Below are positions 1 through 39,406 of a stretch of DNA of 39,406 bases, piece by piece. The stretch is from Actinomycetota bacterium. GTDB lineage: Bacteria > Actinomycetota > Thermoleophilia > Gaiellales > Gaiellaceae. Position numbers and translations under genes: made by a program. The stretch is taken from NCBI GenBank assembly GCA_020029625.1, contig JAIBJP010000013.1, forward strand, positions 1 to 39,406. The letters run 5' to 3'. The notes beneath the pieces were generated by a model that searched no databases, was not told the DNA's origin, and saw nothing but the letters and a program-made list of their open reading frames with translations. The stretch's first letter is position 1; every line of letters begins with the position of its first letter.

Positions 1-309
1 ATCGACGCGCTTGGGTCGAGCCCTCTCGGAGCGCTCTTCGCGCTCACGCTCGGCGAGGAGGGCGCGCTTCTCATCGACGACGGGGAAGAGGTCGCCCGGG
101 CCCGCCCGCCCAAGGTCGAGGCCGTGGACGGTACGGCCGCCGGTGATGCGTTCACCGCCTGCCTCGTGGTCTCCCTGCTCGAGGGCCGCGACCGCCAGGA
201 GGCCCTGGAGCGTGCCTGCGCGGCCGGAGCGCTCGCAGCCTCCCGGGAGGGAGCCCAGCCTTCGCTGCCGACGTCCGGCGAGGTGGACGCCATGCTCCGG
301 CGCCAATGA
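1..309 (+). CDS. rbsK: PfkB-family ribokinase, C-terminal fragment (5' end outside window)
   Basis: Frame 1 is open from nt 1. The translation ...VDGTAAGDAFTACLVVSLLEG...AAGALAASREGAQPSLP carries the PfkB/ribokinase C-terminal GAGDxF-type signature. The TGA stop overlaps the next start (ATGA at 306-309). Confidence 0.75.
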   Translation: MDALGSSPLGALFALTLGEEGALLIDDGEEVARARPPKVEAVDGTAAGDAFTACLVVSLLEGRDRQEALERACAAGALAASREGAQPSLPTSGEVDAMLRRQ

Positions 310-1229
310 CCAAGATCATCCTCGACACCGATCCGGGACACGATGACGCGATCGCGCTCCTGCTCGCGTTGGCCTCGCCCGAGCTCGAAGTCCTCGGGGT
401 CACAACGGTCTCGGGCAACCAGACTCTCGAAAAGACGACCGCCAACGCGCTGAAGATCCTGGAGTTCGTCGAGCGGACGGACGTGCCGGTGCACGTCGGC
501 GCTCCGCGGCCGCTCGTCCGCGAGCAGTGGGCCGCCGCCTACGTCCACGGCGAATCAGGCCTCGACGGTCCCGACCTGCCGGACCCGAAGACGGACCCGA
601 GGAAGGGCCACGCGATCGACTTCATCGCCGCGCAGGTCGAGGAGCACGACGGCCTTGTCCTCGTTCCCGTGGGGCCGCTGACGAACATCGGGCTCCTGCT
701 CGCCAAGTACCCGGGGATCGAGAGCCGGATCGCACGGATCGTCCTGATGGGCGGGTCGATCGCCGAAGGGAACGTCACGCCCGCCGCCGAGTTCAACATC
801 TGGGCCGATCCAGAAGCGGCGCACCGCGTTTTCACGAGCGGGATCGACGTGACCATGGTCGGCCTCGACGTGACTCACAAGGCGCTGCTGCTGACGGACA
901 AGGTCGACGAGCTGCGCGCCGCCGGACGCGTGGGATCGCTCGTCGCCCAGCTGTACGACTTCTACCACGAGCGCCACGTGCGGATGTACGGCTGGGAGGG
1001 GTCGCCCGTCCACGACGCGCTTGCGGTCGCGCACGTGATCCGCGGCGATTTCGTGGAGACCGAGCATCGTCACGTGCAGGTCGACATCGGCCCCGAGCCG
1101 GGTCGCGGGCGAACCTACGTCGATCTCTGGAAGCGGACCGGCAACGAGCCGAACGCGCACGTCGGGGTGGGCGTGAACGGCCCGGGCTTCACCCAGTTCC
1201 TAGTCCAGCGACTCGCGTCGCTCGGCTGA
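306..1229 (+). CDS. Inosine/uridine-preferring nucleoside hydrolase (IUNH family)
   Basis: N-terminal ILDTDPGHDDAIALLLA matches the DxDxxxDD fingerprint of IUNH nucleoside hydrolases. The 307-aa length is typical. It is translationally coupled to the ribokinase. Confidence 0.9.
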   Translation: MTKIILDTDPGHDDAIALLLALASPELEVLGVTTVSGNQTLEKTTANALKILEFVERTDVPVHVGAPRPLVREQWAAAYVHGESGLDGPDLPDPKTDPRKGHAIDFIAAQVEEHDGLVLVPVGPLTNIGLLLAKYPGIESRIARIVLMGGSIAEGNVTPAAEFNIWADPEAAHRVFTSGIDVTMVGLDVTHKALLLTDKVDELRAAGRVGSLVAQLYDFYHERHVRMYGWEGSPVHDALAVAHVIRGDFVETEHRHVQVDIGPEPGRGRTYVDLWKRTGNEPNAHVGVGVNGPGFTQFLVQRLASLG

Positions 1230-2211
1230 CGCCCTCCCAGACCAGGTCCTGGGCCGGCACAGGCAGACGGATGATCCGCCCGGGCTCGCTGTTTCGCGGC
1301 GTGCCGATGAGGTAGACGCTGGCGTTCGTGACGTACACGAGCCACTGCTCGTCCGGGGAGAACGCCACCGCTCTGCCATCCGGGAGGTTCTGTGGCGGAT
1401 CTCTCGACCCGCCGTCGCGACTCACGATCGTTCCGTCCTCGGAAGCGGCGTAGGAGCCTGCTGCACTCACAGTCCAGTTCCCGAGCCCTCGTCCGCGGTT
1501 GGTCGCGACACCCACGACCGCCTTGCCGTCGAAGAGGACAGCCAGGTTCTGCGGCTCGACGCTCTGGACGCGGATCTCGAGCGTCGCGACGAGACGGTCC
1601 TCGTCCAGCCAGGCGAGGTCGGTCGCGTGGGCGAAGATCGGAACGCCCGCTCCGACCCGAGCGACATTCGGGTGAAGCCGGGCGGCACGACGCAGCTCGC
1701 GGGCGGTGAAGAGCGGGCGGCCGTCCTGGAAGATCGCTCCTCCACGCGGATAGGTGAGCCGGCCGTCCGGCCGCCACGCGGGCGGGCAGCCCGCGACGCT
1801 TCTGCGTTCGACCTCGCCCTTCGCGGCACGGACAGTGATCCTCCCCGCGCGACAGCGGGCGATTGACGATCGATCGGGGCTCATGACCTCGCCTTCCTCG
1901 AGGATCCGTCCCCCGGCGGCGGCGAACCGGCAGTAGATGACCGCTGAGCCGCCCTCCTCCCGCACCACGCTGTCCTCCATTCCGGGCAGCAGGAGCGAAT
2001 GCAGGCGGCAGTCGTGGTCGCTATAGACCACGAAGCCGATGATTTCCTCCCGACGCAGGAGCTCATGGAGCGTGGGTGGCTCCGGCCTCGTGATCGTCGC
2101 CGTCGGAGCCGGAGCCTTGGCCTCGTCTCGTCCGCGCAGCGCATCTGCGGCCGCGAAAACGGCCAGTGCCGCGACCCCCACGACGATGAGCGCTGTGCTC
2201 CAACGGCGCAT
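1189..2211 (-). CDS. Hypothetical membrane-anchored protein, possibly with PD40/TolB-like beta-propeller repeats
   Basis: ORF 1189..2331(-). The internal ATG at 2211 is preferred because MRRWSTALIVVGVAALAVFAA looks like a signal anchor. This start also leaves a 55-nt divergent spacer to ftsK. AFSPDEQWLVYV resembles a PD40 repeat. There is a 41-nt convergent overlap with the hydrolase gene. Confidence 0.55.
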   Translation of the reverse strand: MRRWSTALIVVGVAALAVFAAADALRGRDEAKAPAPTATITRPEPPTLHELLRREEIIGFVVYSDHDCRLHSLLLPGMEDSVVREEGGSAVIYCRFAAAGGRILEEGEVMSPDRSSIARCRAGRITVRAAKGEVERRSVAGCPPAWRPDGRLTYPRGGAIFQDGRPLFTARELRRAARLHPNVARVGAGVPIFAHATDLAWLDEDRLVATLEIRVQSVEPQNLAVLFDGKAVVGVATNRGRGLGNWTVSAAGSYAASEDGTIVSRDGGSRDPPQNLPDGRAVAFSPDEQWLVYVTNASVYLIGTPRNSEPGRIIRLPVPAQDLVWEGVSRATRVAGLGTG

Positions 2212-2266
2212 CGCTTTGCTCACCATACGAAGCAGGAGGGACGGGGGTTCCGCCGAAAGCCCTCCC

Positions 2267-4447
2267 ATGGCGCCACGGAAGCGTCCCAAGCACTTGCGCC
2301 CGAAGTCTCCTGCACGCGTGCGCAAGCGCAAGCATGCCCGGCGCCGGAGCTCTCAGCACCAGCACCACGAGCTCGTCGGTCTCGCGCTCGTGTTCGTCGG
2401 CGCCTTCCTCGCGATCCCGCTCTGGCTGGGGTGGGACGGAGGGATCGTGGGGGCGAAGATCGTCTCGGGCCTCGACGGCCTCGTCGGCTCCGCGCGCCTT
2501 GGCGTCCCGCTCCTCCTGCTCGTCGTAGGGGGCCTGCTGGTCGCGCGGTCTTCGCTCGTAGACGTACGCCCGTTTCGCACCGGCCTTGTCGTCCTCGTCC
2601 TCGGCCTCATGACAATCCTCGGCGAGAAGCGCGGAGGAGCCTCGGGGGAGGCGCTCCAGCTCATCTTCGGCCGCCTGCTCGGGGAAACCGGCACGGCCGC
2701 CCTGGGGCTGTTCGCGCTCGTCGCGGGGGGCCTCCTCCTCACTGGCGCGTCGCTGGGGGCGATTCTCCGGCGCTCGGCCCATGCAGCCCGGCATGCGGCA
2801 GGGAGGACTGTCGAGTGGGTGCGAGTCCCCCTCGAGGACGAGCCGCCCACGCAGCCGGACGCACCCCCAGTGGACGGGGAGCTCGTCTATCCGGACATCG
2901 TCAGCGAGACTCCAGCGCCCCCGCCCGTCCTCGTCCACCAGCTCGCGGAGCTGGACGAGCCGGCCCCGCCCGAGCCGAGTCTGTTCGACCCGGCCTCGAC
3001 CGAGCACGCCGGCTATCGCCTTCCGGACGCCAGTGTCCTGCGGCGCTCCCGCACAGATCGCAACGGTCAGCCCGAGAAGGCCATCGAGCGAACGGCCCAG
3101 GCGCTCGTCCAGGCGCTCTCCAACTTCGGCATCGAGGCGACGATGGCGGGCCAGGTCGTAGGCCCGCGCGTCACGCGCTACGAGCTCCAGCTTGCCCCTG
3201 GGACCAAGGTAGGCAAGGTGGCAGCGCTGAAGGACGATCTCGCCTACGCGCTCGCGACGACGGAGATCCGCATCCTGGCTCCCATCCCGGGAAAGCAGGC
3301 CGTGGGAGTCGAGGTTCCCAACATCGCGCCCAACGTCGTCACGCTCGGCGACATCTACGAGGAGCTTCCCGCGCAGGCCAGCCCGCTCTCCGCCTGGCTC
3401 GGAAAGGACATTTCGGGTGCCTCGGTCTGGGCCGATCTCGCCCGTATGCCGCACATCCTCATCGCCGGCACGACCGGCTCGGGCAAGTCCGGCTGCATCA
3501 ACACGATGCTGTGCTCCATCCTGCTCCGCTCCACGCCTGACGACGTGCGCATGATCCTCGTCGATCCCAAGCGCGTCGAGCTCGGGCTCTACGAGTCCAT
3601 CCCGCATCTCCTGACGCCGGTCGTGTCCAGCCCGAAGGCGGCCTCTGCCGTCCTGACCAACGTCTTGACGGAGATGGAAAAGCGCTACGAGCGCATGAGC
3701 ATTGCGCGGGCCCGCAACCTCGGCGAGCTCAACCGGGTGCTCACGGAGCGCGGCGAGAAGCCCCTCCCGTATCTCCTCATCGTCATCGACGAGCTCGCGG
3801 ACATGATGATGGTCTCCCCGCAGGAGGTGGAGGACGCCGTCATCCGGCTGGCGCAGAAGTCACGTGCTGTCGGGATCCACCTCGTGCTCGCCACCCAGCG
3901 GCCCTCGGTGGATGTCATCACCGGGATGATCAAGGCGAACGTCCCCTCGCGGATCGCGTTCGCCGTCTCGAGCATGACGGACAGCCGCGTGATTCTCGAC
4001 ACGTCCGGCGCCGAGAGCCTCCTCGGCCAGGGCGACATGCTCTTCAAGCCGCTCGGCACGTCACGGCTGCAGCGCGTGCAGGGCGCGTACGTGAGCGAGG
4101 AGGAAATCGCCCTCATCGTGGAGCAGTGCCGCGCGCAACGCGGACAGGAGCTCGACGAGTCGTTGCTCGAGGCGCCGAACGTCAAGGAGCACGAGGGGGA
4201 GGAGGAGGACTTCGATCCGGACGAGGATCCACTCCTCGAGCGCGCCATCGAGGTCGTCGTGCAGACGCAGACCGCTTCGGTCTCGCTCATTCAGCGGCGC
4301 CTGCGCGTCGGCTACACGCGAGCCGGCCGCCTCATCGACATGCTCGAGCGCCGCGGCATCATCTCGGGCTACGAGGGCTCCAAGCCGCGCAAGGTGCTCG
4401 TGGGGGAAGGCGACCTCGCCCGCGTGCTCACGGACGTTCCCTCCTAA
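2267..4447 (+). CDS. ftsK: DNA translocase FtsK/SpoIIIE
   Basis: ATG at 2267 gives a basic N-terminus, then TM helices and a Pro-rich linker. The motor has Walker A GTTGSGKS and Walker B LLIVIDELAD. A C-terminal gamma wHTH is present (SVSLIQRRLRVGYTRAGRLIDMLE). The upstream part of ORF 2039.. is antisense to the neighbouring gene. Confidence 0.92.
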   Translation: MAPRKRPKHLRPKSPARVRKRKHARRRSSQHQHHELVGLALVFVGAFLAIPLWLGWDGGIVGAKIVSGLDGLVGSARLGVPLLLLVVGGLLVARSSLVDVRPFRTGLVVLVLGLMTILGEKRGGASGEALQLIFGRLLGETGTAALGLFALVAGGLLLTGASLGAILRRSAHAARHAAGRTVEWVRVPLEDEPPTQPDAPPVDGELVYPDIVSETPAPPPVLVHQLAELDEPAPPEPSLFDPASTEHAGYRLPDASVLRRSRTDRNGQPEKAIERTAQALVQALSNFGIEATMAGQVVGPRVTRYELQLAPGTKVGKVAALKDDLAYALATTEIRILAPIPGKQAVGVEVPNIAPNVVTLGDIYEELPAQASPLSAWLGKDISGASVWADLARMPHILIAGTTGSGKSGCINTMLCSILLRSTPDDVRMILVDPKRVELGLYESIPHLLTPVVSSPKAASAVLTNVLTEMEKRYERMSIARARNLGELNRVLTERGEKPLPYLLIVIDELADMMMVSPQEVEDAVIRLAQKSRAVGIHLVLATQRPSVDVITGMIKANVPSRIAFAVSSMTDSRVILDTSGAESLLGQGDMLFKPLGTSRLQRVQGAYVSEEEIALIVEQCRAQRGQELDESLLEAPNVKEHEGEEEDFDPDEDPLLERAIEVVVQTQTASVSLIQRRLRVGYTRAGRLIDMLERRGIISGYEGSKPRKVLVGEGDLARVLTDVPS

Positions 4448-4541
4448 CGAACTCTCTGCGGCCCCGTCCTAGATTTCGGGTCCCAGGAAGGGTTAGCATC
4501 CTGCGACCCCAAGGCTGGGATAGGGCAACAAGGGAGGTTCC

Positions 4542-5621
4542 GTGAACGTGAAGCATAAATGGCCGTGGCTCGTGGCCCTTCTTGCAATGCTGCTGGCGGT
4601 CGCTGCTGCCGGGTGCGGCGGCGACGAGGCGGGTACGGGCACGACGGGAGCCGGGACCGGGGCGGGAACGACCGGCGCCGAGGCAATCTCGATCGGCATG
4701 GTCTCCGACACCGGCGGCCTCGATGACCGCGGTTTCAACGAGTTTTCGATCAACGGCTTCGAGCGCGCAAAAACGGAGCTCGGCGTCACAGGCCGCGTCT
4801 ATGTGTCGGAGTCGGCGGACGATTATCTGCCGAACCTGACGGCGGCCGTGGACGACGGGCACGACCTGGTCATCGCCATCGGTTTCCTGATCCAACCGTC
4901 CGTGGCCGAGGTGGCGAAGGAGGCGACGGACGTCAACTTCGCGGGGGTCGATCAGTTCTACGGCGACCCGCCCGAATGCGGCGGCGAGAACCAGGCTGTC
5001 TGCACGGTGCCGAACGTGCTCGGCCTGCAGTTCCCCTCCGAGGAGGCCGGCTATCTCGCCGGAATCGTGGCGGCGATGATGACCAAGACCAAGACCGTGT
5101 CCACAGTGGGCGGCATCAGCATCCCGCCGGTGAACAACTGGATCGCCGGTTTCCGGCAGGCGGTCAAGGACACCGATCCGAGCATCAAGCTCCTGAACGC
5201 CTACTCGCAGGACTTCGTCGACCAGGCGAAGTGCAAGGAGATCGCGCTCGACCAGATCGCCCAGGGCTCCGACGTGGTGTTCCAGGTCGCGGGCCTCTGC
5301 GGCCTCGGCGCGCTCGATGCCGCGGGAGAGAAAGGCGTCTACGCCATCGGCGTCGACGCCGACCAGTCCTTCGCCGGGCCTCAGGTGATCACCAGTGCGC
5401 TCAAGCCTCTGGAGCTCGCGGTCTTCGAGACGATCAAGTCGGCGCAGGACGGGACCTTCAAGGGCGGAACGAACCGCTTCTTCGGAATCGAGGAGTTTCC
5501 CGATGCCGAGCTGCTCGCTCCGTTCACCGACGTCGTTCCCCAAGAAGTCAAGGACGCCGTCGAAGCGGCGAAGGCCAAGCTGATCAGCGGCGAGATCGAC
5601 CCGCCGGCGACGTTCAAGTAG
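4542..5621 (+). CDS. BMP-family (PnrA/Med-like) ABC transporter substrate-binding lipoprotein
   Basis: GTG start is preceded by AAGGGAGG. The signal peptide has a lipobox (LAVAAAGC|GG). The body resembles the BMP/purine-nucleoside receptor family (DTGGLDDRGFN, GFLIQP). It is followed by a matching ATPase and two permeases. Confidence 0.88.
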   Translation: MNVKHKWPWLVALLAMLLAVAAAGCGGDEAGTGTTGAGTGAGTTGAEAISIGMVSDTGGLDDRGFNEFSINGFERAKTELGVTGRVYVSESADDYLPNLTAAVDDGHDLVIAIGFLIQPSVAEVAKEATDVNFAGVDQFYGDPPECGGENQAVCTVPNVLGLQFPSEEAGYLAGIVAAMMTKTKTVSTVGGISIPPVNNWIAGFRQAVKDTDPSIKLLNAYSQDFVDQAKCKEIALDQIAQGSDVVFQVAGLCGLGALDAAGEKGVYAIGVDADQSFAGPQVITSALKPLELAVFETIKSAQDGTFKGGTNRFFGIEEFPDAELLAPFTDVVPQEVKDAVEAAKAKLISGEIDPPATFK

Positions 5622-5633
5622 GCAGCCATCCGG

Positions 5634-5658
5634 AGGGGCGGGCGCAGGGCCCGCCCCT
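5634..5658 (+). terminator. Intercistronic GC-rich hairpin after the binding-protein gene (partial terminator or mRNA stabiliser)
   Basis: AGGGGCGGGC-gcagg-GCCCGCCCCT is a perfect 10-bp stem lying 13 nt after the stop. There is no clear U-tract. Its position between the SBP and ATPase genes is typical of differential-expression hairpins. Confidence 0.5.
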
Positions 5659-5673
5659 CTAGGCTTCGAGCCG

Positions 5674-7194
5674 ATGCCCGATACGCCACTGCTCGAGCTC
5701 CGAGGCATCACCAAGCGATTCCCTGGGGTGCTCGCCAACGACCACGTCGATCTCGAGCTCGTCAAAGGCGAGGTGCATGCGCTCCTGGGGGAGAACGGGG
5801 CCGGCAAGTCGACCCTGATGAACATCCTCTACGGGCTCTACCACCCGGACGAGGGTGAGATCCGGCTGAACGGGAAGCCCGTACGGATCGGCTCGCCCCG
5901 GGACGCGATCGATCTCGGGATCGGCATGGTGCACCAGCACTTCATGCTCATCCCGGTGATGACGGTGGCAGAGAACATCGTGCTCGCCGTCGAGCCGACC
6001 TCGGGGCCCTTCCTCGACCTCCACGCGGCCGAGAAGCGTGTCCAGGAGCTGTCGACGCAGTTCGGCCTAGCTGTGCGCCCGGACGCCCGGGTCGCCTCCA
6101 TCAGCGTCGGGATGCAGCAGCGGGCCGAGATCCTGAAGGCGCTCTATCGCGGCGCCGAGATCCTCATCCTCGATGAGCCGACCGCTGTCCTGACGCCCCA
6201 GGAAGCGAAGGAGCTCTTCGCGATCATCCGGTCCCTCCAGGCCGAGGGGAAGTCGATCATCTTCATCACCCACAAGCTGAACGAGGTGCTCGACATCGCC
6301 GACCGCATCACGGTCCTGAGGCAGGGCAAGCAGGTCGACACGGTGCCGCGCGAGGGGGCGACGCCGGAAGGACTCGCGCGCCTCATGGTCGGCCGCGACG
6401 TGGTGCTCCGCGTCGAAAAGCCAGAAGCCCAGCCGGGCGACGTGCTGCTCGACGTCGATAACCTCGAAGTCCGGGACGAGCGAGACCTGGAGGCCGTGCG
6501 GGGCGTCTCCTTCGACGTCAAGGCGGGCGAGATCGTCGGCATCGCCGGGGTGGACGGAAACGGGCAGACCGAGCTCATCGACGCGCTCACGGGGCTCCGC
6601 CGCCCGTCGGGGGGCAGAATCTCCGTGGGGGGCAAGGACGTCACCACCGCCGGCGCACGGGAGTCCCTTGACCTGGGGGTAGGACATATCCCCGAGGACC
6701 GCCAAGTCCGTGGCCTCGTCCTCGACTTCACGCTGGCCGAGAACCTCGCACTGCACGATTTCAGGAAGAAGCCCGACTCGAGGTGGGGCTGTCTCTTCCC
6801 CAAACGAATCGTCCAGCGCGCCGTGCGGCTGCTGAAGGAGTTCGATGTCCGGGGCGGGGGCCCGCAGACCCGCGCCGCCTCGCTCTCCGGCGGAAACCAG
6901 CAGAAGGTCGTCGTCGCCCGCGAGGTGTCGCGAGATCCCCGCGTGCTCATCGCCGCGCAGCCGACCCGCGGTCTCGACGTGGGGGCGATCGAGTTCGTGC
7001 ACCGCCGCCTCGTCACCGAGCGAGACGAAGGGCGAGCGATCCTCCTCGTCTCCTTCGAGCTTGAAGAAATCCTTTCGCTTTCGGATCGCATCCTGGTCCT
7101 CTACGAGGGCAGGATCGTGGGCGAGTACCCGCCGGGCGTGTCCGAGGAAGAGCTGGGGATCGCCATGACCGGGGGGCGCAGGCAGGCGGCATGA
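5674..7194 (+). CDS. ABC transporter ATP-binding protein with two fused NBDs (sugar/nucleoside importer type)
   Basis: Walker A GENGAGKST with signature LSVGMQQR in NBD1. GVDGNGQTE with LSGGNQQK in NBD2. 506 aa. Confidence 0.93.
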   Translation: MPDTPLLELRGITKRFPGVLANDHVDLELVKGEVHALLGENGAGKSTLMNILYGLYHPDEGEIRLNGKPVRIGSPRDAIDLGIGMVHQHFMLIPVMTVAENIVLAVEPTSGPFLDLHAAEKRVQELSTQFGLAVRPDARVASISVGMQQRAEILKALYRGAEILILDEPTAVLTPQEAKELFAIIRSLQAEGKSIIFITHKLNEVLDIADRITVLRQGKQVDTVPREGATPEGLARLMVGRDVVLRVEKPEAQPGDVLLDVDNLEVRDERDLEAVRGVSFDVKAGEIVGIAGVDGNGQTELIDALTGLRRPSGGRISVGGKDVTTAGARESLDLGVGHIPEDRQVRGLVLDFTLAENLALHDFRKKPDSRWGCLFPKRIVQRAVRLLKEFDVRGGGPQTRAASLSGGNQQKVVVAREVSRDPRVLIAAQPTRGLDVGAIEFVHRRLVTERDEGRAILLVSFELEEILSLSDRILVLYEGRIVGEYPPGVSEEELGIAMTGGRRQAA

Positions 7195-8390
7195 CGGCGC
7201 CGATCCAGCCGGAGTCATCCCGCGACGCGACGTCGGACGTGACGGCTTGGTTCTCGACCCGCATCGGCGGCGTCCTCGTACCGCTCGCAGCCACCGTGCT
7301 GGCCTTTCTGATCGGCGGCCTCGTCGTCCTCATCACAGGCCACAACCCCGTCACGGCGTACCGCGCCATCTTCGAGGGAACCGGGCTGAACTGGTTCTTC
7401 CCCTGGGTCGGGGGCGAGTCCCGCGAGGCCGCGGCCAACGACCTTCAGCAGACGCTCATCCTCATGACGCCGCTCGTGCTGACCGGAATCGCGGTGGCCT
7501 TTGCGTTTCGCTGTGGCCTGTTCAACATCGGCGGCCAGGGACAGTACTGGGTCGGCTTCATCGCGGCGCTCTACGTGGGCACCCACCTCGACGGTTTCTC
7601 CCGTCCGGTGCATCTCCTCGTCGCCATCCTCGCCTCGATCGTCGCTGGGTCGATCTGGGGCGGGATAGCGGGCATTCTCAAGGCGACGGTCGGCGCCCAC
7701 GAGGTGATCACGACGATCATGCTCAACTGGATCGCCATCTTCGGGGGGATGTACCTCTTCGAGATAGGCGGTCCTCTTCAGGGCCCGCAGCCGTCGATTC
7801 CGCGCTCTGCTGAGATTCCCGACTCGGTCGAGCTGTGGCCGATCTGGGGGAGCCTGCCGTCGCTCCACGCGGGCATCTTCATCGCTCTCTTCGCCCTGGT
7901 CGTCTACTACGTCCTCCTCAACCGGACGACGCTCGGCTATGAGGTGCGCGCCGTGGGGTTCAACCCGGAGGCCGCTCGCTACGGCGGCATCTCGGTCGCC
8001 AAGAACTACTTCCTCGCACTGGCCATCTCGGGCGCGTTCGCCGGACTCGCGGGCTCGGTCGACGTCCTCGGGTTCAAATTCGCGGTCTCCACCGGCGACT
8101 TCGCGACGAATTTCATCCCCTTCACGGGCATAGCCGTGGCCCTACTCGGCCGCAACAAGCCGGTCGGCATCCTGTTCGCGGCGCTCCTCTTCGCCGCGCT
8201 CGAGGTCGGCACCTCGACGCGGCAGCTGGATCCTGAGGTCTTCGAGCCGGCGCTGGCCGTCGACCTCGCGACGATGATCCAGGCGCTCGTCATCTTCTTC
8301 GTCGGCGCCGATCTCCTCATCCTCTATCTCTGGCGCGCCCGGCGCTTCGTGGGGCTTGGCCGGCGTGTCCAGCCGGAGCCCAGGCCATGA
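7191..8390 (+). CDS. ABC transporter permease
   Basis: Multi-pass hydrophobic protein. ATGA overlap with the ATPase stop. Resembles the BMP/ribose-type permease family. Confidence 0.88.
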   Translation: MTAPIQPESSRDATSDVTAWFSTRIGGVLVPLAATVLAFLIGGLVVLITGHNPVTAYRAIFEGTGLNWFFPWVGGESREAAANDLQQTLILMTPLVLTGIAVAFAFRCGLFNIGGQGQYWVGFIAALYVGTHLDGFSRPVHLLVAILASIVAGSIWGGIAGILKATVGAHEVITTIMLNWIAIFGGMYLFEIGGPLQGPQPSIPRSAEIPDSVELWPIWGSLPSLHAGIFIALFALVVYYVLLNRTTLGYEVRAVGFNPEAARYGGISVAKNYFLALAISGAFAGLAGSVDVLGFKFAVSTGDFATNFIPFTGIAVALLGRNKPVGILFAALLFAALEVGTSTRQLDPEVFEPALAVDLATMIQALVIFFVGADLLILYLWRARRFVGLGRRVQPEPRP

Positions 8391-9607
8391 GCTCGCAGGC
8401 GTGGACGGCGTACGCCACCGAGGGCGTCCGGAAGCTGACCGAGCCTCGTACGATCGCGAAGCTGGGGATTGCCTGGGGCATCCTCGCGTTCTGGCTCGCC
8501 CTGCCCCCGTGGACCGTGCGCGGAATCGGCGCTCCCCTCGCGGCGGGCGTCCTCGCAGTCGCGTGCGGGGCCGCCGTCATTCCCCGCGGCGAGCGGAAGC
8601 TCGGCTGGTGGGCGATCGGCCTCGGCATCGCCGGCACGCTCGGGGCGGCGTGGTTGCAGGGGAAGGACGCCTCGACGCTGGACAGCATCCTCACCGCCGG
8701 AGTCCTGGCCTCGACCCTGCGCTTCGCGACGCCGCTCGCCTTCGCCGCCATGGGCGGGATCTTCTCCGAGCGCTCGGGCGTCGTGAACATCGGGCTCGAA
8801 GGGATGATGCTGACCGGCGCCTTTTTCGGTATCTGGGGCTCTGTCTGGAGCGGGAGCTGGCTCGTCGGCCTCCTGATGGCGATGCTCTTCGGCGGGCTCC
8901 TCGCGCTGATCCACGCCTTCTTCTCGATCCACCTGCGGGCCGACCAGATCGTGAGCGGCTTCGCCGTCAACTTCCTTGCACTCGGCCTCACCGGGTATCT
9001 CTACAGCTCGATCTATCCGGGAGGGATCCACGCGGACGTCTCGCGTGTGCCGCAAGTCGGGCTCGGATTCCTCGACGGGATTCCGGGGATCGGCGATTTC
9101 CTCGACGGCGTCTTCGGACGTCTGAACCTGCTCGTCTGGGTGATGTTCGCAGTGGTCATCCTCGCCTACGTCGTCCTCTTCAAGACGCCGATCGGCCTAC
9201 GCATCCGCTCCGTGGGCGAGCATCCAAGGGCCGCCGACACCGTCGGCATCTCGGTGTACGGCGTGCGGTACGCGGCCGTGGTGACGTCCGGGGTGCTGGC
9301 GGCGCTGGGCGGCGCGTTCCTCTCGATCGGTTTCGTCGGCAGCTTCGCCGAGAACATGACGAGTGGTCGCGGCTACATCGCGCTCGCCGCGGTCATCTTC
9401 GGCAAGTGGCGGCCCGGTTGGGCCTTCGCGGCTTGCCTGCTGTTCGGCTTCGGGTTCGCACTGGCGATCCCGCTGCAACGCGAGGCGGACGTGTCCGAAA
9501 ACCTCGTCTCGGCGTTCCCGTACCTGCTCACCCTCGTCGCGCTCGTGGGCCTCATCGGTCGCTCGATCCCTCCGGCTGCGATCGGGCGGCCGTACGTCAA
9601 GCAATAG
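8387..9607 (+). CDS. ABC transporter permease (second subunit)
   Basis: Multi-pass hydrophobic protein. ATGA overlap with the preceding permease. Confidence 0.88.
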   Translation: MSSQAWTAYATEGVRKLTEPRTIAKLGIAWGILAFWLALPPWTVRGIGAPLAAGVLAVACGAAVIPRGERKLGWWAIGLGIAGTLGAAWLQGKDASTLDSILTAGVLASTLRFATPLAFAAMGGIFSERSGVVNIGLEGMMLTGAFFGIWGSVWSGSWLVGLLMAMLFGGLLALIHAFFSIHLRADQIVSGFAVNFLALGLTGYLYSSIYPGGIHADVSRVPQVGLGFLDGIPGIGDFLDGVFGRLNLLVWVMFAVVILAYVVLFKTPIGLRIRSVGEHPRAADTVGISVYGVRYAAVVTSGVLAALGGAFLSIGFVGSFAENMTSGRGYIALAAVIFGKWRPGWAFAACLLFGFGFALAIPLQREADVSENLVSAFPYLLTLVALVGLIGRSIPPAAIGRPYVKQ

Positions 9608-9609
9608 CG

Positions 9610-9936
9610 ATGGGGAATTCCAAGGCGGCTTGGGCGCTCATCACAGCGCTACTCGCGTTGGCTGTGCTCGTGGGCGCGGCCGCCGCGGCCCGGCTCATGA
9701 GCCAGGTGGGCCTCATTGAGGCCGGTCCGGCGGTGCCGCTCGCGCTCGTGCTCGCGCTGGTCTCCGTCTCGCTGGCGCGGCGGGTGCGCTTCGACCAGCA
9801 GCGGGCCCTCGAGCGCTTGCCGGGGGCGAGGCTCGCGGCCGTCGCGCGCGTTTTCGGGACGCTGGCGCTTATAGTGGCCCTCACGGCCGCGCTTGCACTG
9901 GCCGTATTTGCCGTCCTGTCCCTCGCTCTCGACTGA
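9610..9936 (+). CDS. Small hypothetical membrane protein (108 aa, about 3 TM)
   Basis: ATG at 9610 lies in frame inside the long ORF 8356..9936, 3 nt after the permease stop. MGNSKAAWALITALLALAVLVGAAAA... is strongly hydrophobic. No recognisable family. Confidence 0.45.
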   Translation: MGNSKAAWALITALLALAVLVGAAAAARLMSQVGLIEAGPAVPLALVLALVSVSLARRVRFDQQRALERLPGARLAAVARVFGTLALIVALTAALALAVFAVLSLALD

Positions 9937-9958
9937 GGCTGTCAGTCATGCCGTTACA

Positions 9959-10726
9959 ATGCAGGGCTTCGTGTTCGAGATAGGCAACAGCCTGCGCGAA
10001 GCCCGGCTTCGCCAGGGGTTTGAGTTGCCCCGGGCGGAGGCGGACACCAAGATTCGCGCGAAGTACCTCAGGGCCCTCGAAGAGGAGCATTTCGAGGTGC
10101 TGCCCGGGGAAACGTACGTCAAGGGCTTCCTGCGCACCTACTCCGAGTATCTCGGGCTCGACGGCCAGCTCTACGTCGACGAGTACAACTCTCGCTTCGC
10201 TCGGGAGGAGGAGTTCCCGGTCCAGTCCCCGGCTGCGCGACAGCCCCGCGCGCGGCGCATGGAATCGAACTTCGTCGTCGTCGCCCTCGCCGGGATCGTG
10301 GCGGTCACGATCCTGGTCGTTGTCGCGTGGAAGTTCGGCTCGAGCGGAGCAAGCACGAGCGCCAATCTGCTCACCGACGACACTCCTGCGACCTCCCAGC
10401 AAGCGCCGACGACTGCGACCGAAACACAAGAGAGGGCGCCTTCACAGCCAGTCCAGCGGCTCGCCAGGCTCGTCCTCAACGCCGTCGGAGGAGATTGTTG
10501 GCTTCGGGTGCGCTCAGGCTCGGCCACCGGCGAGCTCCTGTACGAGGGGACGCTCCAACAGGGCCAGGCCCAGCGCTTCGCCAAGTGGAAGCGGCTCTGG
10601 ATCCAGCTTGGCGCGCCTGTCTATCTCCAGGCGAAGCTGAACGGCCACCGCGTGAAGAACTTCCCGACGAGCCCGTCCGTCGTCGCCGTGACGGCGAAGG
10701 GCGTCCGGGTCGTCTCCACCGCGTAG
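9959..10726 (+). CDS. RodZ-like helix-turn-helix membrane protein (HTH + TM + DUF4115-like C-terminus)
   Basis: IGNSLREARLRQGFELPRAEADTKIRAKYLRALEEEHFEVLPGETYVKGFLRTYSEYLGLD matches the RodZ N-terminal HTH region. A TM helix follows (FVVVALAGIVAVTILVVVAW), then a beta-rich C-terminus. The start at ATG 9959 is chosen over 9893. Confidence 0.8.
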   Translation: MQGFVFEIGNSLREARLRQGFELPRAEADTKIRAKYLRALEEEHFEVLPGETYVKGFLRTYSEYLGLDGQLYVDEYNSRFAREEEFPVQSPAARQPRARRMESNFVVVALAGIVAVTILVVVAWKFGSSGASTSANLLTDDTPATSQQAPTTATETQERAPSQPVQRLARLVLNAVGGDCWLRVRSGSATGELLYEGTLQQGQAQRFAKWKRLWIQLGAPVYLQAKLNGHRVKNFPTSPSVVAVTAKGVRVVSTA

Positions 10727-12016
10727 TTGCCGACGAATGCCCGGGCCGTCGTCGTCGTCACCGGCAGTGAGCTCGTGCGCGGGGACCGCCGCGACGCCAA
10801 CGGTCCCTTCCTGGCCACCCAGCTTTCTGGCCGGGGCCTGGAGCCCGCCCGGATCCTGCTGGTAGGCGACCGGCCGGAGGAGCTCACAGCTGCGCTAGCG
10901 GAGGGCGTCGAGGCCGATTTCTGCCTCGTCTCGGGCGGTCTCGGCCCCACGCACGACGACCGGACCGTCGAGACCCTGGCGACGGTCACCGGCCGGGCCC
11001 TGGTCGTCGACGAGGACCTCGAGCGCGAGATCGAACGAATCTCGCGAGGAGTGGCAGAGCGCCTCGGCCGCCCGTACGCCGATTTCTCGGCCGGGGTCAC
11101 GAAGCAGGCCTCTCTTCCCGAAGGCGCGGTGTCGCTCGGACTGGCGGGCACTGCGCCCGCGCTCCTGCTCGAGCACCACCGCTCGGTGATCGTGCTCCTA
11201 CCGGGTCCGCCCTCCGAGCTGCGCCGGCTCTGGGCGAACGCACTCGAGCATCCCGCCGTGAAAGCCGTCCTCGCTCGAGCCGCCGGCCGGGTTCATCGCG
11301 TTTTGCGCTTCTTCGGGCCGAGCGAGTCGGCTGTCGCCAGCTCGCTTGCAGAGGCCGGGGGAGAGCTGGACGGCGTCGAGGTGACGGTCTGCGCACGCGA
11401 CCTCGAGATCCACGTCGACATCTTCGCCGAGGCCGGCGGCGAGGACCGCGCCGAGGACCTGGACGAAGCCCTGAGGGCCTCGTTTTTGGACAGTCTTTTC
11501 GCCGTCGACGACGAGCGCGCCGTGGAGGAGCTCGTGCTCGAGAGCACTCGGGTCGCAGGGCTCACGCTCGCGACGGCCGAGTCGTGTACGGGCGGGCTCG
11601 TCGGGGCGCGGCTGACGGACGTTCCAGGCGCGAGCCAGGCCTATCTCGGAGGAGTGATCGCATATTCCGACAAGGCGAAGCGAGCGGAGCTCGACGTGCC
11701 GGAGAAGATCCTGCTCAACCACGGCGCGGTCTCGGAGGAGACCGCAGCAGCCATGGCCGCCGGGGCGCGGCGCCGCTTTGAAGCGGACGTCGCGGTCGCG
11801 GTCACCGGGATCGCGGGGCCAGGCGGAGGAACACCCGAGAAGCCCGTCGGCCTGGTCTTCATCTCCGTGGAGTCTCCGGAAGGCGCCTCGACGCGGAGGT
11901 TCGAGCTGCCAGGAGACCGGGAAGCCGTGCGCTCGCGAGCGACGGGGCTGGCCCTGCACATGCTGAGGCGCGTTCTGGCGCAGTCCGGGACACCCGCGCG
12001 CACAAGCGGAAGCTAG
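10727..12016 (+). CDS. cinA: Competence/damage-inducible protein CinA (MoCF-binding domain + nicotinamide-nucleotide amidohydrolase domain)
   Basis: N-terminal VVVTGSELVRGDRRDANGPFLA is MoCF-like. The C-terminal half ...TLATAESCTGGLVGARLTDVPGAS...GVIAYS... is a PncC-type deamidase. TTG start at 10727 is tentative. Confidence 0.87.
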   Translation: MPTNARAVVVVTGSELVRGDRRDANGPFLATQLSGRGLEPARILLVGDRPEELTAALAEGVEADFCLVSGGLGPTHDDRTVETLATVTGRALVVDEDLEREIERISRGVAERLGRPYADFSAGVTKQASLPEGAVSLGLAGTAPALLLEHHRSVIVLLPGPPSELRRLWANALEHPAVKAVLARAAGRVHRVLRFFGPSESAVASSLAEAGGELDGVEVTVCARDLEIHVDIFAEAGGEDRAEDLDEALRASFLDSLFAVDDERAVEELVLESTRVAGLTLATAESCTGGLVGARLTDVPGASQAYLGGVIAYSDKAKRAELDVPEKILLNHGAVSEETAAAMAAGARRRFEADVAVAVTGIAGPGGGTPEKPVGLVFISVESPEGASTRRFELPGDREAVRSRATGLALHMLRRVLAQSGTPARTSGS

Positions 12017-12017
12017 C

Positions 12018-12560
12018 GTGGAGGCCCGTGAACGCCTACGGCTCTTCGTTGCCCTGCTCCTCCCGGACGAAGCGGTCGCCCGCCTCGTGGAGTGGCAGCA
12101 ACGTGAGCTCGGCGGCCGCCCCGACCTCCGGATCGTGCCCGCTGACAATCTCCACGTCACGGTGGCCTTCCTGGGCGGGCGACCGGCGGCCGACCTCGAA
12201 GGGATCGCCAAGGTCGTGCGTGAGACTGCACGTGGGGCCGCTCGACCGGTGCTCGAGCCGGTTCGCTACCAGGAGACCAGGAGCGTCGGAATGATCGCCC
12301 TGAGCGACGAGAACGGTCGCGCGACGAGGCTCGCAGAGCGTCTCTTCGACGGGCTCGAACGCCTACGCGTCTACGAGCGCGAACGGCGCGATTGGCTTCC
12401 ACACGTGACGGTGGTGCGCTTCCGCGAGCGGCCGCGCCTGGCCCCGCCCTTGCCCCTGCTGGGACGGGTAGTGTCGTCCGAGTTGGCGGTCATGATGTCG
12501 CGTCTGCGCCCCAGCGGCGCGCAGTATGAAGTCCTCGAATCGGTTCCGCTAGGAGGTTGA
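12018..12560 (+). CDS. thpR: RNA 2',3'-cyclic phosphodiesterase (2H family, ThpR/LigT)
   Basis: Two HxT motifs are present (LHVTVAFLG and PHVTVVRF). The 180-aa length is typical. GTG start lies 1 nt after the cinA stop. Confidence 0.85.
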
Positions 12561-12564
12561 ACGC

Positions 12565-13641
12565 GTGGAGCGCGAGCAAGCACTCGAAGCCGCCCTGAGT
12601 CAGATCGAGCGGCAGTACGGCAAGGGATCGGTCATGAAGATGGGCGACCAGGCCCAGGTTGCGATCCCGTCGATCTCGACAGGGTCGTTCTCGCTCGACA
12701 TCGCTCTGGGCGTCGGCGGCCTGCCCCGTGGACGCATCGTCGAGATCTTCGGCCCGGAGTCGTCCGGGAAGACGACGCTCGTCTACCACGTCATCGCCGA
12801 GGCCCAGCGCCGCGGCGGCATCTGCGCCTTCATCGACGCCGAGCACGCGATGGATCCCACGTATGCGCGGCGGATCGGCATCGACATCGACGACCTGCTC
12901 GTCTCCCAGCCGGACAACGGCGAGCAGGCGCTCGAGATCGCCGAGCTTTTGATCAGGAGCGGCGCCGTCGACGTCGTCGCCGTGGACTCCGTCGCCGCGC
13001 TCACTCCGAAAGCCGAGATCGAGGGCGAGATGGGGGATAGCCATGTCGGCCTCCAAGCGCGGCTCATGAGCCAGGCGTTGCGCAAGCTCGCCGGGACGCT
13101 CAACCGCACCGGCACCGTGGCGATCTTCACCAACCAGCTTCGCGAGAAGATCGGCGTCATGTTCGGCAATCCCGAGACGACGCCGGGCGGACGGGCGCTC
13201 AAGTTCTACTCCTCGATCCGCCTCGACATCCGCCGCATCGAGACGCTCAAGGAGGGCGTAGAGGCGATCGGCAACCGCGTCCGCGTGAAGGTGGTCAAGA
13301 ACAAGGTGGCGCCACCGTTCAAGCAGGCGGAGTTCGACATCATCTACGGCGACGGGATCTCCTGGGAAGGCAGCGTCCTCGACGTCGGACTGGAGCGGAA
13401 GATCGTGCAGAAGTCGGGCTCGTACTTCAGCTATGCCGACGAGAGGCTTGGTCAGGGGCGACAGAACGCGACGGCCTTCCTGCGCGAGCACCCGGACGTC
13501 ACCGAGCAGATCCTGCGCTCCGTCCAGACAGAGCTCGGCCCGGAAGCGGTCGCTTCTTCTCGCCTGCTCCCGGTGGCCGACGACGCCGTCGCGCCGGCGA
13601 AGGCCGAGGAAGAGGCGAGTGAAGTCGCCTCCACCGCCTAA
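12565..13641 (+). CDS. recA: Recombinase RecA
   Basis: [22 protein letters not shown]..., Walker [10 protein letters not shown] and FIDAEHA are unmistakable RecA features. AGGAGG lies 8 nt upstream of the GTG, inside the thpR 3' end. No intein. Confidence 0.98.
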
Positions 13642-14233
13642 GTTAACCGCCCTGCGCAGAGTCCGGCCGGGCACAGTCCTCCTCGAACTGGACGGCGAGC
13701 CGTGGCGTGCCGTGTCGGACGAGGTCGTGGTGAGGTGTGGCCTCAGTGCCGGCGTCGAGCTCGACCGGCCATTCCTGCGCCTGCTGCGCCGTGAGCTCCG
13801 CCGGGCCGAGGCGCTCGACCTGGCCGGGCGTACGCTGCGGCGGCGGGATCTTTCTGTTCGGCGCCTCTCCGAGCGCCTCGAGCGCGCGGGAGTCGCGCCT
13901 GCTGCCGAGCGAAGCGCCCTGCTCGCATTGTCGGAGGCGCGGATCGTGGACGACGCGCGCCTGGCGGACAGCCGGGCGGCGACGCTTGCCGAGCGCGGGT
14001 GGGGAAATGTGGCAATCACAGCCCGCCTTGAAGCGGAAGGGATCCCAGAGGCCGACGCGGGCTCCGCAATCGCCAAGCTGGAGCCGGAAGCGCCGCGTGC
14101 GGCACGGGCCGCAGCAGCCGTGAGCGATCCGCGGAAAGCATGGGCGCTGCTCGCGCGGCGGGGTTTCGACGAGGAGACGATCGAGGCAGTCGTCGAAACG
14201 CTGGACGAGAAGACCCGCGGCGGGCTAGGATAG
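13619..14233 (+). CDS. recX: Recombination regulator RecX
   Basis: GTG at 13619 overlaps the recA 3' end by 23 nt, as is common for recA-recX. The protein is helical and Arg/Ala-rich with repeated ~50-aa modules (...[19 protein letters not shown]...). Confidence 0.82.
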
Positions 14234-14432
14234 CTCCAAAGAAGTCACTATCAAACCGCCTGCAAGACACGGTTTTTCGCCGAATCGGACCACACAAACC
14301 CTCGACCACGACAACCTGATCATGCGGCACAGCGACACGGAGGACGGCTCGCACTCAGGCCGATAGGCCGGCTTTCGCGTCGCACCCGATCCGACGACGC
14401 CGTTCCTACGGGCGACGATGTAGGAGCGACCA

Positions 14433-15965
14433 ATGCAGCTTGGAATCGGCGTACTGGTCGGCCTCGCAGCCGGTCTCCTCGTCGCCGTGCTCGGCCTTCG
14501 ACTCTTCATGGGGCGTCGCCTGGGCGCTGCCCGCGTCGAGCAGGCGCGTCTCACCGGAGAGGCGAAGCGGTCGGCCGAGTCAGTCCGGCGAGAGGCAGAG
14601 CTCGAGGCGAAGGAGCAAGCGCTCAAGCTCCGCGCGGACCTGGAACACGAGCTCCGGGACCGGCGCGCGCAGATCGTGAAGATCGAGGAGCGCGTCCTCG
14701 CCAAGGAAGAGGACATCGATCGGAAGCTCACCGAATTCGACCGGCGCGAGCAGGGCTTCGCTGACCGCGAGACGCACCTGAAACAGCTACAGGAGGAGCT
14801 CAAGCTCGCCACCGACGGCCAGCTGAAGGAGCTCGAACGCATCTCCGGGATGACGGTGGACGAAGCGAAACGGCACCTGCTCGAGCGCTCAGAAGAGCTC
14901 GTCCGGCACGAGATGGCCCGCATGGTGCGGCAGATGGAGGAGGAGGCCCGCACGGAGGCCAAGCGCCGCGCGCGCAACCTCGTCGCAGACGCCCTTCAGC
15001 GCGTGGCGGCGAGCCACGCTGCCGAGACGACCGTCTCCATCGTCGAGCTTCCGTCTGACGACATGAAAGGCCGGATCATCGGCCGCGAGGGCCGGAACAT
15101 CCGCGCCCTCGAGAACCTCACCGGGGTCGACTTCATCATCGACGACACGCCCCAAGCGGTGGTCCTCTCGTCCTTCGACGGCGTCAGGCGCGAAGTGGCG
15201 AAGCTCACGCTTGCGAAGCTCGTGGAGGACGGGCGCATTCATCCGTCTCGGATCGAGGAGATGTACTACCAGTCCAAGGCGGAGATCGAGGAGCACATCC
15301 GGCAGGCCGGAGAGCAGGCCGTTTTCGAGGCGAACTGCGGGAAGATGCACGACGAGCTCGTGAAGCTGCTCGGGCGCCTTCGCTACCGGACGAGCTACGG
15401 CCAGAACATCCTCAAGCACTCGCTCGAGTGCGCCCACCTCGCCGGGATCATGGCTGCGGAGCTCGGCGCCAGCGTCAAGAACGCGAAGCGGGCGGCTCTC
15501 CTCCACGACGTCGGCAAGGCGATGACGCACGAGGTCGAGGGCTCGCACGCGCTCATCTCCGCCCAGCAGGCGAAGCGCTACGGGGAGTCCCAGCACGTCG
15601 TACACGCCGTCGAAGCGCACCACTACGAGGTGCAGCCCCAGACGGTCGAGGCGGTGCTCGTCATCGCCGCCGACGCGATCTCGGCTTCCCGTCCGGGCGC
15701 CCGCGGCGAGAACCTCGAGAGCTACATCAAGCGGCTCGAGACGCTCGAGAAGATCGCCGGCGAGAAGAAGGGTGTCGAGCGGGTCTTCGCCCTCCAGGCC
15801 GGCCGCGAGATCCGCGTCATGGTCAAGCCCACTGAGGTGGACGACGACACGGCGGTGCTCCTCTCCCACGAGATCGCGCGGGAGATCGAGGACCAGCTCG
15901 AGTATCCGGGCCAGATCAAGGTGACGGTGATCCGGGAGAGCCGGGCGACCGAGTTTGCGAAGTAG
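14433..15965 (+). CDS. rny: Ribonuclease Y
   Basis: N-terminal TM helix, Glu/Lys/Arg-rich coiled coil, KH domain (GRIIGREGRNIRALE) and HD domain (LLHDVGKA). AGGAG lies 8 nt upstream of the ATG. Confidence 0.96.
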   Translation: MQLGIGVLVGLAAGLLVAVLGLRLFMGRRLGAARVEQARLTGEAKRSAESVRREAELEAKEQALKLRADLEHELRDRRAQIVKIEERVLAKEEDIDRKLTEFDRREQGFADRETHLKQLQEELKLATDGQLKELERISGMTVDEAKRHLLERSEELVRHEMARMVRQMEEEARTEAKRRARNLVADALQRVAASHAAETTVSIVELPSDDMKGRIIGREGRNIRALENLTGVDFIIDDTPQAVVLSSFDGVRREVAKLTLAKLVEDGRIHPSRIEEMYYQSKAEIEEHIRQAGEQAVFEANCGKMHDELVKLLGRLRYRTSYGQNILKHSLECAHLAGIMAAELGASVKNAKRAALLHDVGKAMTHEVEGSHALISAQQAKRYGESQHVVHAVEAHHYEVQPQTVEAVLVIAADAISASRPGARGENLESYIKRLETLEKIAGEKKGVERVFALQAGREIRVMVKPTEVDDDTAVLLSHEIAREIEDQLEYPGQIKVTVIRESRATEFAK

Positions 15966-16106
15966 CTAGGGGGCTTGGCGGAACGTCGCTCGTCGCCGGG
16001 ACGCGCGGGTCGTTCCGAGGCAAGGACGCAGGGAGCCCTCGTATCGACTTTAGATACGGGGGCGACCGAGGACACAGCCTCGGGGCGAGCGGCGCGCCTC
16101 CGGCGG
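15966..16106 (+). repeat. Unclassified non-coding, probably structured repeat element, copy A (candidate ncRNA or cis-leader)
   Basis: It fills the whole rny-miaB spacer. By hand alignment it has ~6 differences over ~105 nt, plus a 25/25-identical second block, to the reverse complement of 31765..31918. It contains a 10-bp hairpin (16036-16045/16053-16062) and a second hairpin at 16066-16083. Confidence 0.6.
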
Positions 16107-16115
16107 AGTGGCCGT

Positions 16116-17441
16116 GTGAAGAGCTACTTCGTGACCACGTTCGGATGCCAGATGAACGCTCACGATTCGGAGCGGATCAAGGGGATGCTCGAGTCGCTCG
16201 GCCTGGGGGAGGCGCATTCGCAGGACGACGCCGACGTGATCGTCTTCAACACGTGCACCGTGCGCGAGAAGCCCGACCAGCGCTTCGCGGCTCACCTCGC
16301 TCAGGCGGCCGCGCTCAAGCGCGCGGACCCGGAGCGGGTCATCGCCGTCGGCGGCTGCTATGCGGAGGCGCAGCGAGAGCGAATCTTCGAGCGCTATCCG
16401 TATGTGGACGTTGCGTTCGGGCCGGGGTCGATCCCGCACCTCGGGGACTGGATCGGGGCCGGTGGTGTCGGCGTGGCGAGAGGCAGGTTTGGCCTCGAAG
16501 AGAGAAGTTTCGCGGCGCAGCTCCCGTCCCACCGGCAGCGTCCAGTTCAGGCGTGGGTGCAGGTCTCGATGGGCTGCAACTCGGTCTGCTCCTACTGCAT
16601 CGTCCCCGCCGTCCGGGGCCGAGAGGTCAGCCGCCCGCCGGGCGACATCGTGGCCGAGGTGACGCAACTCGCGTCCGAGGGGGTCCGCGAAGTCACGCTG
16701 CTCGGCCAGAACGTCAACTCCTGGGGGCGCGATCTCCTGCCCGATGTCCGGACGGACTTCGGTGAGCTGCTGCGCGCCGTCGACGCGGTTCCCGGAATCG
16801 AGCGGATTCGCTTCACGAGCCCACACCCGAAGGATTTCCGCGACCCCGTGCTCGCCGCGATGGCCGAATGCGAGGCAGTGTGCGAGCACACGCATCTGCC
16901 GCTCCAGTCGGGCTCGACCCGCGTCCTGAAGGCGATGCGGCGGACCTACGGACGCGAGCGCTACCTCGCGCTCGTCGACAAGCTGCGCGCGGCGATCCCC
17001 GACCTGGCGCTCACGACCGACGTCATCGTCGGTTTCCCCGGCGAGAGCGAAGTCGACTTCCGGGAAACGCTCGAGGTCGTCGAGGAAGTTCGCTACGACG
17101 GCGCCTTCACGTTCGTCTTCAGCCCGCGGCGAGGGACCGAGGCGGCGCGCATGCCCGACCAGGTTCCCGAGGAGACCAAGCGGGAGCGAATCGAGCGCCT
17201 GGTCGAGCTCGTCCAACGAATTGCAGCGGAGCGCAACCGTGAGCGGATCGGTCGTTTCGAAGAGGTGCTGGTCGAAGGAGCGAGCCGAACCGATTCCTCG
17301 CTGCTCCGCGGAAGGACGCGCAGGAACACGACCGTGAACTTCAGCGGCTCGGCGCGGGCGGGTGATCTGGTTCGGGTGGAAATCGAGGGCGCGACGTCGA
17401 CGACGCTCCGTGGAACGCAGGCCGCCCTCGTGGCCGCCTGA
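16116..17441 (+). CDS. miaB: tRNA-2-methylthio-N6-dimethylallyladenosine synthase MiaB (radical SAM methylthiotransferase)
   Basis: VKSYFVTTFGCQMNAHDSE is a typical N-terminus with the UPF0004 cysteines. Radical-SAM CNSVCSYC motif and a C-terminal TRAM domain are present. The GTG at 16116 is preferred; the longer ORF start at 15975 runs through the repeat. Confidence 0.92.
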   Translation: MKSYFVTTFGCQMNAHDSERIKGMLESLGLGEAHSQDDADVIVFNTCTVREKPDQRFAAHLAQAAALKRADPERVIAVGGCYAEAQRERIFERYPYVDVAFGPGSIPHLGDWIGAGGVGVARGRFGLEERSFAAQLPSHRQRPVQAWVQVSMGCNSVCSYCIVPAVRGREVSRPPGDIVAEVTQLASEGVREVTLLGQNVNSWGRDLLPDVRTDFGELLRAVDAVPGIERIRFTSPHPKDFRDPVLAAMAECEAVCEHTHLPLQSGSTRVLKAMRRTYGRERYLALVDKLRAAIPDLALTTDVIVGFPGESEVDFRETLEVVEEVRYDGAFTFVFSPRRGTEAARMPDQVPEETKRERIERLVELVQRIAAERNRERIGRFEEVLVEGASRTDSSLLRGRTRRNTTVNFSGSARAGDLVRVEIEGATSTTLRGTQAALVAA

Positions 17442-17526
17442 CACAGACTCGGCGCACTCCGTCCACCATGCGTGAGCTCACCCGGGTTACGCTCAAAGCG
17501 GGTGGAGGCACGGGGTGGCCCCAGAC

Positions 17527-18495
17527 ATGACCGAGGTGAATCATCCGATTCTGGCCATCTTCGGGCCCACGGCGAGCGGGAAATCGGCTGTCGCCGAGGC
17601 CGTCGCCGACCGCATCCCCGCCGAGATCGTCTCCGCCGACTCGATGCAGGTCTACCGGGGGCTACCGGTCCTCACCAACCAGCCCACTCGGCCCACCCGT
17701 CTCGTGGCCATCTGGGAGCTCGACCACGACGCCTCGGTCGGCGAGTATGCGGAGCTGGCTCATCAGGCCGTTGACGAGGCGCTCACAGAGGGAATCACCC
17801 CGCTCGTGGTCGGCGGCACCGGCCTCTATCTCCGCGCCGCGCTGGTCGATCTCGACCTTCCGCCCGCGCCCCCACTCGGCGCGCGACCGCGCTTCGAGGA
17901 ACTCTACGACAGCCTGGGGCCCGAACAAGCGCACGCCCTACTGGTCGAGCGCGACCCGCGCGCGGCCCAGATCGTCCACGCGAACGACCGCAAGCGCGTC
18001 GTTCGTGCGCTCGAGCTGGCCGATGCGGGTGAGAGCCTGGCGCGATCGCCCAGCCGCTTGTGGACACGCGAGACGCGTCATCCGACCCTCGTCTTCGGCC
18101 TCGAGGTTCCGAAGGAAGTCCTCGCCGCGCGCATCGAAGCCCGTGTGCGAGCCATGTTCGAGCATGGGGTGGAGGAGGAAGTGGCACACGCCAGCGCCGG
18201 ATCGCTCTCGAACACCGCCGCACAGGTGATCGGGCTCCGGGAGGTCAGGGAGCTTCCCCGCGAGGAGGCCGGGGCGGCAATCGTCCGCCGCACGCTTCAG
18301 TACGCGGCCTACCAGAGGAAGTGGATGCGGCGCATTCCGGGGCTTATCACGCTCGCCGCCGACCACGCCCCCGCGAGCGTGGCCGAGGCTCTTCTCGCAG
18401 CCGTACGCGAGCGCTTCACCCTTTTGGGGCAGCAAGAAGAAGGTGCCTGCGGCATCAGGAAAGGTGAGGCCGATCACACCGGGCACGCCGTATGA
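17527..18495 (+). CDS. miaA: tRNA dimethylallyltransferase MiaA
   Basis: P-loop ILAIFGPTASGKSAVA, then SADSMQVYRGLPVLTNQP. Start is ATG 17527, with GTG 17515 as an alternative. Confidence 0.9.
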   Translation: MTEVNHPILAIFGPTASGKSAVAEAVADRIPAEIVSADSMQVYRGLPVLTNQPTRPTRLVAIWELDHDASVGEYAELAHQAVDEALTEGITPLVVGGTGLYLRAALVDLDLPPAPPLGARPRFEELYDSLGPEQAHALLVERDPRAAQIVHANDRKRVVRALELADAGESLARSPSRLWTRETRHPTLVFGLEVPKEVLAARIEARVRAMFEHGVEEEVAHASAGSLSNTAAQVIGLREVRELPREEAGAAIVRRTLQYAAYQRKWMRRIPGLITLAADHAPASVAEALLAAVRERFTLLGQQEEGACGIRKGEADHTGHAV

Positions 18496-18538
18496 CTCCT
18501 TCGGCCCGCACGCCAAAGGTCCGGCAGATCGGAAAAAA

Positions 18539-18570
18539 GGGCCCGCCCGGAAGCGGGCCCTTTCTCTTTT
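18539..18570. terminator. Rho-independent terminator, potentially bidirectional
   Basis: GGGCCCGC-ccggaa-GCGGGCCC is an 8-bp GC stem. It is followed by TTTCTCTTTT and preceded by AAAAAA. It lies between miaA and dapF. Confidence 0.8.
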
Positions 18571-18589
18571 CCGTGGCTAGGCTGAAACC

Positions 18590-19387
18590 GTGAGCCGCGC
18601 GATTCCGTTCGAGAAATGGCACGGGTTGGGCAATGACTATCTGCTCGTCGAGAGGAGCTCCGCGGACGGAGCCCTCGAGCCCACGCTCGTCCGCAGGCTC
18701 TGCGACTACCACTTCGGCGTGGGTTCCGACGGCATTCTCGAAGTCGTGGCCGAGGAGGGCGCTCGGGCCGAGATCGTCATCTGGAATCCCGACGGCTCGA
18801 CGGCCGAGCTTTCCGGGAACGGGACTCGCATCGCGGCCCGCTGGCTCGCCCGACGTAGCGGCTCCGACGAGGTGACCATCGTCGTCGGCACGCGCGAGGT
18901 CGTGGCCCGGATGCGCGACCAGACCGAGGTCGAGATGGACATGGGACCCGTCGAGGTCGCGCCGACCGAAAGCCTGGAGGTCGACGGGCTCGCGCTCGCG
19001 TTCACGCCTGTCTCGGTCGGGAACCCGCATGCGGTCATCGCGCGGGAGCCCGACCGCACCGAGCTCTTGCGGCTCGGGCCTCTCGTCGAGAATCATCCGC
19101 GCTTTCCCGAGCGCACCAACGTCCAGCTCATGCGCGTGGATTCCCGCACGGAGACCACCGCAGGCGTGTGGGAGCGCGGAGCCGGGGAGACACTCTCCTC
19201 CGGAACCAGCGCCTGTGCGGTCGCCGCTGCCGCCGTCGCGAACGGGTGGTGCGACAGCCCGGTCACCGTTCATCTCGCCGGCGGCGACCTGTTCGTCGAG
19301 CTGGACGAGCGCTTGCACGCGCGGCTTACCGGCTCCGCCGAAGAGATCTGCCACGGCGAGACCACAGAGGAGTGGCTCGACCGATGA
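18590..19387 (+). CDS. dapF: Diaminopimelate epimerase homologue (DapF fold) with Ser at both catalytic Cys positions
   Basis: WHGLGNDYLLVE, NPDGSTAELSGNGTR, VSVGNPHAV and GETLSSGTSACA match DapF blocks. It sits in the canonical miaA-dapF-hflX position. The two active-site Cys positions are TCC Ser codons (18812-14 and 19199-201). Confidence 0.85.
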   Translation: MSRAIPFEKWHGLGNDYLLVERSSADGALEPTLVRRLCDYHFGVGSDGILEVVAEEGARAEIVIWNPDGSTAELSGNGTRIAARWLARRSGSDEVTIVVGTREVVARMRDQTEVEMDMGPVEVAPTESLEVDGLALAFTPVSVGNPHAVIAREPDRTELLRLGPLVENHPRFPERTNVQLMRVDSRTETTAGVWERGAGETLSSGTSACAVAAAAVANGWCDSPVTVHLAGGDLFVELDERLHARLTGSAEEICHGETTEEWLDR

Positions 19388-20559
19388 AGTTCGCCCGGCG
19401 CCTCGAACTCGTCCCGCCGTACCTGTTCGCCGAGCTCGAGCGCAGGATCGACGAGAAGAAACAGGCAGGCGTCGACGTCATCAGCCTCGGCATCGGCGAT
19501 CCGGACTTACCGGCCCCTGCGGCGGTTGTCGAGGAGATGCAGCGCCAGGTCGCGCGCCCCGAGACGCATCGCTACCCGTCGAACCGGGGCCTTGGTGCCT
19601 TTCGCGAGACAGTGTGCGCCTTCTACCGAGACCGTTTCGACGCCGAGATCGACCCGGAGACCGAGGTGATCCCGGTCCTCGGCGGCAAGGAGGGAGTTGC
19701 TCACATCGCCTTTGCCTGCCTCGAGAGCGGAGACCTCTGCCTGGCGCCCGAGCCCGGCTATCCGCCGTACACGTCAGGCCCGCTCTTCGCAGGCGCCGAG
19801 CTCCACTACCTGCCTCTGGGCGAGGAACACGATTTTACCCCCGACTTCGACGTCATCCCGGCAGACATCTGGAAGCGCGCCAACCTGCTCTTTCTGAACT
19901 ACCCGAACAATCCCACCGGCTCGATCGCGCCCCCCGATCTGTTTGCGCGGGTCGTCGAGCTCGCGCAGCGGCACGGTGTAATCGTCGTGCACGACAGCGC
20001 CTACTCGGAGGTCGCCTTCGACGGCTACCGGCCGCCGAGCTTCCTCGCGACCGAGGGCGCCAAGGATGTCGGTGTCGAGATCTTCTCGCTCTCCAAAGGC
20101 TGGAACATGACCGGCTGGAGGGTGGCCTGGATCGCCGGCAATCCGGAGATCGTCGACCGTTATCGGAGCCTGAAGACGAACCTGGATTCGGGGATGTTCG
20201 ATGCGCTCCAGCATGCGGCGATCGCCGCGCTGACCGCGGCACGTGACTTCCCGGCGGAGATGTCCGAGATCTATCGTCGCCGGCGGAACCTGATGATCGA
20301 AGCGCTTGCCGCCATCGGCCTGCCTTCCTCGCCGCCCAAGGCCACGCCCTACATCTGGGTGCGCGTCCCGGACGGCTACACGTCGGCGAGCTTCACCGAG
20401 CTGGTGCTCGAGGAGGCGGCGGTCGTCGTCTCCCCGGGCCCGTCCTTCGGGCCGAGCGGCGAGGGGTACGTCCGCATCTCGCTGACAGTCGCCGACGAGC
20501 GCCTCGAGGAGGCGGCTCGCCGGATCGCGTCTTCGCTTCGCGTCGAGGCGACGGCATAA
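19384..20559 (+). CDS. Class I/II PLP aminotransferase, probable LL-diaminopimelate aminotransferase (DapL-like)
   Basis: PPYLFAELERRIDEKKQAGVDVISLGIGDPDLPAP is a DapL-type N-terminus. The PLP lysine lies in FSLSKGWNMTGWR. ATGA overlap with the dapF stop. Confidence 0.78.
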   Translation: MKFARRLELVPPYLFAELERRIDEKKQAGVDVISLGIGDPDLPAPAAVVEEMQRQVARPETHRYPSNRGLGAFRETVCAFYRDRFDAEIDPETEVIPVLGGKEGVAHIAFACLESGDLCLAPEPGYPPYTSGPLFAGAELHYLPLGEEHDFTPDFDVIPADIWKRANLLFLNYPNNPTGSIAPPDLFARVVELAQRHGVIVVHDSAYSEVAFDGYRPPSFLATEGAKDVGVEIFSLSKGWNMTGWRVAWIAGNPEIVDRYRSLKTNLDSGMFDALQHAAIAALTAARDFPAEMSEIYRRRRNLMIEALAAIGLPSSPPKATPYIWVRVPDGYTSASFTELVLEEAAVVVSPGPSFGPSGEGYVRISLTVADERLEEAARRIASSLRVEATA

Positions 20560-20566
20560 TCAGACC

Positions 20567-21871
20567 GTGACCCACCACCAGCCCGACCCCGCGCCCGGGG
20601 CTGAGCCGGAGCGCGGCTTTCTCGTCGCGGTGCTGGCGCAGGGGGTGGAGGAAGACGAGGAGCTGGGGGAGATGCGCGAGCTCATGCGCGCGGCCGGCGT
20701 TGAGCCTGTGGGGGAGCTGCTGCAACGGCGGCCCGCCCCCGACCCGCGGACCTACGTCGGCAAGGGCAAGCTCGCCGAGCTGAAGGAAGCCGTGCCGCGG
20801 ACGAAGGCCGAGTCTCTCATCGTCGACGACGACCTGGATCCCGGCCAGCAGCGGCGGCTTGAGGACGAGCTGAAGCTACGCGTCGTCGACCGCACGCAGC
20901 TCATCCTCGACATCTTCGCCCAGCACGCCGTCAGCGCCGAGGGAAAGCTCCAGGTCGAGCTCGCGCAGCTCGAGTACAACCTCCCCCGCATGCGCGGCCT
21001 CTGGCAGCACCTCGAACGGCTGGGCGGCGGTATCGGGACCCGAGGGCCCGGAGAGACGCAGCTCGAGACCGACCGCCGTCTTGCCCGCCGGCGCGTCGGA
21101 CAGCTGAAGGGGCGTCTGCAGGAGCTCGAACGCCGCCGGCAGACGCAGCGGAAGGCTCGCCGGCGGGCGGAGACGCCCATCGTCGCGCTCGCCGGCTACA
21201 CGAACACTGGCAAGTCGACGCTGCTCAATGCGCTGACGGACGCCGAGGTCTCGGTCGACGACCGCCTCTTCGAGACGCTCGACCCGACGACGCGCAGCTT
21301 CGTCCAGGACGGCCGCCGTTACCTCGTAACCGACACGGTCGGGTTCATTCGGCGACTGCCCCACCAGCTCGTCGAAGGCTTTGCGGCCACCCTCGAGGAG
21401 ACCGTCGACGCGGACCTCGTCCTGCACGTAGCGGACGCCTCGGCGCCCGACGAGCGCCTCGACGACATGATCGGCGCCGTCGACTCGGTGCTCGCGGAGA
21501 TCGGCGCGGCGGAGGTCCCGATCGAGCTCGTCCTGAACAAGATCGACGAGGTCGACCCTCTGAGGCGACGGCGCCTCGCGAACCGCTTCCCCGGGTCGCT
21601 AGAGATCTCTGCCCTGACCGGGGAAGGGCTGGACGACTTGCGCGCCCGCGTCGCCGAGCGCTTTGGTGAGCGGCTGCGGCCGGTGCGCCTGCTCGTTCCC
21701 TACGACCAGGGGAGGATTCTGGCGGAGCTCTACGAGCTTGGGGCCCCCATCGAAGAGCGCCTCGACACGTCGGAGGGCGTGATCGTCGTCGCCCGGCTGC
21801 CGCAGCGCGAGGTGGCGCGCTTCGCGCCCTACCTTGTCTCCGAGCCGGCCGCGCGAGCGCGGGGCCGGTGA
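20567..21871 (+). CDS. hflX: GTPase HflX
   Basis: HflX N-domain (...QLEYNLPRMRG...GPGETQLETDRR...). G1 motif GYTNTGKST and DTVGF are present. Confidence 0.94.
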   Translation: MTHHQPDPAPGAEPERGFLVAVLAQGVEEDEELGEMRELMRAAGVEPVGELLQRRPAPDPRTYVGKGKLAELKEAVPRTKAESLIVDDDLDPGQQRRLEDELKLRVVDRTQLILDIFAQHAVSAEGKLQVELAQLEYNLPRMRGLWQHLERLGGGIGTRGPGETQLETDRRLARRRVGQLKGRLQELERRRQTQRKARRRAETPIVALAGYTNTGKSTLLNALTDAEVSVDDRLFETLDPTTRSFVQDGRRYLVTDTVGFIRRLPHQLVEGFAATLEETVDADLVLHVADASAPDERLDDMIGAVDSVLAEIGAAEVPIELVLNKIDEVDPLRRRRLANRFPGSLEISALTGEGLDDLRARVAERFGERLRPVRLLVPYDQGRILAELYELGAPIEERLDTSEGVIVVARLPQREVARFAPYLVSEPAARARGR

Positions 21872-22305
21872 TCGAAGTCGCGATCACGCGTGTGCGCGCG
21901 GACGCGCGTCTGCCCGAGCGCGCCTACGCCGGAGATGCGGGTTTCGACCTGGCGACGTGCGAGGCTGTCCGGCTGGCCCCCGGCGAACGTGCCCTCGTGC
22001 CCACAGGGCTCGCCGTCGCCATTCCCGAGGGCTATGCGGGGTTTGTACAGCCGCGCTCTGGCCTGGCCGCCCGCGACGGGATCACGGTCGTGAACTCGCC
22101 GGGACTCGTTGACCCGGGTTACCGGGGGGAGATCCAGGTCGTGCTCCTGAACACGGATCGGGAGCGCACGTTCACCGCCGAGGCGGGCGAGCGGATCGCC
22201 CAACTCGTCGTCCTCGCCGTACCCGAGCTCACGCTGCGCGAGGTTGCGGACCTTCCCGCGAGCGAGCGGGGCGTGCGCGGCTTCGGCTCTTCACAAACCG
22301 TGTGA
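21868..22305 (+). CDS. dut: dUTP diphosphatase
   Basis: AGDAGFDL, PRSGLA, VDPGYRGEI and a C-terminal RGxxGFGSS are the dUTPase motifs 1-5. GTGA overlap with hflX. Confidence 0.94.
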   Translation: MIEVAITRVRADARLPERAYAGDAGFDLATCEAVRLAPGERALVPTGLAVAIPEGYAGFVQPRSGLAARDGITVVNSPGLVDPGYRGEIQVVLLNTDRERTFTAEAGERIAQLVVLAVPELTLREVADLPASERGVRGFGSSQTV

Positions 22306-22754
22306 TGGAACCCCGCATTCGCGTGTCGGCGATCCTGCGGCGGGAGACCGGGGTCCTCCTCGTCCGCCAAGAGAAGCCGGGACGCGAGTACTGGCTGCTG
22401 CCGGGAGGCGGGGTCAACGCGGGAGAGTCGCTCGTCGATGCGCTCCGTCGCGAGCTCGAGGAGGAAGTTGGGCTCGCCGAAGACTTCGTCTTCGAGGGCC
22501 CGGTGGCGATCGCGGACTCGATCGCGCCTCCGGGCGCACCCGCGAAGCACGTCGTCCACATCATCTTCGCCGGACATCTGGGGCGCCGCTCGCTCGAGCG
22601 CGTGACCTCGGCCGACGCGGCCGTCCGCAACCATCGCCTCTTCGACCCGGAAGAGCTCGTGGGCATCACGCTCCACCCGCCGATCCAGCGCTTCCTAGCC
22701 CGCTGGCAGCCCGGCGACCCGGTTGTCTACCTCGGCGCCATGTGGGCCCCCTGA
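22302..22754 (+). CDS. NUDIX hydrolase
   Basis: Nudix box GGGVNAGESLVDALRRELEEEVGL. The start overlaps the dut stop (GTG 22302 or ATG 22305). Confidence 0.88.
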   Translation: MMEPRIRVSAILRRETGVLLVRQEKPGREYWLLPGGGVNAGESLVDALRRELEEEVGLAEDFVFEGPVAIADSIAPPGAPAKHVVHIIFAGHLGRRSLERVTSADAAVRNHRLFDPEELVGITLHPPIQRFLARWQPGDPVVYLGAMWAP

Positions 22755-22761
22755 GCAGGCG

Positions 22762-23517
22762 CTAGAAACGGCCGCCGCGCGCGCGGGCCCGCTCGGCAGA
22801 CACTCGCTGCGCGGAGCTCTCGAAATCGTCGGGGAGCGGCTCGAGATCGGGCGGCTCCCCCAGCCGGCGGGCGAGCGCCTTTCCGATCAGCCAGTCCGCG
22901 AGCCACGGGTTACGGGGGAGGAGAGGGCCGTGCAAGTACGTCCCCAGTGCGCTGCCGAAGCGGGAGCCTTCGACGCCGTCCTCGCCGTTGTTCCCGAAGC
23001 CCGCGACGACGCGTCCAAGCGGCTCTGCGCCCTCATCGAGGTACGTTCGGCCGGCGTGGTTCTCGAAGCCGGCGAGCGTTCGCCGGTGGCCGGGCTCGAG
23101 CTCGCACTCGAGCAGGACGTCCCCGATCATGCGGCGCTCGCCGGCGACGGTGTGCTGGGGGAGGAGGCCGATGCCGGGAAGCTCGGCGCCCGAGCGCCCG
23201 CGGTAGAAACGTCCTAGGAGCTGGTAGCCGCCGCAGACCGCGAGGAACGCGGCTCCGCCGGCGACTGCTTCGCGGAGGGACTCTCCCTTCGTCGCCAGGT
23301 CGGGGGCGACCAGCGCCTGCTCCCGGTCCTGGCCTCCCCCGACGTAGTAGAGGTCGTGCTCATCCGGGTTCGCTTCCTCGCCGAGGCCGATGGTGCGGTA
23401 GTCGAACCCGATTCCCCGCCAGGCAGCGCGACGCTCCAGCACGGCGATGTTGCCGCGGTCGGCGTAGATGTTCAAGTAGTCCGGATAGAGGTGCCCGACG
23501 ACGATCTTCGGCTTCAC
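22762..23517 (-). CDS. gatD: Lipid II isoglutaminyl synthase, glutaminase subunit GatD (CobQ-type GATase)
   Basis: VKPKIVVGHLYPDYLNIYADRGN..., nucleophile AVCGGYQLLG, and His in GTYLHGPLL. The GTG at 23517 overlaps the murT stop. The upstream part of ORF 22762..24261 is another reading frame of murT. Confidence 0.88.
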   Translation of the reverse strand: MKPKIVVGHLYPDYLNIYADRGNIAVLERRAAWRGIGFDYRTIGLGEEANPDEHDLYYVGGGQDREQALVAPDLATKGESLREAVAGGAAFLAVCGGYQLLGRFYRGRSGAELPGIGLLPQHTVAGERRMIGDVLLECELEPGHRRTLAGFENHAGRTYLDEGAEPLGRVVAGFGNNGEDGVEGSRFGSALGTYLHGPLLPRNPWLADWLIGKALARRLGEPPDLEPLPDDFESSAQRVSAERARARGGRF

Positions 23518-24878
23518 GCAGCCTCCTCCCAGTACGGACGTGCGAGCCCTCGCGCGACCGCGATCCTGCGCAGGGCGAGCATGGCGGTGTACGTCGGGAG
23601 GACGACGAGCTCCGCGCCCCGGGGCGTCAGCTCCAGACCCCGGTCGAGCGCGCGCTCGAGGTCGGCGACCACCTCGATGCGCTCGGGCGGCACGCCGCCG
23701 TATTTGAAGCGCAGGGCGAGCTCGTGCGCCCGCCCGCCGGTCACGACCAGCCGCTCGAGACCCTCGGCGAGGGGCTCGAAGTCGACGTCCCAGATCCAGG
23801 ACACGTCCCGTCCGTCCGCGATGTTGTCGTTCAGCGCCACGACGGCCACGCGCGGCCCCCCGTCGGCGACGAGCGTGCGCACCACCTCGTTTGCCCCCGC
23901 GGGGTTCTTGATCAAGAGCAGGAGGACGGCCTTGTCGCCGGACGGGATCCGCTCGAAACGGCCGAAGGCGGCGCGGAAGCGCGCGAGGCCCGCCTCGACG
24001 TCGTCCAGCGAGGCTCCGAGCACGAGGGCGAGGGACGCGGCCGCGACAGCGTTGTAAACGTTGTAGAGGCCCGGGAGCGGTAGGGAGACGCGCCTCGTTC
24101 CCTGGGGGGTGACGAGGTCGAACGCGGCGCTCTCGAGCCCGGAGAGCACGATCGACCGCGCAGCCACGTCGAGCGGTGGCCGCTCCTCCCCGCATCCGGG
24201 GCAGGCGTAGTCGCCCAGATGCCCAACGTAGGCAGCGCGATACGTGTAGGGCGCGCCGCACGAGCGGCAGTACTTCGAGTCGGCGGCGTGGGGGAGTCGC
24301 TCGCGTGCAGCCGTAGGGTCGTCAAGGCCGAAGCGCAGAAGGTTCGCGCGTCCCCGCGCGATGTCCGCCAGGAGGGGGTCGTCGACGTTCACGATCGCGG
24401 TGGCGCCCGCATCTAGCTCAGCGAGGGCGCTCCGCCAGCGCTCGGCCACGAGCTCGAGCTCGCCGTAGCGATCGAGCTGGTCACGGAAGAGGTTCCCGAG
24501 GCAGACCGCATGAGGCCTGATTCGGCCGACCACGTCGGGAAATGCGCCCTCGTCCACCTCGAAGAGGCCCAGCTCCGCGTCGGGGGCGGCCAGGAGAGCC
24601 GAGGCGACGCCCGAGACCAGGTTGGCGCCTGCGCGGTTGTGTGCGAGGCGAACCCGCCCCCCCAGGATCTCCGCGACGATCGCCGCTGTCGTGGTCTTGC
24701 CGTTCGTGGCCGACACGAGCGCGGAGCCGCGGGGCAGGCGCTGGGCCAGCGTCCGCAGCGCGCGGGGATCGAGCGCCGCGAGGATCTTCCCCGGAAGGGT
24801 CGTGCCGCCGCCCCGGCCCGCAAGGCGCGACAGGCGCCCCGCCGCTCTCGCGACGGCGATTTCGAGCTGAAGTCGCAC
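23514..24878 (-). CDS. murT: Lipid II isoglutaminyl synthase, Mur-ligase-like subunit MurT
   Basis: ATNGKTTT P-loop, Cys4 ribbon (CRSCG...CPGCG) and the NDNIADGRDVSWIWD motif of the DUF1727 C-terminus. GTG at 24878 has AGGA 9 nt upstream. The longer ORF extends antisense into the protease gene. Confidence 0.9.
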   Translation of the reverse strand: MRLQLEIAVARAAGRLSRLAGRGGGTTLPGKILAALDPRALRTLAQRLPRGSALVSATNGKTTTAAIVAEILGGRVRLAHNRAGANLVSGVASALLAAPDAELGLFEVDEGAFPDVVGRIRPHAVCLGNLFRDQLDRYGELELVAERWRSALAELDAGATAIVNVDDPLLADIARGRANLLRFGLDDPTAARERLPHAADSKYCRSCGAPYTYRAAYVGHLGDYACPGCGEERPPLDVAARSIVLSGLESAAFDLVTPQGTRRVSLPLPGLYNVYNAVAAASLALVLGASLDDVEAGLARFRAAFGRFERIPSGDKAVLLLLIKNPAGANEVVRTLVADGGPRVAVVALNDNIADGRDVSWIWDVDFEPLAEGLERLVVTGGRAHELALRFKYGGVPPERIEVVADLERALDRGLELTPRGAELVVLPTYTAMLALRRIAVARGLARPYWEEAA

Positions 24879-24893
24879 CCGCTCAATCCTACG

Positions 24894-24911
24894 TTCACTC
24901 GAAGGAGTGAA
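24894..24911. promoter_or_regulatory. Palindromic hairpin or operator TTCACTC-GAAG-GAGTGAA in the murT / protease-1 divergent spacer
   Basis: Perfect 7-bp inverted repeat around a GAAG loop. Related copies occur at 26794-26810 and 28828-28847. Confidence 0.4.
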
Positions 24912-25025
24912 TCTCGGCCCGTTCCCTCGTTCCAGGGAGGAGCGGGAGGCCCAGTCCGTTCGATGTAGGTGCCGACGGACTTCCCTTGCGGCCCGCGCGC
25001 CAGCGCGGAGGAAGGAATCGACGGC

Positions 25026-26768
25026 ATGCGGCCAGTCGGCGGCACGAAGGGCAATCTGCGAGGCAGCGCTCTCTGGGGCAAGAAGACCAAGGGCGAGGCT
25101 CGCTCGAGCGCGCTCTGGGGCAAGCCCGGGCGCCGCTTCGCCGCCTTCCTCGCCGTGGTCGGCGTGCTCGCCGCTCCGGTTGCCGCACCCGCCTCGACCG
25201 GGAGCGCGGCCTCTTCGGGCGCGCTCGTCCCCGAAGCGCTGCTCGCCCGCGCGCAGGGCCATCCCACCTGGAGCTTCCGCGTTATCGTGCAGGCGAAGCC
25301 GGGCAAGAGCTCGACGTACGTCGCGAGCCTCGTCAGAGACGTCGTCTCGAAGCACCCCGGCAAGTCCAAGGGTTTGAAGAAGAAGTTTTCCGCCGTCAAC
25401 GGCGTCGCCGCCCAGTTGACAGGCGCGCAGCTCGTGCAGCTGGCGAAGCAGAAGGGCATCCTGGCCATCACGCGCGACCGGCGACTCGTCGCCACCGGTC
25501 AGTTCTCGAACGACCAGGGTTGGGCGCAAACCGCAGGCGTGGACGACTACTGGGTCGGCCAGGCGCTTTCCGGCCTCGCGATGCCGGCGATCGCAATCGT
25601 CGACTCCGGCGTCCAGACGGGCCGGCTCGATTTCAGCGGACGCCTGCTCAAGCAGGTTCGCCTCACGAGCCTCGCTCCGAACTCGCTCGGCGACGGGCGC
25701 GGCCACGGAACCTTCGTCGCGGGCATCGCGGCCGGCGCGGCCACCAGGTACGCAGGCGCAGCTCCGACGGCACCGATCGTCTCCCTCGACGTCATGGATG
25801 ACAACGGCATGGCGCTGACGAGCGATGTCATCGCCGCGGCCGACTGGATCCTGCAGAACAAGGCGGCCTACAACATCCGGGTCGCCAACTTCTCGCTGCA
25901 GTCCTCGACCCCGGCCAGCTTCGCTTACGACCCGCTCGACCAGGCGGTCGAGAAGCTCTGGTTCTCCGGTGTCGTTGTGGTCGCCTCCGCCGGCAACTAC
26001 GGCGACAACGGCCAGCCGACGACGGTCGGGTACGCCCCCGGCAACGATCCCTTCATCATCACGGTCGGCGCCTCAGATCTGAACGGAACGCCGTGGAGCG
26101 CTGCGGACGACTTCGCGGCTCCCTGGTCGGCCTTCGGCTACACGCTCGACGGCTTCGCGAAGCCTGACATCGGCGCCCCTGGACGGGTGCTCGTGGGCCC
26201 GGTTCCCTCGTTGTCGACGATGGCGCGTGAGCACCCCGAGCGGGTGACGGCGCCCGGCTACATGTGGATGTCCGGAACGTCTTTCGCCGCGCCCGTCGTC
26301 TCCGGCGCGGCAGCGCTGGTCATCGCCCATCACCCGAACTGGACGCCCGACCAAGTCAAGGGCGCCCTCATGCTGAGCGCGCAGCCTACGGCCGGTGGCA
26401 TGGCTCTGGGCGTGGGGGAGGTCGACGCGAACGCGGCCTCGCAAGTAGCGAGCCCGCCCAACCCGAATCTCGCCCTGAACCAGTTCGTCAGCCCCGACGT
26501 CTCCGGTGGCTTCGCCTTCGACGCGGCCAGCTGGGCCAACACGGCTCAGGCGGACGCGTCATGGAACAGCGCCTCCTGGAACAGCGCGTCCTGGGCGAAC
26601 GCCTCCTGGGCAAATGCCTCCTGGAACAGCGCTTCCTGGGCGAACGCTTCTTGGGCCGCAGCCTCCTGGGCCGCAGCCTCGTGGAATGCCGCCAGCTGGG
26701 CGAACGCTTCCTGGGCCGCCGCCTCGTGGAGCGCTGCCAGCTGGGCCGCAGCGGCCTGGGCTTCATAG
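25026..26768 (+). CDS. Secreted/membrane-anchored S8 subtilisin-like serine peptidase 1 (I9 propeptide + S8 domain + ASWxx pentapeptide array)
   Basis: Catalytic triad contexts AIVDSGV, GHGTFVAGIAAG and SGTSFAAPVVSGAAA. An I9-like propeptide is present. ATG 25026 has GGAGGAAGGA upstream. The N-terminus carries two SALWGK motifs before the hydrophobic segment. Confidence 0.9.
   Translation: MRPVGGTKGNLRGSALWGKKTKGEARSSALWGKPGRRFAAFLAVVGVLAAPVAAPASTGSAASSGALVPEALLARAQGHPTWSFRVIVQAKPGKSSTYVASLVRDVVSKHPGKSKGLKKKFSAVNGVAAQLTGAQLVQLAKQKGILAITRDRRLVATGQFSNDQGWAQTAGVDDYWVGQALSGLAMPAIAIVDSGVQTGRLDFSGRLLKQVRLTSLAPNSLGDGRGHGTFVAGIAAGAATRYAGAAPTAPIVSLDVMDDNGMALTSDVIAAADWILQNKAAYNIRVANFSLQSSTPASFAYDPLDQAVEKLWFSGVVVVASAGNYGDNGQPTTVGYAPGNDPFIITVGASDLNGTPWSAADDFAAPWSAFGYTLDGFAKPDIGAPGRVLVGPVPSLSTMAREHPERVTAPGYMWMSGTSFAAPVVSGAAALVIAHHPNWTPDQVKGALMLSAQPTAGGMALGVGEVDANAASQVASPPNPNLALNQFVSPDVSGGFAFDAASWANTAQADASWNSASWNSASWANASWANASWNSASWANASWAAASWAAASWNAASWANASWAAASWSAASWAAAAWAS
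26526..26765 (+). repeat. 15-nt (pentapeptide ASWxx) tandem array, 16 units, forming the C-terminus of peptidase 1
   Basis: ASWAN TAQAD ASWNS ASWNS ASWAN ASWAN ASWNS ASWAN ASWAA ASWAA ASWNA ASWAN ASWAA ASWSA ASWAA AAWAS, then the stop. Confidence 0.9.
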
Positions 26769-26793
26769 CGCCCCGAGCGCCTCAGCACGCCAA

Positions 26794-26840
26794 TCCCTCG
26801 AAAGAGTGAACCTCGTCCCTCCTCCCGCAAACGGGGGACG
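26794..26840 (+). terminator. Two-hairpin module after peptidase 1 and before peptidase 2
   Basis: H1 is TCCCTC-GAAA-GAGTGA with one mismatch. H2 is CGTCCC...CCCG-caaa-CGGG...GGGACG. It starts 26 nt after the stop. No U-tract, so terminator versus regulatory function is unresolved. Confidence 0.4.
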
Positions 26841-26932
26841 TGACTTCCCGGGAATCCCCCTAGCTTGCGGTCTGCGTCACGAATCACCAGCGGCCGCGCG
26901 AAAGCGCGAGGGAGAGGAAAACGAGAGACCTG

Positions 26933-28783
26933 ATGCGGCGAGATCTGATGCGGCACGATCGCGGTTCGAGCGGAGACCTTCGGTGGAGCGCCCTCTGGGG
27001 CAAGCCCTCGAAGGGCGAGACGCGCTCCAGCGCTCTCTGGGGCAAGGGCGGACGCGGGTTCCTTGCGACGCTCGTCGTCGCTCTCGCGTTGAGCGCGCCC
27101 GCCGCGCTCGCGTCCGGGGGCGGAAGCGAGTACACGGCGTTCACCACCCCGGGCTTGCTCGGCGCCGCCCAGGCGAACCCGAATGCGACCTTCCAGGTCA
27201 TCGTCGAGGGCGACAGGAGCACCGGCTGGGTCGCCAAGCAGATCGCCGACTTCAACAGCTCCAAGGCGAAGGTCAAGCGCCGCTACAGCGTCATCAACGG
27301 AGTCGCCGCCACCCTGACCGGCAAGCAGATTCTCATCCTCGCGCGCAAATCTCGGATTCGCGCGATCACCGAGGACGCTCCGGTGCGGCTCGCCTCTTTC
27401 TCCACCTCCCAGCAGTGGCCTTACGCGTCAGGCGTCGTGAAATCGTGGTGGGACAGTGCGACCAATGTCGTAGCCCAGACGCCGACGATCGCAGTCGTGG
27501 ATTCGGGAATCGAAGCCTCCCGCCCCGATTTCGCGGGCCGTGTGCTGGCCGAGGTCAACCTCACGTCCATCCAGCCGAACTCCCCGGGAGACGGGCGCGG
27601 CCACGGCACCTTCGTCGCAGGCATTGCCGCCGGCGGCGGGGACGGGTACGCCGGCGCCGACCCGCGGGCCAAACTCGTTTCGATCGATGTCATGGACGAC
27701 AGCGGTATGGCGATGACCCGCGACGTCATTGCTGGGGCCGACTGGATCCTCCAGAACAGGGCCGCGTACAACATCCGCGTCGCCAACTTCTCGCTCCACT
27801 CGGCTGTGCCGAACAGCTTCATGTTCGACCCGCTCGACAGGGCGGTCGAGAGGCTCTGGTTCACCGGCGTGACCGTTGTGGTCGCGGCGGGCAACTATGG
27901 GGTCAACGGGCAGCCGAGCGGCGTCCCGTTCGCCCCTGGCAACGATCCGTTCGTCATCACGGTCGGCGCGCTCGACATCGACGGCTCGGTGAAGGCGTGG
28001 GACGACTCGAACGCGCCGTGGTCGGCCTACGGCTACACGCTCGACGGCTTCACGAAGCCCGAGCTCGCGGCCCCAGGGCGCTACATGGTGGGTCCGGTGC
28101 CCGCCGCCTCGACGCTCCCGCAGGAGCGGCCGACGAACGTGGTCGCACCCGGTTACATGCAGCTCTCGGGAACGTCGTTCGCCGCGCCGGTTGTCTCGGG
28201 CGCGGCCGCGTACCTGCTCGCGCTGCACCCCGACTGGACACCGGACCAGGTCAAAGGCGCGCTCATGCTCACCGCGAAGGCGCTTCCGAACGCAGCCCCG
28301 CTCTCGGCAGGCGTCGGTGAAGTGAGCGTGGCGGCGGCAGTCCTCGTCGCGAATCCGCCCAACCCCAACCGGGCTCTCAACAGCTTCCTCGTATCCGATC
28401 CGACGGGCGGATCCGGACGCATCTTCGACGCGGCCAGCTGGGCGAACGCTGCCCAGGCGAGCGCCTCCTGGGCAAACGCCAGTTGGGCGGACGCCTCGTG
28501 GGCCTCGGCTTCCTGGTCGTCCGCTTCGTGGGCATCTGCCTCGTGGGCATCTGCCTCGTGGGCATCTGCCTCGTGGGCGGCCACCGCCAACGCCAGCGCC
28601 TCCTGGGCCGATGCCTCCTGGTCGAACGCGTCCTGGGCGAGCGCCTCCTGGGCGGATAACGCGGAGGGCGATGCGAGCGTCACCGGCGGCTACTGGCTCG
28701 ACCCGGCCGAGCTCGAAGAGGCGGCCGCCGAGCTCGGGCTCGCCGACCCCGCAGCCGCTGCCAGCACGACTGTGCTCCCCTAA
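26933..28783 (+). CDS. Secreted/membrane-anchored S8 subtilisin-like serine peptidase 2 (paralogue of peptidase 1)
   Basis: Same architecture and triad contexts (AVVDSGI, GHGTFVAGIAAG, SGTSFAAPVVSGAAA). Same duplicated SALWGK N-terminal motif and an ASWxx array, plus a ~42-aa acidic tail. ATG 26933 (or 26948) follows GGGAGAGGA. Confidence 0.9.
   Translation: MRRDLMRHDRGSSGDLRWSALWGKPSKGETRSSALWGKGGRGFLATLVVALALSAPAALASGGGSEYTAFTTPGLLGAAQANPNATFQVIVEGDRSTGWVAKQIADFNSSKAKVKRRYSVINGVAATLTGKQILILARKSRIRAITEDAPVRLASFSTSQQWPYASGVVKSWWDSATNVVAQTPTIAVVDSGIEASRPDFAGRVLAEVNLTSIQPNSPGDGRGHGTFVAGIAAGGGDGYAGADPRAKLVSIDVMDDSGMAMTRDVIAGADWILQNRAAYNIRVANFSLHSAVPNSFMFDPLDRAVERLWFTGVTVVVAAGNYGVNGQPSGVPFAPGNDPFVITVGALDIDGSVKAWDDSNAPWSAYGYTLDGFTKPELAAPGRYMVGPVPAASTLPQERPTNVVAPGYMQLSGTSFAAPVVSGAAAYLLALHPDWTPDQVKGALMLTAKALPNAAPLSAGVGEVSVAAAVLVANPPNPNRALNSFLVSDPTGGSGRIFDAASWANAAQASASWANASWADASWASASWSSASWASASWASASWASASWAATANASASWADASWSNASWASASWADNAEGDASVTGGYWLDPAELEEAAAELGLADPAAAASTTVLP
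28433..28657 (+). repeat. 15-nt (pentapeptide ASWxx) tandem array, 15 units, near the C-terminus of peptidase 2
   Basis: ASWAN AAQAS ASWAN ASWAD ASWAS ASWSS ASWAS ASWAS ASWAS ASWAA TANAS ASWAD ASWSN ASWAS ASWAD. It includes three perfect 15-nt units (28526-28570). Confidence 0.9.
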
Positions 28784-28827
28784 CCGGTCGAGCCACCGCG
28801 AGCCCCGGGCCGCCCACCCGGCTCGGG

Positions 28828-28874
28828 GTTCACCCTTTCGGGTGAACTTGGGGTCGTCCCTCGAATGGGGGACG
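28828..28874 (+). terminator. Two-hairpin module after peptidase 2 and before the GGDEF/HD-GYP gene
   Basis: H1 is GTTCACCC-tttc-GGGTGAAC, a perfect 8-bp stem. H2 is CGTCCC-tcgaatgg-GGGACG. It starts 45 nt after the stop. Same module type as 26794-26840. Confidence 0.45.
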
Positions 28875-28989
28875 CCGCCCCGCTAGCCCGGGCGTACGGT
28901 CCCACTATGGCTCTGCGGCCCCCGCGCTTGCGCGTGGAAGCAAACGGAGCTGCGATGACCCATGGCAGCGAGGCTTTGAGCTGGGCGAG

Positions 28990-31737
28990 ATGAGCGCAGT
29001 ACCCAGGGAGTATCGAGGCGCCGAGCCGAGGCCGGCATCGGAGCAGGGCGAGCCCACTCTTTCGAGGGGCGCCAAGGTCTACCTGGCCGCCGTCGGCATT
29101 GCCACCGTCGTAGCGGCGTTCGTGCCGCTCTCGCACCTGTCCCCGCAAACGAGAGGGTGGCCGACCTTTTTCGTGATCGCTTCCTGCGCCGCGATCGCGC
29201 AGCTCTTCGTCGTCCGCACCCCGCGCGACCAGTCCTACCACACCTCGATCGTCTTCCTGATCCCGGCGGCGCTGCTCCTGCCGCCGGAGCTCGTCGCGCT
29301 GGTGGGCATCGTGCAGCACATCCCTGAATGGCTGAAGGTTCGCTACCCCTGGTACATCCAGTGCTTCAACATCTGCAACTACACGCTGAACGGCCTGGCG
29401 GCCTGGGGGGCGGTGTGGCTCGTCCGCGACCTCGGCCTCTCCAGTCAGCCGACGATGGCGCTCGCCGGACTCGCCGCGTGTGTCGTCTTCGTCGCGACGA
29501 ACCATGTGCTTCTCGCCACCATGCTCCATTTCGCACGCGGGCACACGCTGCGGGAAACCGGGCTCTTCTCGGGCGACAGCCTCGCCACCGACCTTGTCCT
29601 CGCCGCCCTCGGCGTCGCCTTCGCCAGCCTGTGGCGGTGGAATCCCTACCTCCTGCCCACCGCTGTCGCGCCACTGCTCCTGATTCATCGGTCCCTCAGC
29701 GTTCCCGCGCTCCAGGAAGAAGCGCGCGTGGATGCGAAGACCGGCCTCTTCAACGCCCGTCATTTCGCCGCGGAGCTGCGCGAGGAGCTGGCGCGCGCCA
29801 ACCGCTTCGATCGGCCGATGTCCGTGATCATGGCCGACCTCGACCTGCTCCGGGACATCAACAACTCGTACGGTCATCTTGCCGGCGACGCGGTTCTCAA
29901 CGGCATCGCTGACGTCTTCCGAAAGCAGCTGAGGCCATACGACGTCCCGGCCCGATTCGGCGGAGAGGAGTTCGCCATCCTCCTGCCGGAGACGGCGCCC
30001 GAGACTGCGCTCGAGATCGCCGAGCGCATCCGGCGCGCCGTCGCCGAGCACCTCTTCGAGGTGGAGACCTCGAGTGAGCCCATCCGCGCCACCATCTCCC
30101 TGGGCGTCGCGGGCTACCCGAAGGACGGCTCCGACCCGAACGAGCTGATCCACCAGGCAGACCTCGCCGTCTACCGAGCGAAGCTCCAGGGCCGCAACCG
30201 CGTCCTCGGCGCGAGCTCCGAGCCGCTGCTCATGCCCGGGGAGAGGAGCCCTCGCCTCGCCGCCGTGCCGGAGGAGGGGGAGTACGTCGCCACCGCCTCG
30301 CGCGTCCTCCCTGAGCAGCGTGCGAGCGAGCTCCGCGAAGCTCAGCAGCAGCGGCCGCACACCCCCGGCAGGCCGCACTTCCTCGCCCTTTCGGCTCCTC
30401 TTGCAGCCCTCGTCGGGCTGGTCGCGATCGCCGGTATCGCTGCGGGCATCGCGGGACTCCTCTTCGGTACGACCAGCGATGTCATCGGGCTGATCGCCAT
30501 CGTCGTCCTCGTGGGCGGCGGCCAGGCGCTCTCCCTCGAGCTCGAAGCGGGCTCGATCTCGGTGAGCGCCGTCGGGGCGCTCGCCGGCGCGGGCCTCTTT
30601 GGACCGCGCGCCGCCCTGCCGCTCGCCGTCGCCATCGTTGCCGTCGAGTGGAGTGCTCGGCGCGACGACTGGTACTACGCCCTCTTCAACATCGGAGCCT
30701 TGAGCCTCGCGTCGCTCGCCGCGGCAGCGGTGTTCAGCGTCGGCTGGGTCGACAGCCGTGCCGGCGAGCTCGTGACCGCCGGAGCCGGCCTCGCGGCCGG
30801 CGCCGCCTACTTCGCCGTCAACACGGCGCTCATCTCGCTTGCCATGGCCCTCGAGGGACACGACCGCTGGCGTTCCGTCTGGAAGGAGCGCTTCTCCTGG
30901 CTCCTCCCGCACTACGTCGCCTTCGGAGCGGTCGGCAGCGCGATCGCTCTCGCCTACGGCGCCATTGGCCTCTACGGGCTCGCCGTCTTCGTCCTGCCGC
31001 TCCTGCTCATGCGCAAGACGATGGCCGCCTACCTCGGGCACACCGAGAAGTCGACGAAGAAGCTGCGCAAGGCGGCCGAGACCATCCGCTCGCAGAACGT
31101 CTCCCTCGAACAGGCGAACCGGCTCCTGAAGGAGCGCTCCACCGCCGCCATGGAGAGCCTCTCGGCCACGGTGGACGCGCGCGACGCGTACACGGCCGGC
31201 CACTCGCGGCGCGTGCAGCAGCTCGCGCTCGCCATCGGCCGCGAGCTCGGCTTGTCCCAGGCCGAGCTGGATCTGCTGGGGCATGCGGCTCTCTTCCACG
31301 ACATCGGCAAGCTCGCCATCCCCGACGCGGTCCTGCTCAAGCCGGCCAGTCTGACAGTCGACGAGTGGGCGCTCATGCAGCGTCACGCGGACGAGGGCGC
31401 CCGCATCATCGACCGCCTGGGCTTCCTGAACGACGCCGTGCCGGCCATCCGCCACCATCACGAGCGGTTCGACGGCACCGGCTACCCGGACGGCCTCTCC
31501 GGCGAGGACATCCCGCTCGGCGCGCGCATCATTCACGTTGCCGACGCCCTCGATTCGATGCTGACGACGCGCATCTACCGCGCTGCTCGTCCCGCGGACG
31601 AGGCTCTCGAGGAGCTCCGGCGAGGGTCGACAACCCAGTTCTGTCCGCGCTGCGTCTCGGCGCTCGAGCGGCTCCTGCAGACCGATGCCCGAGACCCGCA
31701 GCAGCCGGCGGGAGCCCTGCTGGCGACGGCTTCTTAA
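28990..31737 (+). CDS. Polytopic membrane protein fusing a diguanylate cyclase (GGDEF) and an HD-GYP c-di-GMP phosphodiesterase
   Basis: Order is TM module, GGDEF domain, second TM module, HD-GYP domain. The GGDEF domain has RxxD (RPYD) five residues before GGEEF. The HD-GYP domain has HSRRV, FHDIGK and HHERFDGTGYPDG. Confidence 0.9.
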   Translation: MSAVPREYRGAEPRPASEQGEPTLSRGAKVYLAAVGIATVVAAFVPLSHLSPQTRGWPTFFVIASCAAIAQLFVVRTPRDQSYHTSIVFLIPAALLLPPELVALVGIVQHIPEWLKVRYPWYIQCFNICNYTLNGLAAWGAVWLVRDLGLSSQPTMALAGLAACVVFVATNHVLLATMLHFARGHTLRETGLFSGDSLATDLVLAALGVAFASLWRWNPYLLPTAVAPLLLIHRSLSVPALQEEARVDAKTGLFNARHFAAELREELARANRFDRPMSVIMADLDLLRDINNSYGHLAGDAVLNGIADVFRKQLRPYDVPARFGGEEFAILLPETAPETALEIAERIRRAVAEHLFEVETSSEPIRATISLGVAGYPKDGSDPNELIHQADLAVYRAKLQGRNRVLGASSEPLLMPGERSPRLAAVPEEGEYVATASRVLPEQRASELREAQQQRPHTPGRPHFLALSAPLAALVGLVAIAGIAAGIAGLLFGTTSDVIGLIAIVVLVGGGQALSLELEAGSISVSAVGALAGAGLFGPRAALPLAVAIVAVEWSARRDDWYYALFNIGALSLASLAAAAVFSVGWVDSRAGELVTAGAGLAAGAAYFAVNTALISLAMALEGHDRWRSVWKERFSWLLPHYVAFGAVGSAIALAYGAIGLYGLAVFVLPLLLMRKTMAAYLGHTEKSTKKLRKAAETIRSQNVSLEQANRLLKERSTAAMESLSATVDARDAYTAGHSRRVQQLALAIGRELGLSQAELDLLGHAALFHDIGKLAIPDAVLLKPASLTVDEWALMQRHADEGARIIDRLGFLNDAVPAIRHHHERFDGTGYPDGLSGEDIPLGARIIHVADALDSMLTTRIYRAARPADEALEELRRGSTTQFCPRCVSALERLLQTDARDPQQPAGALLATAS

Positions 31738-31764
31738 GGAGGGCTTGACGAAACATCGTCTGTG

Positions 31765-31918
31765 CCGCCGGAGGCGCGCCGCTCGCCCCAACGCATCCGC
31801 GTTCAGAATCACGGGTCGCCCCCGTATCTGAAGTCGATACGAGGGCTCCCTGCGTCCTTGCCTCGGAACGACCAGCGCGTCCCGGCGACGGAGCAACGTT
31901 CCGCCAAACCCTCCTAGC
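31765..31918 (-). repeat. Unclassified non-coding, probably structured repeat element, copy B (inverted relative to copy A)
   Basis: Its reverse complement aligns to 15965..16106. Two conserved blocks are separated by a linker of different length and sequence. The linker still forms a hairpin (AACGC-ggat-GCGTT). Confidence 0.6.
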
Positions 31919-31967
31919 CTCCGCTTGCGCTCGGACTAATCTGCTCTATCCTTGGACTGAGGCCGCC

Positions 31968-32711
31968 GTGCAGATCGATTCCGCCGACCTGGCTGCATTC
32001 CAGGCGGGGATGCGCCGCCGCTATTCGGACGACGAGATCCTCGCCGAGCTGAAAGGCTCTGCGACCCGCCTCGGCCGCTCCCCGACGATGCGTGAGTTCG
32101 AGCGCGATCGGGGCACTCGGATCCACCCCCAGACGGTCATCGACCGGTTCGGAACGTGGAACACCGCCAAGCGTTTGGCCGGACTGCGCCCGCGCCGATT
32201 TGCGACGCGTGAGGAGCTCCTCGCCGAGCTCCGGATGCTGGGCGAGGAGCTCGGCCGCCCACCCACGGGCGGAGACCTCCAGCGCCGGCGCGCGACGATG
32301 CCGTCCAAGTCCCTCTACTGGCACACCTTCGGATCTCTCCGCAACGCCCTCCGGGAAGCCGGTTTCGACGTTCCGCTCGGCGAGGAACGGCTGGAACGGG
32401 CGGTCGAGGACGGCGCGGCCCTCGCACGCCGGCTCAGGCGCCTGCCGCGTTTCACGGACTGGGCGGCCGAGCGCAAGCGCAACCAGGGGCTCCCCAGCGA
32501 GTGGCAGGTCTACCGGCTCGCGGGAGGTCGCCGGGGCGCCTGGACCACGTTCCAGTACCTCGTGCGAAGCCGTCTGGTGGAGGATGGCGCCGAAGTCGGC
32601 GCGGACGGGCGGGTCAGCGTCCCGCGGCGGCCGTCGCGAGCGCGGCCAGCCGGGCGAGACAGAACTGCTGCTCCTCGGGGGCGCGCACGGAGGGGAGCGG
32701 CGCTTCCGTGA
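31968..32711 (+). CDS. Protein composed of three homing-endonuclease-associated (HNH_repeat-like) repeats, with no nuclease domain
   Basis: Three ~55-aa units of the form EE(I/L)LAEL..(L)GR.PT...........FG(T/S)(W/L)..A...AG. Unit 1 ends DRFGTWNTAKRLAGL and unit 2 ends HTFGSLRNALREAGF. Unit 3 is degenerate. GTG at 31968, with ATG 32010 as an alternative. Confidence 0.65.
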   Translation: MQIDSADLAAFQAGMRRRYSDDEILAELKGSATRLGRSPTMREFERDRGTRIHPQTVIDRFGTWNTAKRLAGLRPRRFATREELLAELRMLGEELGRPPTGGDLQRRRATMPSKSLYWHTFGSLRNALREAGFDVPLGEERLERAVEDGAALARRLRRLPRFTDWAAERKRNQGLPSEWQVYRLAGGRRGAWTTFQYLVRSRLVEDGAEVGADGRVSVPRRPSRARPAGRDRTAAPRGRARRGAALP

Positions 32712-33414
32712 AGCTGGTGTCCGGCTGGAAAGCCTCGCTCCGCACCAGACGGCCGTTGACGGCCGCAGCAAGCGTCCCTTCGGGCACGTCGCGCTTACGC
32801 AGACGCACACCCGCGTAGCGCTCCACGAGCTCGAGAGCCTCCTTCGTCGAGGCGAAGAAGAACTCTTGCCCACCTTCGCCGATCCAGAGCGGTCGGCCGA
32901 TCCCGCGCGCGAGGAAGAGGACGTCAGGGTCGCGCTCGTCCATCCACGCGGTTGCCATCGACCCGTACAGCTCCTCCAACGCACCGGCCCTGCTTCGCTC
33001 CAGCTCGGCCAGGGCGAAGATGGCCTCGGAGTCGACGGTCATGTCCTCTTCGGCCCGCTCGAAGCCGTACTGGGCGAAGATCTCCTCGTCGTTCTTGATG
33101 ATCCCGTTGTGGATCCCGACGACGGAGCCGTGACGGACGGGGTGGTTGTTCGCGTTCAGGGACGGATGGCCCTTGGTGTAGTCGCGTACGTGGACGAGCA
33201 CCTGAGTCGCGGTCGCCGGAACGGAGATCTCGTCGAGGAGCTCGCTGGCCCCGGCTTGGCGCTTGTGCACCTCGAGCTCGAGCCCTGGGCCGCGGTAGCA
33301 GTATCCGGCCGCATCCGACCCCCGCTCGGAGATCGCAGCCATCAGCGTTTGTGCAGCGAGGGTCGGGTCAACAGCGCTTTCGCGGTTCAGGCTATATCCG
33401 GCGATCCCACACAA
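32614..33414 (-). CDS. Stand-alone class-II (Ntn) glutamine amidotransferase domain protein
   Basis: A TTG at 33414 is directly followed by Cys (fM-CGIAGY...), as required for an N-terminal nucleophile. HNGIIKND and DSEAIF motifs resemble the GlmS/AsnB glutaminase domain. No synthetase domain follows. Confidence 0.78.
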   Translation of the reverse strand: MCGIAGYSLNRESAVDPTLAAQTLMAAISERGSDAAGYCYRGPGLELEVHKRQAGASELLDEISVPATATQVLVHVRDYTKGHPSLNANNHPVRHGSVVGIHNGIIKNDEEIFAQYGFERAEEDMTVDSEAIFALAELERSRAGALEELYGSMATAWMDERDPDVLFLARGIGRPLWIGEGGQEFFFASTKEALELVERYAGVRLRKRDVPEGTLAAAVNGRLVRSEAFQPDTSFTEAPLPSVRAPEEQQFCLARLAALATAAAGR

Positions 33415-33518
33415 GGCGAAGTTCCACTCTAACAATCGTCTCAGCTGACCCGACTCGCCATCCCTCAACACGGTGGTGGCTCCTCAAGGCCGCTTCGTGA
33501 GAGGCCGATAGGGCATGC

Positions 33519-34508
33519 GTGGGACGGCCTGTCCGCAGACTGCCTTCGCCCGAACCCGATCCGACTCCCGGGGAGGACGGCGAGGAGACAAAGCTCGAGC
33601 TCGTGCCCGAGGCGGCTCTGGACGCCCCGGTTGACGCCGAGGAAGAGGACGAGGAGGACCGCAAAGAGCGTCTGGCGGCCGGCCCGACCCAGGATCCGCT
33701 CAAGCTCTACGTCCGCCAGATCGGTGACGGGCCCCTCCTGACGCCTGCAGAGGAGCGCGAGCTCGCGAGGCTGAAGGACGAGGGCGACGAGGCCGCCAAG
33801 CGCCGCCTGATCGAGTCGAACCTGCGGCTCGTGATGTCGATCACCCGCAACTACGTGAACTCGGGCGTTCCCCTACTCGACCTGATCCAGGAGGGAAACC
33901 TCGGCCTCATCCGGGCCGTGGAGAAGTTCGACTACAAGATGGGCTACAAGCTTTCGACCTACGCCACCTGGTGGATCCGCCAGGCGGTGACACGCGCGAT
34001 CGCCGACCAGGGCCGCACGATCCGCCTTCCCGTCCACGTCGTCGACCAGGTGCGGCGCGTGATGCGCGCGCGCCGGATCCTCACGCAGAAGCTCAACCGC
34101 GATCCGCTCCCGGACGAGATCGCCAAGGAGAGCGGCTTCGACGTCAAGCGCGTCAACGAGCTACTCGATCTCGTGGAGGACCCCGTCAGCCTCGAGACGC
34201 CCGTCGGTGACGGCGACTCCATGTACGCCGACATGATCGAGGACGTCAACTCCGAGCAGCCGGAAGCCACGCTCGCCGTCATGCTTCGCGGCGCGGAGCT
34301 GCAGATCGCGCTGGCCCAGCTCTCCGAGCGCATGCGCCACGTGCTGGAGCTTCGCTTCGGGCTGACCGGGGCCGTTCCGAAGACGCTCGAGGAGGTCGGC
34401 GCCGAGCTCGGCGTGACCCGCGAGCGCGTGCGCCAGCTCGAGTCCCGAGCCCTCCGCGAGCTCCAAGCGGCAGCGCCGGACCTGCGCCTCTATCTCCGCA
34501 CCGAATAG
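33519..34508 (+). CDS. RNA polymerase sigma-70 family factor (group 1/2-like, regions 1.2-4 with a short acidic N-terminus)
   Basis: DPLKLYVRQIG (region 1.2), [48 protein letters not shown] (2.2-2.4), and region 4.2 LEEVGAELGVTRERVRQLESRAL. The GTG 33519 start is uncertain. Confidence 0.88.
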   Translation: MGRPVRRLPSPEPDPTPGEDGEETKLELVPEAALDAPVDAEEEDEEDRKERLAAGPTQDPLKLYVRQIGDGPLLTPAEERELARLKDEGDEAAKRRLIESNLRLVMSITRNYVNSGVPLLDLIQEGNLGLIRAVEKFDYKMGYKLSTYATWWIRQAVTRAIADQGRTIRLPVHVVDQVRRVMRARRILTQKLNRDPLPDEIAKESGFDVKRVNELLDLVEDPVSLETPVGDGDSMYADMIEDVNSEQPEATLAVMLRGAELQIALAQLSERMRHVLELRFGLTGAVPKTLEEVGAELGVTRERVRQLESRALRELQAAAPDLRLYLRTE

Positions 34509-34523
34509 AGGCCGCGACCCCGC

Positions 34524-34629
34524 TTGTGTTTCACGCGCACAGGCGGATTGACTGGCCCAAGGGGACGATTTCGACGGGTGAGCGACGGCCGCAAGCGCGG
34601 AGGGGCGACTTTGTGCGTGTGAAACACAA
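34524..34629 (+). promoter_or_regulatory. Long-range 18-nt inverted repeat enclosing 70 nt (candidate RNA stem, terminator or processing site)
   Basis: TTGTGTTTCACGCGCACA (34524-41) pairs with TGTGCGTGTGAAACACAA (34612-29). That gives 17 Watson-Crick pairs and one G.U if read on the + strand, which would be C.A on the - strand. Confidence 0.4.
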
Positions 34630-34666
34630 ACCCGCTCTCTCGGAGGCGGCTTTGCAGGTGGGTAGG

Positions 34667-35395
34667 GTGGACCCAGTGTTCGTCGACGTCCACTCGCACG
34701 TCGTTCCCTCGGGCGACGACGGGGCCCAGAGCAACGAGGAAGGGCTCGAGCTCTGCCGGAGCGCGGCGCAGAACGGGACGACGGTTCTCTACGCCACCCC
34801 TCACGTCTGGCCGATGCTTCCCCTGCCGCCGGAGCGGGAGGAGACCATCCGCGCGAGCCACGCCGAGCTGGCCCGCGCTGCAGCCGCCTTCGGGCTGGAC
34901 CTTCGGCTCGGCTTCGAGCTGACGCCGACCACGGCGCTGCTGGAGGAGGACCCCAACCGCTTCCGACTCGGCGACCTCCCGGCCGTCCTCATGGAAGTGC
35001 CCTTCCACGGCTCTCTCGACCTCGCTGAGCGCCTCGCAGAGCACATCGAGGCAGTGGGCCTAGTCCCTGTGATCGCACATCCAGAGCGTTCTCAGGCCGT
35101 CCTGGACGATCAAGGCCTCGCCGCAGGAATGGCCGAGCGGGGCTGGCTCCTGCAGGTCAACGCCACGAGCATCGTCGGCTACCACGGAGCCGAGATCGAA
35201 GCGAGCGCCTGGCGGCTCGTCGACGACGGCCTCGCCGGCCTCGTGGCCTCCGACGGACACCGCCGCGCGCGGCCGCCGCACCTCAACGAGGCCTTCCGGG
35301 CCGTCCAGGCGAGACTGGGGGAGGGGGCTAACGCTCTCTTCGACGGCCGGGCTCTACCGGCTGGCGACCGCGTCGATCTCGCGGAGCGACGCTAG
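34667..35395 (+). CDS. PHP-family protein-tyrosine phosphatase (CpsB/YwqE-like)
   Basis: [15 protein letters not shown] at the N-terminus, then ATPHV, IAHPER and ASDGH metal-ligand motifs. GTG 34667 is chosen so the protein starts just before the DxHxH motif. ORF track start is 34526. Confidence 0.72.
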
Positions 35396-36415
35396 CCGGG
35401 AGAGCGATTCGATCTCGATCTGGCGCACGCGCTCGCGCGTGATGCCGAGCCGGCGCCCGATGTGCTCGAGCGTGTGCGGCTCCTCGCCGCGCAGCCCGTA
35501 GCGGAGCTCGAGGACACGCCGGTCGCGCTCGGGGAGAGACTCCAGAGCCCGGTCGAGGGCCTCCTTCTGGAGCCGGCGCTCCGTCTCCTCTTCGGGCAGC
35601 GGGTCCTCGCCGGCGACGAGATCCCCGAAGACCGCATCCTCCTGCTCGCCGATCGGCTGGTCGAGGCTCGTGGAGGCCCGAGCCGCCGCCCGCACTTCGA
35701 TCGCCTGCTGCAACGGAAGACCGGCCTCATGCGCGATCTCCTCGAGCGAAGGCTCACGCGCGAGCTGCGTCCAGAGATGCCTTTCGGCGCGATGCATCTT
35801 CTGCATGCGCTCGACGACGTGGACGGGAACGCGGATCGTCCGCGCCTTGTCCGCGATCGCGCGGGCGACCGCCTGGCGGATCCACCAGGTGGCGTACGTC
35901 GAGAACTTCAGACCCCGCTGCCACTCGAACTTCTCGACGGCGCGGATGAGGCCGAACATTCCCTCCTGGATCAGGTCGAGGAAGGGGAGGCCCTGGTTGC
36001 GGTAGTTCTTCGCGATCGAGACGACGAGCCGAAGGTTGCATTCGATCATGCGGCGCTTGGCTTCCATGTCGCCGCGCTCGATTCGCTTCGAGAGCTCCAC
36101 CTCGTCGGCGGCCGTGAGCAGCGGGTGGCGTCCGATCTCGCGGAGGAAGAGCTGCAGCGCGTCCGTGGTCGTCTCGAGCACCTCGGTCGCGCGTGGGGGG
36201 GCGGTCGGCTCGCGTGCGGGCTCCTTCGGCGCCTCGACGACCTCGATGTTGCGCTCCTCGAGCTCGCGATAGAAAGCCTCCACATCCGCTGGCTCCACCT
36301 CGAGCGCGTCGAGAGCCTCGGTCAACTCGGTAGCGTCGAGAAACCCGGCCGCCTCGCCGCGCTCGAACAGATGCTGGATCTCCTCGTTGGTGAGGGCGGT
36401 CGTCTCGTCTGCCAT
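35354..36415 (-). CDS. rpoD: RNA polymerase sigma factor, probable principal sigma (RpoD/SigA-like, with an acidic region 1.1)
   Basis: Acidic N-terminus ([35 protein letters not shown]). [46 protein letters not shown], and 4.2 [19 protein letters not shown] follow. 42-nt convergent overlap with the phosphatase gene. Confidence 0.88.
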
Positions 36416-36583
36416 TTAAAGCACGCGCCGCCCGGGCTAATCGACGCACGCACGGACCCCGGGCGGTACCGGGGCTACCCTACCAATCGGGGCAGGAAAG
36501 TAAACACCCACTCCCGACTCGCGGAGTGGTATTTCGCAAAATCCGGCCTATTCTCCGAGTAGAGCCCGCTCTTGTTGCGGCCA

Positions 36584-37717
36584 ATGGGGAGAGGGGACGG
36601 GTTGATTCTGCTTGACCAAGAAGCGACGTGGACTGGTGTCGGCGCCCTGGCGCTGTCGGCGTTCCTGCTGGCGCTCGGAATCGTCCTGTTCGCGCGTTGG
36701 CGGCGCGTAGCCGAACGGGAAGTCGCCCAGATCCAGGCGACGGGCGAGCGCACGGAGAAGCTGCTCACGGAGCTCTCGCGCGCGCTCGGCGACGCCAGGG
36801 ACGAACGGGGTCGCCTGGAAGCGCTCGGCGAGCTCGGTACGACGCTCGACCTCGACGCTGCGCTCGAGCGGGCGCTCGAGGTCGTGAGCCAGTTGGTCGA
36901 CGCCGACTCGGCGATGATCGTCCTCCGGCAGGAGGAGGGCGAGGCGATCACAGCCGCGTACGGGCTGACGGCCGAAGAGTCGGCCCGCGATCTGCTCGGC
37001 GTCCCTCCCGAGGCAGGAAAGGCCCGTGCGGTCAAGCTCGGGTACCTCTACACGGCCGAGGAAGCGGCCAACGACGAGTTTCGGCTCTCGGGCGGGGTCG
37101 CCGTGCCGCTGGCCGGCGCGCACGGGGAACGCATCGGAACGCTCGCGGTCTTCTGGCGCCGCGCGGATCGGGCCCTTACGGACGACCAGCTCGGGCGCTT
37201 CGAGGAGTTGGCGGCCACCTTCGGGCCCGCACTCGAGAACGCACGCCTCTACTCGGAGGCGCGAAGGCTGGCCGACACCGATCCGCTCACGAACCTCCGC
37301 AATCGCCGCTATTTCACGGAGCGGCTGCGCCGCGAATGCGCCCGCGCTCGGCGCTACGGCCGCGGCCTGGGGCTCCTGCTCTTCGAGACCGAGGGAGGCC
37401 TGGACGACCTCTTCTCCGCCGGTGAGCGGATCCAGGGCGCCGTCCGCAGCACCGACATCGCCTCTCACCTCGGAGACGGTCGCTTCGCGGTGATCATGCC
37501 GGAAGCGGGGCACGCGGACGCCGAGCGCCTCCATCGCCGCCTGCAGTTCGCCCTCGGCGGCCGCGTCGACGACAGCGACGGCGTCCGGCTCCACGCCGGC
37601 CTCGTCGAGCTGCGAAGTGAGGACGACGCCGCCATGTTCCTGCGCCGGGCCGAGGACGCCCTCGGACGCGCGAGGGAAGCGGTGCACGAGCCTCTCGCGG
37701 CCGTTCAGCGCCCCTGA
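36584..37717 (+). CDS. Membrane-anchored GAF domain protein with a degenerate GGDEF domain
   Basis: One TM helix and a GAF-like region. DPLTNLRNRRYF opens a GGDEF domain whose DxDxFK...GH..GD segment is shortened. Its signature reads GDGRF instead of GG(D/E)EF. ATG 36584, with TTG 36572 as an alternative. Confidence 0.82.
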   Translation: MGRGDGLILLDQEATWTGVGALALSAFLLALGIVLFARWRRVAEREVAQIQATGERTEKLLTELSRALGDARDERGRLEALGELGTTLDLDAALERALEVVSQLVDADSAMIVLRQEEGEAITAAYGLTAEESARDLLGVPPEAGKARAVKLGYLYTAEEAANDEFRLSGGVAVPLAGAHGERIGTLAVFWRRADRALTDDQLGRFEELAATFGPALENARLYSEARRLADTDPLTNLRNRRYFTERLRRECARARRYGRGLGLLLFETEGGLDDLFSAGERIQGAVRSTDIASHLGDGRFAVIMPEAGHADAERLHRRLQFALGGRVDDSDGVRLHAGLVELRSEDDAAMFLRRAEDALGRAREAVHEPLAAVQRP

Positions 37718-37869
37718 TCCACGGGGGTTCTCACCGTGAGCGGGGTGGTGGCTAGACGACCTCGCCAACCTGAAGGACCGCGACCGCGACAATGCGCCGC
37801 TCTAGAGAAGAACTTTTCGCGGGTTTCCCGAAGACGCCGTCATAGAGCTAAGAGAGCGAATCCGCCAAC

Positions 37870-38337
37870 TCAGTTCGTGCCGCTCCAGCGACGCAAGGTC
37901 TCACGGAGCCGCCTTCCTCGAGCCACCGTGCGCTCTGTCTCGGTGCTCCAATGGGCGACTGGAGTAGTCGGCTTGGTAAAGCTCCAATGAAGGACCTTGT
38001 CGGGCCCAAGCGCTCGGTGCTCGTACTGCATCTCGATTTGGAGTGATTTCTCTTCGACCTGGATCCGCTCGGTGTACCTTCCGCCCTTGAGCTTGCCTAA
38101 GAACGTCACTTCGGTTTTGCGTTTCGATGGATCGAATCGAACGATGTGGGCGCTGTCGCCTCGAATGAAGAGAAAGTCAGTCCCCTCACCCACAGGGTGA
38201 ATGAGATCGAAGTCTGCCTCCTGTCCAATGCTCTCGGTGAGACCGTTGCGGAAAGGAAACGGCAGGTTGCCCGCCTTGTCGAGCTCTCCTCCCATGTCCT
38301 GAAAGACCCGCGTCAGGTCCTGTAGCCAGCCTGCCAC
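37870..38337 (-). CDS. Orphan hypothetical protein in a low-GC islet
   Basis: 155-aa ORF with a GTG start and a weak RBS. No motif I recognise. Three 60-nt lines counted here are 52-55% GC, against 73% in a line of the adjacent gene. Confidence 0.45.
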   Translation of the reverse strand: MAGWLQDLTRVFQDMGGELDKAGNLPFPFRNGLTESIGQEADFDLIHPVGEGTDFLFIRGDSAHIVRFDPSKRKTEVTFLGKLKGGRYTERIQVEEKSLQIEMQYEHRALGPDKVLHWSFTKPTTPVAHWSTETERTVARGRRLRETLRRWSGTN

Positions 38338-38416
38338 TGTTGATGAATCACTCTACGCCAGGTCGATTTCACTTGGAGACCACACCAGGACAGCAACCAG
38401 CGCTCGATAACGGGCG

Positions 38417-38977
38417 TTATGTCAAGTTGACGGGCAAGCCGAGGAAGTCGGCTGCCTCCTGCACCACGTCGTCCCCCGCGTCCAGCGGTTGGACGTCCAC
38501 GACCCCGAGCGCGTCCTCGGCCCGGTCGAAAAGCGTGACGTTCGCCCAGAGAGACTCGAAGGTCGACCACCACCGGAGCCCTACTGCCCCCGCGTGACGT
38601 TCGAAGAGCTCGACGGCCTGCCTCTGCGTCGTCGAACGCTCGTTCGTGGCCACCAGCGACGGCCGCAGCTCCTCGCGCAGGAGCACTTCCGGATCGTCGA
38701 GGTCGATGAGCCCCGCGCCATCGCCGAGCTCGAGCGCGCCGAGCGCGAGCGGCTTGCCGTGGCGAAAGAGGTCCGGCGACTCGATCGACGTCCCCGTCAG
38801 TCCGGCAAGCTGCTCGACGAGCGCCGACACGGGTTCGAGGGACGCGTACAGGCACCCATAGAGGGTCGGAGCGTCGTGCCTCCCCTCACCCTGGAGCATG
38901 CGGGGAAACCAGAGTGCTCCACCGCGGGCTCGCTCCGAGACTGACTCGTCCCAGGCGAAGCAGCGGAAGAGAATCAC
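38417..38977 (-). CDS. RES-domain toxin (NAD+-targeting RES family)
   Basis: R, E and S contexts are present: GEGRHDAP..LY, SALVEQL and GLRWWSTFES. The GTG at 38977 overlaps the antitoxin stop (GTGA). 186 aa. Confidence 0.78.
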   Translation of the reverse strand: MILFRCFAWDESVSERARGGALWFPRMLQGEGRHDAPTLYGCLYASLEPVSALVEQLAGLTGTSIESPDLFRHGKPLALGALELGDGAGLIDLDDPEVLLREELRPSLVATNERSTTQRQAVELFERHAGAVGLRWWSTFESLWANVTLFDRAEDALGVVDVQPLDAGDDVVQEAADFLGLPVNLT

Positions 38978-39315
38978 GCGAAGGAGCCGGCCTGCTCCTG
39001 GCGGATGGCGGCGAGGAGCTCCTCCACCCTCCCCTGCCGGATGACGTCGATCGGACGCCGCTGGCGCAGGAAGGGGTTCAGGCCGAAGAGCCACTTCTCC
39101 GCCGTCGAGGGCTCGTACAGGCGGAGCAGCGCCGACATGACGAGCTCGAGCAGGTCGAGGCGCTCGGCGTTGTCGGGGTCGATCCCCTGTCCCCTCTTCC
39201 ACCGGCTGACCTGCGCCGGGCTCACCCCGAGCGCGTCGGCGAGGCGCCGCTGGGAGCGGAAGTCGCGGCTGAGCGCTTCCACCTTCACTGCGGGCTCGAC
39301 GGGCATGGGCGTCAT
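38974..39315 (-). CDS. Xre-family antitoxin with a DUF2384-type (MbcA/ParS-like) toxin-binding C-terminus
   Basis: HTH (RRLADALGVSPAQVSRWKRGQ), then AEKWLFGLNPFLRQRRPIDVIRQGRVEELLAAIRQ. This is typical of RES-cognate antitoxins. It lies upstream of, and coupled to, the RES gene. Confidence 0.8.
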   Translation of the reverse strand: MTPMPVEPAVKVEALSRDFRSQRRLADALGVSPAQVSRWKRGQGIDPDNAERLDLLELVMSALLRLYEPSTAEKWLFGLNPFLRQRRPIDVIRQGRVEELLAAIRQEQAGSFA

Positions 39316-39320
39316 TGTAA

Positions 39321-39339
39321 CGCAACGGAAAGTGTTGCG
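39321..39339. promoter_or_regulatory. Palindrome CGCAAC-N7-GTTGCG next to a TACAAT hexamer upstream of the antitoxin (candidate autoregulatory operator/promoter)
   Basis: Perfect 6-bp arms. On the minus strand a TACAAT (39319-39314) follows immediately and overlaps the first ATG. Confidence 0.35.
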
Positions 39340-39406
39340 ACACTTCGCGCGAGCTCCTTGCAGGCGTCCTTGTGACCCATTAGCGTGCCGGGGTTCTAAT
39401 GCTCCT

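Follow-up and report, generated by a model that had tools for sequence, protein, structure and literature searches.

A probable MITE-like mobile repeat of Thermoleophilia with a near-invariant core folded on one strand

Related palindromic repeats and the two copies in the window

Bacterial MITEs have been characterised as small (about 100-300 bp), non-coding sequences with terminal inverted repeats, 5'-TA-3' termini, duplication of the target and dispersed copies (Delihas 2008, PMC2229807). The Correia or NEMIS elements of Neisseria resemble the element described here in their length of about 100-200 bp, in their terminal inverted repeats and TA termini with duplication of TA, and in their tens to hundreds of intergenic copies in both orientations, for which inversion is also known (PMC2229807, PMC10969869). 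Correia transcripts form a long hairpin that is cut by RNase III, and some copies contain an internal IHF site (PMC2229807, PMC10969869). A further likeness is seen with RUP of Streptococcus pneumoniae, a short palindrome at TA whose terminal inverted repeats are like those of an IS630-family element; IS630-Spn1 is the proposed driver of RUP and serves as a model for mobilisation in trans (PMC2229807). The ERIC/IRU and YPAL elements of enterobacteria are likewise imperfect palindromes in transcribed operon spacers, in either orientation, and show empty and filled sites between strains (PMC2229807, PMC10969869). Orientation-dependent effects on mRNA stability have been described for these elements, and the targets of YPAL lie at or beside dyad symmetry (PMC2229807, PMC10969869).

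The element from Thermoleophilia differs from each of these. Correia/NEMIS belongs to another phylum, shows no sequence relation and is A+T-rich, whereas the Thermoleophilia element is about 68% G+C and has a central asymmetric core across unrelated terminal inverted repeats as well as a pairing bias towards one strand. RUP has a known matching IS; as no such IS was found for the Thermoleophilia element, the TA/CTAG target is its only link to IS630. ERIC/IRU and YPAL differ in sequence, host range and termini, and no core across unrelated arm families has been reported for them. The mycobacterial MIRUs and the Rickettsia palindromic elements (RPEs) are small repeats at stop/start junctions or in genes, which stay intact. 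MIRUs occur as direct repeats in tandem and contain small ORFs, and RPEs are inserted in frame within coding regions; the Thermoleophilia element, in contrast, forms one long hairpin and has no conserved reading frame.

The range of most MITE families is limited to one genus or family. Thermoleophilia are abundant, little-studied soil actinobacteria, and our literature search found no specific description of a Thermoleophilia repeat or ncRNA. The element is an undescribed MITE family of ordinary kind, unusual only in its near-invariant core folded on one strand. It was filed as such because its small size, lack of a coding gene, terminal inverted repeats, TA termini, dispersal, filled and empty sites, orientations and stem-loop are published hallmarks (PMC2229807), with the duplication entered on account of one clean site.

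Two copies, A and B, lie in the window, by which we mean the whole stretch of 39,406 nt that was analysed. Their features were as follows.

15963-15968, plus strand: rny stop codon TAG (15963-15965) followed by C-TA; the TA insertion site to the left of copy A, within CTAG
15969-16106, plus strand: copy A, delimited by alignment with copy B and L006; 5' terminal repeat GGGGGCTTGGCGG, 5' arm, core and inner 3' arm
16018-16073, plus strand: core of copy A; AGGCAAGGACGCAGGGAG, P3, then CGACCGAGGAC, the 5' half matching the search pattern
16036-16062, plus strand: P3 hairpin of copy A from MFE folds; CCCTCGTATC, loop GACTTTA, GATACGGGGG
16116-17441, plus strand: miaB coding sequence with GTG start at 16116, from translation; context only
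31735-31737, plus strand: TAA that ends the GGDEF/HD-GYP gene; in element orientation it is the TA(R) flanking copy B on the 3' side
31738-31914, minus strand: copy B at its full length of 177 nt; terminal inverted repeats GGAGGGTTTGGCGGAACG...CGTTTCGTCAAGCCCTCC
31790-31813, minus strand: subfamily-specific module CGTGATTCTGAACGCGGATGCGTT with hairpin AACGC-GGAT-GCGTT, in place of the 3' core strand YGAGGACGC
31814-31863, minus strand: core of copy B; AGGCAAGGACGCAGGGAG, P3 (31819-31845), then GGCGACC
31915-31916, minus strand: TA flank at the 5' end of copy B (G-C-TA-GGAGGG)

Copy A was located between the rny stop codon and the miaB start, on the strand of both genes, and its end was 9 nt from the miaB start. 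The miaB orthologue carried the Pfam domains UPF0004, Radical_SAM and TRAM. Copy B was located between the genes for a GGDEF/HD-GYP membrane protein (28990-31737, plus strand) and an HNH_repeat protein (31968-32711, plus strand) and was antisense to both. The identities of the genes in the window were taken from orthologous contigs. By its RNase Y homologues the window was assigned to Gaiellaceae, class Thermoleophilia.

The repeat search of the window paired 15991-16067 with 31814-31890 (77 nt, 97% complementary) and 16077-16106 with 31765-31794 (30 nt, 93%). This similarity was far above chance, and copies A (plus) and B (minus) are true homologues, as the earlier note on this DNA had proposed from the sequence alone. 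The MAFFT alignment also reproduced its description of the two blocks: about six differences had been counted in block 1, and 4 substitutions and two 1-nt indels were found; block 2 (GGGGCGAGCGGCGCGCCTCCGGCGG) was identical at 25 of 25 positions, and the linker between them had 13 nt (copy A) or 23 nt (copy B). A hairpin had been seen in the linker of both copies, which proved not to be general across the family alignment. The aligned region stood, but the extent was redrawn: copy B is longer (31738-31914, minus strand) and runs about 27 nt further 3' (CACAGACGATGTTTCGTCAAGCCCTCC), and copy A (15969-16106) has lost its 3' end.

Copy A lacks, through deletion, its 3' terminal repeat as well as some 45 nt of the ancestral spacer. 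Copy A was recognised as truncated at the 3' end because L006, which is 98% identical, keeps the tail followed by the ancestral 49-nt spacer; the tail of L006 (CACAGATGATGTTTCGTCAAGCCCTTC) matched the newly included 3' part of copy B. Copy A is a decayed copy without this end and is probably immobile. With covariance model R1, built on 75 non-redundant copies, copies A and B scored 82.2 and 47.7 bits, respectively, and were the only matches in the window. Both copies lay in long ORFs, but a coding reading was rejected, as the indels and the varying length of P3 break any common frame; the view that conservation acts on nucleotides or structure and not on protein was upheld. The minus-strand ORF over copy B was discarded as Arg-rich antisense junk. 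Promoter and terminator scans detected neither kind of site around either copy.

No Rfam 15 family matched at the gathering score in the window, in agreement with the statement that no known riboswitch or sRNA family was recognised, nor in 14 further loci (104 kb, all subfamilies). In E-value mode copy A gave only noise (RsmW, E = 0.5), and a short form of the element gave nothing at E<5. BLAST of full-length copy B against plasmid and phage collections gave no match.

Filled and empty sites, ends and target

The element was absent from the rny-miaB spacer in 8 of 9 related loci, and the site was filled only in the window and in L006. The spacer was 0 nt in L003 and L004 (RNase Y identity of 90%), where the genes overlap by 4 nt, 49 nt in L007-L009 (95%) and 67 nt in L001 (90%), all without the element. 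In L005 (87%) it consisted of 263 nt of unrelated sequence, and in L006 (98%) of 237 nt with the element present. The empty sites read AAGTAGCTAGAGCC in L008 and AAGTAACTAAGGGG in L007. The element between rny and miaB is therefore an insertion and not a conserved spacer. As a separate observation, the window and L006, its 98% relative, carry different family members at this site.

The earlier note had considered an RNA dedicated to regulating the rny-miaB operon in cis (as a miaB leader or riboswitch, or as an rny 3' UTR element), of which a second copy lies elsewhere. Such an RNA would account for the way in which copy A fills the spacer, lies in the orientation of both genes 9 nt before the miaB start and folds strongly. 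However, orthologous spacers lacked the element in relatives whose RNase Y is 87-95% identical, rny and miaB overlap in some of these, copy B and 44 other copies are antisense to their neighbours, and the same element was found beside unrelated genes. This explanation is highly improbable and was refuted by the empty orthologous sites. For annotation, recognising the mobile repeat avoids a wrong entry as miaB leader or riboswitch.

The copy B site was also polymorphic. Between the GGDEF and HNH_repeat genes, the filled sites had spacers of 230 nt (window) and 227 nt (L132, 97% identity), and the empty sites had spacers of 52 nt (L130, 90%), 47 nt (L131, 88%) and 66 nt (a relative of 93%). The filled site read ...TTCT-TAA, GGAGGGCTTG...CCAAACCCTCC, TAG-CCTCCGCTTGCGC, and the empty site read ...TTCG-TGA-GCGGCGCTTGCGC, with a single TGA directly followed by the spacer (L130, L131). 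There was one stop codon at the empty site and a TA(R) on each side of the element at the filled site (TAA, element, TAG). At the dcd-NUDIX junction, a more distant family member was inserted in inverted orientation in L007 and L008, and the two genes overlapped in the window and in four other relatives. With the ilvB/ilvN/downstream locus described below, filled/empty polymorphism was seen at four loci: rny-miaB, GGDEF-HNH_repeat, dcd-NUDIX and ilvB/ilvN/downstream.

Full elements were about 180-230 bp in length, copy B having 177 nt, and consisted of terminal inverted repeats, two mutually pairing arms and a central asymmetric core. The terminal inverted repeats of full-length copies were GGAGGGTTTGG...CCAAGCCCTCC, flanked by TA, usually within CTAG or CTAA and often as part of a stop codon. 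Most long copies read C-TA-(TIR ... TIR)-TA-R, as in L032 (TTC-TA-GGAGGGTTTGG...CCAAACCCTCC-TA-GG), and a second type of end read C-TA-GTGCCCCGTCC...GGACGGGGCAC-TA-G. The repeats were of the type GGAGGGTTTGGCGGAACG / CGTTTCGYCAAGCCCTCC and of three other types (e.g., GTGCCCC.../...GGGGCAC). TA preceded the GGAGG terminus in 28 of 41 scored copies and stood at both ends of about 13 of 20 clean GGAGGG-type copies, in DNA of about 69% G+C in which TA is rare. Pairing stops at the TA, since the next base varies (G, A or C). A 73-nt derivative with terminal inverted repeats and TA flanks and without the core was present in L054.

Duplication of the target was seen directly only where copy B is inserted, and both dcd and ilv were ambiguous in this respect; in most copies it is not separable from the last base pairs of the hairpin because TA, CTAG and TCATGA are self-complementary. 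The earlier note had held that its reading of a structured RNA would be overturned by a plain MITE/REP, dispersed in many copies that have terminal inverted repeats and duplicate their target sites, and a dispersed MITE was indeed found. We consider it very likely that copies A and B are members of a non-autonomous, MITE-like palindromic mobile repeat that forms a superfamily across Thermoleophilia (Gaiellales and Solirubrobacterales).

A repeat of the REP/REPIN type that a RAYT transposase disperses would also be intergenic and palindromic and often placed at gene ends, as the element is, and so would a simple intrinsic terminator. The element's 180-230 nt with an asymmetric core do not agree with REP units of 20-40 nt, however, its terminal inverted repeats are flanked by TA, and it has neither a T-run nor a terminator-like site. 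Either of these identities is extremely improbable.

For the MITE-like mobile repeat, the sites show insertion at TA, mostly in CTAG or CTAA and often at a stop codon or stop/start overlap, in either orientation; after insertion a stop codon still stands. About 1.3 Mb of collected loci were searched for TA-flanked inverted repeats 600-3000 bp apart, and no autonomous IS with matching ends was found; only two inverted-repeat pairs were returned, both unrelated. Since no such IS was found, the type of transposase can only be suggested: mobilisation in trans would be by a TA-duplicating DDE transposase, IS630/Tc1-mariner-like or of the IS5 group. The TA/CTAG target fits IS630 itself and some IS5-group elements. 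It also corresponds to the target put forward for RUP and IS630-Spn1 (PMC2229807). Read-through transcription would place a very stable rod-shaped hairpin in the mRNA, that of copy A in the rny-miaB transcript, and by analogy with Correia and ERIC (PMC10969869) this rod might serve as a substrate of RNase III or have a stabilising effect on 3' ends.

Core, subfamilies and spread in Thermoleophilia

The 21-nt core pattern AGRCAAGGACRCAGGRAGCCC, the part common to the window, L006 and L007/L008 copies, was found in at least 120 stretches of the genome collection, where about 2-6 matches are expected by chance according to our own calculation. All were in Thermoleophilia MAGs among the matches listed, with the labels Gaiellaceae, Gaiellales, Solirubrobacterales, Conexibacteraceae, Thermoleophilaceae and unclassified 'Actinomycetes'. 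Among the same matches, at least 7 copies were present in CAVTYV and 3-4 in each of DATNOU, DASXRO and CAVZDP. The covariance model found 13 further copies without the exact pattern in 1.06 Mb of flanking DNA, a density of about 1 per 75 kb, and the 39-kb window contains 2 copies. The model and the 21-nt signature mark hundreds of unannotated intergenic insertions in Thermoleophilia. In viral contigs, 5 matches to a relaxed core pattern were rejected as chance, because none exceeded 16 bits with the covariance model.

By crude gene calls among the matches listed, 44 copies were antisense and 32 sense to both neighbours, 15 lay between divergent genes and 14 between convergent genes. Orientation relative to the neighbours was close to random over these roughly 120 copies.

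As clustering of the arms showed, there were four large subfamilies with 35, 31, 17 and 4 members, whose arm sequences are unrelated. A core of about 56-75 nt was common to at least four arm subfamilies and consisted of AGGCAAGGACGCAGGGAG, a covarying hairpin and GGCGACYGAGGAC; in full it reads AGGCAAGGACGCAGGGAG, P3 (base GCCC/GGGC, upper stem and loop variable), then GGCGACYGAGGACGC. The 3' core strand GGCGACYGAGGAC, which was not part of the search, was invariant or nearly so in the 75 non-redundant copies, and the invariance of the 5' core strand was partly forced by the search pattern. The 13 copies found with the covariance model keep GGACGCAGGGAG and GACYGAGGAC, and the base of P3 changes in a compensatory manner in them (CCC/GGG to CGC/GCG).

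In the Gaiellaceae variant to which copy B belongs, CGTGATTCTGAACGCGGATGCGTT takes the place of the 3' core strand. The same replacement was found in L006, L027, L029, L049, L077 and L081, and the module is duplicated in L006. Because of this swapped strand and the core-less derivative, a complete core is not needed for spread. Short forms with the inner arms only and without recognisable terminal inverted repeats and TA flanks were located at orthologous loci in several species, with outer stems specific to each locus. One core in at least four subfamilies of Gaiellales and Solirubrobacterales raises the question of whether a MITE may carry a selected RNA or ssDNA structure, and what reads it.

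Fold on one strand and repeated insertion at operon junctions

The sense strand is taken as the strand with AGGCAAGGAC, plus for copy A and minus for copy B. On the strand and extent given in the earlier note, both copies folded into one long rod, copy A at -93.4 kcal/mol (z -6.5) and copy B at -91.7 kcal/mol (z -4.6), and the opposite strands reached only -69 and -65, respectively. Full-length copy B gave -121.4 kcal/mol (z -10.8) on the minus strand and -82.6 (z -4.1) on the other. The sense strand was the more stable one in 109 of 117 copies.

Standard pairs made up 95.9% of the three-helix cells in the 75-sequence alignment, compared with 33-43% when the partners were slid by 1-3 columns. 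Double changes occurred in 303 cells of this alignment, compared with 89 in shuffles, and none of 500 shuffles reached 303. Covariation supported P3, the arms and the closing helix, in which the R-Y pair of AGRC with GYAU was G-C in 61 copies and A-U in 9; in P3, the compensatory changes at pair 51/77 were AU 32, CG 24 and GC 15. Among the three helices put forward in the earlier note, P1 and P3 were supported by strong covariation, and P3 was confirmed as a 10-bp apical hairpin on top of the long helix with strong covariation across the family; a lack of covariation had been named as counting against them. P2 (GGTCG/CGACC) was not supported by the family alignment: in subfamilies with arms unable to pair with CGACC, this sequence is part of the conserved core strand. 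In that alignment the 5' arm pairs with the 3' arm, leaving GGCGACYGAGGAC as the conserved core strand.

Mismatches between the arms were more often of the G.U type (593) than of the A.C type (216). G.U exceeded A.C in 92 elements and A.C exceeded G.U in 4. The G.U:A.C counts in the four large subfamilies were 179:38, 107:19, 77:26 and 20:1, and the ratio was about 4 in every orientation class, whether sense or antisense to the neighbours. The covariation in P1-P3 and the 3-4:1 excess of G.U over A.C show that the sense-strand fold is maintained. The independence of this excess (about 3-4:1) from the direction of the host gene points to a selected single-stranded fold, as RNA or ssDNA. A plain dsDNA cut-and-paste MITE gives no reason for a one-strand G.U bias. 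The plain model also leaves unexplained why subfamilies with unrelated ends, in two orders, have an invariant core in common, and why there are stable short forms at orthologous operon sites.

Within the core, the internal loop can be read as a helix that contains G-C, G.A, A.G and C-G (GGAC opposite GGAC) and, in addition, G-Y, G-C, G.A, A.G and G-C (GGGAG opposite CGACY). Y, the sole variable base of the 3' core strand, was always pairable with G (G-C 36, G-U 39). As invariant positions yield no covariation, these tandem G.A helices are a suggested reading. The core would then form an irregular helix with tandem G.A pairs, probably a platform for recognition by a protein.

Such a core could be a functional structured RNA, for example one that binds protein or serves as a decoy and has a purine-rich G.A helix, and the different inverted-repeat chassis would merely carry and multiply it; the short forms at ilvN and ssb-rpsR would be domesticated functional copies. 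Judged from sequence comparison, this is possible but doubtful. It agrees with the near-invariance of the core across at least four arm subfamilies in two orders, the covariation of P3 and the arms, the G.U excess on one strand whatever the host gene direction, the retention of a Y that can pair with G (G-C 36, G-U 39), and the upkeep of short forms at orthologous loci in several species with compensatory changes in their stems. However, neither a promoter nor a terminator was detected, many copies are antisense to local genes (44 to both neighbours compared with 32 sense, among the matches listed), the proliferating Gaiellaceae subfamily that includes copy B has swapped the 3' core strand, a core-less derivative exists, and concerted evolution among copies could mimic conservation.

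The fold may instead be needed as ssDNA, with a hairpin intermediate recognised on one strand by an HUH-type or structure-specific enzyme, unlike in a MITE with terminal inverted repeats moved by a DDE enzyme. Strand-specific pairing that tolerates G.T is a property of the element itself and not of host transcription; insertion is repeated at the same sites, in both orientations and beside short dyad symmetry, and no DDE partner was found in the collected loci. Tandem G.A mismatches are stable in DNA too. Nevertheless, clear TA-flanked terminal inverted repeats are typical of DDE elements, and orientation relative to local GC skew was unbiased (50 and 60, in a weak test). IS200/IS605 ssDNA elements have left and right ends with distinct hairpins, a strand bias relative to replication and no terminal inverted repeats, whereas the Thermoleophilia element has terminal inverted repeats and one continuous hairpin. 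A need for the fold as ssDNA is unlikely.

Taking the MITE-like mobile repeat as the carrier, we tentatively suggest, at rather low confidence, that the core is an undescribed structured module of one strand (RNA or ssDNA, about 56-75 nt, with two tandem G.A motifs). It might be a protein-binding RNA spread across the class by at least four inverted-repeat vehicles, or a site recognised by an insertion machinery that depends on the hairpin and homes to stop codons and stop/start overlaps.

A stop codon adjoins many of the copies, on one side or on both. At ilvN, 80 metagenomic loci with 79-97% identity were surveyed. A short form was located directly after the ilvN stop codon in 17-18 of the 80 loci, and another subtype was located at the overlap of the ilvB stop and the ilvN start in 8 of the 80, between CATGA...CATGA and divided 3 to 5 by orientation. 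The remaining loci were empty, and the filled loci were scattered over the ilvN tree. The same stop-codon sites of ilvB and ilvN have been filled or emptied repeatedly. Reuse of stop codons and stop/start overlaps in essential operons (rny-miaB, ilvBN, ssb-rpsR and dcd-NUDIX) provides a natural series for the uncoupling of genes by insertion.

At the ilvN site, the outermost stem pairs and covaries with the last ilvN codons, the outer stems being GGAGAC/CCTCC, CTCAGAC/CCTGAG, GTCTGAC/GTCAGAC and TCAGAT/ATCTGA. It was considered that the outer stems of the short forms could be older hairpins that the core entered; however, dyad symmetry around the stop codon at empty ilvN sites was 3-4 bp at most. 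L066 and L094 have both flanks in common, and the element is inverted between them.

The rny–miaB site in a close relative

L006 3419-3600: family member at the rny–miaB site of a relative whose RNase Y is 98% identical to that of the window

In L006, the insertion site was the same as in the rny–miaB spacer of the window, where it holds copy A (15969-16106, +), and was occupied by a different member of the palindromic repeat family. The L006 element has two copies of CGTGATTCTGAACGCGGATGCGTT, the hairpin module that replaces the usual 3' core strand in the subfamily of copy B (31738-31914, −); the second takes the place of hairpin P3. The L006 element was nearer to copy B than to copy A. Comparison of the two sites implies re-insertion or gene conversion at a single TA target.

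Insertions and reduced forms in other relatives

L146, L150, L153, L154, L159, L166, L186 and L187, about 1085-1202: distinct subtype at ilvB/ilvN
L074 949-1052 and L092 6706-6811: short form (core with inner arms only), ssb–rpsR
L054 2080-2155: 73-nt 'mini' derivative

The distinct subtype, with P3 reading GCGTGGCGTGC-TCT-GCACGCGAGC, was located exactly at the overlap of the ilvB stop and the ilvN start in all eight loci. It was found in both orientations, bounded by CATGA...CATGA, and the ilvB C-terminus was shorter in some of these loci. L066 and L094, from two species, shared both element flanks, and the element between them was in opposite orientation. Either the element inverted through its arms, or it was inserted independently at one site.

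In the ribosomal-protein operon, the short form was located between ssb (C-terminal ...DDDIPF) and rpsR, and its stems showed many compensatory changes between the two species. The mini derivative consisted of the two terminal repeats alone, flanked by TA and lacking the core.

Neighbouring gene and other repeats in the window

31968-32711: HNH_repeat gene adjoining copy B
26532-26777 and 28439-28654: 15-nt period repeats
33685-34135 and 35721-36171: inverted repeat, 451 nt, 71% identity

The gene beside copy B encodes a protein built from HNH_repeat (homing-endonuclease-associated) units. Its position was kept in relatives both with and without the element, and it is therefore unrelated to the element.

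The 15-nt repeats encode a C-terminal pentapeptide array (ASWNS/ASWAN/ASWAA, about 14 units). They lie at the end of each gene in a tandem pair of S8-peptidase-like paralogues (24969-26768 and 26933-28783; 70–73% identical). The inverted repeat seems to represent a pair of paralogous genes, one on each strand: 33519-34508 (+) and 35354-36415 (−). Sigma70 domains were found in the orthologue of the former.
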